From: an uncultured Bacilli bacterium
Lineage (GTDB): Bacteria > Bacillota_I > Bacilli_A > RF39 > UBA660
DNA length: 64,000 bases
Direction: 5' to 3'
Assembly (NCBI GenBank): GCA_947624515.1
Contig: CANQKN010000001.1
Location: forward strand, 5,811-69,810
The translations under genes and the position numbers were made by a program. This document shows positions 1 to 64,000 of the stretch, piece by piece (positions within the stretch are counted from its first letter, which is position 1; the number at the start of each line of letters is the position of its first letter). The notes beneath the pieces were generated by a model that was given only the letters and a program-made list of their open reading frames with translations, was not told the DNA's origin and searched no databases.

Positions 1-24
1 TTATAATGTTAATGAGGTGTGAAT

Positions 25-117
25 ATGAATAAAAAATTGTTAAAAGGAATGGCTATTTTTCTAACACTTGTTATGTTAGGATCTTTTGTAGCAGGAATTG
101 TTCTTTATTTTATATAA
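25..117 (+). CDS. Small hydrophobic peptide of 30 aa (MNKKLLKGMAIFLTLVMLGSFVAGIVLYFI); not in the ORF track
   Basis: ATG is preceded by GAGGTG at a 5-nt spacing. The product is one predicted transmembrane helix. The stop is followed directly by the hairpin at 116..152. Confidence 0.3.
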   Translation: MNKKLLKGMAIFLTLVMLGSFVAGIVLYFI

Positions 118-152
118 AAAATACTTTGATTTTTTCAAAGTATTTTTTATTT
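116..152. terminator. Bidirectional rho-independent terminator hairpin (aaaatactttga/tcaaagtatttt)
   Basis: 12-bp perfect inverted repeat with a T-rich loop and T/A tracts on both sides. It lies between the convergent small peptide gene and the 147..542 gene. Confidence 0.5.
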
Positions 153-542
153 ATTTTTACAAGATAGCTCTAGTTTTATATCATAATCTTGTACTTTGTA
201 GTTTTCTTTAGGGTAATATACAACGTATGTTTTGTCATAATCACAATTTTCATTTTCTAATTGTTTCTTTAATTGATCACTTATAGGAGTAATCACCTCT
301 AAGTTAGTAAGACTAATTCTGATTCCAGAGTCTTTATAATTAGGTAAAATTTCTTTATTTGTTAGACCATTATAATAATAATTTTCATAATAGTTTTTTC
401 CATAATCAGTTAAAAGTTCTTCTAAATCTAACTCTTCTACCTTTGGTAGTGTTTCCTTTTTTGGTAGAAATACCAATAAACTAATAATTATTAGAACTAA
501 AAGAATAATACCAATGATTATTAAATTTTTTTTATTTTTCAT
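147..542 (-). CDS. Hypothetical single-pass membrane protein (131 aa)
   Basis: ORF with an N-terminal hydrophobic helix (LIIIGIILLVLIIISLLVF). No recognisable family. Confidence 0.45.
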   Translation of the reverse strand: MKNKKNLIIIGIILLVLIIISLLVFLPKKETLPKVEELDLEELLTDYGKNYYENYYYNGLTNKEILPNYKDSGIRISLTNLEVITPISDQLKKQLENENCDYDKTYVVYYPKENYKVQDYDIKLELSCKNK

Positions 543-551
543 AATACTCTC

Positions 552-926
552 CTAATCTTTTAGAAAAAATGGTTTTAAAGTGATTTTTGTTTCTTTTGCA
601 GTATCTGTTTTTACAATTTTATATAATCCTAAATGATATTCTGTTACTGTTTTTAATTCTGTTTCTGTTTTTTTGGTACTTAGATACCAAATTGGGTCTT
701 CATTATTACTAATACGTTGCATATTAATAATTCCAATTCCAGCTTCTAATACAATAATTATAAATAAGATAATTGTTATGATATTAATAATTACTTTCTT
801 TGTTTTTTTCTTTTTTTTCTTTTTATTAGTGTTTTCTGGTTCTTTTTGATTTTGTAACATTGAATCTGTAATTTCTGAAGTTGTAGATTCAGTTGTTTCT
901 ATGTTATTTAAATTGTTTTCTTGCAT
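552..926 (-). CDS. Hypothetical membrane protein with a poly-Lys tract (124 aa)
   Basis: ORF with an acidic/polar N-terminus, a K-rich run (KKKKKKKTKK) encoded by a T/A homopolymer tract, and a transmembrane helix (VIINIITIILFIIIVL). Confidence 0.4.
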   Translation of the reverse strand: MQENNLNNIETTESTTSEITDSMLQNQKEPENTNKKKKKKKTKKVIINIITIILFIIIVLEAGIGIINMQRISNNEDPIWYLSTKKTETELKTVTEYHLGLYKIVKTDTAKETKITLKPFFLKD

Positions 927-1282
927 TTATTTTACTCCTTCCTATTTTATATCTACATATAATGTTAACATATTTAAAAAGAAAAGTAAATATTTATTCC
1001 ATGAGTTCTGTAATTACAGAATAGATTAACTCAGAAGAAGTTTCTATAAAAGGAAGGATGTTTTAGCATTTTTTATATTTTTTAGAAACTTTTCGATAGC
1101 AATCGTATTATTATCTTTTAAAAAATGACTTTTTTCTCTTGTTTCTCCAACATATATATTAATATCAGATGAGATAGATTCTAGTAGTAACATATTTTGA
1201 GGTATATGTATGATTGAACTTATCTATGTTCGCTATCCTTCTTATTTTATACTATTATTATTATATCTTAATTTATAAAAAG

Positions 1283-1303
1283 CAAAAGAGTGTTATTCAC
1301 TCT
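1283..1303 (-). terminator. Rho-independent terminator at the spoIVB stop
   Basis: Hairpin aaagagtg-ttat-tcactcttt overlapping the stop codon. It is followed by a T-tract on the minus strand. Confidence 0.45.
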
Positions 1304-2297
1304 TTTGTTCTCCTTCTTTTAACATTGTGGTAATAAAAATACCATATCCTTTTTGAGGATCATTAACTACTACATGGGTAACAGCACCAATTAATTTATC
1401 ATTTTGAATGATGGGACTACCACTCATTCCGGCAATTACTCCACCTGTTTTTTCTAATAATTCTGGATCTGTTATTTTAAATAGAATATTTTTAGTAGGA
1501 TTATTTTGATCAATATTTAGAATTTCTATTTCATAATTTTCTATTTTATTTCCAGAAGTAACGGTTCTTATTTCGGCTTTTCCTAATGTTACATTGTTGG
1601 GTTCCTCAACCTCAATCACGTTTTGGCTAGGAAATTTGGCTTCATAAATTCCAAAAATACCACTTTCTTCATTTGTACTGATTGTTCCATATATTTGATC
1701 ACTATAAAATTTGGCTTCTTTTGAACCAGGCGTACCATTTTCGCTTGGTTTAATACCGGTAACTTCAGATTTATAGATTTGACCGTCTTTGATCTCAACC
1801 TTTTTTAAAGTTGTTTTTTCAGCAATTTCATGACCTAATGCACCAAATATTTTTGTATTCGGATCAATATATGTTAAAGTACCGATTCCATTGATTTGAT
1901 CTTTTACATATAATCCTGTTTTATATACTCCGTTGGTATCTTCTTTTAATTCTAAGGTAGTAATCATTTCTTTATTGTTTCTTAAAAAAGAAAGTTCCAA
2001 GGAACCTTTTTCTTTTTCTTGATCGATTACGGAAATCATCTCTTCTACAGAAGATATTTCTATACTATTTATTTTGGTTATTAAATCTCCCACTTGTAAT
2101 CCTGCATCTTCGCCTATATACTTATCTTCTACTTTATAAAATCCTACTACCATAACATATTTTGAATGTACTTTTATTCCAATATTTTCTCCACCAAGTA
2201 TAACTTTATCTGAATAAGCAAATACTATAGATGGAAATAAAGTTAAAAGAAGAAAAGATAATATGAGTAGTTTCTTTTTAAAATTCATAAAAATCAC
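1293..2297 (-). CDS. spoIVB: SpoIVB-type sporulation signalling serine peptidase (S55) with a PDZ domain
   Basis: N-terminal signal/TM, PDZ-like segment (GLQVGDLITKINSIEI), and the S55 signature GIGTLTYIDPNTKIFGALGHEI with the catalytic Ser/His context. It sits next to nusB-xseAB as in Bacillus. Confidence 0.7.
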   Translation of the reverse strand: MIFMNFKKKLLILSFLLLTLFPSIVFAYSDKVILGGENIGIKVHSKYVMVVGFYKVEDKYIGEDAGLQVGDLITKINSIEISSVEEMISVIDQEKEKGSLELSFLRNNKEMITTLELKEDTNGVYKTGLYVKDQINGIGTLTYIDPNTKIFGALGHEIAEKTTLKKVEIKDGQIYKSEVTGIKPSENGTPGSKEAKFYSDQIYGTISTNEESGIFGIYEAKFPSQNVIEVEEPNNVTLGKAEIRTVTSGNKIENYEIEILNIDQNNPTKNILFKITDPELLEKTGGVIAGMSGSPIIQNDKLIGAVTHVVVNDPQKGYGIFITTMLKEGEQKSE

Positions 2298-2379
2298 TCC
2301 TTTTAAAAATCGACTACATTAGTATTATGGAAAATTTAAAAAAATATATATCTTGTAAATTATACCAAAAAAAGAAGAA

Positions 2380-2610
2380 CTATTCTTCGATATTAAATTC
2401 TTCTAATTTTCCATCTTCATTTAATATTTTATTTACTTTTTCTTCAGCATTTTTTAATTTTTCATCGCAAGTTTTTGCTAATTTCATAGCTTCATTAAAA
2501 TTTTCGATTGCATCATCTAAAGGTACATTTCCATTTTCTAATTTTTTTACAATTTCTTCTAATTTTTCTAAATTTTCTTCAAAAGTAAGTTCTTTTTCTT
2601 TATTTGCCAT
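2380..2610 (-). CDS. xseB: Exodeoxyribonuclease VII small subunit
   Basis: 76 aa. XseB-like helical motif LEEIVKKLENGNVPLDDAIENFNEAMKL. Lies immediately downstream of xseA. Confidence 0.8.
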   Translation of the reverse strand: MANKEKELTFEENLEKLEEIVKKLENGNVPLDDAIENFNEAMKLAKTCDEKLKNAEEKVNKILNEDGKLEEFNIEE

Positions 2611-2618
2611 AAATCCTC

Positions 2619-3884
2619 CTAATTTTTATTTATTTCGTTTACAGTAGCATCGATTTTTCCATCTGTTAGTTCTACTGTAATCTTATCTTTTATTTTAATA
2701 TCTTTAATACTAGTAATGACATTTTGATTCATTCTAGTAATTGTATATCCACGTTTAATGGTAAGAAGTGGGTTTAATACTTCTAATTTATTGATTAATA
2801 ATAAATAGCGATTTTGATTTTTTTCTAAATTTTGCTTTATTGATGTAATTATTTTTTCTATTTTTGTATTAAAATCCTCTTTCTTCTTAATTAATAAAGA
2901 GCTAATTACTAATTGAAATTTTTCATAAATAGTATCAAATTTTTGTTCTTTTATTTCATAAATAGAGATAGGGTTTTTTAAAATATAACTATTTTTTAAA
3001 TTTTTTACTTTTTCTAAATTATCAAAGATTTTTTGATGAATTGATTTTTGTAATCTAAGATTTACTTGATTTAGGTAATTGTAAAAATCTTTTTGATTGG
3101 GAACTGCCATTTCAGCAGCTCCAGTTGGTGTTGGTGCTCTTAAATCAGCTACAAAATCAGCAATTGTAAAATCGATTTCATGCCCAACAGCTGAAATAAC
3201 AGGAATTGGACATTCATAAAGTGCACGTGCTACATTTTCATCATTAAAACACCAAAGATCTTCAATACTTCCCCCACCGCGTCCTACAATTAATAGGTCT
3301 AAATTATATTCACTTGCTTTTTTTATTTGTGAAACAATATCTGGTGCTGCACTTGCACCTTGTACTAAACTTGGAAATAAAATTGTCTTAGTAATAGGCC
3401 ATCTTCTTTTAATTGTAGATAAAATATCTTTAATAGCTGCTCCTGTAGGAGCTGTAATAATTCCAATTGTTTCTGGAAAGCGAGGAATTGGTTTTTTCTT
3501 TGCTTGATCGAATAAACCTTCTGCTTCTAATTTCTTTTTTAATTTTTCATATTCAATATAAAGGTTTCCTATTCCATCTTGTTGCATTTCTTCGACATAA
3601 ATTTGATATCCACCAGTTACTTCGTAAATGCTAATTCGACCAGTTACCATCACTTTCATACCATCTTCTGGAGTAAAATTTAATTTACTTGCTTGATTAT
3701 AAAACATAACAGCATTAATGCGAGAGGTTTCATCCTTGATAGTAAAATATAAATGTCCTCTACTATGGGCTTTGTAATTAGAAATTTCACCTTTTAAAAA
3801 AATATGGCTTAAATTTGGATCTTGATCAAATTTGAATTTTAAATAACGATTTAATTGACTAACAGTAATATATTTATCTTCCAT
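2619..3884 (-). CDS. xseA: Exodeoxyribonuclease VII large subunit
   Basis: 421 aa. N-terminal OB-fold (YITVSQLNRYLK...GEISNYKAHSRGHLYFTIKD) and catalytic domain (VGRGGGSIEDLWCFNDE, SAVGHEIDFT). Confidence 0.85.
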   Translation of the reverse strand: MEDKYITVSQLNRYLKFKFDQDPNLSHIFLKGEISNYKAHSRGHLYFTIKDETSRINAVMFYNQASKLNFTPEDGMKVMVTGRISIYEVTGGYQIYVEEMQQDGIGNLYIEYEKLKKKLEAEGLFDQAKKKPIPRFPETIGIITAPTGAAIKDILSTIKRRWPITKTILFPSLVQGASAAPDIVSQIKKASEYNLDLLIVGRGGGSIEDLWCFNDENVARALYECPIPVISAVGHEIDFTIADFVADLRAPTPTGAAEMAVPNQKDFYNYLNQVNLRLQKSIHQKIFDNLEKVKNLKNSYILKNPISIYEIKEQKFDTIYEKFQLVISSLLIKKKEDFNTKIEKIITSIKQNLEKNQNRYLLLINKLEVLNPLLTIKRGYTITRMNQNVITSIKDIKIKDKITVELTDGKIDATVNEINKN

Positions 3885-3892
3885 ATTGCTTC

Positions 3893-4291
3893 CTATTCAT
3901 TTTCATGATATATCTCATCTAATACGGCATTAATCATTTTTGTAACTTTTTCATCACTATATTTCTTTGAAAGTTCTACTGCTTCATTAATAGCTACTAT
4001 AGGTGGAGTTTCGGTATATTTTAATTCATAGATTCCTAATGATAAAATGGCTTGATCTACTTTATTTAAACGATCCATAGGCCAACTATCTAAATAATGA
4101 TTTGCTAATTTATAGATATCTTCTTGATTTTTTAAAATGGTGTTAATAGAAGTAGTTACAAATTCATTTTCTATTTCTAATTGTTCTTTAATTAAGGTAT
4201 CAATATTAAATTCAATACTAGATTCTTTTAAAATAAATACTTGATAAAGAACTTTCATAATGATTTCTCTTAGTTCACTTCTATTTTTCAT
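3893..4291 (-). CDS. nusB: Transcription antitermination factor NusB
   Basis: 132 aa. NusB-like helical protein. Conserved position upstream of xseA. Confidence 0.8.
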   Translation of the reverse strand: MKNRSELREIIMKVLYQVFILKESSIEFNIDTLIKEQLEIENEFVTTSINTILKNQEDIYKLANHYLDSWPMDRLNKVDQAILSLGIYELKYTETPPIVAINEAVELSKKYSDEKVTKMINAVLDEIYHENE

Positions 4292-4358
4292 ATTTCATCA
4301 CCTTTTTATTAGTGTAACATAAACTGATTTAAAAGTCACTTGTTTTAATAAGAAAATG

Positions 4359-4390
4359 AAAAAGAAAGATTCAATTTTATCTTTCTTTTT
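4359..4390 (-). terminator. Rho-independent terminator ending the 7603..8451 / mutS / 4403..4993 transcription unit
   Basis: 10-bp stem aaagaaagat/atctttcttt with an 8-nt loop. T-rich tract follows on the minus strand. Confidence 0.5.
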
Positions 4391-4402
4391 AGAAAATTTA
4401 TC

Positions 4403-4993
4403 TTATTTTCTTTTTTCTAGTTTTGGATAAGTGTTTTCTGTTATTTCTCCATAAGGTGTTACTCCTAAAATTTTAGTAAATGGTCCTGTTTTATTTTCTA
4501 ATATAAATTCATTTAATTCCAGTGAAAGTTCATCAAAATTAGTTCCTTTTAGACTAATTAAATAAGAGTTTGTTAAATAATCATATCGCAAGCAATAAGC
4601 GGTTTTTGTAAATTCACTTATTTTTATACAATAATCTCTAATTTCTTTTGGAATTTGTAGTTCGTTTTGGTTTTTTCTTTCAATATTTGAGTATGCAACA
4701 GCAATTTCATAAAAGCCACAAGGAATTAATATTCCATTTTTATTAAACCAAGATACTTCACTTTCAACATTGTTTTGTTGTAAAAAATGAATACCACTAT
4801 CTAAAGCTTTTTCATAATATTCTTTATAGACAAGTATAATGTCCTGTAGATTATAATAAATTGATTTGGTTTTTGATTTCGGAATAACAGTTTTTAAATG
4901 ATTTTTAATTAAATCAAAATGCAGATTATTGCTAGTAGAAAATACTGGTGAGTACAATTCAGGATTTACTACTAAATTTGATACAAGATTCAT
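4403..4993 (-). CDS. Hypothetical protein (196 aa) directly downstream of mutS, where mutL would be expected
   Basis: ORF with no recognisable motifs. Appears co-transcribed with mutS. Confidence 0.45.
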   Translation of the reverse strand: MNLVSNLVVNPELYSPVFSTSNNLHFDLIKNHLKTVIPKSKTKSIYYNLQDIILVYKEYYEKALDSGIHFLQQNNVESEVSWFNKNGILIPCGFYEIAVAYSNIERKNQNELQIPKEIRDYCIKISEFTKTAYCLRYDYLTNSYLISLKGTNFDELSLELNEFILENKTGPFTKILGVTPYGEITENTYPKLEKRK

Positions 4994-5050
4994 AAAATTC
5001 CTCCTTTATTCCTTAAGCGCTTATATTATAAACTAAATTTTACAAAATGT

Positions 5051-7597
5051 CTAGTTTTTTTTCTTCATTTCGTTTTTTAATTCATATAGTATATTTAATG
5101 CTTCCATTGGTGTTAACTCTAAGGGATTTAAATCCTTTAATTTTTCCAAAACTACATTTGTCTCTTCCTTTGACTCTGTTTCTAAAAATAAACTAGTTTG
5201 AGTAAATGTTTCCTTTTTTACATTTTTATGTTCATAGATATTTAAAATTTCATTTGCTCTTGTAATTAATTCTTCTGGTAAATGTGCAAGACTAGCAACA
5301 TGAATTCCATAACTTTTATCAACGGCACCAATTTTTACTTTATGTAAGAATGTTATTTTTCCTTCTTCTTCTATCGCACTTACATGAACATTTTTTAAAT
5401 GAGGTAATGTGTTAGCTAAACTGGTTAATTCGTGATAATGTGTAGAAAATAAGGTTTTAGCTTGAATTTTATCATGAATATATTCTAAAATTGCTTGGGC
5501 TAGACTCATACCATCATACGTAGCAGTTCCTCTTCCTAATTCGTCAAATAGAATTAAACTATTGCTTGTTGCCTGTTGGATAGCCTGATTAGCTTCTTTC
5601 ATTTCTACCATAAAGGTACTTTCTCCACTAACCAAATCATCACTAGCACCAATTCTAGTAAAAATTTTATCAAATATAGGAATAGTACAACTTGCACATG
5701 GTACAAAACAACCTATTTGAGCCATAATTACAGTTATTGCTAATTGCCGCATATAAGTACTTTTTCCAGCCATATTTGGCCCTGTAATTAATAAAATATT
5801 GGTATCTTTTCCCATAATAATATCATTGGATACATATTCTTTTTTATTTACTTTTTCTACTACTGGATGTCTACCTTCTTTTATTTGAATTACATGTTCT
5901 TCAGTAATAGTTGGTTTTCGATAGTTATTTTCTTCTGATACAATTGCAAATGATAAAAGCATATCTACTTCTGCTAATACTTTAGAAATTTTTTGAATTC
6001 TATTGATATATGTTTTAGCAGTTTCTCTTACTTCTGTAAATAATTTATATTCTAAATTGATAATTTTTTCTTCGGCACCTAGAATAATATCTTCTTTTTC
6101 TTTTAATAAAGGAGTAATATAACGTTCACCAGTTGTTAAGGTTTGTTTTCTAATCCAACCATATTCTTCTTTGATTTGGGAAACATTTCCTTTACTTACC
6201 TCAATATAATAACCGAATACTTTATTAAAGCCAACTTTTAAGTTTTTAATACCTGTTCTTTCTTTTTCTTCGTTTTCTAATTTTAAAATGAAGTCTTTAC
6301 TATTTTTGCGAATATCTTTTAATTCATCTAGTTCTTGATTATATCCTTCTTTGATTAAACCACCTTCATGTAGACCAATTGGACTATCTGGTGAAATGGC
6401 TTTTTCTAATAATTGTACTAATTCATCTAATGATTCAATGTTTTTATCATAATGAATTTCTTCTAATATTTTTTTAATATTTGGTAGTACTGCTAAAGAA
6501 TTTTTTAACTGAATCATATCTCTAGCATTACTGTTTCCATAACTAATTCTACTAGATAGGCGTTCTAGATCATAAACTTTATCTAATTCCTGGCGAAGTT
6601 CATCTTTTAGAATAAATTCTGTTAGAAACTGTTCTATTACTTGATATCTACGCATAATTTCTTTTTTATCTGTTAAAGGATGTTCAATATTTTGTTTTAA
6701 ATAACGACTTCCCATAGCTGTTTTTGTTTTATCTAAAAGCCATAATAGTGAGTAAGTACGATCACGATTACGAATTGTTTCTACTAATTCTAAATTCTTT
6801 TTTGTATGAATATCAAATAATAAGCTTTTTTGACTTTCAATTAATTCTACTTTCTGTAAGTGAGATAGATCTCCTTTTTTTGTTTCTAAAAGATAAGATA
6901 ATAAATGTTTAATCGTAGTAATGATTCTAATATCTTTTATTTCTTCGAATAAATAATTATAATCATTTTGTTCATATATATTATCTCGAATGGTTACTAG
7001 AATATCGTATTGTTCTCTTAATAAATTAATAAATCCTCGATCGATTTTACTATTTACAATCACTTCTTTAATATTATAATTTAAAATTTGAGTAATGACT
7101 TTTTCAAAATCATAATCTACCATTAGAGCATAAGAATAACCAGTCGATACATCAATAAAACTAATTCCATAGCAGTAATCAAAATCATAGATAGTGCCGA
7201 TATAATTATAATCTTTTGAATTTAAATTATCATCTAATCTCGTTCCTTTGGTAACTACTTGAATAACATCTCTTTCTACCATACCTTTTGTTTCCTTTGG
7301 ATCAGTCATTTGCTCGCAAATAGCTACTTTATAACCTTTTTCAATTAGCTTATCCAAATAACTTTTATAGGCGTGATAAGGAATTCCACACATAGGAACT
7401 CTTTCTTTTAGTCCACAATTTTTTCCAGTTAAGGTTAATTCTAATTCATGACTAGCAGTAATGGCATCTTCAAAAAACATTTCATAAAAATCTCCTAAAC
7501 GAAAAAAGATAATCGTATCTTCATATTTTTCTTTAATTTCTAGATACTGTAACATCATAGGAGAAATCTTTGTTTTATCTACTTCACTTCGTAACAT
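5051..7597 (-). CDS. mutS: DNA mismatch repair protein MutS (MutS1 type)
   Basis: Mismatch-recognition motif GDFYEMFFEDA, Walker A GPNMAGKST and the C-terminal dimerisation region. The track start is GTG at 7606; ATG at 7597 has a GAGGTG ribosome binding site. Confidence 0.9.
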   Translation of the reverse strand: MLRSEVDKTKISPMMLQYLEIKEKYEDTIIFFRLGDFYEMFFEDAITASHELELTLTGKNCGLKERVPMCGIPYHAYKSYLDKLIEKGYKVAICEQMTDPKETKGMVERDVIQVVTKGTRLDDNLNSKDYNYIGTIYDFDYCYGISFIDVSTGYSYALMVDYDFEKVITQILNYNIKEVIVNSKIDRGFINLLREQYDILVTIRDNIYEQNDYNYLFEEIKDIRIITTIKHLLSYLLETKKGDLSHLQKVELIESQKSLLFDIHTKKNLELVETIRNRDRTYSLLWLLDKTKTAMGSRYLKQNIEHPLTDKKEIMRRYQVIEQFLTEFILKDELRQELDKVYDLERLSSRISYGNSNARDMIQLKNSLAVLPNIKKILEEIHYDKNIESLDELVQLLEKAISPDSPIGLHEGGLIKEGYNQELDELKDIRKNSKDFILKLENEEKERTGIKNLKVGFNKVFGYYIEVSKGNVSQIKEEYGWIRKQTLTTGERYITPLLKEKEDIILGAEEKIINLEYKLFTEVRETAKTYINRIQKISKVLAEVDMLLSFAIVSEENNYRKPTITEEHVIQIKEGRHPVVEKVNKKEYVSNDIIMGKDTNILLITGPNMAGKSTYMRQLAITVIMAQIGCFVPCASCTIPIFDKIFTRIGASDDLVSGESTFMVEMKEANQAIQQATSNSLILFDELGRGTATYDGMSLAQAILEYIHDKIQAKTLFSTHYHELTSLANTLPHLKNVHVSAIEEEGKITFLHKVKIGAVDKSYGIHVASLAHLPEELITRANEILNIYEHKNVKKETFTQTSLFLETESKEETNVVLEKLKDLNPLELTPMEALNILYELKNEMKKKN

Positions 7598-7602
7598 GAT
7601 TA

Positions 7603-8451
7603 TCACCTCTTTGGAAATTCAATAATTTTGGCAGGATTTTTATGACTTGGTATATCGTTTGCTTCTACTTTTTCTAAAAATAGTTCACTAATTCTTTCTT
7701 CGTTTTGACGATCTAATTCTAAATAAAAGTTAGTATAAGCGGTTGTCATACGATTACATAGATCATAAAATTTTTTAATTGCTTCTAAACCACTCTCTAA
7801 AATAATATAATACTGATTTTCTGGATTCGAATATTTCATATCATTAGTATCTAAAATACGAGAAGAAAATTCTCCATGATATCCGATAAAACCAACTAAT
7901 TTGGTAGCAATCATTTCTTCACCATCAGCATTAGTAATCATAATATTTTTACTAAAATAAGCTAAATGGTCTACTTCTTGAATAATTTCTAATTCATCGA
8001 AAAAAGCTGTTAATTGCTGTTCATCTTCTAAAGAATATAATGCTTTTTTATTGGTTGAAGTAGTTAAATAATAAAATTTTTCATCAATGGATGGTTCTAA
8101 TCGATAGTGGATATCATTTTTGGTATCGGTAGAAAAAACGCAATGGTATTCATTATTTTTCTTTTTAAAATGATAAAAATTGGAATCTTTTTCTTTTGGT
8201 TTTTTTAATTCTAAAATAATATGGTTTTTATCTTTTGTACAAGAATAGGAAACTAATGTCTGTTGTAATAAGGGTGTTAGAGGTTTTCCTTCTTTACTTA
8301 ATAAGCAGAAATAATTTTTAAAATGATAGAAAAAAGCTACCCAATAACTGTCACCAATACGATTTTCTGGTCCAAGGTAAGTTGTCATTGTTCTTTTGTT
8401 ATCAAATTTTATTTTAATCTTTCTTACTTCTTCCATTGTATTTCTCCTCAT
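7603..8451 (-). CDS. Hypothetical protein (282 aa) immediately upstream of mutS (5-nt gap)
   Basis: ORF with no recognisable family. Its TGA stop lies 5 nt from the mutS ATG. Confidence 0.45.
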   Translation of the reverse strand: MRRNTMEEVRKIKIKFDNKRTMTTYLGPENRIGDSYWVAFFYHFKNYFCLLSKEGKPLTPLLQQTLVSYSCTKDKNHIILELKKPKEKDSNFYHFKKKNNEYHCVFSTDTKNDIHYRLEPSIDEKFYYLTTSTNKKALYSLEDEQQLTAFFDELEIIQEVDHLAYFSKNIMITNADGEEMIATKLVGFIGYHGEFSSRILDTNDMKYSNPENQYYIILESGLEAIKKFYDLCNRMTTAYTNFYLELDRQNEERISELFLEKVEANDIPSHKNPAKIIEFPKR

Positions 8452-8557
8452 CCGTTTTTGGTAATTATTATTATATCATTTTCCTTGAAACAAAAGAAGT
8501 AAAAATGGTAAATTCCTAGATAATTTTATGAAAATAATATTGATTATGATAAAAAAA

Positions 8558-9577
8558 CTAGTTTTTCATTTCTTCTAAACTAGTAATGGCATCTTGAAAG
8601 GTATCTACGCCAATGATTTTGATATCGTAATGATATTTTTCTTGTAATGAAACACATTCTTCGTAATTCTCACCATTAGGAACAAAAAAGATATCAGCGT
8701 TATTTTCTACAGCCCCTTTTAATTTATATTTTACACCACCAATTGATCCAACTTTTCCCTCTTGATCAATCGTTCCTGTTCCAGCTATTTGATAACCTTT
8801 TGTTATGTCTTGTGCTACTAATTTATCATATATAGCTAGACTTAACATTAATCCTCCACTTGGACCAGATTCACTATTTGAAAAATGGAAAGTAATTTTC
8901 GGATTTGTTTCATAATCAAAAACGGTTTGGATAGCAATTCCAATTTTTGGAATACCGTCTATCTTTTGAATTTTAGCATATTGATACTGCTCTTTTTCAT
9001 TTCGCAAAATTTTGATTTTAATCTGGGTTCCTATTTCTTTTGATTCTAAAATTTTGGTAATATCCTCTGTACTTGTAATTGGTGTTCCTTCTATCTCTAT
9101 TATTTCATCTCCGATTTTTAAATTGGTATTACTTTTATCATCTATATAAATCACATATGGATGAATTGCTTTTACATGATAGTCATTTTCAGCATAAGAA
9201 TAAGCTGTTAATATGGCACTTTGATTTGCATCTTGTAAATATATTTGATCTCTTATTAACATATCCTCTTTTGTTTCATTTTCTGCTAATGTTACTTCTT
9301 GTTTGGAAACTAAATCCCAACTTGGAAATAAATAAGATAATAAATAAGTAGGAATGGTTGCTTGAATTTCTGAAACATAACACATATAAAAATTACCTTT
9401 AGAATTTTTAGTGTTTTGAATTTCTATTTTATCATCAATATTTATGGTACCTCCTCCTGTATAGATATAGTAAGGAAGTGGAAATGTCATTGTTGTAATA
9501 AATACTAAATAAAAAAGCAACCATAAATAATTTTCTTTCATAAATTTTATTGTCTTTTCATATAACTTAGTAACCAT
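8558..9577 (-). CDS. ylbL: YlbL/SepM-type membrane-anchored PDZ plus Lon-like (S16) peptidase
   Basis: N-terminal TM, PDZ region (KIGDEIIEIEGTPI), and Lon C-terminal-like catalytic region SGPSGGLMLSLAIYDKL...GTGTIDQEGKVGSIGGVKYKLKGA. Confidence 0.65.
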   Translation of the reverse strand: MVTKLYEKTIKFMKENYLWLLFYLVFITTMTFPLPYYIYTGGGTINIDDKIEIQNTKNSKGNFYMCYVSEIQATIPTYLLSYLFPSWDLVSKQEVTLAENETKEDMLIRDQIYLQDANQSAILTAYSYAENDYHVKAIHPYVIYIDDKSNTNLKIGDEIIEIEGTPITSTEDITKILESKEIGTQIKIKILRNEKEQYQYAKIQKIDGIPKIGIAIQTVFDYETNPKITFHFSNSESGPSGGLMLSLAIYDKLVAQDITKGYQIAGTGTIDQEGKVGSIGGVKYKLKGAVENNADIFFVPNGENYEECVSLQEKYHYDIKIIGVDTFQDAITSLEEMKN

Positions 9578-9622
9578 GGAATCATTCCTTTTAGTAAATT
9601 ATAACATGAAAGAAAGTATTTT

Positions 9623-10576
9623 ATGAATAAAAAGATAACCAGTATTTTTATGATTTGTCTATTATTGACAATGATTTTTTATATGATAACTCTTTCTCAG
9701 GAAGTCATAGAAAGCGTTAGTTTTTCTATTTCCATTTGGAAGGATAATTTATTCCCTACTCTTTTTCCTTTTTTTGTGGTGTCTAATTTATTAATGAATT
9801 ATGGTTTTGTAGATATGATTGGTGTAATCTTAAAGTATCCTATGCAACGATATTTTCATTTACCTGGTGAATGTGGCTTTGTTTTAGCAGCTAGTTTATT
9901 TTCAGGATTTCCTAGTGGTGCTAAATATACGAATGATTTAATTACTAGAAATGTTATCACGACAGAACAAGGTGAACGATTATTAACATTTACGCATTAC
10001 TCTAATCCATTATTTATCTTAGGAATGATTGGAAGTGTTTTACTTCATCATCAAGCTATTTCCGTTCTTATCTTAATTGCTCATGTTTTGAGTGGTTTAT
10101 TGGTTGGATTTTTATTTAATAGAAAAAAAGAAGCTGGTAATTCTTCTCTTACTTTTTCTTCTCAAAAAGAAAAGGATCATAAAACTTTTGGTGAAGCTTT
10201 AACTTCTAGTATTTTAGATAGTTTACAAACTATGTTCCTGCTTTTGGGAATTGTAACAATATTTTTAATTTTTACTACTATTTTAAATCATTTATTTTCT
10301 TTACCACCTTTTTTACAGACATTGATTTCTGGATTATTAGAAATGACTCAAGGAGTAAAATTAGCTAGTAGTCTTCTATATCCGGAAGTTATTAAAGTTA
10401 TGTTAATTACTGGTATTATTTCTTTTGGTGGGTTAAGTGTACATATGCAAGTGTTAGGAATTCTTTCTGATCAAAAAATAAAATACAAATCATTTTTATT
10501 AGCTAGAGTTTTACATGCTCTTTTAGCTATTGTATTTGTATTTATTTTATATCTTTTTTATCAATCTTTATCTTAA
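9623..10576 (+). CDS. Polytopic membrane protein, YlbJ-like (sporulation integral membrane / nucleoside-recognition Gate-domain type)
   Basis: Eight or more predicted TM helices. Divergent from the ylbL-like gene, as in the Bacillus ylbJ-ylbL neighbourhood. Confidence 0.4.
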   Translation: MNKKITSIFMICLLLTMIFYMITLSQEVIESVSFSISIWKDNLFPTLFPFFVVSNLLMNYGFVDMIGVILKYPMQRYFHLPGECGFVLAASLFSGFPSGAKYTNDLITRNVITTEQGERLLTFTHYSNPLFILGMIGSVLLHHQAISVLILIAHVLSGLLVGFLFNRKKEAGNSSLTFSSQKEKDHKTFGEALTSSILDSLQTMFLLLGIVTIFLIFTTILNHLFSLPPFLQTLISGLLEMTQGVKLASSLLYPEVIKVMLITGIISFGGLSVHMQVLGILSDQKIKYKSFLLARVLHALLAIVFVFILYLFYQSLS

Positions 10577-11160
10577 ATTGCTTCTGTTGTTGCAACGATA
10601 TGAATGCCAAAATCTTGATCAAAATCAATGTGTGAAATAAAAACATCTATAGTATATATCTGTATAACAGTACCATCTTCTAATATAATAGAATCAGTAC
10701 TTAATAAGTTGTTATCTTCTACAGTAATTGATTGAAAGTCTAGGATATTTCTACCAACAGGAACTTTATCTGGTAATTCATCATGTAAAGCATATTTTTC
10801 ACCATCATAATATAGATATTTATTGCGAACACTATTTTCATCATTAGGATTTATTGCACTGGTTCCAAAGGCTTTTTCACTGCCATCTTGAAATACAATA
10901 TTAATACATCTTTTTAGTCCTTGAATCGTAGTGCATTCTCCATCTGTATTAATCTCTTTGATTCCTAACGTTAAGATATCGTCTTGAATATCTTTGGTTA
11001 AAGTATTTTTAAAAGTATCCATATCTAATTTACGTAAACTTAGACTTGCTTTGTTACGATAGTTCATTACAATATCAATTAATCCAATTGTGATCATCAT
11101 AATTAAAGTAAAAGTTAAAACAATTTCAATAATACTTATTCCTCTATTATTTAATTTCAT
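10573..11160 (-). CDS. Prepilin-type (type IV pilin-like) protein, 195 aa
   Basis: N-terminus MKLNNRG/ISIIEIVLTFTLIMMITIGLI is a class III signal: Gly at -1, Glu at +5, and a hydrophobic helix. Confidence 0.5.
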   Translation of the reverse strand: MKLNNRGISIIEIVLTFTLIMMITIGLIDIVMNYRNKASLSLRKLDMDTFKNTLTKDIQDDILTLGIKEINTDGECTTIQGLKRCINIVFQDGSEKAFGTSAINPNDENSVRNKYLYYDGEKYALHDELPDKVPVGRNILDFQSITVEDNNLLSTDSIILEDGTVIQIYTIDVFISHIDFDQDFGIHIVATTEAI

Positions 11161-11168
11161 CTTATCAC

Positions 11169-12341
11169 CTACTTTAATTTTTCTTTCAATACAGTAATTA
11201 CAGGTCTAATTCCAATTGATGTATTTTCTGTAATAGCTACTGGGATTAATTTATCTTTTTGAATACTCCAAGCCATGGTTTCATCTCCTACTACACTATT
11301 TGCTGTCCAATAGCCATTATTTCCTGTTAAATTACTAGAAAGCCATTCTAAGCGATTATCGAGTGGATAGGTAAATAAATCTCCTGGTCGGAAACATTCT
11401 TGATTTTTACTACAACCTAATAAAATATATAGGTCATTTTCATCTAATAATCTAGCATGATAACCAGAATAAGATATTGTATAACCATTTTTTGATACAA
11501 ATTGATCAGCAGTTGTTAGAACTGGTACATTTCCCCAACTATTTGTTTTTTGTTTTAAACTGTCTAAAACGGTATTTGGAATACTATTCGTACTAGCAGA
11601 ACGAAAAGCGGTGGTTCCTGTTAAATTATTAGCTAAAATTAAGGTTACTTTGTCTTCGGTAGTAGTACTATTTTTTAAAACATAAAAGTTTTTATTCCCA
11701 TCTCCTGGATCAAATGTCACCATATCCCCTGCATAATATTGTTGATAATTTCCCATAAAAATACCAATATTCGTATATTTTATGGAAGTAGATTGATCAC
11801 TATTTGTAACTGTTCTTGTCATAAATAAACGATATTTTCCATTTAGTGTTCGACTACTATCAGAAGGGTTGTAAAAAGAATCAATATTTGGTACAGTGTG
11901 AATATAACTTTTAAAATTACTTAATTTTCCAGAATCAAACCATTCGTTGGAATTTACTTCATCACGAAATCTACTAATATCATAATTGGATAAAAAGATA
12001 TAATCTTGGTCCAGTATATTAAGTGAATTTTTTATTTTTTTACAGTAATCTGCATTATTATAAATTTTGGTATCATTACAATTTGTGATATCAATATAGG
12101 AATGATTCTCTAAATAAGAATCAATGTAATCTAATTTTCCATATCTTAAAAGTGTTTGCTTAAAAATATTGCTAGCATAGACACTATCAATATCATCATA
12201 GGAGGTCATTGTTTCATATTCTCCTATAAATGGTACTATATTTTGATATACGAAAATAAATAAAGTGACTACAAATACAGCAACAATCAGTGTTTCTATT
12301 AAAACAAATCCCTTTTTATTCAATAATTTCATGAAATTCAC
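11169..12341 (-). CDS. Large prepilin-type N-terminal cleavage/methylation domain protein, 390 aa
   Basis: N-terminus MNFMKLLNKKG/FVLIETLIVAVFVVTLFIF is the canonical G-F-x-L-I-E prepilin motif. It is followed by a long Ser/Thr/Asn/Tyr-rich domain. Confidence 0.6.
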   Translation of the reverse strand: MNFMKLLNKKGFVLIETLIVAVFVVTLFIFVYQNIVPFIGEYETMTSYDDIDSVYASNIFKQTLLRYGKLDYIDSYLENHSYIDITNCNDTKIYNNADYCKKIKNSLNILDQDYIFLSNYDISRFRDEVNSNEWFDSGKLSNFKSYIHTVPNIDSFYNPSDSSRTLNGKYRLFMTRTVTNSDQSTSIKYTNIGIFMGNYQQYYAGDMVTFDPGDGNKNFYVLKNSTTTEDKVTLILANNLTGTTAFRSASTNSIPNTVLDSLKQKTNSWGNVPVLTTADQFVSKNGYTISYSGYHARLLDENDLYILLGCSKNQECFRPGDLFTYPLDNRLEWLSSNLTGNNGYWTANSVVGDETMAWSIQKDKLIPVAITENTSIGIRPVITVLKEKLK

Positions 12342-12427
12342 TTTCCTTTATTGATTCTATTCTAAAAATATTATATAATAAATTTATATAAATTACCATA
12401 GAAAAGAATAAAGTTGAGGGAAAAAAT

Positions 12428-13651
12428 ATGATAGAATACGATGTTGAAAAAACACCAATAGTTGATTTGGTAAATAAAATTATTATTACAGGAGTAAAAT
12501 CGAGAGCTTCTGATATTCATTTTGATCCAACAGAAGATGGATTAAAAATTAGAATGCGAATTGATGGTGATTTAAGAGATCATGCACTCATTCCGAAAGC
12601 TACGGAAAGAAATTTAATTACTAGAGTTAAATTGATTTCAGGAATGAATATTACAGAAAATCGTCTTCCTCAAGATGGTGCTATCAAGGGAAAAATTGAT
12701 AATGTCGACTTGGATATGCGTGTTTCTGTTTTACCTACTAATGAAGGAGAAAAAGCTGTAATTCGTATTTTAGATTATAGTATGAGTTTAGAAGGATTAA
12801 AAAGTTTAGACTTTTCTCCTGAAAATTATCAAAAAATTGAAAGAATGCTATCTGTCCCTAATGGAATTATCTTAGTAACTGGTGCAACTGGTAGTGGTAA
12901 ATCTACTACTACTTACTCTATGTTACAGGAATTAAATAAAGAAGAAACCAATATTATTACCGTTGAGGATCCTATTGAAATGAATATTGAAGGAATTAAT
13001 CAGGTACAAGTAAATGCTGATATCGGTCTTACTTTTGCAAATGTCCTTCGTTCTATTTTAAGACAAGACCCAAATATTATTTTAATTGGAGAGATTCGTG
13101 ATTCTGAAACTGCTCAAATTGCTGTTCGTGCTTCTATTACTGGACATTTAGTTCTATCTACCATTCATACTAATAATTCCTTAAGTACTATTGAAAGATT
13201 ATTAGATATGGATGTAGAACGTTATTTGTTATCCAGTGCTTTAGAAGGAATTGTATCTCAAAAATTAGCTCGTAGACTTTGCACTCATTGTAGAAAATTA
13301 AGACCTACTACTCCTTTTGAAAAACAGGTATTTAAAAATGTTTTAAATAAAGATGTTGTTGAAATATGGGATACTGATAAATGTGAACATTGTGCTAATG
13401 GATATCATGGAAGAATTGCTATTCAAGAAGTATTACTAATTGATGAAGAGTTACGTGATCAATTAAGCAATGAGCATTTAAGAAAAGAGGATTTAAGACA
13501 GATGGTTTATGGTGAAAATCATACTATTACTCTTTTACAAGATGGTTTAGATAAAGTATTAAAAGGTTATACTACTTTTGAAGAAATTTATAAATTAGTA
13601 GAAATCGAAGATGATTTAGATACCAAGATATCAGAGATGAATCGAAAATAA
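12428..13651 (+). CDS. Type II secretion / type IV pilus assembly ATPase of the short GspE/PilB family, ComGA-like
   Basis: Walker A GATGSGKSTT, Asp box, Walker B ILIGEIRD, His box, and a C-terminal tetracysteine motif (CTHCRK...CEHCANGYHGR). It lacks the long N-terminal N1 domain. Confidence 0.8.
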   Translation: MIEYDVEKTPIVDLVNKIIITGVKSRASDIHFDPTEDGLKIRMRIDGDLRDHALIPKATERNLITRVKLISGMNITENRLPQDGAIKGKIDNVDLDMRVSVLPTNEGEKAVIRILDYSMSLEGLKSLDFSPENYQKIERMLSVPNGIILVTGATGSGKSTTTYSMLQELNKEETNIITVEDPIEMNIEGINQVQVNADIGLTFANVLRSILRQDPNIILIGEIRDSETAQIAVRASITGHLVLSTIHTNNSLSTIERLLDMDVERYLLSSALEGIVSQKLARRLCTHCRKLRPTTPFEKQVFKNVLNKDVVEIWDTDKCEHCANGYHGRIAIQEVLLIDEELRDQLSNEHLRKEDLRQMVYGENHTITLLQDGLDKVLKGYTTFEEIYKLVEIEDDLDTKISEMNRK

Positions 13652-13652
13652 A

Positions 13653-13682
13653 AGAAGCATTTAAACTGCTTCTTTTTATTTG
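13653..13682. terminator. Bidirectional terminator between the convergent comGA-like and tmk genes
   Basis: Hairpin aagaagca-tttaaac-tgcttctt. T-tract on the plus strand and A-tract on the other side. Confidence 0.5.
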
Positions 13683-14350
13683 TTATTTAAAATAATTTCT
13701 AAAATTTCTTGATTGATTGCTTCTATGGAACGAAGCTGATCCCCTTCAACACAATTGATCACATGCCAATTGTATAAACTAGCAAGTTCTATATAAGTCT
13801 TTTCAGTAGAAATTAGATAATGTTCGTTTTTTTCATTCCCATCTAAATTTTCTCTATTTTTTAATAGTTCTTTTACAACGGTGATGGGAACATGAAGGAA
13901 AATGGTTAAATCTGGTTTAGGTAGTTCTAATAGCCAGTATTCTAACTTATCGATCCATTTAAATAATTGAAATCTTTCTTCTGGATCTTCTATTTTTGCT
14001 CCTTGATGAGCCATATTGGAACTCACATAGCGATCTAAAATTACATCGTATCCTTGATCTAAATAGTTTTTTATTTTTGGATAATTATATTTACGATCTG
14101 CTGCTAAGTATAAACAGAATATTTTTGGATCAAGATTGACTGGACCTTCGTCAAAAAAACAAGGTCCATTTTCTTTTCTGCCTAAAATAGGACCTCCTAC
14201 TATTTTTCCTGTAGGTGTATCATACATAGGAAAAGACAAGCAAATAACTTTTCTACCCATAGCCTTTAATTTTTTTTCTAATAATTCACTTTGTGTTTGT
14301 TTTCCAGAACAATCTGTTCCTTCTATTACAAGCAATCGTCCTCTATTCAT
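13676..14350 (-). CDS. tmk: Thymidylate (dTMP) kinase
   Basis: P-loop LVIEGTDCSGKQTQ and DRYVSSNMAHQG (the DRY...AYQG motif). 224 aa. Confidence 0.65.
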   Translation of the reverse strand: MNRGRLLVIEGTDCSGKQTQSELLEKKLKAMGRKVICLSFPMYDTPTGKIVGGPILGRKENGPCFFDEGPVNLDPKIFCLYLAADRKYNYPKIKNYLDQGYDVILDRYVSSNMAHQGAKIEDPEERFQLFKWIDKLEYWLLELPKPDLTIFLHVPITVVKELLKNRENLDGNEKNEHYLISTEKTYIELASLYNWHVINCVEGDQLRSIEAINQEILEIILNNK

Positions 14351-14358
14351 ATTATCAC

Positions 14359-14955
14359 CTATTCTATTATTTCATTATCCAAAAATTTAATATCTAAAAA
14401 TTTTTTACTTGCTAGATAATCACACATATGGACAAAGTTTTGATACTTATTATGAGGAATCGGAAGAATTTCTTCTTTTGTATAGGGATGTGTATTCCAT
14501 GGACCCATATGTGTTTCAATTACACTACAAATAAAATTGATGTCTTCCTCTTTCATTTTGAGTTGGTCTTTATTTTCTTGAATTAATTTACTTATTAATA
14601 ATGGATGATCTGCTCTTGTATAAGTTTCTTTTGGTATCCCACATTTTACACCATCGTGCATTGTTAAAGCAATAATCATTAAATCTTTTTCGTGATCTGT
14701 ATATTTATTTCCAAAACAAGGATTCATTAACAGTTCATAAGCAATTCTAACAGCAGCCTTTGTATGTCTAAGTAAACCACCCTCTCCTAAAGAAAAACTA
14801 GGATGATATTTACCAGTAGTGGATGCTGCTATTTGAAAAAAATAATCTGGTAATAAATTAATTAAAGTCTTATAATCCTCTAAAAGTTCCTTATCTTTAA
14901 TATAATTACATTCTTTTTGAAAATAATCTGTTTTATTCTTGATTTCAATATCCAT
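14359..14955 (-). CDS. HD-domain phosphohydrolase
   Basis: HD motif context (TGKYHPSFSLGEGGLLRHTKAAV...LTMHDGVK). The probable start is the internal Met (MDIEIKNK). Confidence 0.55.
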   Translation of the reverse strand: MDIEIKNKTDYFQKECNYIKDKELLEDYKTLINLLPDYFFQIAASTTGKYHPSFSLGEGGLLRHTKAAVRIAYELLMNPCFGNKYTDHEKDLMIIALTMHDGVKCGIPKETYTRADHPLLISKLIQENKDQLKMKEEDINFICSVIETHMGPWNTHPYTKEEILPIPHNKYQNFVHMCDYLASKKFLDIKFLDNEIIE

Positions 14956-15017
14956 ACTCTCACCTCTTATTATTTTCAATTTAATTATACAATATGAACA
15001 ATTGTTTGACAACAAAA

Positions 15018-16106
15018 TTAAACAAATTTTACTAAGATTTCATTTAAAATATACCAGTATTTAGGATTTATATAATAATTGGTTTTTGTTTCTAATAAAA
15101 TATTCTTTGCTACTAAATCCTGTACTTGAAAGTATTTAACGAAGTCATTTTGATAATACTTTTCAAATTGTTTTTTAGAAATCCCTTCTAGAGTACGTAG
15201 TCCTAATATGGCATGATAAATGGCAGCACTATGATGATCGATTATTTCTTGTTCATAGATATAATTTTTTTGAAGGTATTGATGAATATTTTTGGTATTT
15301 GTATATCGAATATTATTTATATATCCACTAGCACTTAATCCAAATCCATAGTATTCTTGATTTCTCCAATAGGTCAAATTATGTTTGGATTCATATCCTG
15401 GAATAGCAAAATTACTAATTTCATAATGCTGATATCCATGTTTTTTTAATGCTTCACATATTATCTGGTACATTTTACTATCAAGTTCTTCTGAAATTGG
15501 TTCTATTTTTTGGATTGCTAATTTGGTATTTTTTTCTATCATTAATGAATAAGTGGAAATGTGATTAATGTTTAAAGATAAGAAAAGTTCTAAATCTTCT
15601 TTTAACTCTATGATTGTTTCTTTTGGAATTGCATATATCAGATCAATATTAATATTGGAAAAGTACTGTTTCGCTAAATTTATTTTTTCAATAATCATAT
15701 CTTTGGTATAGTTTCTTTCTAGAAAAGATAAAATTTTACTTTGAAAAGATTGAACTCCAATACTTAAACGATTAATGCCATATTTTTGAAATAGTTCTAG
15801 TTTTTCTTTCGTAATATCAGTAACATTACATTCAATGGTATATTCTAATTGAGAACTTATCTTTAATTTTTTAATACCCTCTAATAATTTCTGTAATTGA
15901 TTTATAGATAATGCAGAAGGAGTTCCTCCACCAATATAGATAGTATCTAATCTATCATTTTGATATCTATCTTTTATTTCTTCTAATAATGCATCTAGAT
16001 AGGAATTTACTAAAGTATCATGATAATAGAATTTGCAGAAATCACAGTAACTACAGATATTTTTACAGAAAGGAATATGAATATAACAGCTTTTTATTTT
16101 ATTCAT
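15018..16106 (-). CDS. hemW: Radical SAM heme chaperone HemW (oxygen-independent coproporphyrinogen oxidase-like)
   Basis: CxxxCxxC radical SAM motif (IPFCKNICSYCDF) and an HemN C-terminal-like domain. Conserved lepA-hemW adjacency. Confidence 0.8.
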   Translation of the reverse strand: MNKIKSCYIHIPFCKNICSYCDFCKFYYHDTLVNSYLDALLEEIKDRYQNDRLDTIYIGGGTPSALSINQLQKLLEGIKKLKISSQLEYTIECNVTDITKEKLELFQKYGINRLSIGVQSFQSKILSFLERNYTKDMIIEKINLAKQYFSNINIDLIYAIPKETIIELKEDLELFLSLNINHISTYSLMIEKNTKLAIQKIEPISEELDSKMYQIICEALKKHGYQHYEISNFAIPGYESKHNLTYWRNQEYYGFGLSASGYINNIRYTNTKNIHQYLQKNYIYEQEIIDHHSAAIYHAILGLRTLEGISKKQFEKYYQNDFVKYFQVQDLVAKNILLETKTNYYINPKYWYILNEILVKFV

Positions 16107-16116
16107 TGAATTTCTC

Positions 16117-17913
16117 TTAATCTTCCATTTTTAATACAGCTAAAAAGGCTTCTTGTGGTACTTCTACTCTTCCAATCTGTTTCATACGCTTTTTACCTTC
16201 TTTTTGTTTTTCTAATAATTTCTTTTTTCGAGTAACATCTCCACCATAGCATTTAGCTAGTACATTTTTCCGTAAAGCTTTAATATCTGTACGAGCAATG
16301 ACATGATTGCCAATTGATGCTTGAATAGGTACTTCAAACATTTGCCTTGGAATTAATTCTTTTAAAGCTTCTACAACTGCTTTTCCTCTTATATAAGCAA
16401 AATCTTTATGTACGATGACACTAAGAGCATCTACAATTTCTCCATTTAATAAAATATCCATTTTTACTAAATTACTTTCTTTATAACCAATGAATTCATA
16501 ATCAAACGAAGCATATCCTTTTGTAAAAGATTTTAATTTATCAAAGAAATCATAAACAATCTCGGAAAGAGGAATTTCGTAATGAATATTTACTCTTGTT
16601 TTATCTAGATAATCCATACTAATATAAATACCTCTTTTATTTTGACAAAGTTCCATAATAGGTCCAATATATTCACTTGGAGTAAAAATATTGGTTTTAA
16701 TATATGGCTCTTTAATTGATAAAATCTTTTGCTTATCAGGTAATTCACTTGGAGAATCAATCATTTTCGTAGTATGGTCTGTTAATTCAACCTCATATAT
16801 TACACTAGGTGAAGTGGCAATAATTTCAATTCCAAATTCTCTTTCAATTCTTTCTTCTATAATTTCCATATGCAATAATCCTAAAAAACCGCATCGGAAA
16901 CCGAATCCTAATGCTTGAGAAGTTTCTGGTTCAAATACTAATGAAGCATCATTTAATTTTAATTTTTCTAAGGCTTCTCTTAGATCTTCAAATTTGTTTG
17001 ATTCAATTGGATAAATTCCACAGAATACCATTGATTTCATTGGTTGATAACCTGGTAAAGGTTCTGCTGCAGGAAAAAGATGGTTGGTAACAGTATCCCC
17101 TACTTTAATTTGTGTAATATCTTTGATACTTGCAGCAATAAATCCAACATCACCAGCTTCTAATTTTTCTTTTTTTAATTCTTTTGGTGTCATAACGCCT
17201 AATTCTGTAACATCATAAGTTGCTCCTGTTTCCATTAAACGAATAGTATCCCCTTTTTTTAAGGTTCCCTCTTTCACCCTACAAGAGATAATAACTCCAC
17301 GATAAGAATCAAAAAAACTATCAAAAATTAGTGCTTGCAATGGTTTTTCTTTTGACCCCATTGGAGCAGGAATTCTTTCTATAATGGCACTTAATAATTC
17401 TTGAATTCCTTGGCCAGTTTTAGCACTAGTAAAAATAAATTCTTCTTCATAAAATCCGATATTATCGATTAATTCTCGTTTTACTTTTTCTGGATTTGCA
17501 TTTGGTAAATCTATTTTATTAATGACAGGAATTATCGTTAAATCGTGTTCTAAAGCTAAATAAAGATTTGCTAAAGTTTGTGCTTCAATTCCTTGAGCTG
17601 CATCTACTACCAGAAGAGCACCTTCACAAGCGGCTAAACTACGACTAACTTCGTAAGAAAAATCTACATGTCCAGGGGTATCAATTAAATGTAGAATATA
17701 ATTTTCATTATGATAATGATAATTTAGTTCTACAGCATTTAATTTGATAGTAATACCACGTTCTCTTTCAATATCCATGGAATCTAAAGTTTGTTCTTTT
17801 AATTCTCTTTTTTCTAAAGCACCTGTTTCTTCTAATAATCTATCTGCCAAAGTGCTTTTTCCATGATCAATATGGGCAATAATACAAAAATTACGAATAT
17901 TTTCCTGTTTCAT
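16117..17913 (-). CDS. lepA: Translation elongation factor 4 (LepA)
   Basis: 598 aa. G-domain motifs ([21 protein letters not shown]) and the LepA-specific C-terminal domain. Confidence 0.95.
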
Positions 17914-18015
17914 TTTATCACAGCCTTCTTCTTTATTATAACAAAAAATATTATAAAGGGAAATATAAAACTCTGGTTAATTACCAAAGTCCGTTTAACA
18001 TATTTTTATCTATTA

Positions 18016-18046
18016 AAAAATGTTTCTAGAATTTAGAAACATTTTT
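18016..18046 (-). terminator. Rho-independent terminator downstream of the DUF285 surface protein gene
   Basis: 13-bp perfect stem aaaaatgtttcta/tagaaacattttt with a 5-nt loop. T-run on the minus strand. Confidence 0.5.
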
Positions 18047-18056
18047 ATTAGTAATT

Positions 18057-19712
18057 TTATTGGTTTGGAAGAGTTATTTGCTGTCCTAATTTTACATTAC
18101 TATTATTTGGTAGTCTCCATGACAACATGTCTTCTACTTTTTCTTTTAGTTCTTCAGTGTAGTTAACTATAATCATTGAACCAGGCTCTGTTGCTACATA
18201 CATAAATCTCCAACTTGCACTCACATTTGGAGAAGTAATATTAAGAGTCATACTTAAATAGTTACTTCCACTAAATGTTCCGGACATATCTTTTAAAACA
18301 GGAAAATACAATTGATCTAGTTCTAATTTTCTTAAGTTAGTACAGCTACTAAACATATTACCCATAGTTGTAAGACTAGAAGTATCCCATCCATTTAAAT
18401 CTAAGGTTTCTAAACTAGTGCAATATTGAAACATAGCATTGGTGTTAGCCAAAGAGTTAGTATTCCAATCACGGATATTTAAATTCTGAAGATTGCTGCA
18501 GTAAGCAAACATTTGTGTCATATCGGTAACAGAAGAAGGTACCCAATTATTTAAATCAAATATTTTTAAGCTGCTACAACTAATAAACATTTGACTCATA
18601 GTAGTTACGCTCGATACATCCCAATTACTTATTTTTAAATCTGTTAAATTAGTACATCCACTAAACATTGCAGTCATATTGGTTACTTGAGACGTATCCC
18701 AACTATTTAAATCTAAGGTTGTTAAGCTTTTGCAGCCAGCAAACATTCCAGACATATTAGTTACCTGTGAAATATCAAAATTTTCAAGTCCTTCAATTGA
18801 AGTTAAATTTGAAAAGCCATTAAATAATGATGTACTATTAGTATTTGCTACTACTTTACCATTTGTTTGTATATATAATGTTGTATTAGCAGAATCGTAA
18901 TATGCCATAACACCACCTTGTTGTGTTTCTGATACATCCCAATGTTCCATTTCTTCTTTTGGATTTAATTCATTTTCGAATACAATTTTGGTAATATCCT
19001 GTTTATATTGCCAAAATTCTCCAGTTCCTTTTGTTTTTAGTACATTATTAGGATTAATTTCTTTTGATCCTGTTTCTTCTGTTATGATTTCAGCATTGGC
19101 ATAGACATTAACTGTTACTTTAAATGTTTGATTATTCATATCTCCATCTGAAAAATCTGTTTGATCATCAATCCACATTCTTAACCTGTAATTTTGTTCA
19201 TATTGGGTAGAATTGGCTGGTACTTCATCCGTATGTATTGTTTTTTCGGTATATTTTGTTTCGTCTATTTTCTTTGTTTGTTTTAATTCACTATATTTCT
19301 TTAAGATAACTTTTGTTTCATTATTTCCGCCTTGATCTACTTTCGTTAAATATAGTTTTACTGCACTATCATCTTTTAAAGTAGAATCTTTACTTTTCCT
19401 AACTGTAATTTCATAAGGAATACTATTACTATTAGAAGTCGTAGAAGTAATCTTAAAGTTAAAAACTTTATCTTCTCCTGTTTGATCCATTCCTTTTGCA
19501 TCACTCATTGGAAAAGCATCAGTAATACTAATTCCTTTTCCCACTTTATCTACTTCGGTATACAAGAAAGTAATACTTCCTGTCGTAATTGTATTATCTG
19601 TTGTACCTTGCTTATTATAATTAAAGAAAGTAAAAGTAATTCCTGTTGTGATAAAGATAATACTAAATATTCCTATAATACTTAATGTTAATTCTCTATT
19701 TTTCATATCCAT
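18057..19712 (-). CDS. Cell-surface protein with tandem DUF285 / BspA-type leucine-rich repeats and an N-terminal membrane anchor
   Basis: N-terminal TM (LTLSIIGIFSIIFITTGITF). More than five tandem ~26-aa repeats of the pattern F-x-x-C-x-x-L-x-x-L-D/N-L-x-x-W-D-T-S-x-V-T-x-M-x-x-M-F. Confidence 0.65.
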   Translation of the reverse strand: MDMKNRELTLSIIGIFSIIFITTGITFTFFNYNKQGTTDNTITTGSITFLYTEVDKVGKGISITDAFPMSDAKGMDQTGEDKVFNFKITSTTSNSNSIPYEITVRKSKDSTLKDDSAVKLYLTKVDQGGNNETKVILKKYSELKQTKKIDETKYTEKTIHTDEVPANSTQYEQNYRLRMWIDDQTDFSDGDMNNQTFKVTVNVYANAEIITEETGSKEINPNNVLKTKGTGEFWQYKQDITKIVFENELNPKEEMEHWDVSETQQGGVMAYYDSANTTLYIQTNGKVVANTNSTSLFNGFSNLTSIEGLENFDISQVTNMSGMFAGCKSLTTLDLNSWDTSQVTNMTAMFSGCTNLTDLKISNWDVSSVTTMSQMFISCSSLKIFDLNNWVPSSVTDMTQMFAYCSNLQNLNIRDWNTNSLANTNAMFQYCTSLETLDLNGWDTSSLTTMGNMFSSCTNLRKLELDQLYFPVLKDMSGTFSGSNYLSMTLNITSPNVSASWRFMYVATEPGSMIIVNYTEELKEKVEDMLSWRLPNNSNVKLGQQITLPNQ

Positions 19713-19806
19713 ACCTCTCTATTTTACAAATTTATTTTATCTCGGTATCATTTATTCTGTCAATGAAAAAAACAAGCTGTTTACGTTAAGTAAATAAAAA
19801 ATTACT

Positions 19807-20556
19807 TTATATAAATAAAGTAATTATTAATAGCATAATACCTAATAATATCCCTATAGCCGTTATTTTTTTCTCTTTGGTATAAATAATTTTTGGTAGT
19901 AGTTCCATTAGTAAGATGTAAATTAACATACCAATTGTCAGTACGATTGAAACACTTTCTAATAATTTGATAACATTTGATAAATGAAATAAATATATAA
20001 AAAATCCACCAATAAAAGTAGAAAGGGAAATTCCTAATATAATAAATAAAGTCTTTCTTTTGTTATTATTAGCTTTATAGAAAGTTGAGGTAATTACCAT
20101 TCCTAAAGGAATATTATGTAGTCCTACTCCTATACAAGCTAATAATCCAGCTTTGATATCAGAAGTTACTAATAAATAGATGGCCATACCTTCTACAATA
20201 TTATGAATGACTAAAGCGATACTAGAAACTAAGCCAATATGCTTTAAATTTTTATCATCATCTAAAGTTGTATTATGATTATCTTCGTGATCAGGTACGA
20301 AATAATCTAGTATTTTTAAAAATAAAAATCCACTTCCTGCTCCTAAAAATATATACAAGAAATTATAAATGTAATTGCCACTATCTATTGTTTCATATGC
20401 TTCTGGTAATAAATCTATGGTGATTAACATTAAGATTACTCCAAATGCTAAACTGATTGAAAATTGAATGAATTTGTCATTATTTTTCATTAAAAAAACA
20501 ATTCCTGCTCCCAATAAAATAAAGAAACCTAAAGCTAATGTTACTAATAGTCCCAT
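19807..20556 (-). CDS. ZIP-family divalent metal (zinc) transporter, ZupT-like
   Basis: 8 TM helices. ZIP signature HNIVEGMAIY and GLHNIPLGM. Start taken at MGLLVTLALG with an AGGTGAG ribosome binding site; the track start is 21 codons further upstream. Confidence 0.7.
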   Translation of the reverse strand: MGLLVTLALGFFILLGAGIVFLMKNNDKFIQFSISLAFGVILMLITIDLLPEAYETIDSGNYIYNFLYIFLGAGSGFLFLKILDYFVPDHEDNHNTTLDDDKNLKHIGLVSSIALVIHNIVEGMAIYLLVTSDIKAGLLACIGVGLHNIPLGMVITSTFYKANNNKRKTLFIILGISLSTFIGGFFIYLFHLSNVIKLLESVSIVLTIGMLIYILLMELLPKIIYTKEKKITAIGILLGIMLLIITLFI

Positions 20557-20564
20557 AATCTCAC

Positions 20565-21380
20565 CTATCTTACTATAGTATAAATAATTACAATTACTCC
20601 TAATACAATACGATACCACATAAATAATTTAAAGTCATGTTTTTTAATATAACGTAATAAAAACTCAATACACCAAAGTCCTGCTAAAAAGGCTACTCCT
20701 ACTCCAACTAAAAAAATACTTAAATGACTTGTGATTGCTGCAATGGTTGTAGAGTCTAAAATAGAAAGAACTACAGCTCCTAATACAACAGGTGCTGATA
20801 GATAAAAGGAAAATTTAGCAGCATCTTCACGATTTAATTTTAATCCTCTAGCGGCTGCAATAGTAGTTCCACTTCTAGAGAAACCAGGAATTAAAGCAAA
20901 AACTTGACTACAACCAATTAAAATTGCTTCTTTAAAAGTCATTTTTGAAAAATCTTTTTCTTGTTTTGATTTTTTATCAACTAAATAAATAATAATTCCC
21001 ATAACGATTAAAGCCAATCCAATTAAAATATAATTAGTACGAATGGCGTCTTCGATAACATCTTCAAACAATACCCCTACAATGGCAGCAGGAATCGTTG
21101 CTACTACAATATACCAAAATAGTCTACCTTCTTTCGTTTTAGTTCCTTTTGATAATCCAGAAAGTACCATATTCCAAAAATCTTTGAAAAAGTAAATAGC
21201 AATTGCTAGTAAAGTTCCAAAATGCAGAGCAATATCAAATGCTAAGGCTAAATCTCCGCTAACGCTACTAGCTCCAATTCCAAATAAATCACGAAAAATG
21301 ATTAAATGTGCACTAGAAGAGATTGGTAAAAATTCTGCAATCCCTTGTATAATAGCTAAAATAATAACTCCAATATCCAT
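20565..21380 (-). CDS. uppP: Undecaprenyl-diphosphate phosphatase (BacA/UppP)
   Basis: 271 aa polytopic membrane protein with conserved motifs (AEFLPISSSAHLI, PGFSRSGTTIAAA). Confidence 0.85.
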   Translation of the reverse strand: MDIGVIILAIIQGIAEFLPISSSAHLIIFRDLFGIGASSVSGDLALAFDIALHFGTLLAIAIYFFKDFWNMVLSGLSKGTKTKEGRLFWYIVVATIPAAIVGVLFEDVIEDAIRTNYILIGLALIVMGIIIYLVDKKSKQEKDFSKMTFKEAILIGCSQVFALIPGFSRSGTTIAAARGLKLNREDAAKFSFYLSAPVVLGAVVLSILDSTTIAAITSHLSIFLVGVGVAFLAGLWCIEFLLRYIKKHDFKLFMWYRIVLGVIVIIYTIVR

Positions 21381-21381
21381 A

Positions 21382-22248
21382 TTACTTTTCTCCTAACTTA
21401 TATCCAATTCCAATTCCAAGTGTTAAAAAAATAAGCCCAATTATTATTTGTGATGGCGTAAATGAAATTACTCCTAGATCATGATATACAGAAACAGGAA
21501 TTGCGATAATACTTGCTATAATGAAACCTAATACTCCAAAATAAGTTTTTTTCTCATATTTATTTAATAACCATTCAATTAGTTTTGCTACTAATACAAT
21601 TCCTACTACGATTCCCATTCCAAAGAAGAATACAATTAATAAATTAGAAAATACATATTCAAAATGTGTTAATTGTTTAATGACATTGATAATAGGAAAA
21701 TAATATCCTAATAACATCAATACTAGAGATCCACTTACACCAGGAATTATCATTGTTGCAGCAGCAATCATTCCAATTACAGATAACCATAAATATCCCA
21801 AAATACTTAAATTTTCTAATTTAACATCTCCTAAACCATTACCAAATAATTCTTTTGAAAAAGCAAGTATTATTACTAAAGCAAATGTTAAAAGCAAAAT
21901 GAGATAACTGGATTTCTGTTTTTTCTCTTTAGAATCCTTTACTTTTGATAATAACATAGGAATTCCTCCTATTACTAATCCCATAAAAAATAGTGTAGTT
22001 GGGATTGGATAGTGATGAAAACTATTTGTAATTACATTACTCATTGTAAGGATTGATAATCCCATTCCAATAAATATGGGAAGTAAAAATTTGATGTTTT
22101 CTTTTAAATTGGTTAATAAGTGACTGATAGCACTAATAAATTTTTCATAGATTCCTAATGTCAAAGCAAGTGTTCCCCCACTTACACCGGGAATAATATT
22201 AGCTATTCCCATAATAAATCCTTTGATCACTAAAATTAAATTTTTCAT
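21382..22248 (-). CDS. DUF368 family membrane protein (PopT-type putative undecaprenyl-phosphate translocase family)
   Basis: Two repeated IPGVSGG(T/S)L motifs (GIANIIPGVSGGTLAL and IIPGVSGSLVLML) in a polytopic membrane protein. Start is 1 nt from the uppP start (translational coupling). Confidence 0.7.
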   Translation of the reverse strand: MKNLILVIKGFIMGIANIIPGVSGGTLALTLGIYEKFISAISHLLTNLKENIKFLLPIFIGMGLSILTMSNVITNSFHHYPIPTTLFFMGLVIGGIPMLLSKVKDSKEKKQKSSYLILLLTFALVIILAFSKELFGNGLGDVKLENLSILGYLWLSVIGMIAAATMIIPGVSGSLVLMLLGYYFPIINVIKQLTHFEYVFSNLLIVFFFGMGIVVGIVLVAKLIEWLLNKYEKKTYFGVLGFIIASIIAIPVSVYHDLGVISFTPSQIIIGLIFLTLGIGIGYKLGEK

Positions 22249-22290
22249 AAACTTCTCCTTTTTGTTGTATATATGAATTTATTTTAAAAA

Positions 22291-23907
22291 TTAACGAATC
22301 ACTTCCATGATAGCTGGTACAATTTGTTTTTTTCTGGATACTACCCCATCAATATATTGTCCTTGCATTATTTCTGAAATGTTAAAAGCATCTTCCATAA
22401 TCTCTTTGGCATTTTCGGTAAATAATAAATGGCTACCATTACGAATAATATCTGTAATTACTATTAGTACTAACCGAAAACCACGATTTTCAGCTAGACT
22501 ATTGATATAATCGATGTATTCTTCTTTATTTTGAAAAATAGAATCAATATCTAAAGTAAATACTTGACTAATAGCAAAAGTTAAATCATCGATTGTAAAG
22601 GTTTTTATATCTGTATTAATAATTTCTTCTATAGTTTTTCCTTTTAAGGAAGTACCTGCTTTAAACATATCTAAAGCATGTCGATGATAATCAATTTCTG
22701 CAATCTTTGCTAATTCTTTTACTGCCATTTTATCAAAATCAGTTGCAGTTGGACTGGTTAAAGCAAGGGTATCTGATAGAATTCCAGATAACATTAGACC
22801 TGCTATATCTTTTGGAATATCTATTTTATTTTCTTGATACATCTGATAAATAATGGTATTCGTACTTCCTACTGACATATTTCTAAAATTAATAGGATTT
22901 TTTGTAGAAATATTACCAATTTTATGGTGATCTACAATTTCGATAATCTCGGCTTCTTCTAATCCTTCAGCACTTTGTTCTAATTCATTATGATCTACTA
23001 AAATGACTTTCTTACAATTTTTATCAGTGATTTCGGTAATACGTATTAATCCTTTACAGATTCCATTTCTACCGATAATTGGATAGTTATTATGCTTTAA
23101 TTTACTTGTTTTAATGATAAAATCATCATAATAGGTAGCTTCATCAAAAGTATATGGGCGATCTTTAGGAATTATGTTTTTTAGATAATTTGAAAGACCA
23201 ATTACTTTTGTTGTGTGAAAGGTATCAAAGTGAGTTCTAATTATATTTACATGGTTTTGTTTAGCAATTTCTAAATGTTCTTCTTTGATTTCACCAGAAC
23301 CAACAATAATTAATAATTTTACTTTTGAAAGAACTGCATATTCGATAACACTATGACGATCACCAACAATTAAAATGTGATTTGGTTTTAAATTAATGGT
23401 ATTTAGAATAGTAGTACTACGGTAGGCAGCAGCTAGTATTTCTCCTTCAATTTCCTCATCAAATTTTAGAATTTCTTCTCCCTCTAATGTAGATAATATG
23501 TTACTGTATGAGGTATTTAAACTATTAAAATCTCCATTGATTAAATCTTTTGTGATGGTTTTTATGGTAATTAATCCTACGAATTTTTTATTATCATCTA
23601 CTACTGGAACACCGGTAATTTTTTTTTCATTCATATATTGGTAAGCTTGTTCAATAGAAATTTTTTGATTTACATAATAATCTTTATGATAATCTAAATC
23701 TTTTAATTGTAGTTTTACATCATCAATTAATACAGGATTATTTACATGAAAAGTTTTTAATACATATTTTGTTTCATCATTCATTTCTCCTAATCTTGCT
23801 GGAATGGTATGCATTCCTAATTGATCTTTTAAATAAGATAATGCGATCGCACTGGTAATTGAATCAGTATCTGGCTTTTGATGACCAAAAATATAAACTT
23901 TTTCCAT
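22291..23907 (-). CDS. CBS-domain-containing family II (DHH/DHHA2) inorganic pyrophosphatase
   Basis: N-terminal DHH motif (FGHQKPDTDSITSA), an inserted CBS pair (GVPVVDDNKKFVGLITIKTI), and a C-terminal DHHA2 region. 538 aa. Confidence 0.75.
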   Translation of the reverse strand: MEKVYIFGHQKPDTDSITSAIALSYLKDQLGMHTIPARLGEMNDETKYVLKTFHVNNPVLIDDVKLQLKDLDYHKDYYVNQKISIEQAYQYMNEKKITGVPVVDDNKKFVGLITIKTITKDLINGDFNSLNTSYSNILSTLEGEEILKFDEEIEGEILAAAYRSTTILNTINLKPNHILIVGDRHSVIEYAVLSKVKLLIIVGSGEIKEEHLEIAKQNHVNIIRTHFDTFHTTKVIGLSNYLKNIIPKDRPYTFDEATYYDDFIIKTSKLKHNNYPIIGRNGICKGLIRITEITDKNCKKVILVDHNELEQSAEGLEEAEIIEIVDHHKIGNISTKNPINFRNMSVGSTNTIIYQMYQENKIDIPKDIAGLMLSGILSDTLALTSPTATDFDKMAVKELAKIAEIDYHRHALDMFKAGTSLKGKTIEEIINTDIKTFTIDDLTFAISQVFTLDIDSIFQNKEEYIDYINSLAENRGFRLVLIVITDIIRNGSHLLFTENAKEIMEDAFNISEIMQGQYIDGVVSRKKQIVPAIMEVIR

Positions 23908-24005
23908 CGATATCCCTCTTTTTTCTTTTATGATTATGCTACTATAAAATTATACAATATCTTACAAAAATTAACAATTCCTAAAATATATTTTTTCAAA
24001 TAAAA

Positions 24006-24034
24006 GACTAATATATTTAATTTATATATTAGTC
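24006..24034 (-). terminator. Rho-independent terminator after pheT
   Basis: 11-bp stem gactaatatat/atatattagtc followed by a T-tract on the minus strand. Confidence 0.5.
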
Positions 24035-24043
24035 AGATAGCTA

Positions 24044-26404
24044 TTACTTATCTCGTATTCTAGCATTTAATTTATTTTCTACAGTAGCAATGATGCGATT
24101 AAAAATTTCCATAACTTCTTCTTCATTTAGCGTTCTAGTTGCATCTTCAAAAACTAATGAGAAAGCTATACTACGTTCATTTTTTTCTATTTTATCTCCT
24201 TCATAAACATCAAAAATAGAAATATTTTTAAGAAGTTTACCGCCTTCTTTTTTGATCCATTTGATAAGTTCACTAGCTGGTGTTTTTTGATCTACTACAA
24301 AGGCTACATCTTTTATAATTCCAGGGAATTTAGAAATTTCTTTATACTGCATTGCCTTAGTACGGAAACTAAATAATTTTTCTAAATCCATTTCTAATAC
24401 ATAGGCATCATCTTTCATCACACTAGGATGGATTTTACCAAGAATTCCAATCTTTGTATCATTTAATATAATGGAAGCACTCTGGCCAGGATGAAGCTCA
24501 CTAGGAAGATCTTGTACCTGTAAACTATAACGATTTTGATATCCTAAATAGTCTAATAATTCTTCTAAGATTCCTTTTATTATATAAAAGTCTACTTTTT
24601 TAGGATGTAATCCTAAAGTATAAGTCCCAGTCATCAAAATAGCTAAATGGTTTGCTTCTTGATAACAATCATCTACTTTACCAAAACTTTTACCAATTTC
24701 ATAAATACAAATATCTTTATTACCACGAGCTTTATTATATTCATAAATACTAATTAATGATGGAAGTAAACTATGACGAAGTGTATTTCTATCTTCACTC
24801 ATAGGATCTAACACTTTAATCATTTCGAATTGATCTGTTGTATATTTTTTTACTTCTGTTTCAGGAATTAAGGCATAACTTAATGTTTCATTTAAACCAA
24901 GCATTGCTAGTTTGTTACGAATCTGACGGTTATTTTTATTAACTTTACCTGGTACTACTGGTAAAATCATTTGTTTTCCTTCAATGTGATCAATACCATA
25001 GATTCTACCTACTTCTTCTATTAAGTCTTCAGCAATAGAAATATCTGTTCTTCTAGTAGGTACTGTTACTATTATTTGCTCCTTTTCTATAACAGAAAAA
25101 CCTAAACGTTTAAAAATATCGATTACTGTTTCTTTATCTAAAGTAATTCCTAATACTTGATTAATTTTTTCTAATGTAATTTTGATTTCTTTTTCTGAAG
25201 TATCTATCTGATTGTATTCTACCATACCACCAACAATAGTAGCATCTGCATATTTTTCTAATAAGTGACAACTTCTTTCTATAGCCATGTAAGTTCTCTT
25301 AGGATCTAATCCTTTTTCAAAACGAGTGCTTGCTTCACTCCTTAAAATTTTCTTTGAGGTTTTACGAATTAAGGTTGGATGGAAAATAGCTGCTTCAATA
25401 ATAATATCTTTTGTGTCTTCCTCGATTTCTGTTGTAAGTCCTCCCATAACTCCAGCAAGTCCTACTGCTTCTTTTTCTGTTGCAATCACAATATCTTGAT
25501 CAGATAATAAACGCTCTTGTCCATCTAGAGTAGTTAATTTTTCATGATCTTTTGCCATTCTCACAATAATCTGATTACCTAGACGATTGCTATCATAATA
25601 ATGAAGTGGTTGACCTGTTTCTAGCATTACATAATTACTAATATCAACGACATTATTAATTGGTCGAATACCAGATGCTATTAAACGATTCTTGATAAAA
25701 TCAGGACTTTCCTTAATTACTACATTTTTTACTTTTTTAGCTAAAAATAGTGGGCAATTTTCGGTTTGAATTTCTAAAGAAAATTGAGTATTGATATCTT
25801 CTTGATTTTCTTGAAAACTTAAATCGATCTCTTTTACTTTTTTATTATATAAAGCACCAATTTCATATGCCATTCCTAAAATACTTAATAAATCACCACG
25901 GTTAGAAGTAAGTTCAAAATCAATTACTTCATCATCTAATTTTAAATAAGAAATAGGATCTTCACCAATAGGAGCATCTTGAGAAAGTTCATGAATTCCT
26001 GTAAAATCTTCTTCTTTTAAAAATTTATGTTCTAAGCCAAGTTCAGACATTGCACATAACATTCCATTAGATTCTTGCCCACGAATCATACCTTTTTTAA
26101 TTGTTCCATCAGGAAGTTCTGCTCCTACTAAAGCAACAATTACCTTTAATCCTTTTCTAACATTAGGTGCTCCACAAACAATCTGTAAAGTTTCTTTTCC
26201 AACATTAACTTTACATACATGTAAATGATCACTATCAGGATGAGGAATGCATTCTAATACTTCACCAATTACTAAATTGGTAGCTGGAATTAATTTGCTA
26301 CAAGAATCATATTCATTTCCGATACTAGTCATATCTTCAGCTAATTGTTTGGTATCTACATCAAGATCGATATAGTCACTTAAAAATTTTCTACTTAATT
26401 TCAT
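24044..26404 (-). CDS. pheT: Phenylalanine--tRNA ligase beta subunit
   Basis: ~790 aa with tRNA-binding, B3/B4, B5 and FDX-ACB domains. The N-terminus overlaps the pheS 3' end. Confidence 0.9.
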   Translation of the reverse strand: MKLSRKFLSDYIDLDVDTKQLAEDMTSIGNEYDSCSKLIPATNLVIGEVLECIPHPDSDHLHVCKVNVGKETLQIVCGAPNVRKGLKVIVALVGAELPDGTIKKGMIRGQESNGMLCAMSELGLEHKFLKEEDFTGIHELSQDAPIGEDPISYLKLDDEVIDFELTSNRGDLLSILGMAYEIGALYNKKVKEIDLSFQENQEDINTQFSLEIQTENCPLFLAKKVKNVVIKESPDFIKNRLIASGIRPINNVVDISNYVMLETGQPLHYYDSNRLGNQIIVRMAKDHEKLTTLDGQERLLSDQDIVIATEKEAVGLAGVMGGLTTEIEEDTKDIIIEAAIFHPTLIRKTSKKILRSEASTRFEKGLDPKRTYMAIERSCHLLEKYADATIVGGMVEYNQIDTSEKEIKITLEKINQVLGITLDKETVIDIFKRLGFSVIEKEQIIVTVPTRRTDISIAEDLIEEVGRIYGIDHIEGKQMILPVVPGKVNKNNRQIRNKLAMLGLNETLSYALIPETEVKKYTTDQFEMIKVLDPMSEDRNTLRHSLLPSLISIYEYNKARGNKDICIYEIGKSFGKVDDCYQEANHLAILMTGTYTLGLHPKKVDFYIIKGILEELLDYLGYQNRYSLQVQDLPSELHPGQSASIILNDTKIGILGKIHPSVMKDDAYVLEMDLEKLFSFRTKAMQYKEISKFPGIIKDVAFVVDQKTPASELIKWIKKEGGKLLKNISIFDVYEGDKIEKNERSIAFSLVFEDATRTLNEEEVMEIFNRIIATVENKLNARIRDK

Positions 26405-27443
26405 TTTCTTCATCCTTTCTATCAAATTGTTCTAAGAAGCGAATATCATTGGTGTATAAATAACGAATATCAGGAATCGCATAACGAAACATTGCAAAAC
26501 GATCAAGTCCAGTACCAAAAGCAAATCCTGTCCAAACTTCTGGATCGTATCCACCCATTCTAAGTACATTAGGATGAACCATACCAGCTCCTAGTACTTC
26601 TATCCAACCGGTTTGTTTACATAAAGAACAACCTTTACCACCACATTTGAAACAACTAACATCGACTTCTACACTAGGTTCGGTAAAAGGAAAGAAACTA
26701 GGACGAAAACGAACTTTGGTATTTTCTCCCAACATTTTTTTAGCAAATAATTCTAGGGTTCCTTTTAAATCAGCTAAACTTACGTTTTTATCAATTACTA
26801 ATCCTTCTACTTGACCAAATTGATGTGAATGTGTAGCATCATCATCACGACGGTATACTTTACCTGGACAAATCATACGAATTGGTGTTTTTTCTTGATT
26901 TTTTTGCATCGTTCTTGCTTGTACACTAGAAGTTTGTGTTCTAAGTAAATAATCAGAGTCAATATAGAAAGTATCTTGAGCATCTCTTGCTGGATGTCCA
27001 AGTGGTACATTTAATCTTTGAAAGCAATTCTCATCCGTTTCTACTTCTGGTCCATCTACAACATCGTATCCCATAGATACAAAGAAATCCTCTACATCTT
27101 CAATAATACGATTGAATGGATGACGGGAACCTTTTTTGATTTTATCACTAGGTAAACTAATATCAATGGTATCTTTTTCCAATTTCTTATTTAATTCTTC
27201 TAACTCTAATTCTTTTTCGATAGTAGAAAGTTTTTCCGTAACATATGTTCTAATTTCATTAGAAAGTTTTCCAACTTCTTTTCTTTCTTCTATCGATAAT
27301 TCTTTCATGTTACTCGTTAATTCAGTAACAAGTCCTTTTTTCCCGAAATATTTTACTTTTAAATCAGCTACTTCTTTTAAAGATTTTGTATTTATGATAT
27401 CTTGATCTAATTCTTCTTGAATCTTTTTCATTTGTTCTTTCAT
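26391..27443 (-). CDS. pheS: Phenylalanine--tRNA ligase alpha subunit
   Basis: Class II aaRS motifs (FRPSFFPFTEPS, GAGMVHP...GFAFGTGLDR). Confidence 0.9.
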   Translation of the reverse strand: MKEQMKKIQEELDQDIINTKSLKEVADLKVKYFGKKGLVTELTSNMKELSIEERKEVGKLSNEIRTYVTEKLSTIEKELELEELNKKLEKDTIDISLPSDKIKKGSRHPFNRIIEDVEDFFVSMGYDVVDGPEVETDENCFQRLNVPLGHPARDAQDTFYIDSDYLLRTQTSSVQARTMQKNQEKTPIRMICPGKVYRRDDDATHSHQFGQVEGLVIDKNVSLADLKGTLELFAKKMLGENTKVRFRPSFFPFTEPSVEVDVSCFKCGGKGCSLCKQTGWIEVLGAGMVHPNVLRMGGYDPEVWTGFAFGTGLDRFAMFRYAIPDIRYLYTNDIRFLEQFDRKDEENEIK

Positions 27444-27461
27444 AATATCCTCCTTTTATTT

Positions 27462-27720
27462 TTCTGGAAAAGAAAAACGACTACTTGCCATAAGGGCGAA
27501 ATAGTCGCGGTACCACCTTAATTATAGATTTCTCTATATCTTATCCTTCGTAACGAGAAGTATTCGTCCATAGAAACTCCTAAGGTGAATTCATAAGACT
27601 TTATCACTTGTTTTCACCGACCACAAGCTCTCTACTAATAAAATTTCTTATTACTATTTCTTAATCACAGTCTTTTGCTTATCGACATAAATTATATAAT
27701 AAATTTTTCATTTATACAAG
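27462..27720 (-). promoter_or_regulatory. T-box riboswitch leader (Phe specifier UUC) with promoter and intrinsic terminator upstream of pheS
   Basis: Minus strand reads TTGTAT-N17-TATAAT, then AGAGA/AGTA elements, specifier-loop GAAUACUUCUCG, the T-box AAUUAAGGUGGUACCGCG, and terminator CGACUA...UAGUCG plus a U-tract. Confidence 0.8.
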
Positions 27721-27737
27721 TTTTCTTTATAAATTCC

Positions 27738-28619
27738 TTATAAATATTTTACATGATTTACAATTTTCAAGTTAGGTATCTGTTTCACAAGTGTTTTTTC
27801 TAGATTTGTTTTTTCATGATCAAAGTCCAAAAAATTATTTGGATAATCATCTTCTATAAAACTATCGTTTGTTAGACCATAATCATCTAAGAATGCATGA
27901 TAAATTTGATTTGTAATCTCAATTTCTCTTTTTTCATCATCCGTTAATTCTTTTTTACTATCTAGTATTGTGAATTTTTCTTCATATTTTTCTATTTCGC
28001 ATGCATGTTCATATGCCCATTGAGGAGCTGGTCCTCCAAAACGGCTAGGTATATTATAATATGGATTATGTTGATCATATAAACCTTCTAACTTACTCAT
28101 TACCATTTCCAATTCTTTTTCTCTTAATTCTTGATTTTCTAATGTTTGATAGAAAGAAATGGTTCCGATATTCATCGTTTTATATCCGGTTGGAATCGTA
28201 TGATTCAATTTCATTTGATTGCGATAATCAAATTCAAATATTTTAACACGATGACTATTTAATTGTATGTAGGCCCTGAAACAGTTTTCTTTTCTATCTT
28301 GCTCCTTTAACTTAAAATTCATTTCATGTTCCATAAAGAAATGATTGGCTCTCCAAAAAATATTATAGATTGCTACTTTTTTATAGATTTCTAATTCTGA
28401 TAGTACTTCTCTATCTTGTTTACTAATATATTTTTCTTGAACCACAGAAAATTCCTGTTCTATTAAAGAAGTTAAGTATTCTATCATTGGTTTTGCAAGA
28501 ATTCCCTGATATTTTTTTAATAATTCATATAATTCTTCTTTTGTATTTAACATTATCATATCTTGATTACCGATTATTGAACTGAACCCTCTTATATCTA
28601 TTGCACTTGTTCTAACCAT
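27738..28619 (-). CDS. Hypothetical protein (293 aa) downstream of holA
   Basis: ORF with no recognisable motifs. A 37-nt gap after holA suggests it is in the same operon. Confidence 0.4.
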   Translation of the reverse strand: MVRTSAIDIRGFSSIIGNQDMIMLNTKEELYELLKKYQGILAKPMIEYLTSLIEQEFSVVQEKYISKQDREVLSELEIYKKVAIYNIFWRANHFFMEHEMNFKLKEQDRKENCFRAYIQLNSHRVKIFEFDYRNQMKLNHTIPTGYKTMNIGTISFYQTLENQELREKELEMVMSKLEGLYDQHNPYYNIPSRFGGPAPQWAYEHACEIEKYEEKFTILDSKKELTDDEKREIEITNQIYHAFLDDYGLTNDSFIEDDYPNNFLDFDHEKTNLEKTLVKQIPNLKIVNHVKYL

Positions 28620-28656
28620 GCTAAAACCTCCCTTTCGCTAATTATACCATTTTTTC

Positions 28657-29595
28657 CTATATCGTAGCAAGCATCATTTCAAATTCTATTAGCCCATTTG
28701 TTTTTCCTGATTTAATTTCTAAATCAAGATTAGCTAGTTTTTCTAATTTTTCTAATAAAATTTTTTCAGTATATTGATAAGAAGCCTGTCTAGCTAATTT
28801 AACAGGATATTCATGTATTTTTAATAATTTACTAATTGTCTGATCACTATTACCACTATACAGTAAAACTTTTACTTGATAGATTAGGCGAATTTTATTT
28901 GCTAATAAACGAATGATATTGACTACTTGTTCTCCATATAAAAGAAAATTACGATATAGTTCGAAAGCATCTTTTTTATTTCCGGTTAAAATACTATCTA
29001 CTAAGTGAAAAATATTATCATCCATACTCTTCATCACAATATCTTTAATATCTTGCTCTGTAATTTTCTTTTCTTCTAATCGATAAAGTTTTAATTTTTC
29101 GATTTCCTGAAGTACTCTTTCCATATCATTTTGACAGTATTCTAATAGTAATTTTTCACTGGAATGATCCATTTGATAGTCTTCTAAATGCTGTTTGATG
29201 AGATCATGAATATTATGTTCTGATATTTTTTCAATGACAGTCATTTTTTGACATAGGAGTGAGACTAATTTTTTTCTTTTATCTAAAGTATCATTTACTA
29301 AAATTAAAATATTGTCATCACTTGGAAATTCTACATACTTTTCTAACCTTTCTAAATGATGTTCAATAGCTAATTTAGATTTTTCACTACCTAAAAAAGT
29401 AGCATTATGTCCGATAATAATCTTCTGATTAGATAAAAAGTTGTAAGTATCTAAATCTTCAATTAACTGTTCAATAGGAACTTCTGTTAAATCATAATGA
29501 ATTACTTCACTATCTTTCTTCTTTTTTAAAATTTCTGCTAATTGATAATCTAAAGTTGTTTTATCATTTGTAATGATTAAAAATAGGCGATCCAT
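28657..29595 (-). CDS. holA: DNA polymerase III delta subunit
   Basis: 312 aa. C-terminal region DNIFHLVDSILTGNKKDAFELY...LLANKIRLIYQVK...PVKLARQASYQYTEKILLEKLEKLANLDLEIKSG matches the HolA helical domain pattern. Its start is 1 nt from the alaS stop. Confidence 0.7.
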   Translation of the reverse strand: MDRLFLIITNDKTTLDYQLAEILKKKKDSEVIHYDLTEVPIEQLIEDLDTYNFLSNQKIIIGHNATFLGSEKSKLAIEHHLERLEKYVEFPSDDNILILVNDTLDKRKKLVSLLCQKMTVIEKISEHNIHDLIKQHLEDYQMDHSSEKLLLEYCQNDMERVLQEIEKLKLYRLEEKKITEQDIKDIVMKSMDDNIFHLVDSILTGNKKDAFELYRNFLLYGEQVVNIIRLLANKIRLIYQVKVLLYSGNSDQTISKLLKIHEYPVKLARQASYQYTEKILLEKLEKLANLDLEIKSGKTNGLIEFEMMLATI

Positions 29596-29596
29596 T

Positions 29597-32278
29597 TTAT
29601 ATTTGTTCCTTTATGTGTTCTAATACTTCTTCTAATTTAGCTATGTCTTTTCCAGCACCTTGAGCAAAAGTTTTACTTCCACCACCATTGCCATTTAACT
29701 CGCTAGTTACTGATTTCATTATGTCACCACTAGATAAATGCTCTAGATTATTTCTAGAAACCAAATTAATTTGATCTTTATTTAGATTAGCAATTAAAAT
29801 AAAACCAGTTCCCATTTTATTTAATAAACTATCAGCAACTTCTTTTAAAATATTCATATCTTGATTTTCTACGATGGTAACTAAATAATGATAGTTGTTC
29901 TTTTTTTCAATCTTTTCTTCATAACTAGATAAATCATTTAAAGCAAGTTTAGATTTTTCTTCTTTATATTTCTTTTCTAAATTTTTCACTTCATCTTGAA
30001 CATATTCAAGTTCATTTCTTTCATAAATAATATCTTTATAACTCTTTGGTTCTTCATTATTAATATCACATTCAAAATCTAGGATAATTCCTTCTTGTTT
30101 TGCTTGGGCAATTATATTTTTAGCTTTCATTAATAACTTAATCTTTTCATCATTATATGGTTTAATGGTATCTAATAAAATATCTTCTACATTTTCATTG
30201 GTACAAGCCTCTATTCGATAGACATTACTTCCTTTAGATTCTACATTATAAAACGCAAATTTTTGAATTTCAGAAGTATTTTTAATATGGGTACCTCCAC
30301 ATAATTCTTTAGAATCTCCTATTGTAACAACACGAACTGTACTTCCATATTTTTCACTAAATAATGCCATAGCACCACTTTTCTTAGCTGCTTCAATATC
30401 CATAATTTCCGTGTTAGAATCGATATTCTGCTTTACATAATCATTTATGAAATCTTCTACTTCAACAATCTTCTCATCTAATAATTTACCTGTATAAGTA
30501 AAGTCAAAACGTAAAGAAATATCATCTACATGACTTCCAGCCTGATGGATTTGATCTGAAATTAAAGTACGAAGTGCATATTGTAGTAAATGAACAGAAG
30601 AGTGATTAGCTTCTATTTTTTTTCTTCTTGCTTCATCTATTGTTGATTTAACCTGATCATTTAATTGTACCTTACCATCTAATATTTTTACTTTATGTAA
30701 ATGTTGACCATTTGGAGCTTTTCTTACATCTAGTACTCTAGCTTTAAAACGACCAGATGTAATCATACCGGTATCACTTACTTGACCACCAGATTCTGCA
30801 TAAAAACAGGTCTTATCTAAAATAATATATCCTTCTTTTGTTAAAGAATCTACAAAATCTTTTCCATCGAATAAACCAATTACTTTTCCTTTTTCGATAT
30901 AAGATTCATAAATAAATTTAGAAGGTTCTTTAAAATTTAATAGGGCTTTATTTTGAATATTCATATTTGCTTCTTGCTTGCGACTGTTTTTTGCTAATTG
31001 TTTCTGTTCTTCCATATATTGATCAAATTCTTCTTTGGAAGTAGTAAATCCTCTTTCCTCTAAATATTCTAGTGTCAATTCATAAGGAAAACCATATGTA
31101 TCATATAATTTAAATACCTCTAGCCCAGATATGGTTTTGGTTTTAGCATTTTCCATTAACTCTAATAGTCTTCTTTCACCACTTGCTAAAGTTTTATGAA
31201 ATAGTTGTTCTTCCTCATAAACTAAGGTTTCTACTACTCCTCTATTTTCTATTAATTCTGGGTAGCTTTCTCCCATAATATTACATACAGTAGGTACTAA
31301 CTTATACATAAATGGTTCCGTTAGGCCTATTTTTTTACCCATGCGAACACTTCTTCTTAATAGTCTTCTTAATACATATCCTCTACCAACATTTTCAAAA
31401 ATAGCTCCATCTGATAAGGCAACAGTAATTGCACGTATATGATCTGCAATAATTTTGAAAGAAGCTTCTCCATTATATAAAACACCACTTAGTTCTTCAA
31501 TTGCTTGGATAATTGGTACAAATAAATCCGTATCAAAATTGGAATCCACTTCCTGAAAGATACATGCCCATCTTTCTAAACCGGCTCCTGTATCAATATT
31601 TTTACTAGGTAATTCCTGATAATCTTTACGGTCGACACCTTCTTTAGAATTAAATTGACTAAATACATTATTCCAAATTTCTACATAACGATCTTGATCT
31701 TCATCTTTTTGAAAACGCGTTAAAGCATCATGATTAGGATCATATTTTTCTCCACGATCATAGAAAATTTCAGAGTCTGGACCACAAGGACCTTCTCCTA
31801 TTTCCCAAAAGTTACCTTCTAAACGTACAATATGATCTTCTAACATTCCTACTTCTTTCCAAGTTTGATATGCTTCATCATCTTCAGTATAAACTGTTAC
31901 ATAAAGTTTTTCTTTAGGTATTGCAAACCATTCAGGACTAGTTAGAAGTTCGAAAGCATATTCAATTGCTTCTTTTTTAAAATAATCTCCAATGGAAAAA
32001 TTTCCCATCATTTCAAAGAAAGTTTGATGTCTTGCGGTTAAACCAACATTTTCAATATCATTTGTACGAATACATTTTTGTACATTTACTATTCTTCTAG
32101 ATTCTGGTACTTTTGTTCCATCAAAATATTTTTTTAAAGGAGCAACACCTGCATTAATCCATAATAAAGAATCATCATCAATGGGAATTAATGGTGCACT
32201 TTCCATTTTCTTATGACCTTTCTTTTCAAAAAAGTCATACCACATATTTCTAATTTCTGTACTAGTCATCTTTCTCAT
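29597..32278 (-). CDS. alaS: Alanine--tRNA ligase
   Basis: Class II core, editing domain (HSSVHLLQYALR) and C-terminal DHHA1-like region. The probable start is the internal Met MRKMTSTEIR, not the track start. Confidence 0.9.
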   Translation of the reverse strand: MRKMTSTEIRNMWYDFFEKKGHKKMESAPLIPIDDDSLLWINAGVAPLKKYFDGTKVPESRRIVNVQKCIRTNDIENVGLTARHQTFFEMMGNFSIGDYFKKEAIEYAFELLTSPEWFAIPKEKLYVTVYTEDDEAYQTWKEVGMLEDHIVRLEGNFWEIGEGPCGPDSEIFYDRGEKYDPNHDALTRFQKDEDQDRYVEIWNNVFSQFNSKEGVDRKDYQELPSKNIDTGAGLERWACIFQEVDSNFDTDLFVPIIQAIEELSGVLYNGEASFKIIADHIRAITVALSDGAIFENVGRGYVLRRLLRRSVRMGKKIGLTEPFMYKLVPTVCNIMGESYPELIENRGVVETLVYEEEQLFHKTLASGERRLLELMENAKTKTISGLEVFKLYDTYGFPYELTLEYLEERGFTTSKEEFDQYMEEQKQLAKNSRKQEANMNIQNKALLNFKEPSKFIYESYIEKGKVIGLFDGKDFVDSLTKEGYIILDKTCFYAESGGQVSDTGMITSGRFKARVLDVRKAPNGQHLHKVKILDGKVQLNDQVKSTIDEARRKKIEANHSSVHLLQYALRTLISDQIHQAGSHVDDISLRFDFTYTGKLLDEKIVEVEDFINDYVKQNIDSNTEIMDIEAAKKSGAMALFSEKYGSTVRVVTIGDSKELCGGTHIKNTSEIQKFAFYNVESKGSNVYRIEACTNENVEDILLDTIKPYNDEKIKLLMKAKNIIAQAKQEGIILDFECDINNEEPKSYKDIIYERNELEYVQDEVKNLEKKYKEEKSKLALNDLSSYEEKIEKKNNYHYLVTIVENQDMNILKEVADSLLNKMGTGFILIANLNKDQINLVSRNNLEHLSSGDIMKSVTSELNGNGGGSKTFAQGAGKDIAKLEEVLEHIKEQI

Positions 32279-32828
32279 TTTTTTTAACCTCACTATCTAC
32301 TAACTGTATTATATCACTAGCTAACTGATTTAGGAAACCGTTAACTATTTCATAATCAAAATTATGATAATCATCTAAAGCTAATTCTGTAATATGGTCC
32401 TGTTCTTCCTCTTGCAGAGGACTAATGTAGTTTTCTTTTATTACATGAATACTTGTGACATTAGAAAATGCTTTTTTGATTTCTTCAATTTCTAATGGCA
32501 AGCGAATGTCATTCACAATGAAAATTGAAAAATAATTTGCTAAAACTTCAATATCCTCTATTAGACGATTGATGTGAAAATAGTTTTTACCCATTTTTTT
32601 GCGAATTACTTCGGTTCCTATTTGTTGCAGTAATTTTCTTGGTTTGGTTTCTTCTTTTCCATCCCATCCAAAATAATCTTGTAAGTAACCTTTTAATGTC
32701 CTCATCATCTGTATTTCACATACTGAAAAGCCTCTTTTTTCATATTCTTTTTTTATAAGGCTACTAACTTCTCCTTTTCCAGTTCTGGCTTTGCCACCAA
32801 TTAGATAAATTTGAATTTGATCTTTCAT
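32262..32828 (-). CDS. P-loop NTPase / nucleotide kinase-like protein (188 aa), co-transcribed with alaS
   Basis: Walker A-like IYLIGGKARTGKGEVS near the N-terminus. Overlaps the alaS start. No more specific family recognised. Confidence 0.45.
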   Translation of the reverse strand: MKDQIQIYLIGGKARTGKGEVSSLIKKEYEKRGFSVCEIQMMRTLKGYLQDYFGWDGKEETKPRKLLQQIGTEVIRKKMGKNYFHINRLIEDIEVLANYFSIFIVNDIRLPLEIEEIKKAFSNVTSIHVIKENYISPLQEEEQDHITELALDDYHNFDYEIVNGFLNQLASDIIQLVDSEVKKNEKDD

Positions 32829-32829
32829 T

Positions 32830-33040
32830 AATATCTCTTCCTTTTCACAAGAAAAGACCTAGCTAGGAGTATCAAAAGATACGGTACCATCCTAAATAGA
32901 TCTTAATTTAAATAACGGTATTACCGGACTATTTTATAGTCACTCAAAAGTAGCTTTCATATATTATTCTTCATTGTTTTCACCAAACACAATGTCTCTA
33001 AAAAGAATTTTATATTACTTTTCTTCTGTTATCGTTTTCT
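32830..33040 (-). promoter_or_regulatory. Putative T-box leader (Ala specifier GCU) upstream of the kinase-like gene-alaS-holA operon
   Basis: Minus strand: AGAGA element; GAAAGCUACUUUUGAGUG with GCU; the T-box-like AUUUAGGAUGGUACCGUAUC; palindromic CCUAGCUAGG plus a U-tract. It shares the GGUGAAAAC element with the pheS leader. Confidence 0.5.
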
Positions 33041-34185
33041 TAGTTATCTGTGATTCTTTCCATGATAGAATATTTCTGATTAAAATATTGGAATATGGTC
33101 TTAAAAATAGAAATAATTGGTGTTGCAAGAATCATACCTAGTATACCAAAGAAATTTCCAAATATCAATAGACCAATCATAATTGTTACAGGATGAAGTT
33201 TCATTGTTTTTCCCATTACTACTGGCTGTAGAAAATAACTTTCTAAAGTTTGTGCTAAAACGACAGCAATTAAGGCAAATAGCCCTGTCATAGGACTAAT
33301 TGATAATCCTACAATTACAGCAGGAGCACCACCTATATAAGGACCTATATAAGGAATTACATTGGTAACTGCACAAAATAGACCAAATACCATAGGTGCT
33401 TCTAATCCAGCAATCGATAAAGCAATGGATTGAAATATAAATAAAATAAGCATAATTAATAATGTTCCATTTACATAACTCTTCAAATTATTGTTTAGTT
33501 GCTTTAAAATCGTAACAGTATCTTTTTGATATTTTTTTGGAATTAGGCTATATAAATGTCTTTTTACATTATCAAAATCAAATAACATATAAAGTCCTAC
33601 TAATAATCCTATTAGTAAATTAACTCCTCCAGAAATAATACTTGAAATAGCATTCATAATAGTTGTTGGTAAATCTACTGTTAAGGACTTACTTAAATTA
33701 TTAATACTGTCATAAATACCAATTTTAATTTCTGTAAAATTATAATCTCCTAATTTATTGAGATTATCAAAAAAGCTATCAATATTATCTTTTAAATAAT
33801 TAATAAAACTAGGTACCGATTGAGCTAAATCGTTTAACTGATTGGTAATAGAAGGTACCATTAATCTAATTAGTAAATAAATAAAGGATAAAAATATAAT
33901 ATATACGAAAATGGCTCCTAATATTCTACTAACTCCTTTATTATTTAAGTAAGTAACAGCAGGATCGAATAACCATGCTATCGCAATTCCAATAAAGAAA
34001 GGAGAAATAATAGTAAATAATTTTCCAATAAAAGGTAATATTTTCCAATCTGCTAATAAGTTACTACAAATATATATTAATATCACAATCGCTAATATAA
34101 AAGCTATTTTTAAGATATTCACTCCTACTCGAATTCCTTCATTTAATTTTCCATAATCTAATGAATCATTTTTCTTTTTTAACAT
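33040..34185 (-). CDS. AI-2E family (UPF0118 / PerM-like) membrane transporter
   Basis: 381 aa with 7-8 TM helices and AI-2E-like topology. A paralog lies at 46660..47718. Confidence 0.55.
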   Translation of the reverse strand: MLKKKNDSLDYGKLNEGIRVGVNILKIAFILAIVILIYICSNLLADWKILPFIGKLFTIISPFFIGIAIAWLFDPAVTYLNNKGVSRILGAIFVYIIFLSFIYLLIRLMVPSITNQLNDLAQSVPSFINYLKDNIDSFFDNLNKLGDYNFTEIKIGIYDSINNLSKSLTVDLPTTIMNAISSIISGGVNLLIGLLVGLYMLFDFDNVKRHLYSLIPKKYQKDTVTILKQLNNNLKSYVNGTLLIMLILFIFQSIALSIAGLEAPMVFGLFCAVTNVIPYIGPYIGGAPAVIVGLSISPMTGLFALIAVVLAQTLESYFLQPVVMGKTMKLHPVTIMIGLLIFGNFFGILGMILATPIISIFKTIFQYFNQKYSIMERITDN

Positions 34186-34344
34186 GAAATCCCACCTATC
34201 TATCTATTATATCTAATAAAATGAAATTACATTCTACTTTTCTTCATCATTTAAGATATTTAAGTTTATTATATCGATATTTTGATTGGAAAACAAGTAT
34301 TTCAAGTCATATAAAATATAAATTGCTGTAAAATTTACTTTCAA

Positions 34345-34375
34345 ATAATAAAGAAGACAGAGTGTCTTCTTTATC
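34345..34375 (-). terminator. Rho-independent terminator after the 55-aa gene
   Basis: aagaagaca-gag-tgtcttctt stem with a T-tract on the minus strand. Confidence 0.5.
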
Positions 34376-34543
34376 TTACATCATATCTTCAATGCTTTTT
34401 TCCATATTTTTGGTCATTTTTTTCATATCATTTTTTAATGTTTTTGCACCTTGTGGATTCATTTTCTTATATGCACACCAAGCACCATAACCACCAAGAG
34501 CCATTAATACGGCTGAACCTGCAACCATACTACTTTTTTTCAT
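34376..34543 (-). CDS. Small protein of 55 aa (MKKSSMVAGSAVLMALGGYGAWCAYKKMNPQGAKTLKNDMKKMTKNMEKSIEDMM); not in the ORF track
   Basis: AGAGGTGAT ribosome binding site 5 nt before the ATG. An extended -10 element TGGTATAAT lies just upstream, overlapping the recD2 stop. A strong terminator follows immediately. Hydrophobic N-terminus, K-rich C-terminus. Confidence 0.4.
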   Translation of the reverse strand: MKKSSMVAGSAVLMALGGYGAWCAYKKMNPQGAKTLKNDMKKMTKNMEKSIEDMM

Positions 34544-34617
34544 AATATCACCTCTAACTTTGAAAATATGATCAGTATATTTCTATACCATTACTATTAT
34601 GAAAAAAATGCATAAAA

Positions 34618-36813
34618 TTATACCATTTTCATATTTTCATAAAGCATTTCTTTTAAGGTAGTTCTTCGAATATTGGTATCATCATTTTGAATTGCTTTTT
34701 CTAAAGCTGATATTTCGCCAATTAGATATAGCTTTTGTTTTACTCTAGTTACACCTGTATAAATTAGCTTTCGATAAAGCATCTTTCCATAACCATTGAC
34801 AATTGGAATGATAATGGTATTAAATTCACTACCTTGACTCTTATGAATACTAATTGCATAAGCATGTTTAAATTTTTGAAAATTAGAAGCTGTATAGCGA
34901 ACTCTGTTTCCATCAAAATTAATATAAATTTCTTTTTTCTTATCATTTATGATTTTTTCAATATAACCAATATCACCATTAAAAACATTTTCATCTGGCA
35001 TATTAGAAAGTTGGATTACTTTATCTTGTTCGCGAAAAATAATATCATTTATTAAAATTTCTTTTTTAGAATCTTCTTTTGGATTAAATACCTGCTGTAA
35101 GGTTGTATTGATTTTATCAATTCCATTATCTGTTTTATACATTGGTGCTAAAATTTGAATTTCTTTATTAAGATTAGCATATTCTGTAGCTATTTTCATA
35201 AGTTCATTGATTACATTATTAGTTGGAACGGGAATAAATATTAAATCTTCTTTTTGATTAAAAATAGTTTGGTCTAAGCAATTTTCATTTACTTGATATG
35301 CTAAACTAATAATATTAGAATTTTCTTCTTGACGATATAACTCCTTCAATTTCACAACATTTAAACAATCACTTTCTATCATATCTTTTAAAAGTTGACC
35401 AGGACCAACACTTGGCAATTGATTATCATCACCTACAATAATTATCTTAGTATCATATTTTAATCCTTTTAATAAAGAATCAAATAAATAAGTATCTACC
35501 ATACTAAATTCATCAACTATTACTAAATCTACTTCACTTTTATGATACTCATTAATTCCAAATTTATTATTTTCTTTATTCCATTTTAAAAAACGGTGAA
35601 TAGTAGATGCTGGTAAAGTAGTAGATTCACTAATTCTTTTACTTGCTCTTCCTGTTGGTGCTAGTAAAGCTATTTTTTGTGTTAATTTCTCATATGATAA
35701 TTTATTCATCTGTCGGTATAATTCGCATACCGCTTGAATAATGGTTGTTTTACCAGTTCCAGGTCCTCCTGTTATAATTAAAAGATTTTTTAGATAAGAT
35801 AAGCGAATTGCTTCTAATTGTTCCTGATTATATATATAACCGAAATAGTTTTCTAATTTTTTAATTTGTTTTTCTACTTTTTGGTCCATATGATCTTTAC
35901 TTCTCATTAGATAACCACATCTTTTGGCAATATTTTGTTCTGCTTGATACATTTTTGTTAGGTAGTATTTTTCTTCTTGTTGAATTATTTTGCCATTTAA
36001 TTGTAATTGTGTTAAACATTGTCTGAAATTATTGTCTACTATTAAATTATTTAATGTTTGAATTGCATAGGAAAATATTTCATTTTCTAATAAATAACTA
36101 TGTCCATATAAGTTACATAATTCATTCATTACATACAAAATAGCTGCTTGAATTCTTCTCGGATCTTCTTTTTGAAAACCATTTTTTAGAGCAATGGTAT
36201 CTATTTTTTTAAAAGTAATATCTTCTAATTCTTCCATTAATAAGTAAATATTTTCGTTGATCACATTGTTGGTATTTTCTTTATAATGATTATAGATTAA
36301 TAGACTATCTTTGGTAGAAAAACCTAACTCATTTAAAGAGACAATCGTTTGATAACTTGCTTGATACTCAATTAAAGTATGGTGCATGATATCAATTTGT
36401 TTTTTTGTTAATCCAGGAACGAGGAATAAATCAGTTGGATTTTCTAAAATGATATTTAAAGTATTTTTTCCAAATGATTCTACAATCTTTGTTGCTGTTT
36501 TTTTACCGATTCCTTTGAATAAACCACTACTTAGAAATTCAATGGTCGAGTCTTTTTCTTCTGGTAATACACACTCATAATTTTCAACTTGAAATTGCTT
36601 TCCATACTTTTCATGTTCTACTAATTTGCCATATAATATATAAGTATCTTCTTCATTTAATTCATGAAAATAACCAGTAAAAGGAATGGTAGAACTAAAA
36701 AATTCTTCGATTTCTTCCGAATTGGTTTCTTTTATTTTAAATAGACCAACATAATATCCCATATCACTTTTAAATATGACTCTTTTTAAATTTCCTTTCA
36801 TGTAAATATTCAT
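34618..36813 (-). CDS. recD2: RecD2-type ATP-dependent DNA helicase (YrrC)
   Basis: N-terminal OB-like region, HhH, Walker A GGPGTGKTT, and SF1B helicase motifs (VDEFSM, GDDNQLPSVG, HKSQGSE). Confidence 0.85.
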   Translation of the reverse strand: MNIYMKGNLKRVIFKSDMGYYVGLFKIKETNSEEIEEFFSSTIPFTGYFHELNEEDTYILYGKLVEHEKYGKQFQVENYECVLPEEKDSTIEFLSSGLFKGIGKKTATKIVESFGKNTLNIILENPTDLFLVPGLTKKQIDIMHHTLIEYQASYQTIVSLNELGFSTKDSLLIYNHYKENTNNVINENIYLLMEELEDITFKKIDTIALKNGFQKEDPRRIQAAILYVMNELCNLYGHSYLLENEIFSYAIQTLNNLIVDNNFRQCLTQLQLNGKIIQQEEKYYLTKMYQAEQNIAKRCGYLMRSKDHMDQKVEKQIKKLENYFGYIYNQEQLEAIRLSYLKNLLIITGGPGTGKTTIIQAVCELYRQMNKLSYEKLTQKIALLAPTGRASKRISESTTLPASTIHRFLKWNKENNKFGINEYHKSEVDLVIVDEFSMVDTYLFDSLLKGLKYDTKIIIVGDDNQLPSVGPGQLLKDMIESDCLNVVKLKELYRQEENSNIISLAYQVNENCLDQTIFNQKEDLIFIPVPTNNVINELMKIATEYANLNKEIQILAPMYKTDNGIDKINTTLQQVFNPKEDSKKEILINDIIFREQDKVIQLSNMPDENVFNGDIGYIEKIINDKKKEIYINFDGNRVRYTASNFQKFKHAYAISIHKSQGSEFNTIIIPIVNGYGKMLYRKLIYTGVTRVKQKLYLIGEISALEKAIQNDDTNIRRTTLKEMLYENMKMV

Positions 36814-36860
36814 ATGTTTCCTCCAAAAAAAATATCCCTACTAAGGATATTATACCAAGA

Positions 36861-37088
36861 TTATTTATTTTTTTCTTGAAAAAGCTTCATTGCTGTTAAA
36901 AATTCTTGTTCATCAGCTAGACCTACTAAATATTTCTGATTTTCTTCTTGTATTTCTTTTCTCACAAATATATCATTTTCATCCTCTTCGTTCATAAAAT
37001 ATACATATTGAAAATCAGAATTAGGTATTTTATCGATTACTAAATATGTTTTTCCATTTCGTTCTAATTTGCTATTATCAATCATCAC
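36861..37088 (-). CDS. DUF1292 / YrzB-like small protein (75 aa)
   Basis: Acidic small protein with conserved Y/F spacing typical of the UPF0473/DUF1292 family. It sits near alaS and recD2 as in Bacillus. Confidence 0.45.
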   Translation of the reverse strand: MMIDNSKLERNGKTYLVIDKIPNSDFQYVYFMNEEDENDIFVRKEIQEENQKYLVGLADEQEFLTAMKLFQEKNK

Positions 37089-37107
37089 TATTCTCCTAAC
37101 TTTTATT

Positions 37108-37614
37108 CTACTTTGTTTTGTTTTCTTCCAATGTTTCTAAATAATTTTCTTCCATTACTTTTACTACTTGAGGTATGGATAGATTTTCAGAAGTTATTTC
37201 GTTTGTACCTATATTTTCTATAGTAGCATTTAGTAGTTGATTTAATTCTAAATCGTTTAATTCATTAACATAATCTCTAAATTGTTCATTGTACACTTCT
37301 TTTGTCTCATATTTTCCACCAATAGGATTTTGAGTTGTGATTGTTCTCATAATTTCATCTCGTACATCATTAGTAGTATCTATGGTAGAACTGACCATAT
37401 TAGTACCAATTATCATTAAACTAAAGGTAGCAATAGCTAAAGCTTTGGATATTCCTTTTTTTATTTTTCTTTTTTTCTTAGTATCTTTTGATACATAATA
37501 TTCGCCAAAAACAGCTATTTTTTCTTGTACGCAGGAATCTTCTTTTGCTTTTTGAACTAATAATATAAAATCTTCTTTTAATGTTTTTTCGTTATTTTCT
37601 TCCATCTTTCTCAC
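37108..37614 (-). CDS. Hypothetical bitopic membrane protein (168 aa)
   Basis: Cytoplasmic N-terminus, one TM helix (ALAIATFSLMIIGTNMV), and a ~90-aa C-terminal exodomain. Confidence 0.4.
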   Translation of the reverse strand: MRKMEENNEKTLKEDFILLVQKAKEDSCVQEKIAVFGEYYVSKDTKKKRKIKKGISKALAIATFSLMIIGTNMVSSTIDTTNDVRDEIMRTITTQNPIGGKYETKEVYNEQFRDYVNELNDLELNQLLNATIENIGTNEITSENLSIPQVVKVMEENYLETLEENKTK

Positions 37615-37666
37615 CTACTATTATCATTATAAATGACTTTCTTTAAAATAGCAATTATTAATATTT

Positions 37667-38959
37667 CTATCTTGTTTTTTCTTTTATATTTTTCTGTCCT
37701 AAACAATATGGATAGTTAATTTGATTAATTTTTACAGAAATGATTTCTTCACTGTTATATTTTCCCTCTACCTTTACTAATAAATAATTTTCAGTATGAC
37801 CATAACTATATCCATCTTTTGTTTGTTCTATTAAAACTTCTACTTGTTTCTCTAAAAATTTCTCCATATAACGATTTTCTAAATAATTTGATAGCTGTAT
37901 TAATTTCTTCGCTCTTTCTTTTTTAATTGTTGCATCTATTTGATTAGGAAATTTACTTGCAGGAGTATTTTTTCTACTAGAATAAGGAAATACATGAATT
38001 TTAGAAAACTCTACTTTTTGACAAAAATCATAGGTTTCTTGAAATAGTTCTTCGGTTTCGCCAGGAAATCCAACAATTACATCTGTTGAAATAGAAATAT
38101 TAGGACGAATTGAGCGAATTTTTTGAATCTTTTTTTCATAGTATTCGATATCATATTTACGATTCATCATTTTTAAAATAGAATTGCTGCCAGATTGTAA
38201 TGGAATATGTAGATGATCGACAATGACAGAATTATTTTTAATGATTTCTAAAACTTCATCTGTCAATTCTGTTACTTCAATTGAAGAAATTCTCAATCGC
38301 TTTAAATTAGGAATTTTTACAATTTCTTCTAATAATGATGAGAAATTCGTATTTAAATCAACTCCATAATTTCCAGTATGAATTCCTGTTAAGACAATTT
38401 CACGATAGCCATTTTCTACTAATAAAGATATTTCTTCTATTACTTTTCGTTTTTGTTTACTACGACATTTACCTCTTACATAAGGAATAATGCAATAACT
38501 ACAAAAATTTTCACAGCCATCTTGAATTTTGACAAAAGCTCTTGTTCGACCTGGAAAAGATTTTATTTCCATATCTTCAAATTGAGAATTTAGATTTTGT
38601 GTAACTTGATCGATAGTTTTTTGTTGAGATAAATATTCTTCTACTAAATTTACAATTTTACTTTTATCTTGATTTCCAATATAAATATTAATTCCCTCTA
38701 TGTTATAATCAGGATTTGCTTGAATAAAGCATCCCATTGCTACTATACAAGCATTAGGATTTTTGCGAATGGCTTGATTTATGATCTTTCTACTTTTACT
38801 ATCACTTTGATTTGTTACTGTGCAGGTATTAATAATATAAATATCACATTTCTCATTAAAATCAGAAATAGTATATCCTTTTTCTTTAAATAAAGACATT
38901 ACATATTCACTTTCATAAGTATTTACTTTACATCCCAATGTATAGATTGCTACTTTCAT
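37667..38959 (-). CDS. mtaB: tRNA (t6A37) methylthiotransferase MtaB (MiaB-like radical SAM)
   Basis: N-terminal MTTase domain (MKVAIYTLGCKVNTYE), radical SAM motif CENFCSYC, and a C-terminal TRAM domain. Start taken at MKVAIY. Confidence 0.75.
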   Translation of the reverse strand: MKVAIYTLGCKVNTYESEYVMSLFKEKGYTISDFNEKCDIYIINTCTVTNQSDSKSRKIINQAIRKNPNACIVAMGCFIQANPDYNIEGINIYIGNQDKSKIVNLVEEYLSQQKTIDQVTQNLNSQFEDMEIKSFPGRTRAFVKIQDGCENFCSYCIIPYVRGKCRSKQKRKVIEEISLLVENGYREIVLTGIHTGNYGVDLNTNFSSLLEEIVKIPNLKRLRISSIEVTELTDEVLEIIKNNSVIVDHLHIPLQSGSNSILKMMNRKYDIEYYEKKIQKIRSIRPNISISTDVIVGFPGETEELFQETYDFCQKVEFSKIHVFPYSSRKNTPASKFPNQIDATIKKERAKKLIQLSNYLENRYMEKFLEKQVEVLIEQTKDGYSYGHTENYLLVKVEGKYNSEEIISVKINQINYPYCLGQKNIKEKTR

Positions 38960-39021
38960 ATTGTTCACCACCAAAGATTATATTTTTATATTATTTTTAA
39001 AAAGAAAAAGAGCAATATGCT

Positions 39022-40128
39022 CTAAAAGTTTTTATTTTGTAGGAAAATTGGAAAATCATCATCTTCCCCTTCTCCATCATCGTCATCATCAAAATCATTC
39101 ATTACTTCTATTTCACGAGGAGCAGTTCTTCTACTTGTATTTTGAATATTATTATATATTGGTTCTTTTGTTTTTTCGTTTTTATCAAATCCAGTAGCAA
39201 TTACAGTAACAATTACTTCATCCGTTAAATTTTCATTAATAACAGAACCAAATATAGTATTAATATCTGTATTGGATGCAGCACGAACAATTTCAGCAGC
39301 TTGTTCTGCTTCAAATAGTGTTAAGTTAACACCACCAGTTACATTGATAATTGCATTGGTAGCACCTTGAATACTTGTTTCCAAAAGTGGTGAAGAAACA
39401 GCTTGTTTAGCAGCTTCAATTGCTCTATCCTCACCCATTCCAATTCCAATTCCAATAATTGCTTTTCCAGAGTTTTGCATTACTGCTTTTACATCAGCAA
39501 AGTCTAAGTTAACAAGTCCTACAACAGCAATCAAATCAGAAATGGATTGAACTCCTCTACGAAGAACATTATCTACTTCTTTAAATGCTTCTAACATAGG
39601 AGTTGTTTTATCAATAATTTCTCTTAAACGATCATTTGGAATTACGATTAATGTATCTACATGTTTTTTTAATTCCTCTAATCCTTTTAGAGCATTTTCC
39701 ATTCTTCGTTTTCCTTCAAAACCAAATGGTTTCGTAACAATAGCTACTGTTAAAGCACCTATTGTTTGAGATATTTCAGCAATGACAGGAGATGCACCAG
39801 TACCGGTTCCACCACCCATACCACAGGTAATAAATACCATATCGGCACCATTTAAGGCATCTTCAATTTCTTTTTTACTTTCTACTGCAGCTTCTCTTCC
39901 TACATCGGGATTAGCACCTGCACCTAATCCATCAGTTAAATTGGCACCAATTTGAATTTTGACACTTGCTTGGGAATTATTTAACACTTGTAAATCAGTA
40001 TTAGCAACAATAAAATCTACTCCTTTTACACCAGATTCTATCATTCTATTTACAGCATTACAACCTGCTCCACCAACACCAATTACTTTAATTTTTGCTA
40101 ACTGATCCATTTCTAAACTATTAAACAT
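39022..40128 (-). CDS. ftsZ: Cell division GTPase FtsZ
   Basis: GGGTGTG tubulin signature, T7 loop, and an acidic C-terminal tail. Confidence 0.95.
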
Positions 40129-40140
40129 ATTATATCCTCC

Positions 40141-41385
40141 TTATTCACCTGAAAAATACCCAAATACTTTACTGATTATATTATCATGAAAATGATTTGC
40201 TTCTTTTTCTTCTGATGATTCTAAATTCACTGCTTCTTTTTCACTTACCATTGAATAAGATATTCCTCTTAAATCAAGTTTTTTATAAAAGTACTTAATA
40301 ATTCCATAACTACTAGAATAAATATTACTTCGAATTCCCATTGTACTAATATCTAGAGTAGAGCATCTTCGATCAAAGATATTTTCTACTACATATTCAA
40401 AACCTGCTAATTCACTTATTCCCCCTGTTATCATTATATAACTAATTTCTCGGTTTGTTAAGAGATTAATTTTATTTTTTGCCTGTTTTAATATATCTGT
40501 TAAAGTTGACTCTACAATTTCCGATACTTCTAATTGATTTAATGTTACTTTTTGCTCCTCTAAATTGATTAATTCTATTGTATCATTAATATCTGAATAC
40601 CTGGTATTACTAACCGCAAATCGTTCTTTTAATTTCCTTGCTTGACTTATTTTTATGTGGTATAGCTTTGCTAAAACTTGATCAATCATTTTACTACCAT
40701 TTGGAATCATTTCATTTTTAATCATAATTCCTTTATTAAAAATAGAGATTTCTGTTTTGCTATAACCAATATTTATAATAACTGAAACCTTGGAATCAAA
40801 TTCCGAATTTTTGGCTTCATAATAATCCCCAATGCTTCCTAAAGCAACATCAATAACTTCTATATTACATTCTTTCATTAACGTAATTACTTTTTTTAAA
40901 TTTTCTTTTGGAATAGAAATAGATACTGCTTTCATTAATAAATTTTTAGCTATCATTCCTTTTGGATCTTTTACAGATTCTTTATGATCTATCTGAAAAG
41001 AAATCGGAGTAATCATAATGACTTCTTGTTCCTCATTTTTTTGTTTTGATTGAATATTCTCGAATATCTTAGAAATGTCTCCAGCCGTTATAATTTTACT
41101 TTCCTCTTCTTCTAAACTTTCTTCTATCATATTAAAATTTCTATGATCAGAAGGAACAGTCACAATGGCTTTATCAATTTTAAATCCGAGCATTTCTTCT
41201 ACATTCTTTTTTGCTTTTAACACACTTTCTTTTGTTAAAGCATCATCTACAATTATTCCTTTTTTAATTCCTTTACATCTGGTATTAGAAGCAGCTAAAA
41301 CTTGAAATTTATTATTGACTACTTCACATACTACCATCTTAATACTATAACTACCAAGATCAATAGCGGTATATATTTTTCTCAT
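40141..41385 (-). CDS. ftsA: Cell division protein FtsA
   Basis: Actin-like ATPase (IYTAIDLGSYSIKMVV...). Start taken at MRKIYTAIDLGS. Confidence 0.9.
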   Translation of the reverse strand: MRKIYTAIDLGSYSIKMVVCEVVNNKFQVLAASNTRCKGIKKGIIVDDALTKESVLKAKKNVEEMLGFKIDKAIVTVPSDHRNFNMIEESLEEEESKIITAGDISKIFENIQSKQKNEEQEVIMITPISFQIDHKESVKDPKGMIAKNLLMKAVSISIPKENLKKVITLMKECNIEVIDVALGSIGDYYEAKNSEFDSKVSVIINIGYSKTEISIFNKGIMIKNEMIPNGSKMIDQVLAKLYHIKISQARKLKERFAVSNTRYSDINDTIELINLEEQKVTLNQLEVSEIVESTLTDILKQAKNKINLLTNREISYIMITGGISELAGFEYVVENIFDRRCSTLDISTMGIRSNIYSSSYGIIKYFYKKLDLRGISYSMVSEKEAVNLESSEEKEANHFHDNIISKVFGYFSGE

Positions 41386-41479
41386 TTTATTAGCTCCTTC
41401 TATTTTATTTATAACATTATTATACAATAAAAATAATAACTTGAAAAGAGTTTTTCACTGACTCTTTCCAAGTTATGAT

Positions 41480-41788
41480 TTATTGATAATTTTGAATCCA
41501 TTTTTCTAATGATTCTTTTTCCATAAAACCAATATTTTTTTCTACTACTTTTCCTTCTTTAAATAGCATGAGAGTTGGGATACTCATAATTCCAAATTGT
41601 CTTGCCAATTCCTCATGTTCATCTACATTTACTTTTAAGACTTTTAAAGTTTGATTTTCTTTTGCTAATTCCTCTATAATTGGATGCATCATTTTGCAGG
41701 GACCACACCATACTGCATAAAAATCTACTAAAATAACTCCTTCTTTTGTTTCTTCTTCAAAATTTTCTTGATCTAATTCTTTTATCAT
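41480..41788 (-). CDS. trxA: Thioredoxin
   Basis: 102 aa with the WCGPCK active site. Confidence 0.85.
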   Translation of the reverse strand: MIKELDQENFEEETKEGVILVDFYAVWCGPCKMMHPIIEELAKENQTLKVLKVNVDEHEELARQFGIMSIPTLMLFKEGKVVEKNIGFMEKESLEKWIQNYQ

Positions 41789-41798
41789 ATATAAGCTC

Positions 41799-42521
41799 CT
41801 ATCTATATTTATTTAATACACTATCGATACCAGTAATTTTTATCTTATTAGCATCCATTAGTTTTATGACATAATCGGAAGTAATAATCTTATGTTCTAA
41901 CATAATATCGATTGATTTTAAATTTAATGTATTTTCATCCATTTTTTGCTCGTAGTAATCATTTCCTAATTCGTATAAGTCATTAAATGTATTTACAAAA
42001 TTTCCTGCTACTTGAGATAAAATAGGAGTTGAATTTAAAATAGGATTAGTAAGTTTACTATCATCAAATATTTTTAGATTAAATCCTGGTTGTTTTAAAA
42101 AGAATAGAATTAAGAATGTTACTATAAATCCCTCAATAATTCCAACAATAAAACCAAGTATTTTAGAAGGAATTCCTAGAATGATTGTAAATTTTAATAT
42201 TTTTTCTATTACTCCTGTAAATCGAATTAAGATATTTAAAATTGCTTCTAAAACAATAATAACTAAAATGAATGAGATTAATTGATATAAAATAATATTA
42301 ATACTAGCTACATTAGCAAAAGTTCCGCCAAATGTAAAAAATGGTAAATGTAAACTTAAAAATTCGGCAATTGGATTCTTTAAATAAAATGCAAGTACTA
42401 CCACAATCACGAAACCAACTGTTGTTACTAATTGTTTCAATACTCCATTTTTAAAACCTTTTGCACCAAAAGCTAAAATCATTAAGATAATCAATGCATC
42501 TACAATACTCATATACTTCAC
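41799..42521 (-). CDS. CvpA-family membrane protein
   Basis: N-terminus MSIVDALIILMILAFGAKGFKNG is typical of CvpA (colicin V production protein family). 4 TM helices plus a C-terminal soluble tail. Confidence 0.6.
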   Translation of the reverse strand: MKYMSIVDALIILMILAFGAKGFKNGVLKQLVTTVGFVIVVVLAFYLKNPIAEFLSLHLPFFTFGGTFANVASINIILYQLISFILVIIVLEAILNILIRFTGVIEKILKFTIILGIPSKILGFIVGIIEGFIVTFLILFFLKQPGFNLKIFDDSKLTNPILNSTPILSQVAGNFVNTFNDLYELGNDYYEQKMDENTLNLKSIDIMLEHKIITSDYVIKLMDANKIKITGIDSVLNKYR

Positions 42522-42574
42522 CCTTTCTTATTATATTCATTATAGCGCATTTTATTAATTTTGATAACTAAAAA

Positions 42575-42830
42575 TTAACGATGTTTAATAGATTCTTCTT
42601 TTAATTGAAACAGTTTTCCTTTTTGAAAGGTAATGTGATGCATCATTAATTCTGGGTTCTGATGATCTTTGATTTTCTTCAGATAATGTGATTGTGGTTC
42701 AGGAGGTACAACTATAAAAAACATATTCGCCAATGCTGGTAATATCTTCAAGAAATACAAAGGTACCATTTATAATATCTTTATCTTCAACATCTGTTAA
42801 TACACCATCAATTACTTTCATACCCTTCAC
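42575..42830 (-). pseudogene. Degraded fragment of a BspA/LRR_5-type leucine-rich-repeat surface protein gene
   Basis: Minus-strand frame reads MKVIDGVLTDVEDKDIINGTFVFLEDITSIGEYVFYSCTS, then TGA, then an LRR_5-like continuation (TITLSEENQ...). It has the hallmark ...SIGxYAFxxCxSL repeat but is broken by a stop/frameshift. The 64-aa track ORF is an out-of-frame piece. Confidence 0.3.
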
Positions 42831-42938
42831 ATCCTATTATCATGATATCTTATTTTTTAAATTTTGTCTATTGATTAGTTGTAAAAGGAGAAAGAATTCG
42901 ATATAATTTTGTTAGAATATTAGAAAAAGGTGAAATCT

Positions 42939-43847
42939 ATGAATTGTGTGATTCGTGTTAGTGAAAAAACCAAAGAAAAAATGATTAAATACTATGAAGA
43001 TAAAAAAAGAGATAAAGTGATTCCTTACGTCATCTTTCAAGCACAAGATGGGGATACCGTTATTACCATGTATGAAAGTGGTAAAATTATGTTTCAAGGA
43101 ACGAGTGCTGATGTTGACTCAGCTATGTGGTTAGAAATGGATGGACAAAATAAACAAAATAGTTCCGAAGCAAAAGAAAAAGACAAAAAATACTATTACT
43201 GTTCTTCCATCGGTTCTGATGAAGTAGGAACTGGGGATTACTTTGGCCCTATTGTTGTAACAGCTAGTTTTGTGAAAAAAGAAGATATTGAATTTTTAGA
43301 AACATTAGGAATTAAAGACTCTAAGAAATTAACAGATGAAAAGATTTTAGAAATTGCTCCTCAAGTTGCCAAAAGAATTTCCTATCAAAGTATTATTTTA
43401 ACGAATCAAGAATATAACGAAAGACATTCTGACAATAATATGAATAAAATCAAAGCCATTATGCATAATAAAGTTTTATACCAAATGGTACAAACTACGA
43501 AAGAAACTTATGATTATATTATTGTGGATGAATTTGCGAAAGAAAATCGATACTATGATTATATTAAAGAATCTTCCGAAATTCAAAGAGGAATTACTTT
43601 TATGACCAAAGCCGAAGATAAAAATTTAGCCGTTGCTTGTAGTAGTGTGATTAGTAGATATTTATTTTTAAAAGAGTTTGATAAACTTTCTGATAGTTTA
43701 CATATTCCCCTTCCAAAAGGAGCAGGCCCTCAAGTAGATACCATTGGGGAAGAAATTGTTGAAAAGTATGGTAGCGATAAGTTAAAAGAAGTTGCAAAAC
43801 TTAATTTCGCCAATACTGCTAGAATATTAAAGACCGTTATTTTCTAA
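42939..43847 (+). CDS. rnhC: Ribonuclease HIII
   Basis: N-terminal TBP-like domain plus an RNase HII-fold with GSDEVGTGDYFGP. ~300 aa. ATG at 42939 with an AAAGGTG ribosome binding site; the track start is GTG at 42930. Confidence 0.8.
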   Translation: MNCVIRVSEKTKEKMIKYYEDKKRDKVIPYVIFQAQDGDTVITMYESGKIMFQGTSADVDSAMWLEMDGQNKQNSSEAKEKDKKYYYCSSIGSDEVGTGDYFGPIVVTASFVKKEDIEFLETLGIKDSKKLTDEKILEIAPQVAKRISYQSIILTNQEYNERHSDNNMNKIKAIMHNKVLYQMVQTTKETYDYIIVDEFAKENRYYDYIKESSEIQRGITFMTKAEDKNLAVACSSVISRYLFLKEFDKLSDSLHIPLPKGAGPQVDTIGEEIVEKYGSDKLKEVAKLNFANTARILKTVIF

Positions 43848-43858
43848 ACGGTCTTTTC

Positions 43859-44530
43859 TTATTTACTATTATCAAATTGTTTATTGTCTAATAAGCCTTC
43901 GTGAATTGTTTCTTCTTTGTTATTTAAAAATACTTCTTCAATACGATCTACTCTACATTTTTCTGCAAGTAAAATGGAATTTACCTTTTCTACTGCTTCT
44001 TCTAATTTGTCATTTACTACCACATAGTTATATTTGGTTACTTCATTGATCTCTTGATAAGCAATTTTAAATCGTTCTAAAATTTTTTCTTCACTATCCG
44101 TTCCTCGGTTTCGTAATCGTTCCTTCATAATCTCAATAGATGGTGGCATAATAAAGATAAAAATAGCTTCTGGAATTAATTTTTTAATATTTTGTGCACC
44201 ATTTATTTCAATTTCTAAAATAACATCCATCCCTGCTTCAATCTTTTTATTAATAAATTCTTTTGGGGTACCATAGTAATTTCCAGCATAGTTATTATAT
44301 TCTAAAAAATAATTTTCTTTTATTTTTTCTTCAAACTCTGCTTTTGTCACAAAATTATAGGTAACACCTGGAATATCATTAGTACGGATTGGACGACTAG
44401 TAGTAGAAACAGATAACCAGCAATTTGGATTTTTCTTTAATACTTGATCAATAATGGTACCTTTTCCAGAACCACTAGGACCGCTAATAACGATAACACT
44501 ACCTCTTTGATTTTGTTTAATAATAGACAT
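43859..44530 (-). CDS. gmk: Guanylate kinase
   Basis: P-loop VISGPSGSGKGT and guanylate kinase fold motifs (TTRPIR...GVTYNFV). Confidence 0.85.
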   Translation of the reverse strand: MSIIKQNQRGSVIVISGPSGSGKGTIIDQVLKKNPNCWLSVSTTSRPIRTNDIPGVTYNFVTKAEFEEKIKENYFLEYNNYAGNYYGTPKEFINKKIEAGMDVILEIEINGAQNIKKLIPEAIFIFIMPPSIEIMKERLRNRGTDSEEKILERFKIAYQEINEVTKYNYVVVNDKLEEAVEKVNSILLAEKCRVDRIEEVFLNNKEETIHEGLLDNKQFDNSK

Positions 44531-44561
44531 ATATTCTTCCTTTCATAAATTTTATAGATAA

Positions 44562-44592
44562 AAGAAAAGGAAATATTATTTTCCTTTTTCTG
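44562..44592 (-). terminator. Rho-independent terminator after the 240-aa zinc-ribbon membrane protein gene
   Basis: agaaaaggaaa-tattat-tttccttttct stem followed by a T-tract. Confidence 0.5.
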
Positions 44593-44604
44593 ATATTTTT
44601 ATGA

Positions 44605-45327
44605 TTAAAATAAAATTTTTGGTAAAATATATACTACTACAAAAGTAGCGATACTAATAGCAGGTACAAATACATAAGCAAGTTTATTTTTATTTATTTC
44701 TGTAACTTCTTCAATTCCTTGATATAAATAAGTAAGATAGAAAATACCAGCAATTAATAATACGATTATCATAATTTTAATAGATAAATAAGTTAAAAGA
44801 ATAGCAGCAATCGTAGTAACTGTAGTAAATACAGAACATACTCCAACCAAAGAGAATGCTTTTTTGATATCTATTTTATCTTTCATCATAGAACCAGCAA
44901 TTAAATAAATCATAAGAGCTGTTACGGCAAAACCAACTATCATAAATAGAATTCCATATAAGAATGTTTTGAAAAAAGGTATCTCTATAGAAGTAGTTCC
45001 TAATAATAAAGAATTATATCCACCCATTAAATTTGTAAAACTTCCCATTGCTTCTTTACTTACACAATATAAGAAAATTCCACTGATCATGCTATTTAAT
45101 ATTAATGCAATGATTCCTAAAATAAAATGATCACTTGTTGCAAATTTTTTAATTGTATTAACTGGTTTGGTAAAAATACCTTTTACTATTTCGATATATG
45201 AATTTATATATGAATTTACATCGATGCTAGAAGTAGTTGAGGCTACTTTTTCTTTTTGATTTTTTTCGCAATCACATTTTTGACCTTCTTCTAATTTTTT
45301 TCCACACTTTGTACAAAATTTTGACAT
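44605..45327 (-). CDS. Zinc-ribbon domain membrane protein (240 aa, 5 TM)
   Basis: N-terminal CxxC-x9-CxC (FCTKCGKKLEEGQKCDC) followed by five predicted TM helices. Confidence 0.5.
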   Translation of the reverse strand: MSKFCTKCGKKLEEGQKCDCEKNQKEKVASTTSSIDVNSYINSYIEIVKGIFTKPVNTIKKFATSDHFILGIIALILNSMISGIFLYCVSKEAMGSFTNLMGGYNSLLLGTTSIEIPFFKTFLYGILFMIVGFAVTALMIYLIAGSMMKDKIDIKKAFSLVGVCSVFTTVTTIAAILLTYLSIKIMIIVLLIAGIFYLTYLYQGIEEVTEINKNKLAYVFVPAISIATFVVVYILPKILF

Positions 45328-45352
45328 TTTATCTCTCTCCTATCCTATCTTT

Positions 45353-46573
45353 TTAATAAAAATATGTTTCTAAATCATCTACACTTACTAAATAATATTT
45401 TCCATTATCGTAAGTAAATTTCATCTTCATGTATCCATAATCTGTATCTTTTGAAGTTTGTGTTTCATTACTATACCAACCTGTATACTGAATGGTATAA
45501 TTATAATTTAATAAAAATTGAACTTCTAAATATCCATCTTCATCTAATTCTATGTCTTCAATCTCAATTTTAGAAAATTCGATTTCTGTTAATTTTCTAT
45601 AATTACTTTCCAGATCAGATACTAGTTCTGTATACTCTTTTTCAAATTCTGTTAAATCAATGCCATCATGTTCAAAACTTGTTTTGATATCATTAAAACT
45701 TTTTTTCGCAATGGCATTCTGATAAATTGTAGTAAAATTTTCTTTGGCATTTTTTATTAATACTTCTTTTTCTGCTTCTGTTAAAACATCTTTTTCAAAT
45801 CCTACCCTATATGAATCATCATAGGTTGATGGAAGTATCTTCTCCTCGATGGGCATGCCACTTGGTAAAATAGTTTTTAATTCTGTTTCATAAGCAAAAA
45901 CTTGCGGTAGTACATAAACGTCTAATTTAGATGTTGATTGTTTGGAATCTAAATATTTATCACTTACTTTTACACCCGCAAAGGTAATTGATGAACCTTT
46001 ATTTACTTTAATCGTATAGTCTTTAACAAGAATACTACTACTAGAAAAGTCACTTATTTTCCAATTATCAAAAAAGAAGTATTTTTTATTTTTTTGTTTT
46101 GATAAATTAATATAACTAGTTTCTTCTTCGGTTGAATCTTCTAACATATAAGTAAAACTTACTTTTGCACTTAATTTACCTTCTCCATAATCTACATTTG
46201 TGATTTTATAATTTACCACATCGATATCTTCCTCTTCTTTGATTAATTCAGAAAATATTTTTTTGGTAGTAAAAGTGGTATCTCCATCAATTTCTAAATA
46301 TTGATATAATTTATCACCATCCTGATCAATAACAGCTTGAATATATTCTTTTGCTACCGTTTTAGGATCTGTGATATCTTTTCCAATTTTATATCCTATT
46401 CCTAAAAGAATTATGATGATTATGAAAAAACCTATCAATATTTTCTTCGATTTGGACATTGGTTGTTTCGTATTTTCTTTTGGTGGCAATTCCTCTTTTT
46501 TTAATGGTGCTCCGCATTCAGAACAAAAATCATTTGTCTTCTCGTTTTTCGCTCCACACTCACTACAAAACAT
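45353..46573 (-). CDS. Zinc-ribbon domain bitopic membrane protein with a large extracytoplasmic domain (TcaA-like architecture)
   Basis: N-terminal double CxxC zinc ribbon (MFCSECGAKNEKTNDFCSECGAPL), one TM helix, and a ~330-aa exodomain. Confidence 0.5.
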   Translation of the reverse strand: MFCSECGAKNEKTNDFCSECGAPLKKEELPPKENTKQPMSKSKKILIGFFIIIIILLGIGYKIGKDITDPKTVAKEYIQAVIDQDGDKLYQYLEIDGDTTFTTKKIFSELIKEEEDIDVVNYKITNVDYGEGKLSAKVSFTYMLEDSTEEETSYINLSKQKNKKYFFFDNWKISDFSSSSILVKDYTIKVNKGSSITFAGVKVSDKYLDSKQSTSKLDVYVLPQVFAYETELKTILPSGMPIEEKILPSTYDDSYRVGFEKDVLTEAEKEVLIKNAKENFTTIYQNAIAKKSFNDIKTSFEHDGIDLTEFEKEYTELVSDLESNYRKLTEIEFSKIEIEDIELDEDGYLEVQFLLNYNYTIQYTGWYSNETQTSKDTDYGYMKMKFTYDNGKYYLVSVDDLETYFY

Positions 46574-46659
46574 TTCTTCACTCCTCTCTATTTTAGATTA
46601 TCAAATTCGATAAATATCGTCAAGAAATAATCCGCTTTTTCTTATTAATATTTATATGA

Positions 46660-47718
46660 CTATTTGTTTTTATCTTCTTTGAAATCTTCAATATAGCCTT
46701 TAATATCCTTATGGAAGAAAATCCAGGTAGTACGAACTATAATGTAAACTGGAAGTCCTATCATAATTCCCCAGAATCCAAAGATTCGACTACATAATAT
46801 AGCAGTGAAAATAACTAAAAGTGGATTGATATTATTTGTTTTACCATAAATATGAGGAGAAATTACATAACTATCTACATTAGGGAAGATCAAAGTAATA
46901 ATTAAAGTAGCAATACATAATTTTGTTGAAATTACACTAGCGGTTAGTACAGCAATAATATTTGTAGCAATTCCTCCAAAATAAGGAATTACAGTCGTAA
47001 CAGATGCCAATAGACCTAATAATAACCAACTTGGATGTCCAACAATTTTAAATAATAAGGAATATTCAATTAATTGAACAATCATATAAATGGCTAATCC
47101 ATGTAGATAAGCACCCATCTCATGATCAATTGTTTTTAAATAATTATATTGTTTCTTATGAGGATGAAGATATTTTTTAATGAATTCTCTGATTTTGTCC
47201 ATATCAATTAATAAATAAATTCCAATAATTAATATAATCATCACATTGCTAAGAATATTAACACTTTTTCCTAAAATATCAATTGTACCATTAGAAATAT
47301 AACTACCTAGATCTTTAATTACTTGATTTAATGCATCTGTAATAGTAGTTTTAAATTCACCAAGATTTAAATCAAATCTACCAGAAATATCTCCTATTAC
47401 TTGGGTAATATTTTTCGTAAAGGATACTAATTGTTCATAAATAGCTGGTAATGTTGCCCATAACAAACAAATTAATATGGTAAAGGTAATGGCAATTACT
47501 AATATTAGTGCTAATTCTTTACGAACTCCTTTTTCTTCTAATTTCTTAACAAAAGGATGCAAAATATAGGCAAAGACAAAAGCTAATACAAATGGCGTAA
47601 AAATATTAACGATCTTAAAGATCATTCCACTCCAATAGTTACTTGTTGCGATAAAGATATAGATAATTGCCATGATTAATAATATATTTACTAAACGATA
47701 ATTTATTTTATTTTTCAT
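46660..47718 (-). CDS. AI-2E family (UPF0118) membrane transporter, second copy
   Basis: 352 aa, polytopic. The FAYILHPFVKKLEEKGVRKELA segment resembles the AI-2E conserved loop. Confidence 0.55.
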   Translation of the reverse strand: MKNKINYRLVNILLIMAIIYIFIATSNYWSGMIFKIVNIFTPFVLAFVFAYILHPFVKKLEEKGVRKELALILVIAITFTILICLLWATLPAIYEQLVSFTKNITQVIGDISGRFDLNLGEFKTTITDALNQVIKDLGSYISNGTIDILGKSVNILSNVMIILIIGIYLLIDMDKIREFIKKYLHPHKKQYNYLKTIDHEMGAYLHGLAIYMIVQLIEYSLLFKIVGHPSWLLLGLLASVTTVIPYFGGIATNIIAVLTASVISTKLCIATLIITLIFPNVDSYVISPHIYGKTNNINPLLVIFTAILCSRIFGFWGIMIGLPVYIIVRTTWIFFHKDIKGYIEDFKEDKNK

Positions 47719-47722
47719 ATTC

Positions 47723-48160
47723 TCACCTCTCTAACATAATTGTAATTGGTCCATCATTGATTAAATGTATTTTCATATCAGCACCAAATATTCCTGTCTT
47801 TACCTTTAGATATTTTGATAATTCCTGATTAAATAAATCATATAAATGACTAGCTTTTTGACCATTTAATGCTTTCATATAACTTGGTCGATTTCCTTTT
47901 TTGGTATCAGCATAAAGCGTAAATTGAGAAATTGATAGAATTTCACTAGCTTCTGTTTCTAAAATACTTTTATTCATTACCTGGTTTTCATCATCAAAAA
48001 TTCTTAAATTTAAGATTTTATGAACTAAGTAAATGATTGTTTCTAAAGTATCTCCTTCTGTAAATCCTACAAATAATACTAATCCTTTTGGAATTTTACT
48101 GATTTCTTTTCCATCTACTACACATTTTGCTTCTTTACTTCTTTGAACTAATACTCTCAT
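47723..48160 (-). CDS. dtd: D-aminoacyl-tRNA deacylase
   Basis: 145 aa. N-terminal MRVLVQRS...GLVLFVGF and C-terminal SQFTLYAD...NGPITI motifs. Overlaps the relA stop as in the Bacillus relA-dtd arrangement. Confidence 0.85.
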   Translation of the reverse strand: MRVLVQRSKEAKCVVDGKEISKIPKGLVLFVGFTEGDTLETIIYLVHKILNLRIFDDENQVMNKSILETEASEILSISQFTLYADTKKGNRPSYMKALNGQKASHLYDLFNQELSKYLKVKTGIFGADMKIHLINDGPITIMLER

Positions 48161-50307
48161 CGCATTAACCTCTCTACTTTTTTAATATAGCTGATTTTCT
48201 TTAATTCTTGGAATATTTTTTCTAAATGTTCTAAACTATTTACATATAAATCTACTTCATAGATCATTTGGTCTTTTTGATGAATGGTAATAAATCGTTC
48301 TACATGAACATCAAACATACTTAGTTTTTGCATCATTTCTAAAATGTTATCATTTTTCTTATCACAATGTATTAAAATCGTTGTTTCATATTTTTGATTC
48401 GTAGTAGCATTCCATGAAACTTGAACGGTTCTATTATCTAAAAATTCTAGGTTATGACATTCTTTCCGATGAACAGAAATTCCATTTCCTTTGGTAATAT
48501 ATCCTATGATATCATCTCCTGGAATAGGATTACAACAATTAGCTAAGTTTACTTTGATTTTATCAATCCCACTAACAGCAATATCTGAATTATTATCTGC
48601 CGATTTTATCATTTTTTTCGGTTTTAGATCTGGTGTTTCTGGCTTTTTATAAATAGTATGAATGACTGTACTAGGTGCATATTTTCCATTACCAATTTCT
48701 AAATATAATTCTTCTATTGAATCTACTTTAAATTCTTTTAATAATTTTTCACTATTTTCATTTGTAAAGAAATCTGCAAAAGAAATTTTATTTTTTCTTA
48801 GTTCTTTTTCTAAACTTTCTTTTCCGCGTTCTAGATATAATTCTTTCTCATTTTTAGTAAAAAATGTTCTAATTTTATTTTTAGTTTGGGTTGATTTGGC
48901 AATATTTAACCATTCTTGAGAAGGACCTTTGGAATTTTTTGATGTATTAATTTTTACAATATCATTATTTTTTAGTTCATAGTCAAGAGGAACAATACTA
49001 TTGTTAACGATAGCCCCTACCATCATTTCGCCTACTCTTGTGTGAACTTTATATGCAAAATCAATAGGAGTAGCACCTCTTGGAAGTTCAATGATATCTC
49101 CTTTAGGTGTAAAACAATAAATATTATTATTTAAGACTTCGTCCTTTACACTATTTACAAAATCTTCACTACTCATTTTATCTTCATTTAATTCAATAAT
49201 AGATTTAAAAAATTGAAGTTTTTGTTCTGTTGTATTTTGCATCATTTGACTAGCATCTTTATGTTCTTTATATGCCCAATGTGAAGCAATACCATTTTCC
49301 GCTACTTCATTCATTTGATAAGTACGAATTTGAATTTCAAATAGATAACCATCAATTCCAAAAACAGTAGTGTGTAAAGATTGATACATATTAGCCTTTG
49401 GCATCGCAATATAATCTTTGAAACGCTTAGGAATTGGTTTAAATTTAGAATGAATGATACCAAGTGCCAAATAACATTCTTGTTCTGTATTCACTAATAC
49501 TCTTAGTGCTAATAAATCATAAATATCACTAAATTTTCTACCTTTATTTAATTTATTGTAAATACTATAAATACTTTTTGCTCTTCCTTTGATTTCATGT
49601 GTAATATTATGTTCATTTAACAAATTAGTTACTGCTTGTAACATTTCATTTACTGTGTTATCTCGTTCTAATTTTGTTTGATCTAGTTTGTTTGCGATAT
49701 CATAAAATACATCTGGTTTTAAGTAGCGTAACGATAAATCTTCTAATTCACTTTTTATTTTATGAATTCCTAAATGATGTGCAATAGGAGCAAAAATTTC
49801 TAGTGTTTCTTTCGCTATTTTTTTCTGTTTTTCAGGAGATAAAGCATAAAGAGTTCTCATGTTATGCAATCTATCTGCTAATTTTACAATAATTACTCGA
49901 ACATCTTCGCTCATACCTACAATAATTTTTTTATAATATTCTATTAAATAATCATTTTCTGTCGAAAAATGAATTCTTCCTAATTTTGATATTCCATATA
50001 CTAAATTAGCAACAGTTGGACCAAATAATTCTTCTAATTCTTCTTTTTCTACATCACAATCTTCAATAGTATCATGTAATAAACCTGCTATTAGTGTATC
50101 ACAATCGGCATAAACTGTTGTTAGAATCATTGCTGTATTCAGAGGATGATTGATATATTCTTCTCCGGATACGCGAAACTGGCCTTTATGTTTCTTTTCG
50201 GCAAAATAATAGGCCTTTTCTATCTTTTTTAGTTCTTCCTTTTCAGAAAGATAAGAGCCTGCTTTTTCAATTAAATCCTCAATTGTATATTGTTCTTTCT
50301 TGCTCAT
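48157..50307 (-). CDS. relA: Bifunctional (p)ppGpp synthetase/hydrolase Rel
   Basis: HD hydrolase domain, synthetase domain, and TGS and ACT regions. 716 aa. Confidence 0.9.
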   Translation of the reverse strand: MSKKEQYTIEDLIEKAGSYLSEKEELKKIEKAYYFAEKKHKGQFRVSGEEYINHPLNTAMILTTVYADCDTLIAGLLHDTIEDCDVEKEELEELFGPTVANLVYGISKLGRIHFSTENDYLIEYYKKIIVGMSEDVRVIIVKLADRLHNMRTLYALSPEKQKKIAKETLEIFAPIAHHLGIHKIKSELEDLSLRYLKPDVFYDIANKLDQTKLERDNTVNEMLQAVTNLLNEHNITHEIKGRAKSIYSIYNKLNKGRKFSDIYDLLALRVLVNTEQECYLALGIIHSKFKPIPKRFKDYIAMPKANMYQSLHTTVFGIDGYLFEIQIRTYQMNEVAENGIASHWAYKEHKDASQMMQNTTEQKLQFFKSIIELNEDKMSSEDFVNSVKDEVLNNNIYCFTPKGDIIELPRGATPIDFAYKVHTRVGEMMVGAIVNNSIVPLDYELKNNDIVKINTSKNSKGPSQEWLNIAKSTQTKNKIRTFFTKNEKELYLERGKESLEKELRKNKISFADFFTNENSEKLLKEFKVDSIEELYLEIGNGKYAPSTVIHTIYKKPETPDLKPKKMIKSADNNSDIAVSGIDKIKVNLANCCNPIPGDDIIGYITKGNGISVHRKECHNLEFLDNRTVQVSWNATTNQKYETTILIHCDKKNDNILEMMQKLSMFDVHVERFITIHQKDQMIYEVDLYVNSLEHLEKIFQELKKISYIKKVERLMR

Positions 50308-50324
50308 AAAGTCACCTTCTACAT

Positions 50325-50555
50325 TTACTTCGTATCTAAAATTGAAATTTCACTATTTAAAATTTCATCAACCATTTTGGAAAGAGATAATTGATATGCA
50401 TTTTTCCAGCTATGTTCTACAAAGTAATTCCAAATTTCCTCTTCTGATAATATTCTATTTTGTTTCTGTAATTCTTTTTTTCTCAATTTTAACGCTGGCA
50501 TAACCCTTTGTTTTAATTCTAATACATCATGAAACAAGATATCCATAATTATCAC
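50325..50555 (-). CDS. Small protein (76 aa) upstream of relA; possibly a ComN-like post-transcriptional regulator
   Basis: The pattern RVMPALKLRKKEL...EEEIWNYFVEHSWK resembles, as far as I recall, the ComN/YrzD family. This is tentative. Confidence 0.3.
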   Translation of the reverse strand: MIIMDILFHDVLELKQRVMPALKLRKKELQKQNRILSEEEIWNYFVEHSWKNAYQLSLSKMVDEILNSEISILDTK

Positions 50556-50668
50556 CTTATATCTATTATAGAATAAATTAAAGATTTTAGAAAGTTTTTT
50601 AAATACTTTTTCAAAAAAAATATATTTTTTTCCAGCTTTTTTTCATATAGTTTTATGAAGGTGACACT

Positions 50669-51964
50669 ATGGATAAAGAAAAGTTTATCAAATCTACAAT
50701 TATTTTAATGATTGGTGGACTCATTACCAAAATACTAGGAATGATTATTAAAGTAATTAATACGAGATTAATTGGTTTAGAAGGTATTGGTCTTTACATG
50801 TTAATCTTTCCAACTTTTTCTCTTTTTATGTCCCTATCTCAATTTAGTCTTCCTATATCTGTATCCAAATTGGTAAGTGAAGATAAATATAATAATAAGA
50901 ATTTGATTTTCTCTTCAGTACCAATTATTATGATTTTTGATTTATTTTTGATTGCTATAATTTTATTTTCTGCATCTTATATTTCGATAGACTTACTAAA
51001 AGATAGCAGATGTTATTTGCCTATTCTTTGTATTAGTATGGTTTTGCCTTTTGAAGCACTTTCTAATTTATTAAGAGGTTATTTTTTTGGAAAACAAAAG
51101 ATGCTTCCTCATGTCATTAGTCATATTATTGAACAATTAATGAGATTGGGTCTTACTATTTTATTAGTTCCTACTTTATTAAAAATTGACTTAGTGTATG
51201 CTATTAGTTTTCTGATCCTAGTCAATATGATTAGTGAATTTACCAGTATTATCGTATTATTAATGTTTATGCCAAAGAATGTCAAAATTACCAAAGCAGA
51301 TATGCGTCCGGATATTCATAATATTAAGAATATTTTACAAATTTCTATTCCTAATACAGGAACAAGATTAATTGGTAATATTGGTTATTTTTTAGAACCA
51401 ATTCTACTTACTGCAGGTATGTTAGCTAGTGGATATAGCGCAACTTTTATTACTCAAGAATATGGAATTGTTGCAGGATATTCTATGCCTTTATTGTTGC
51501 TACCTGGATTTTTTACAGGAGCAATTTCTAATAGTTTGTTACCAATTATTTCTAAGGCTGCTGTAGAGAAAAAATATAACTATATTCAAAGAAAAGTAAA
51601 ACAGGCAATTGGTCTTTCACTAGCGATTGGAATTCCTGTTACCGTAGTCTTATTTTTATTTCCGGAGTTCTTTTTACAACTTATTTATGGTACTAACCAC
51701 GGAGGTAATTATCTGCGTGTTCTTGCCTTTCCTTTTTTATTTTATTATATTGAACTTCCATTAGCTGCAGCATTACAGGGAATGAATTTATCTAAATATG
51801 TGATGTTAGATAATATTGTAGGCATTATCTTAAAGACAGTTTTATTATATGTTCTTTCCCTATGTAAAATCGGTATGTATTCTTTTGTGATTGCCTCTTG
51901 TGTCAATATTATTTGGGTGGCTACCAATCATTATTTGCATATGAAAAAAGTAGTTTCTAGCTAA
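50669..51964 (+). CDS. MOP-superfamily polysaccharide/lipid-linked oligosaccharide flippase, SpoVB-like
   Basis: N-terminus FIKSTIILMIGGLITKILGMIIKVINTRLIGLEGIGLYMLIFPTFSLFMSLSQFSLPISVSKLVSE parallels the SpoVB/MurJ-Wzx family N-terminus. 12-14 TM helices. Confidence 0.55.
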   Translation: MDKEKFIKSTIILMIGGLITKILGMIIKVINTRLIGLEGIGLYMLIFPTFSLFMSLSQFSLPISVSKLVSEDKYNNKNLIFSSVPIIMIFDLFLIAIILFSASYISIDLLKDSRCYLPILCISMVLPFEALSNLLRGYFFGKQKMLPHVISHIIEQLMRLGLTILLVPTLLKIDLVYAISFLILVNMISEFTSIIVLLMFMPKNVKITKADMRPDIHNIKNILQISIPNTGTRLIGNIGYFLEPILLTAGMLASGYSATFITQEYGIVAGYSMPLLLLPGFFTGAISNSLLPIISKAAVEKKYNYIQRKVKQAIGLSLAIGIPVTVVLFLFPEFFLQLIYGTNHGGNYLRVLAFPFLFYYIELPLAAALQGMNLSKYVMLDNIVGIILKTVLLYVLSLCKIGMYSFVIASCVNIIWVATNHYLHMKKVVSS

Positions 51965-52764
51965 CTACTTTTTTTGATTTGATAGGCATTTATTCTAGCA
52001 AATAAATCTTTATTATGATCATCGATTGGTTTTCTTCGTTGCTGTTCTATTTGCTTTAACATAGAAAATATTTGTTCTTTGAAGGTTGTTAAAGCTCTTG
52101 TTTCTTGACTTTTCAATAAAGAATATAATTTAGGATAAGAAATAATTCTTGATATCCATTGATGATATGGTTCTAATATAGAATTTAATATTTTGGAATC
52201 ATTTTGATAAATTAAATTTAATAACCATTTTAGGTATTCTATTTGTTCTTCACTATTTTCTAACTGCAAAATTTTAGATTTAAAGTTAGAAAAAGAAATC
52301 GTTCCCAACTGTAATATTTTTGAACTAGTCGATACTATAAATTGAATCATATCACTACAATAAAATTGATGTTCTTTAAATATCTGTTTTTTTGAGGCTG
52401 GTTCCTGATCTGTTGCCTCTGTAAATACTGTTATTTTTTCAGGATCGAAAACATGGGTTTCTAATATAAAATCTAACTTTCTTAATTCTTGTTCCATATC
52501 TTTTTTTGATTTTAGCATTAAATCATTTAAATATGGATACATATATTCATAAAGATTGATATCCATTAATTTTAATGCACTTATAAATTTATCATAATCT
52601 TCTTCTGACCAATCGGAAATTAATTTTTGATTATTTTGATAGAAACTTTTAATAAAGGCTTGATTTAATAATTGTTTCAAACTGGTTCCTTGTGGTGTTT
52701 TTCTATAATCTTCAGCTACTTCTTGATCATTTTCTAATACATTTTTGATTATTTTTGGTTTCAT
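51961..52764 (-). CDS. Hypothetical protein (267 aa)
   Basis: ORF, convergent with the spoVB-like gene. No recognisable motifs. Confidence 0.4.
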   Translation of the reverse strand: MKPKIIKNVLENDQEVAEDYRKTPQGTSLKQLLNQAFIKSFYQNNQKLISDWSEEDYDKFISALKLMDINLYEYMYPYLNDLMLKSKKDMEQELRKLDFILETHVFDPEKITVFTEATDQEPASKKQIFKEHQFYCSDMIQFIVSTSSKILQLGTISFSNFKSKILQLENSEEQIEYLKWLLNLIYQNDSKILNSILEPYHQWISRIISYPKLYSLLKSQETRALTTFKEQIFSMLKQIEQQRRKPIDDHNKDLFARINAYQIKKSS

Positions 52765-52882
52765 GAATCTCTGTCCCCTTTTTTTACATGTGCTATTTTA
52801 TCTAAATTTTCTAATTTTGTCAATTTATAATTTACATTATTTATATTGCATATTTTATTTATATATGTTTTATTCTATCATA

Positions 52883-52913
52883 AAAAAAGAAAAATTATTC
52901 TTTTTCTTTTTTT
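52883..52913 (-). terminator. Rho-independent terminator after the ABC exporter operon
   Basis: aaaagaaaaa-ttattc-tttttctttt stem plus a T-tract. Confidence 0.45.
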
Positions 52914-52918
52914 ATAAA

Positions 52919-55075
52919 CTACAATTCAAATTGAGAATTATATAATTCAGCATAGAAACCTTTTTGATTCATTAATTCCTCATGATTACCTGTTTCAATA
53001 ATATTACCATCTTTCATTACTAAGATTAAATCAGCATTTTTGATTGTTGATAGACGATGGGCAATAATAAATGAAGTTCTTCCTTCTGTTAATTTATCCA
53101 TTGCTTTCTGTACTAATTCTTCAGTTCTTGTATCTACATTCGAAGTTGCTTCATCTAAAATTAAGAAAGGTGCATTTTCGATCATACCACGAGCTATTGT
53201 TAATAGCTGTTTCTGGCCTTGACTAATCGTATCGGTATCGCTAACTAAAGAATTTAATCCTCCTGGTAATGTTTTTATAAAATGGTCTACCCCAACTACT
53301 TTACAAGCTTCCCATACTTCTTCTTTGGTTACATTTTCTTTATTAAATTTAATATTATCTAAAATGCTACCTTCGAATAACCAAGTATCCTGTAAAACCA
53401 TACAGAATAATTCATGAATATTTTCACGAGATAATTCTTTGGTCGAAACTCCATCGATTAAAATATCTCCCTCTGTAATTTCGTAAAATTTCATTAGTAA
53501 ATTTACCATGGTAGTTTTTCCAGCACCAGTTGGTCCTACAATTGCGATTTTTTGACCTGGTTTTACTTTGGCACTAAAATCTTTAATAATTACTCTTGAA
53601 GAATCATAACTAAATTTAATATGTTGAAATTCTATTTGTCCCTTTACTTTTTCTTTATCTAAATGCTTCTTAATTTCTTTTTGATCAGACATTTCTTCTT
53701 CTTCTAAAAATTCAAATACTCTTTCACTTGCAGCTGCTGTTGATTGTAAAGATGTCATTGCTTGAGCAATTTGGGTAAGAGGATTCGTAAATAATCTTAC
53801 ATAAATGGTAAAGGCAACAATGACACCAAAGGAAATGTAATGATTCATTACTAAAAGGGCACCTACAATACAAACTGCTACATAACCAAAATTTCCTATA
53901 AAGTTCATAATTGGATGCATTAATCCAGATAAAAATTGGCTCTTACGATTGGATTCATATAACTTACTATTTAATTTTTGAAAATTTTCTTTTGCTTCTT
54001 TTCCTCCATTATAAGCTTTTACTACATTATGACCAGAATACATTTCTTCAATATAACCATTTAAATTTCCAAGTTGTTTTTGTCTTTCACTAAAATATTT
54101 TTGGGATTTTCCTAAAATGACAAACATTAAGCTAAATCCAATAATACTAGATAAAATGGCGGTAATTGCCATTACCCAATCTGTAACAAACATCATAATA
54201 ACAGAACCAATAAATAGTGTAATACTAGTTACTAAAGTTGCAAGACTTTGATTTAAATTTTGAGCAATAGTATCTACATCATTTGTAACTCTCGATAAAA
54301 CATCTCCTGTTTCGTGAGTGTCAAAATATTTTAATGGTAGTAAATTAATTTTATTACTAATTCTGGTTCTTAGATTTTTTGCAAAATAGTTAGAAACACT
54401 TGACATTGAGAAGTTTTGAATATAACTGAAAATGGCACTAATTACATATAAAGTAGCTAATAATACTACATAATATTTTACATCTTCCATATTCATTTTT
54501 GGTTTTACTAAATTATAAATAGAAGATGGCAGTTGATCAAATTGTGCTAATAAAGTATTAGAATCATTAGAATCAGTAGGTAAAGACATCATTAATTTAA
54601 TACAGGTTAATTGATCGTTTTTACTAATTACTTTTCCATCTATTGTAAATTCTTCTAACATTTCTAAAAGAATAGAATCTGGTAAAGATAATAATTTTTG
54701 AGTAATTTCTTCTTTTTTACTATTTTCAGATATCGTAGATAATGTTTTTTGAAGAATAAGTTTATCTTCTGAACTTATTTCTGGATTTGATAAAATCATA
54801 GTGATTTTACGATCCATTTCACTAGAAAATTGGTTAGAAATCTTTGCTGCTACTTCGGTTAATTTTTCCGTATTTGGCTGTAATCCTTTGGTTATCACAT
54901 CTGTAAAATCAGATAAACGATTAGGAGCAATTAGAGCCAAAATAGCACTAATCATTGCTAAAGCTAAAGCTACAATCATAATCCATTTCCATGGTTTTAA
55001 ATTTTGTAGCAATCTTTTCATAGAGCCAAAGAAATCTTTTGATTTCTCATTTACTCTTGGTCCTGGTCTAGGCAT
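52919..55075 (-). CDS. Heterodimeric ABC exporter subunit (BmrD/YheH-like) with an extracytoplasmic insertion between TM1 and TM2
   Basis: 718 aa. TMD plus an NBD with Walker A GPTGAGKTT, Walker B ILDEATS, H-loop IAHR, and a degenerate signature ISQGQKQ. There is a ~140-aa polar insert after TM1. Confidence 0.8.
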   Translation of the reverse strand: MPRPGPRVNEKSKDFFGSMKRLLQNLKPWKWIMIVALALAMISAILALIAPNRLSDFTDVITKGLQPNTEKLTEVAAKISNQFSSEMDRKITMILSNPEISSEDKLILQKTLSTISENSKKEEITQKLLSLPDSILLEMLEEFTIDGKVISKNDQLTCIKLMMSLPTDSNDSNTLLAQFDQLPSSIYNLVKPKMNMEDVKYYVVLLATLYVISAIFSYIQNFSMSSVSNYFAKNLRTRISNKINLLPLKYFDTHETGDVLSRVTNDVDTIAQNLNQSLATLVTSITLFIGSVIMMFVTDWVMAITAILSSIIGFSLMFVILGKSQKYFSERQKQLGNLNGYIEEMYSGHNVVKAYNGGKEAKENFQKLNSKLYESNRKSQFLSGLMHPIMNFIGNFGYVAVCIVGALLVMNHYISFGVIVAFTIYVRLFTNPLTQIAQAMTSLQSTAAASERVFEFLEEEEMSDQKEIKKHLDKEKVKGQIEFQHIKFSYDSSRVIIKDFSAKVKPGQKIAIVGPTGAGKTTMVNLLMKFYEITEGDILIDGVSTKELSRENIHELFCMVLQDTWLFEGSILDNIKFNKENVTKEEVWEACKVVGVDHFIKTLPGGLNSLVSDTDTISQGQKQLLTIARGMIENAPFLILDEATSNVDTRTEELVQKAMDKLTEGRTSFIIAHRLSTIKNADLILVMKDGNIIETGNHEELMNQKGFYAELYNSQFEL

Positions 55076-56825
55076 TTTCTAATTCCTCCTTTGATAATTG
55101 AGATAATGCAATCTCCTGATAAACATTACAGTTTTTTAATAATTCTTTATGTGTTCCAATTCCAACACATTCTCCTTTATCTAATACAACAATTTTATCA
55201 GCATTCATAATGGTACCAATTCTTTGTGCAACTATTACATTCGTAGCATCTTTGGTATATTTTTTTAATTCTTTTCTTAAAGTAGCATCCGTTTTATAAT
55301 CAAGAGCTGAAAATGAATCATCAAAAATATAGATTTCGGGATTTCTAGCAATTGCACGTGCAATCGCTAATCGTTGTTTCTGACCTCCAGAAATATTGGT
55401 ACCTCCTCTTGCGATATGACTATTATAGGTATTTTCCATTTTTTCAACGAATTCTTTTCCTTGTGCTATTTCAATTGCTTTTTTCATCTCATTTTCATTT
55501 TTTTCTTTTCCATTATCTCCATAGTTTACATTAGAAGACACCGTTCCTGTAAACATAACTGCTTTTTGAGGGATATATCCCATCTTATTATGCAATGCTT
55601 CTTGTGTATATTCTTTTACATTGATTCCATCTACTAGCACTTCTCCATCTGTTGCATCATAAAATCTAGGAATTAAATTGATTAAGGTAGATTTTCCACT
55701 TCCTGTTGATCCAATAAAAGCAATTGTTTCTCCTTTTTTTACTTGAAATGAGATATTTTTTAACAAATATTCATCAGCATCTGGATATTTAAATGATACA
55801 TTTTTAAATTCAATGGTTCCTGTTTCCTTTGTATGACCATCAAATGTTCCATCTTGAATACTTACTTTTGCGGATAGAACTTCTTGAATACGATTTGCAG
55901 AGATACTAGCTCTAGGTAACATCATAAAAATCATAGCTAACATTAAAAAAGACATAATTACTTGCATTCCATAACTTGTAAATACTACCATATTACTAAA
56001 AATTAATAATTTATCACCCATCATTGCCTGTTCAATTAAAATAGCACCAATTAAATAGATTCCTAGAGTCAAACCATGCATGACAATATTCATAACAGGC
56101 ATCATAATCGCAAAACATCTTTGATTAAATAATTGCATTCCTGTTAGATTTGAGTTAACCTCTTCAAAACGATTTTTTTGATACTTTTCAGCATTAAAAG
56201 CTCGAATAACACGAATACCAGATAAGTTTTCTCTAATTACTCCATTAACGCGATCAATTAATTTTTGGACTTTTGAAAATCTTGGCATTACTATCATCAT
56301 AATGATTCCAATTGTAGTTAAAAGAATGACGACACAAGCTCCTGTTAGGATACTCCATTCGATGGATTTATCCAAAATTTTAGTAACTGCCCAAATTGCC
56401 ATAATTGGTGCTTTAATTAGTAATTGCATGCCCATTCCAATTAGCATTTCAATTTGCATAACATCGTTAGTAGTTCTAGTAATTAAACTACTAGTTGAAA
56501 ATTTTTTAATTTCTTCTGTTCCAAATGATTCTACTTTATCAAAAATTTTTTTTCGTAAATTCATTGAAAAATTAGAACTAACATGACTAGCAAAGTAACC
56601 AACAATAATAGCTGATACCAAACTTCCAAAAGCACAAGCTAACATGTAAAATCCTTGTTCTACGATTTCTGTCATTGTGCTTCCTTCTGTCTGTACTAAT
56701 CTTGTGATATTACTCATGTAATCAGGCATCTTTAACTCTAACCATACTTGCCCAATAATTAATAAAAAACTAATTAAAATAAAATAAATATCTTTTTTTG
56801 TTAAATCTTTGAATAACTTTATCAT
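55068..56825 (-). CDS. Heterodimeric ABC exporter subunit (BmrC/YheI-like) carrying the degenerate ATP site
   Basis: 585 aa. Walker A GSTGSGKST and a canonical signature ISGGQKQR. Walker B is IYIFDDS (Asp in place of the catalytic Glu). The H-loop has Gln (VAQRIGT). Confidence 0.8.
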   Translation of the reverse strand: MIKLFKDLTKKDIYFILISFLLIIGQVWLELKMPDYMSNITRLVQTEGSTMTEIVEQGFYMLACAFGSLVSAIIVGYFASHVSSNFSMNLRKKIFDKVESFGTEEIKKFSTSSLITRTTNDVMQIEMLIGMGMQLLIKAPIMAIWAVTKILDKSIEWSILTGACVVILLTTIGIIMMIVMPRFSKVQKLIDRVNGVIRENLSGIRVIRAFNAEKYQKNRFEEVNSNLTGMQLFNQRCFAIMMPVMNIVMHGLTLGIYLIGAILIEQAMMGDKLLIFSNMVVFTSYGMQVIMSFLMLAMIFMMLPRASISANRIQEVLSAKVSIQDGTFDGHTKETGTIEFKNVSFKYPDADEYLLKNISFQVKKGETIAFIGSTGSGKSTLINLIPRFYDATDGEVLVDGINVKEYTQEALHNKMGYIPQKAVMFTGTVSSNVNYGDNGKEKNENEMKKAIEIAQGKEFVEKMENTYNSHIARGGTNISGGQKQRLAIARAIARNPEIYIFDDSFSALDYKTDATLRKELKKYTKDATNVIVAQRIGTIMNADKIVVLDKGECVGIGTHKELLKNCNVYQEIALSQLSKEELENA

Positions 56826-56852
56826 ATGAATTCCTTTCTATAGTAGCAACTT

Positions 56853-57308
56853 TTATTTTGATAAATATTTTTTAATATTTTCTTTCATTTGTTTTAGTAT
56901 ATTCAAAAAAGAAATTAAATCATTAGAATCAATTTCACTAATGACTACTTTTTCTAATTCTTGCATCTTTTTTTCTCTTTTTTCAAACATTGCTTTAGCT
57001 TTTGGATTTAAAATAATTTTTTTGACTCTAGCATCTTTTTCAGATACTACTCTTTCTATCAAATTATTTTTTTCCATAGTCTGTAACACTCCAGAAACGG
57101 TAGCTCTTCGTAAATTTAGAACCTCTTCCAAATCTCTTTGAAAAATTTCTTCTTGTTGATGATTCAGAATAAATTCTAAAATTTGCATTTGAGTAGGTGT
57201 TAATGGTTTACAAGAAAGCTCTTCTATTGTACCATTTTCTAAAAGCAATGCTCGAAATATCATTTTTTCTAATTCTTTTATTTGGTATAACAATCTTTCT
57301 TCTTTCAT
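56853..57308 (-). CDS. MarR-family transcriptional regulator, first gene of the ABC exporter operon
   Basis: 151 aa. Winged helix-turn-helix (LTPTQMQILEFILNH...LRRATVSGVLQTMEKNNLIER). Confidence 0.8.
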   Translation of the reverse strand: MKEERLLYQIKELEKMIFRALLLENGTIEELSCKPLTPTQMQILEFILNHQQEEIFQRDLEEVLNLRRATVSGVLQTMEKNNLIERVVSEKDARVKKIILNPKAKAMFEKREKKMQELEKVVISEIDSNDLISFLNILKQMKENIKKYLSK

Positions 57309-57397
57309 TCTATTTTTCTCCTATTTTAAGTTGCCTATATCATAATATGCCTAACTATCAAAATTGTCAATACCCTAACAAATAAAAAGAGAAGAAT

Positions 57398-58228
57398 TTA
57401 TTTTTTCTTCTCATAATTTTCTAAAAAGCTATGATATTTTCCCTCTTTTTTAATTCCTAGAACACAATTTAAATTAACATTATCTAAAGCTTTAAAAATA
57501 TTATAATCAATATTCTTATTTGTTTTTCGTAATTCTTGAATTAATTTTTTGATTTCTAATCTTTTGCTAGTACCATCATCTTGTATTACACAATTTTCTG
57601 TAAAACGACAAGCACAATTGATAAATGTTAATTCATTATATTTTTTCCAAGACAGAATATCTTCTTCTTTTACTAAATATAACGGACGAATTAATTCTAG
57701 TCCTTCAAAGTGATCACTATGTAATTTAGGCATCATTGTTTTCAATTCAGAACCATAAAACATCGATAAAAGAGTTGTTTCAATTACATCATTAAAATGA
57801 TGACCTAAGGCAATTTTATTGCATCCTAATTCTTTAGCTTTACTATATAAATATCCTCTTCTCATTCTCGCACATAAATAACATGGGCTTGAATCTATGG
57901 TGCTAACAATATTAAAAATATCACTATGAAACATCTGGATTGGAATATTTAAAATTTTTGCCATTTCCAAAATATGATCATGATTATTTTGATTGTAACC
58001 AGGATCCATGGCTACATAACATGCTTCAAATTTTATTTTACTATGCCTTGCTAGTTCTTGAATACATTTTGCTAATAAAAAGGAATCTTTTCCTCCACTA
58101 ATACAAACCATAATTTTATCATTTTCTTGAATAAGTTCATATTCTTGAACTGCTTTTACGAATTTACTCCAAATTTCTTTCCGAAATTTTTTAATAATGC
58201 TTCTTTCAATTTCTTGATATTTTTCCAT
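57398..58228 (-). CDS. TtcA-family PP-loop ATPase (tRNA 2-thiocytidine synthetase-like)
   Basis: PP-loop CISGGKDS, Cys cluster (SSPCYLCARMRRG) and GHHFNDVIET motif. Its stop lies inside a terminator hairpin (57384..57412). Confidence 0.65.
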   Translation of the reverse strand: MEKYQEIERSIIKKFRKEIWSKFVKAVQEYELIQENDKIMVCISGGKDSFLLAKCIQELARHSKIKFEACYVAMDPGYNQNNHDHILEMAKILNIPIQMFHSDIFNIVSTIDSSPCYLCARMRRGYLYSKAKELGCNKIALGHHFNDVIETTLLSMFYGSELKTMMPKLHSDHFEGLELIRPLYLVKEEDILSWKKYNELTFINCACRFTENCVIQDDGTSKRLEIKKLIQELRKTNKNIDYNIFKALDNVNLNCVLGIKKEGKYHSFLENYEKKK

Positions 58229-58911
58229 TATGATTTACTTTCTATATTTTCTTTTATGACTGTTTCTAATTTTTGATAAGTATCATGAATCATTTCATCT
58301 GTTAATTTCATATAGCCATTTGTTTGTTTTTCACTGATTCCTGTAGTCATAGAAGTAGCTTTTCCTTTTACAACACTTACAATGTTAGGGGCTGAAATTC
58401 TTTTTTCATCTATTGTTACTGAATTTCCTTCTTGATCTTTTAGTGTATAATCTTTTAAAACATTACCTAATAATTTGAGTAATTCATAATAAGAATTGGT
58501 TCCTTCTTTTTCAGTTACAGGATGATTTTCATCATCTAATACAATCGTGTCTCTTATTTCTTTTACATCAACATAATAGATCGTATCTGCTTTTAAATCT
58601 TTAGCAACATCTATTAAAGTAGGAAGAATACTTCTACACCATGGACATGTTGGAAATCCAAAGTATACAAGAAATGTTTCTTTGTTTTCAATCATTTTTA
58701 CAATATCACTTGCTTCTTTATAAACAAAAGGATTGTTTTTAGAAATATTAATTTCTCTAATTTCTTGACCATTATCATTTAAAGTATTATTCAAGTTCTC
58801 ATATTCTTTTTTGAATTTAAAACTATCTTGGGATACATAATTCGTATAGGAAATGATTCCTCCTAATGCTATTAATAATGCTCCTATTATCATAATGATT
58901 TGTTTTTTCAT
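58228..58911 (-). CDS. Membrane-anchored thioredoxin-fold protein (thiol-disulfide oxidoreductase-like)
   Basis: N-terminal TM anchor. Thioredoxin-like CPWC motif (FGFPTCPWCR). Confidence 0.55.
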   Translation of the reverse strand: MKKQIIMIIGALLIALGGIISYTNYVSQDSFKFKKEYENLNNTLNDNGQEIREINISKNNPFVYKEASDIVKMIENKETFLVYFGFPTCPWCRSILPTLIDVAKDLKADTIYYVDVKEIRDTIVLDDENHPVTEKEGTNSYYELLKLLGNVLKDYTLKDQEGNSVTIDEKRISAPNIVSVVKGKATSMTTGISEKQTNGYMKLTDEMIHDTYQKLETVIKENIESKS

Positions 58912-58915
58912 ACTA

Positions 58916-61141
58916 TTACCTCTTCTTTTTCTTATTTTCTTTTTTTAAATTTAGTCTTAGGGAATTCAGAACAACAGTTAAGCTACTAATCGTCATACTA
59001 ATTGATGCAATCATAGGATTCATAGAAAGTCCAAATTTTTTTCCTAATCCCATAGCAAGTGGAATCATGCAAATATTATAGAAAAAAGCCCAAAATAAAT
59101 TTTCTTTAATAATTCGTAATGTCTTTTTACTGATTGTGAAAAAATCTAGTATCCTTTCTAAGTTATCTTGCATTAAAATGACATCAGCAGAATCAATAGC
59201 AATATCGGTACCACTATGAATGCTAATTCCAATATTACTAGTTGCTAAACTTGGAGCATCGTTAATACCATCTCCAACCATCATAACATTATGTTTACTA
59301 GCAAGCAATTGTTGTATGACTTTGGTCTTTTCTTGAGGGATTACATTAGCAATTACTTCATCAATTCCAATATCTTTTGCTATTATATTTGCTGTATTCT
59401 CATTATCACCTGTTAACATTATAACATATTTTCCCATTCTTTTTAGTCTTTCTATAGTAATTTTTGCATTTTCGCGTACAATATCTTTGACACCAATTAA
59501 TCCAATAACTTCTTGATCTTCTATCACATAAACAATGCTATTTCCTGATGTTACTAATTTTTGTTCTTCTTTTAGATATGGATTAGCTATTTTTACTTTT
59601 TGAAATAACTTATTATTTCCTAAAAAATATTCTTTTTGGAAAATCTTACCTGTTAAACCAATCCCATCTATTGTTTGAAAATCTGTTACTTGGCTGAAAG
59701 AAATTTTTTGTTTTTCGGCATAATCCTTAAAGGCCTTGGCAATAGGATGATCAGAATTTTTCTCAATACTAGTAACTAATTGCATGAATTCTGGTTCAGT
59801 ATATTTCTTATTATGATAAATTTTAGAAATTTTTAAATTTCCATATGTTAATGTTCCCGTTTTATCAAAAATAACTGTATCTATTTTTTTGGCATTTTCT
59901 AAAGTTTCACTTTGCTTAATAAGAATTCCTTTTTTTGCTGCACTACCTTCACTAACTACTATTGCTAATGGCGTTGCTAATCCTAATGCACAAGGACAAG
60001 CAACTACTAGTACACTTACAAAAGAAGTAAGCGCATCTTTCAAAGAAAATCCTACTAATAAATAGCCAATGAATGTTACAAGGGAAATCAGAATAATAGT
60101 AGGTACAAAATAACTACTAATCTTATCAGCAATTCTTTGAATTGGTGCTTTGGTAGAAGTTGCTTCTACTACTAATCTCACAATTTCTGAAATTGTAGTT
60201 TCCTTTCCTATTTTTTCAGCTTGGTATTCAATGTAACCATCCATATTGATACTACCTGCTATTACTCTATCATTCTTTTTCTTCTTAACAGGTGTTGATT
60301 CTCCTGTTAGAAAAGATTCTTCTAAATGGGCTTCTCCAGATATGATGATACCATCTACTGCTATTTTCATACCTGGTTTACAAATTAAAATATCTTTTTT
60401 ATTAATTTCATCAATTGTTACTTCTTTTTCTTTTTCACCTTGTTTTAAAAGAGCAGTTGTAGGAGTAATTTGAACTAGTTCTTTTAAGGCTTCTTTTGTT
60501 TTTTCTTTGTTTTTATGATCAATATATCTTCCTAACTTAATAAAGAAAAGAATTACGCAACAGGATTCGAAATAGATATTTTGAACACTTATCGATTTTT
60601 TTAAAAATAGAAGAACCATATTCCATAAACTATAGATAAAATTTGCTCCTACTCCTATGGTAACTAAAGTATCCATATTCGGTGTTTTATGAAGAAAATT
60701 TTTAACACCGCTTTTTAAAATATCTCTACTATAAATTAGGAACAAGATGGTTAAAAAGAAAAGACAACTTGTATAAGAAATAGGATTTTTCTCCATATCC
60801 AAAAATGGAATATTAGGTAATCTTAACATATGTGACATTGAAAGATATAAAACAAACATGGTAAGAAAAGCAAATCCTATTAATTTCTTTTTTTCCTCTT
60901 TTTGATTTTCTTCTTCAAATTTTTCTTGAAAAACACCTAAACTTTCAAAACCAGCTTTTTCGATCATTTTTTCTAAATCTGTTATTGTTAAAAAATCTTC
61001 ATATTCAATTAGTGCTTGGGCTAAAACTAAATTGACACTTGCATGAATGATTCCTTTTTGTTTATTTAAATTTTTTTCTAATCCTGATGAACAACCGCTA
61101 CAGCTCATTCCGCCAATTTTTAAAATTATTTTCTTCATCAC
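58916..61141 (-). CDS. copA: Copper-translocating P1B-type ATPase
   Basis: N-terminal HMA motif GMSCSGC, CPC transmembrane motif (ACPCALGLATP), DKTGTLT phosphorylation site, and GDGINDAP. Confidence 0.9.
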   Translation of the reverse strand: MMKKIILKIGGMSCSGCSSGLEKNLNKQKGIIHASVNLVLAQALIEYEDFLTITDLEKMIEKAGFESLGVFQEKFEEENQKEEKKKLIGFAFLTMFVLYLSMSHMLRLPNIPFLDMEKNPISYTSCLFFLTILFLIYSRDILKSGVKNFLHKTPNMDTLVTIGVGANFIYSLWNMVLLFLKKSISVQNIYFESCCVILFFIKLGRYIDHKNKEKTKEALKELVQITPTTALLKQGEKEKEVTIDEINKKDILICKPGMKIAVDGIIISGEAHLEESFLTGESTPVKKKKNDRVIAGSINMDGYIEYQAEKIGKETTISEIVRLVVEATSTKAPIQRIADKISSYFVPTIILISLVTFIGYLLVGFSLKDALTSFVSVLVVACPCALGLATPLAIVVSEGSAAKKGILIKQSETLENAKKIDTVIFDKTGTLTYGNLKISKIYHNKKYTEPEFMQLVTSIEKNSDHPIAKAFKDYAEKQKISFSQVTDFQTIDGIGLTGKIFQKEYFLGNNKLFQKVKIANPYLKEEQKLVTSGNSIVYVIEDQEVIGLIGVKDIVRENAKITIERLKRMGKYVIMLTGDNENTANIIAKDIGIDEVIANVIPQEKTKVIQQLLASKHNVMMVGDGINDAPSLATSNIGISIHSGTDIAIDSADVILMQDNLERILDFFTISKKTLRIIKENLFWAFFYNICMIPLAMGLGKKFGLSMNPMIASISMTISSLTVVLNSLRLNLKKENKKKKR

Positions 61142-61170
61142 AAAACCTCCTTTTTTTCTATTATTTTGTG

Positions 61171-61470
61171 TTAAGAATCTAATTTCTTAATTAAATCCAT
61201 GACTTCATCCATCATTTCTAATTTATTATTTTGAATATCTTTTATCACACAAGTTGATAAATGATTTTTTAAAATTCTCTGTCCAATACCTTTTAATGAT
61301 TTCGTAACAGCAGATAATTGAATTAAGATATCACCACAATATCGATTTTCTTCAATCATATTATTAATTCCTCGAACCTGACCTTCGATTGTTTTTAATC
61401 TGGTTTGCAGGTATTTTTTTTCTTCATCTGTTCTCAGTGTTGTCTTTTGACAACTGGCTTGCTTTTCCAT
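61171..61470 (-). CDS. csoR: CsoR-family copper-sensing transcriptional repressor
   Basis: RLKTIEGQVRGINNMIEENRYCGDILIQL matches the CsoR signature, including the Cu-ligand Cys. The true start is probably ATG at 61470 (MEKQAS...), not the track GTG at 61485, which would sit on the -10 box. Confidence 0.85.
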   Translation of the reverse strand: MEKQASCQKTTLRTDEEKKYLQTRLKTIEGQVRGINNMIEENRYCGDILIQLSAVTKSLKGIGQRILKNHLSTCVIKDIQNNKLEMMDEVMDLIKKLDS

Positions 61471-61475
61471 TATTT

Positions 61476-61527
61476 TTATCACCACAAAAATTATACCACC
61501 CCCTAGGGGTGGTAGTCAATTAAAATA
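61476..61527 (-). promoter_or_regulatory. csoR-copA promoter with an embedded GC-rich CsoR-type operator
   Basis: Minus strand reads TTGACT-ACCACCCCTAGGGGGTGG-TATAAT. The near-perfect inverted repeat TACCACCCC(C)TAGGGGTGGTA (61494..61514) fills the spacer between a -35 and a -10 box. It is a strikingly GC-rich palindrome in an AT-rich genome. Confidence 0.6.
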
Positions 61528-61535
61528 TTGTTTTT

Positions 61536-61985
61536 TTATAAGCTACTTAATTTTTCTTTCACAATCGCAGATACTGTTCCCATGTCTGCTTTTCCTTTGA
61601 TTAATGGTGTAATTTTACCCATTACTTTTCCCATATCTTTCATACCAGTGGGATTCATTTCTACAAATACTTGTTGAATTATTTCTTTTAATTTTTCTTC
61701 TGATAATTGTTCAGGAAGGTACTTATTTAAAATCTCAATTTCCATTTTTGTTTTATCAATTAAATCTTGTCTAGCGCCTTTTTCAAATTCTTTAATTGAT
61801 TCATTTCTAGTTTTTATTTCTTTGGAAACTACTTCAATTAATAATTCATCGTTGATTTCTTTCTTATAGTCAATACTTTGTAGTTTCATAGCACCTTTTA
61901 CACCACGAAGTGTTGCTAGGCAAACACTATCCTTTGCTTTCATAGCATTGATGATATCTTGATCTAATTCTTGTACTAAATCCAT
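61536..61985 (-). CDS. yqeY: GatB/YqeY domain protein
   Basis: 149 aa. YqeY-family helical protein. Conserved rpsU-yqeY pairing. Confidence 0.8.
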   Translation of the reverse strand: MDLVQELDQDIINAMKAKDSVCLATLRGVKGAMKLQSIDYKKEINDELLIEVVSKEIKTRNESIKEFEKGARQDLIDKTKMEIEILNKYLPEQLSEEKLKEIIQQVFVEMNPTGMKDMGKVMGKITPLIKGKADMGTVSAIVKEKLSSL

Positions 61986-62022
61986 ATTTTCCTCCTATGA
62001 TAGAAAAAGACTAACACTACGA

Positions 62023-62223
62023 TTAGTCTCTATTTTTATTTGCTTTATTGCGCTTACGAGTATTCTTAATGCCTTCTTTTTTAGCATTTCTTCTTTTTAC
62101 TCCTGGTTTATCATAAGCTTCTCTTTTTTTGCATTCAGAAGGGACTCCATCTCTAGCAACTTTTTGTTTAAATTTCTTTAATGCAAATTCAAGATTTCCA
62201 TTTTTTACCGCTACCTGTGTCAT
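62023..62223 (-). CDS. rpsU: 30S ribosomal protein S21
   Basis: 66 aa, highly basic. The MTQVAVKNGNLEFALKKFKQK sequence is typical of S21. Confidence 0.9.
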   Translation of the reverse strand: MTQVAVKNGNLEFALKKFKQKVARDGVPSECKKREAYDKPGVKRRNAKKEGIKNTRKRNKANKNRD

Positions 62224-62350
62224 TATTTCCCCTCCTTCCGCATATTTACTAAATTAGATTATAACTCAACATCTTACTTTTTTCAACATTTTTTTAATCT
62301 AATTTCTTTATTTATTTCAATTATTCGTAATATTTTTCAAATTTAATGCT

Positions 62351-62608
62351 TTACTTATTTTTAAATAAATATTTTTTCTTAATTTCTTCTTGCTTTGTTA
62401 TTGGAAGACTAGAATTTGTAGTTAAAATCTTATTTATGATACATTCAATTTCATCAGAATAAGATGGATCGTCAATTAAATCCATTACTGTCTGCTTCAT
62501 GTCATGTTCTAATTCAATATCTTTTAACCATTTTTCTTCTTCTGCTGTTAAATCAATTCCTAACTTTTCTTTTAATACAACCTCAATAATATCAAATTGT
62601 ATTTTCAT
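62351..62608 (-). CDS. Small acidic helical protein (85 aa from MKIQFD...) with its own consensus promoter; candidate bacteriocin immunity protein
   Basis: AGGAGA ribosome binding site 6 nt before the ATG at 62608. A TTGACA-N16-TATAAT promoter lies immediately upstream (62628..62655). It sits next to the bacteriocin locus. The longer track ORF start (MIIERID...) would include the ribosome binding site and promoter. Confidence 0.4.
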   Translation of the reverse strand: MKIQFDIIEVVLKEKLGIDLTAEEEKWLKDIELEHDMKQTVMDLIDDPSYSDEIECIINKILTTNSSLPITKQEEIKKKYLFKNK

Positions 62609-62627
62609 ATTCTCTCTCCTTGCCATT

Positions 62628-62655
62628 ATTATAGCTACTTTTTTGCTTTTGTCAA
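62628..62655 (-). promoter_or_regulatory. Consensus sigma-A type promoter (TTGACA-16-TATAAT) for the 85-aa gene
   Basis: Perfect -35 and -10 hexamers at a 16-nt spacing, ~20 nt upstream of the ribosome binding site/ATG. Confidence 0.45.
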
Positions 62656-62705
62656 TTCTTTCTATGATCAAATATTATTAGGCTATCTATTTCTTTTTAA
62701 AATAA

Positions 62706-62730
62706 AAAAGGGAACGAATCCCTTTAAAAA
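62706..62730 (-). terminator. Rho-independent terminator ending the bacteriocin operon
   Basis: aaaggga-acgaa-tcccttt stem overlapping the stop of the 59-aa ORF. T-tract on the minus strand. Confidence 0.45.
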
Positions 62731-62903
62731 ACTACTAATTCATATAAGCACCTTAAAAAAGTACCAACATAAGTACCAAGATTTAATATGGCACTTAATA
62801 TAAGCTCAGTTAAAATTAAAAATAGAGGTAACATTATCAAGATGATAATAAAACGAAAAACATGTTCATGATTTTTATAGATTTTTTTTATTTCATAGGA
62901 CAT
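62724..62903 (-). CDS. Small hydrophobic membrane protein (59 aa); candidate class IIb bacteriocin immunity protein; not in the ORF track
   Basis: MSYEIKKIYKNHEHVFRFIIILIMLPLFLILTELILSAILNLGTYVGTFLRCLYELVVF. The ATG overlaps the 3' end of the second bacteriocin gene by 16 nt in another frame. One or two TM helices. Terminated by the hairpin. Confidence 0.4.
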   Translation of the reverse strand: MSYEIKKIYKNHEHVFRFIIILIMLPLFLILTELILSAILNLGTYVGTFLRCLYELVVF

Positions 62904-63061
62904 AAATTATGACTACCTATTCTGATAATAGCACTTCCTAAGGCTTGTCCAGCTGAATATATAAATTTTGCAGCTGATGTAAATGCATTGATAATAGTTC
63001 CTGTAATATTGAAACCACCTACAATCGATAATAGTTCTTGATTACTTAAATTTTGATTCAT
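62888..63061 (-). CDS. Double-glycine-leader bacteriocin precursor, peptide 2 (57 aa); not in the ORF track
   Basis: MNQNLSNQELLSIVGG|FNITGTIINAFTSAAKFIYSAGQALGSAIIRIGSHNLCPMK. The leader fits the consensus L(-12)S(-11)xxE(-8)L(-7)xxI(-4)xGG exactly. The mature 41-aa peptide has a GxxxG motif (GQALG). AGGAGG ribosome binding site 7 nt upstream. Confidence 0.6.
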   Translation of the reverse strand: MNQNLSNQELLSIVGGFNITGTIINAFTSAAKFIYSAGQALGSAIIRIGSHNLCPMK

Positions 63062-63072
63062 TATTTCTCCTC

Positions 63073-63210
63073 CTAGTTACATTTTAGTGGACGAGCAATT
63101 CCATCGATTACTCCTACAATAAATATGACTGCCGACACGATTCCGGCAACAGCCCAGAAACCAATTCCACCTTTTGTTTCTATTAATTCTTCTTGGTTCA
63201 TTCTTTCCAT
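63073..63210 (-). CDS. Double-glycine-leader bacteriocin precursor, peptide 1 (45 aa); not in the ORF track
   Basis: MERMNQEELIETKGG|IGFWAVAGIVSAVIFIVGVIDGIARPLKCN. GG-type leader with E(-8) and L(-7). The mature 30-aa peptide is hydrophobic with GxxxG (GVIDG) and small-residue motifs. GGAGG ribosome binding site 6 nt upstream. It lies 11 nt upstream of peptide 2. Confidence 0.6.
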   Translation of the reverse strand: MERMNQEELIETKGGIGFWAVAGIVSAVIFIVGVIDGIARPLKCN

Positions 63211-63656
63211 ATACTGCCTCCTTTTATAAATTCTAATAGATATTCAAAAATAGTTTCTCTTTTTCGTAAAAGATAACAATTTGTGATAATAGCATTTGTA
63301 TGATAGTTATAGGGGTCGATATAGATCGTTTGATAAATAATATTATTTATATTTGTATAGTCTTTTTCAATATTTAAAATTGTATAATGATATTTTTGAT
63401 TATCAATATATAAAATACTATTTTTTTCCAATATTGGAACTTTTTCACTCTCTGTTATCATAGAAAAATGATCTTCATTTTTGATTAAAGTATATTTTTC
63501 ATATACTTCTATATGGAATTTACATATTATCAATATTATCCCTACTGTAGTTAAAAATAGAAACAGGAAACTTCCCGCTTTTTTTAAATGAATTTCCTTT
63601 ATTGTTTCATAATCAGAAAGGTCCCAATTATTTTTCATAACTAATACCTTCTTCAA
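63198..63656 (-). CDS. Small bitopic membrane protein (152 aa) between the ABC transporter and the bacteriocin peptides; possibly a truncated HlyD/LcnD-type accessory or immunity protein
   Basis: Short cytoplasmic N-terminus, one TM helix (FLFLFLTTVGIILIIC), and a ~110-aa exodomain. It overlaps the ABC transporter 3' end by 29 nt and the peptide 1 start by 13 nt. Confidence 0.35.
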   Translation of the reverse strand: MKKVLVMKNNWDLSDYETIKEIHLKKAGSFLFLFLTTVGIILIICKFHIEVYEKYTLIKNEDHFSMITESEKVPILEKNSILYIDNQKYHYTILNIEKDYTNINNIIYQTIYIDPYNYHTNAIITNCYLLRKRETIFEYLLEFIKGGSIWKE

Positions 63657-64000
63657 TAAAATATTTTTGAGTAAATAAGTCTTGATTATGAAAACGGTGG
63701 GAAATCACAATAAATGTTTTATCAGAATATTTTTGAAATAAATTTTTTAAAATAATTCTTTCTTTTTCAATATCAATTTCATTTAATGATTCATCCAATA
63801 TATATATTTTTGCGTCTTTTAACAATGCTCTTGCCAAAATGATTCTTTGTCTTTGCCCCCCACTAATATTAAAGCCATTTTCTTCTAATAACATGTGGTA
63901 ATCTAAAATATTTTTTTCTGCAAATTCATCAATCATGCAATCTTTAGCAATGTTTAAAAAATCATCATAATCTACTGTTTTATCTAGTACTATATTTTGA
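63628..64000 (-). CDS. ABC transporter ATP-binding domain, C-terminal part (gene continues beyond the window end); candidate bacteriocin export/processing transporter
   Basis: ABC signature ISGGQRQR, Walker B IYILDES, and H-loop VISHR. The reading frame stays open to position 64000, so the N-terminus (a TMD, and possibly a C39 peptidase) lies outside the window. Confidence 0.7.
   Translation of the reverse strand, partial: QNIVLDKTVDYDDFLNIAKDCMIDEFAEKNILDYHMLLEENGFNISGGQRQRIILARALLKDAKIYILDESLNEIDIEKERIILKNLFQKYSDKTFIVISHRFHNQDLFTQKYFIEEGISYEK

Follow-up and report, generated by a model that had tools for sequence, protein, structure and literature searches.

A gene for a small, predicted membrane protein overlapping a bacteriocin-type peptide gene is a candidate for producer self-protection in uncultured gut Bacilli

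The window, by which we mean the whole 64,000-nucleotide stretch of DNA analysed here, carries a compact gene cassette that reads, in order, as a peptidase-C39 ABC exporter, a protein with one transmembrane (TM) segment, two short peptide precursors (peptide 1 and peptide 2) and a 59-codon open reading frame, ORF59, followed by a terminator (Table 1). The same order holds for the cassette in general, in which a one-TM protein of ~140–150 amino acids is often present. This arrangement is best explained as a compact two-peptide bacteriocin cassette of the class IIb type in which ORF59 comes fifth and last. An earlier note on this DNA had singled out ORF59 as a likely immunity gene; the coordinates and the translation that it gave match ours exactly (minus strand, 59 residues), as does the 16-nt overlap with the peptide-2 gene in another frame, a count that includes the stop codon of the latter.

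Table 1 Features of the cassette, listed in ascending coordinates of the window
Feature	Coordinates	Strand	Basis and details
Intrinsic terminator of the operon	62699..62725	minus	Scan: AAAGGGA-TTCGT-TCCCTTT hairpin at 62725..62707, followed by a T run; 7-bp stem, 5-nt loop
ORF59, gene for a small membrane protein (predicted), 59 aa	62724..62903	minus	ORF call; ATG 62903..62901, TAA 62726..62724
Overlap of the peptide-2 gene and ORF59, 16 nt	62888..62903	minus	Sequence; peptide 2 ends ...CPMK-TAA
Peptide 2 precursor, 57 aa	62888..63061	minus	Double-glycine leader MNQNLSNQELLSIVGG; 41-aa mature part
Peptide 1 precursor, 45 aa	63073..63210	minus	Leader MERMNQEELIETKGG; 30-aa mature part
One-TM protein, ~145–152 aa, between exporter and peptides	63198..63656	minus	ORF call; N-terminal TM segment
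Peptidase-C39 ABC exporter gene, 3′ end; runs off the window	63628..64000	minus	ABC_tran match

The mature part of peptide 1 contains a GxxxG motif (GVIDG) and ends in RPLKCN, and the peptide scores 22.9 bits against TIGR03949, the class IIb lactobin A/cerein 7B family, passing the cut-off of 21.5. Peptide 2 has a GQALG (GxxxG) core and a single cysteine in its mature part, with G38, G42, R47 and C54 invariant in the alignment; against the same model it reaches 14.8 bits, below the cut-off. Alignments show that the double-glycine leaders and the GxxxG cores are conserved in both peptides. The peptide 1 family comprises ~520 clusters, some of which carry the NCBI name 'class IIb bacteriocin, lactobin A/cerein 7B family [Bacilli bacterium]'. 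Full-length orthologues of the exporter at five related loci (L002, L003, L007, L044 and L048) combine Peptidase_C39, ABC_membrane and ABC_tran domains, and the exporter matches TIGR01193 (bacteriocin_ABC) with an E-value of 1e-114 and 384 bits, below the curated cut-off of 524 bits. The one-TM protein, which may in fact begin at the ATG at 63635, matches the NCBIfam MAG1140 family with an E-value of 8.6e-7 (29.2 bits, short of the required 35) and has a homologue in most, not all, related loci. We regard it as a putative export accessory protein and also as a rival candidate for the immunity function (PMC2850506). Literature searches returned no paper on the cassette, on MAG1140/Mbov_0121 or on mycoplasma bacteriocins.

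The start codon of ORF59 lies inside the peptide-2 gene and is assembled from the last base of a leucine codon and the TG of the codon for the conserved cysteine (TTA TGT, read A-TG). This Leu-Cys construction recurs in 24 of 29 distinct loci, with an overlap of 13 or 16 nt in most. Upstream of ORF59 there is no strong Shine-Dalgarno sequence, only GGTAG. Since the ATG is embedded in peptide 2 and the ribosome-binding site is weak, we infer that ribosomes completing peptide 2 probably go straight on to translate ORF59. A programmed −1 frameshift fusing the two products was considered and rejected, because the A-run at the junction in the window is not conserved in L002, L003 and L004 and the junction contains no slippery heptamer. 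At one other locus (L038), peptide 2 and ORF59 form a natural in-frame fusion that arose via a deletion. At its 3′ end, ORF59 runs up to the terminator, the stem of which begins within the stop codon. The earlier note had the frame ending inside the hairpin; the two do adjoin, but 'ends at the foot of' is the better wording because the 5′ foot of the stem takes in only the last two bases of the TAA. L001, L002 and L003 each have a hairpin at this point too, its loop and stem differing in sequence.

ORF59 is a real gene that codes for a protein and is subject to purifying selection. At the 27% G+C of the window, a stop codon is expected about every 11 codons and a run of 59 open codons has a probability of ~0.003. 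In each of the five alternative frames, this stretch contains 4–10 stops. The frame is open over exactly 59 codons in three independently assembled relatives (L001, L002 and L003; 64–69% identity). Comparison with these relatives, along the lines of the Ka/Ks analysis that the earlier note had proposed, gave dN/dS values of 0.14–0.28 over the non-overlapping codons, comparable to those of peptide 2 (0.12–0.38). Synonymous sites of ORF59 changed more often than nonsynonymous ones (Fisher p 1e-6 to 5e-4), and the C-terminal 23 codons hold 0–5 nonsynonymous against 3–11 synonymous changes, with dN ~0. It is thus extremely improbable that ORF59 is a chance open frame that borrows its conservation from the peptide-2 overlap or from constraints on the terminator RNA. 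The frame does overlap one gene, abut the terminator and possess a weak ribosome-binding site, but the peptide-2 overlap covers 16 of 180 nt and the hairpin 2 nt, and we reject a chance frame on the concentration of substitutions at synonymous sites, the closure of every other frame and the recovery of the family by protein profile across 30–70% identity.

The encoded product is a small, strongly hydrophobic and probably single-pass membrane protein, in agreement with the earlier description of a small hydrophobic protein. Residues 1–17 are basic, residues ~18–40 strongly hydrophobic, and residues 41–59 form a conserved tail (NLGTYVGTFLRCLYELVVF). The best 19-residue Kyte-Doolittle mean is 2.9 (residues 18–36), compared with a family median of 2.5, and AlphaFold2 (AF2) run with 63 sequences models one continuous helix over residues 13–58 (pLDDT 86). 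The net charge is +2.8 in the N-terminal flank and +0.8 in the C-terminal flank, and the N-terminal value is the higher one in 70 of 86 family members; by the positive-inside rule, this charge bias favours an N-in/C-out topology. The N-terminus carries neither a double-glycine motif nor an export leader, and the protein would therefore stay in the membrane of the producer.

An exhaustive HMMER search recovered 36 representatives at E ≤ 1e-3, all of them 52–93 residues long and matched end to end. Common to them are basic residues at the N-terminus, a single strongly hydrophobic stretch and, at the C-terminus, the near-universal motif GxxxG[TS]xxR (84 of 86 distinct members). Residues G43, G47 and R51 of this motif are invariant throughout; P26, Y45, T48 and F49 are nearly so. 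The family, in outline one of 52–62-residue proteins, is unnamed. ORF59 has no Pfam match at E ≤ 1, and none of 40 family members matches an immunity family, including EntA_Immun and Abi/CAAX, at E ≤ 0.1. NCBIfam returned only a spurious PcxA match (E 0.07), a PDB profile search gave no relatives and no solved structure, and neither a metagenome scan with the ORF59 alignment itself nor a plasmid tblastn for ORF59 and peptide 1 found anything. Peptides 1 and 2 each have a cysteine near the end, as do about half of the ORF59-type proteins (within the last 10 residues in 33 of 62 members). C52 of the window protein is not conserved, and a disulfide between it and the single cysteine of either peptide was left as an idea only.

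Look-ups of nine family members gave the same exporter–peptide cassette in all nine cases, and in the contexts that we read, a 45-residue and a ~56-residue double-glycine peptide are followed by a family gene overlapping peptide 2 and then by a terminator. The cassette lies beside rpsU-yqeY, ftsA-ftsZ, obg or a methyltransferase gene and therefore moves as a unit. Across at least four different genomic neighbourhoods, ORF59 accompanies the peptides as the last gene of a two-peptide operon with double-glycine leaders and a C39 exporter.

The neighbourhoods also bear on whether the cassette is a weapon at all. It is distinctly unlikely, in our view, that it is instead a vertically inherited membrane-peptide system in the producer's envelope, engaged in signalling or membrane physiology, with ORF59 as a resident subunit. 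Such a system would fit the strong conservation of the peptides (dN/dS 0.09–0.3; 15 invariant positions in peptide 1 across sequences of 42–91% identity), the location, in organisms that have diverged, beside core genes such as rpsU-yqeY, ftsAZ and obg, and the weak matches of exporter and accessory protein to the families Mbov_0121 and MAG1140 of minimal-genome Mycoplasma; no cassette contains a regulator, an inducer peptide or a kinase. It fits poorly with a peptide 1 above the curated cut-off of a class IIb family, with double-glycine leaders, GxxxG cores and a C39 exporter that together make up the canonical bacteriocin set, and with a third gene, ORF59, that can be lost. The differing neighbourhoods, two of them among close relatives (L001 versus L002), indicate mobility. 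Bacteriocin loci typically evolve fast, and the unusual conservation of these peptides and of the cassette, often among core genes, is atypical of them and counts against an immunity role for ORF59.

The best reading of ORF59, to which we assign a probability of about 0.6, is that it is the producer's self-protection (immunity) protein, as judged from its sequence features and by analogy with known systems. Against this stands the lack of any sequence relation to a named immunity family, and also the pattern of loss. Peptide 1 alone was used to recruit loci, of which 32 could be assessed: 23 have an intact family member directly after peptide 2 and one has a diverged 47-residue version; in the remaining eight, ORF59 is absent, decayed, frameshifted or fused while the peptides are retained. 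The earlier note had held that disruption of the frame beside intact peptides would refute immunity: such cases do occur in distant relatives, but none was found among the close relatives of the window. At L032/L035, the ATG is followed by a TAA at codon 2 and the decayed pseudogene retains 51% identity, against 82% for the intact ORF59 of the sister loci L031/L036. Peptides 1 and 2 of L032/L035 are intact, with dN/dS of 0.32 and 0.10, which shows purifying selection after the loss of ORF59. In L016 the gene is frameshifted, possibly by an assembly error, and in L011, L014, L015 and L040 there is no ORF59 and the terminator directly follows peptide 2. An ABC ATPase gene lies after peptide 2 in L011; its replacing ORF59 as an ABC-type immunity transporter was rejected, because the sister locus L016 has rpsU at that position. 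ORF59 is dispensable in some lineages, and these losses weigh against immunity because a gene that alone protected against an expressed toxin, and was indispensable for this, would not be expected to go first.

Loss would be more easily tolerated in a helper than in an antidote. ORF59 could accordingly be imagined as a membrane partner of the exporter, of the ~150-residue one-TM protein or of both, handing over, orienting or assembling the peptides and perhaps holding peptide 2-like helices during secretion, in which case its loss would lower output, not survival. We consider this role rather unlikely. It agrees with the presence of ORF59 always inside the exporter–peptide cassette and never as an orphan, with a motif that resembles the cargo peptide 2, and with the observation that most loci without ORF59 also have no recognisable accessory gene (L011, L014, L016, L040 and L032). 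However, class II bacteriocin exporters are not known to have a third component of this kind. The association with the accessory gene is moreover loose, seven loci having ORF59 with no detectable accessory homologue and L015 having the accessory gene alone, as scored with an accessory-protein HMM of limited sensitivity. Position, size and predicted topology of ORF59 fit documented short immunity proteins (PMC6957408).

The same losses raise the question of whether the ~150-residue protein provides immunity alone or mainly, with ORF59 in a minor or modulatory role such as tuning activity or target range. Reviews state that the class IIb accessory protein 'may be involved in immunity' (PMC2850506, PMC10059821), and the protein of this cassette is membrane-anchored and conserved in most loci. 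The dispensability of ORF59 in some lineages also fits. This division of labour is nevertheless unlikely: no accessory gene could be detected in 12 or more of the loci that have the peptides, and the ORF59 motif, with its three invariant residues and a dN of ~0 over 23 codons, is much more conserved than a minor modulator would lead one to expect.

We noticed a resemblance between the tail of ORF59 and peptide 2. An hhalign comparison placed ORF59 residues 33–59 on peptide-2 residues 28–54 (P 0.004, probability 8.6%), and when the ORF59-family HMM was run on 37 genuine peptide-2 sequences and on shuffled versions of each, 34 outscored 95% of their shuffles, every time in a single register that sets GxxxG on GxxxG. 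Peptide 1 failed the same shuffle test (5 of 37). At ~5 bits on average the resemblance is weak, and similar demands of helix packing could have produced it by convergence. Covariation specific to a locus was not detected: ORF59 shares 2.39 identities with its own peptide 2 and 2.29 with those of other loci (permutation p 0.34), and gene conversion or covariation between the two was rejected on this result. A 'G-R' co-occurrence (Fisher p 4e-4) was not relied on, as the statistic ignores phylogeny.

Because the conserved ORF59 motif resembles the peptide 2 core, the likeness suggests that the putative immunity protein may act as a membrane-tethered decoy. Its basic N-terminus would face the cytoplasm, and the conserved G43xxxG47-T-x-x-R51 stretch would lie in or just beyond the outer leaflet, presenting a tethered helix with a peptide 2-like GxxxG[ST]x[IL]R core. 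This helix might pack on incoming peptide 1, or take the place of peptide 2 on the target; either route would block the active helix–helix complex of the two peptides in the producer's own membrane. Coupled translation would tie the dose of ORF59 to toxin synthesis.

The helices of peptide 1, peptide 2 and ORF59 follow a common plan, namely a hydrophobic helix, a GxxxG motif and an arginine about one turn later. A more specific proposal makes ORF59 a membrane-anchored derivative or mimic of the β-peptide (peptide 2), that is, a toxin-derived antidote in a three-way helix packing in the outer leaflet. Its boldest version would see in the cassette not primarily a weapon but a long-lived membrane-peptide system that uncultured gut Bacilli inherit largely vertically, ORF59 being the resident subunit. 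This proposal is improbable.

Returning to the immunity reading, the locus offers a very small and well-defined candidate, in which G43, G47 and R51 are invariant and the motif mirrors the core of one toxin peptide, and natural 'knock-out' lineages exist for comparison. The decoy model is therefore directly testable with a 59-residue protein and two short synthetic peptides. The ORF59-type partner appears in only ~38 public clusters and has never been named, compared with the ~520 clusters of peptide 1; small overlapping genes are probably missed systematically in bacteriocin surveys of gut metagenomes.

Class IIb immunity genes are described as sharing an operon with the genes for the two peptides (PMC2850506). 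The earlier note had called small membrane proteins in this position the usual immunity proteins. Such proteins are documented, namely CbnZ, BrcI, EnkIaz and AbpIM (42, 53, 52 and 55 residues; PMC6957408) and GIP (PMC10100652), but 'usual' overstates the case, as the majority of class IIb immunity proteins are a good deal longer, with several TM domains (PMC6957408). LagC and LciM, which confer immunity to lactococcins G and MN, and the Abi/CAAX-type PlnI, PlnL and SkkI are likewise membrane proteins encoded with two-peptide bacteriocins (PMC8538875). They are 110–257 residues long with at least four TM domains, whereas ORF59 has one TM segment and no family match, and those of the Abi type are putative membrane proteases (PMC8538875). 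BrcI, EnkIaz and AbpIM are closer to ORF59 in size class and are encoded beside double-glycine two-peptide structural genes; profile libraries link ORF59 to no named immunity family.

CbnZ shares with ORF59 its very small size (42 versus 59 residues), a single TM segment, the lack of a leader and a gene within the bacteriocin cluster. Its N-in/C-out topology was established experimentally with pho-lac fusions (PMC6957408), while that of ORF59 is predicted from charge bias, and its protection is demonstrated where that of ORF59 is putative. ORF59 further differs in overlapping the peptide-2 gene, in having no detectable similarity to any annotated family, and in a longer, highly conserved and predicted extracytoplasmic tail with the invariant GxxxG..R.

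In genomic position, the likeness extends to GIP of gallocin A (gllA2-gllA1-gip; PMC10100652), which is also small, hydrophobic and encoded by the third gene after two peptide genes. GIP and the gallocin peptides have been modelled as disulfide-stabilised helical hairpins, whereas AF2, with 3 as with 63 sequences, models ORF59 as one uninterrupted helix, and peptides 1 and 2 can form no intramolecular disulfide because each has a single cysteine. The resemblance of ORF59 to peptide 2 is accordingly one of linear motif and not of hairpin fold. GIP, which is experimentally necessary and sufficient for immunity, has been proposed to protect by its likeness to the bacteriocin peptides, slipping in between them (PMC10100652), and the conserved motif of ORF59 is likewise peptide 2-like.

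ORF59, the 59-codon frame that closes the two-peptide bacteriocin cassette, is a real gene, and it lies on the minus strand, a small correction to its earlier description. At the window's G+C content of 27%, a random frame meets a stop roughly every 11 codons, giving a probability of ~0.003 for 59 open codons, and each of the five other frames over the same 180 nt contains 4–10 stops. A search of 5.8 billion proteins returned the window's own ORF59 and two homologues at 66–69% identity, and a genome scan added a fourth sequence (64% identity) from a MAG labelled 'uncultured Bacilli bacterium'. ORF59 keeps a length of exactly 59 codons and a 16-nt overlap with peptide 2 in these three relatives, where a hairpin terminator of differing sequence adjoins it. 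The Ka/Ks check across homologous loci proposed in the earlier note bears out coding constraint, with a dN/dS of 0.14–0.28 over the non-overlapping codons 7–59, compared with 0.12–0.38 for peptide 2 (synonymous versus nonsynonymous sites in ORF59, Fisher p 1e-6 to 5e-4). Since the last 23 codons carry 0–5 nonsynonymous versus 3–11 synonymous differences, conservation acts at the protein rather than the RNA level. No second ORF59 copy was found within the window.

The minus strand across 62640..63300 forms one tight operon, in which each peptide ORF opens with a double-glycine leader (MERMNQEELIETKGG and MNQNLSNQELLSIVGG). The ORF59 ATG consists of the last base of the peptide 2 Leu53 codon and the TG of the Cys54 codon, confirming from the sequence that the gene starts in another frame, 16 nt before the peptide 2 gene ends. 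It had also been described as ending inside the terminator hairpin; contact between the two holds, as the last two bases of its TAA stop (62726..62724) belong to the 5' foot of the hairpin AAAGGGA/TCCCTTT, which is followed by a T run, but ORF59 ends at this foot and not within the hairpin.

Features of the operon and other elements in the window
Feature	Position	Strand	Remark
ABC-transporter gene, end only		-	first in operon order; ABC_tran match
152-aa ORF (accessory protein)	63198..63656	-	one hydrophobic segment, N-terminal
45-aa ORF (peptide 1)	63073..63210	-	AAAGGAGG ahead of start
57-aa ORF (peptide 2)	62888..63061	-	AGGAGGAG ahead of start
59-aa ORF (ORF59)	62724..62903	-	last in operon order
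Small acidic protein	62351..62671	-	85 aa from ATG at 62608, 106 aa from upstream TTG
Promoter-like match	62655..62628	-	perfect TTGACA-16-TATAAT, ahead of acidic protein
rpsU	62023..62223		
yqeY	61536..61985		
CsoR-type metal-sensing repressor	61171..61485	-	Trns_repr_metal
Heavy-metal P-type ATPase	58916..61141	-	HMA domain; adjoins repressor
Thioredoxin-like protein	58228..58911	-	227 aa, membrane-anchored, CPWC motif
T-box leader	27489..27677	-	Rfam RF00230, 118 bits
Gene downstream of T-box leader	26391..27443		

The unusual start is shared widely: of 29 distinct loci, 24 form the ATG from the TG of the conserved peptide 2 Cys codon and the base ahead of it. The others have their ATG a few codons upstream of that point, and ORF59 overlaps peptide 2 in every case. 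Unlike the near-perfect Shine-Dalgarno sites at both peptide genes, the site ahead of ORF59 is weak (GGTAG/GGAAG within Gly-Ser codons of peptide 2), and termination-reinitiation may couple ORF59 translation to that of peptide 2.

All nine look-ups of ORF59 family members, from 69% down to ~35% identity, showed the same compact cassette, made up of a C39-ABC exporter (~693 aa), a 139–152-aa one-TM protein, a 45–46-aa peptide, a 54–57-aa peptide and ORF59, the last two overlapping by 13–16 nt; no orphan ORF59 was seen among them. Neighbourhoods vary, with rpsU-yqeY adjoining in the window and in the related loci L001, L003 and L004, a methyltransferase gene in L002, a nuclease gene on one side and ftsA-ftsZ on the other in L007 and L044, and obg following in L048; ORF59 is therefore part of a unit that moves or persists together. 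Placement directly upstream of rpsU-yqeY also occurs in L014, L016, L032 and L035, is followed in some loci by yabP-yqfD, and is kept across organisms that share only ~40–90% identity in peptide 1. Bacteriocin loci do not usually keep such a place among core genes for so long, and the atypical conservation of the cassette, like its nearness to these genes, counts against reading ORF59 as an immunity protein.

Several loci lack the accessory gene, with only a few bases left between the end of the exporter gene and peptide 1, and others have a 45–49-aa one-TM ORF in its place (loci concerned: L011, L014, L016 and L040; L031, L032, L035 and L036). Four loci without it also have no intact ORF59, a loose association given the limited sensitivity of the accessory HMM. 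The accessory protein gave a sub-threshold match to the NCBIfam MAG1140 family (E 8.6e-7), and the exporter (L002:290-2374) scored 324 bits (cut-off 500) as a Mbov_0121-family peptidase-domain ABC transporter. Both families were defined on Mycoplasma/Mycoplasmopsis proteins, hinting that a related exporter pair may exist in mollicutes; no literature on the function of the MAG1140/Mbov_0121 pair was found.

Between the cassette terminator and rpsU, the small acidic protein yielded no family match and has homologues of 98–102 aa at the equivalent place in L001, L003 and L004. The thioredoxin-like protein, ~4 kb downstream of the cassette, scores 22.1 bits with Pfam Thioredoxin, just under the cut-off of 23.5, and peptides 1 and 2 each contain one invariant Cys. 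Gallocin A activity needs a surface thioredoxin-like protein (PMC10100652), and a link to the cassette peptides is no more than a lead here. The CsoR-type repressor and P-type ATPase are an ordinary copper-efflux pair, with no relation to ORF59, and nothing in the window but the T-box leader reaches an Rfam gathering threshold.

For a linkage test, metagenome contigs were scanned with the peptide 1 alignment alone, so that loci were not recruited through ORF59, and every ORF in the 33 true loci was then searched with three HMMs, one each for peptide 1, peptide 2 and ORF59. Peptide 2 follows peptide 1 in 33/33 loci. Leaving out L021, which ends too early, 23 of 32 loci have an intact ORF59 family member right behind peptide 2, one (L039) a divergent 47-aa protein with the same layout, one (L038) a peptide 2–ORF fusion through deletion, and one (L016) the conserved body with its ATG in a different frame; the third gene is lacking in six (L011, L014, L015, L032, L035 and L040). 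Linkage of ORF59 to the peptide pair is thus strong, not obligatory. In L038 (198-452), the deletion makes an in-frame junction between residues 1–41 of peptide 2 and the downstream small protein from its residue 5 on, giving an 84-aa product with a double-glycine leader; the two genes are separate in the near-identical L039 (3644-3942), and the fusion may exist naturally or stem from misassembly. Metagenome assembly errors could likewise explain L016.

Among the six losses, L011, L014, L015 and L040 have a terminator directly 3' of peptide 2, and L032 and L035 carry clear pseudogenes that start ATG-TAA. The two remnants (~170 nt, conserved flanks) are only 51% identical, whereas the sisters L031/L036 share 82% in their intact gene, and such decay is not attributable to assembly error. 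Their peptide genes are intact, with a dN/dS of 0.32 (peptide 1) and 0.10 (peptide 2). Frame disruption beside retained peptides, which the earlier note named as refuting immunity, thus occurs in distant relatives; none was found in close relatives of the window.

When 1.84 billion cluster representatives were searched exhaustively with HMMER and a three-sequence profile, 36 homologues came up at E<=1e-3, all of 52–93 aa and matched end to end, and a second, indexed search with a 40-sequence profile gave 38 clusters, none with a Pfam domain and with 'hypothetical protein' as the sole source name. No relatives were found in Pfam, NCBIfam, PDB or plasmids, nor any name, profile or paper in databases and a literature search. 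Because 72% of the loci recruited by peptide 1 carry ORF59 despite its ~38 protein clusters (~520 for peptide 1), gene finders probably under-call it. The family alignment shows a basic N-terminus, a hydrophobic stretch with an almost invariant Pro (P26), and a C-terminal block, [FL]N[LI]G-x-Y-x-G-T-F-[LI]-R-x-[LV]-[YF]-x-x-V-V, in which G43, G47 and R51 are invariant; GxxxG[TS]xxR is present in 84 of 86 distinct members.

The best 19-residue Kyte-Doolittle mean is 2.9 in the window's ORF59 (residues 18–36), with a family median of 2.5. Net charge is +2.8 in the N-flank versus +0.8 in the C-flank (N>C in 70/86), predicting an N-in/C-out topology by the positive-inside rule. AF2 models gave a single helix over residues 2–58 from 3 sequences (pLDDT 88), and a helix over 3–11 plus one continuous helix over 13–58 from 63 sequences (pLDDT 86), with a hairpin fold in neither. 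A bilayer is thinner than a 46-residue helix is long. ORF59 is likely a single-pass anchor at about residues 18–40, whose helix likely runs on to place the GxxxG-T..R block in or just beyond the outer leaflet.

A hydrophobic helix with GxxxG and an Arg about one turn on is common to ORF59, peptide 1 (invariant G33, D36, G37, R40, P41, L42 and C44) and peptide 2 (invariant G38, G42, R47 and C54). With hhalign, ORF59 residues 33–59 align to peptide 2 residues 28–54 (P 0.004, probability only 8.6%). The ORF59 HMM scored 34 of 37 distinct peptide 2 sequences above 95% of 200 of their own shuffles (median empirical p 0.005), and 22 of 29 sequences passed the reciprocal test, counts that are not independent, the sequences being related; peptide 1 remained at background (5/37). 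Alignments to peptide 2 share one register, its first GxxxG glycine at HMM position 43, the best pairing L040 peptide 2 (LLELGRTFGTSIRRLYDRKLC) with the family consensus (IFNLGTYLGTFLRNLYELVV). Locus-specific covariation of ORF59 with its own peptide 2 was not detected. This family-level resemblance is real but weak, and could stem either from descent of ORF59 from peptide 2 or from convergence of the two on a shared surface for helix packing.

Peptide 1 scores above the curated TIGR03949 (NCBIfam) cut-off, and some of its homologues already bear the NCBI name 'class IIb bacteriocin, lactobin A/cerein 7B family [Bacilli bacterium]', which makes the surrounding system one of a recognised kind. 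In class IIb loci the immunity gene shares the operon of the two peptide genes, and the accessory protein may contribute to immunity too (PMC2850506), making the one-TM accessory protein a rival candidate here. We put the probability that ORF59 is an immunity protein at roughly 0.6, held down by the loss lineages L032/L035, which keep constrained peptides. A specialist would find the existence of such a protein no surprise; its value lies in a compact testable model, combining an invariant motif that mirrors the toxin, a start codon within the toxin's Cys codon and natural loss lineages.

Immunity proteins described so far are all membrane-associated (PMC8538875). ORF59 resembles published class IIb examples in position, size, absence of a leader and predicted topology: CbnZ (42 aa) has one TMD and is N-in/C-out, and BrcI (53 aa), EnkIaz (52 aa) and AbpIM (55 aa) are, like CbnZ, as short as ORF59, most others being longer (PMC6957408). 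The third gene of gallocin A, gip, is both required and sufficient for immunity, its product being proposed to resemble the peptides and intercalate between them (PMC10100652). With its peptide 2-like GxxxG..R block, ORF59 may work in a similar way, although its shape would be a straight single-pass helix, not a hairpin; that it acts as a decoy is a tentative and rather doubtful proposal. Overall, ORF59 would belong with the short membrane immunity-type proteins of two-peptide bacteriocins, as a family that itself appears to be new.
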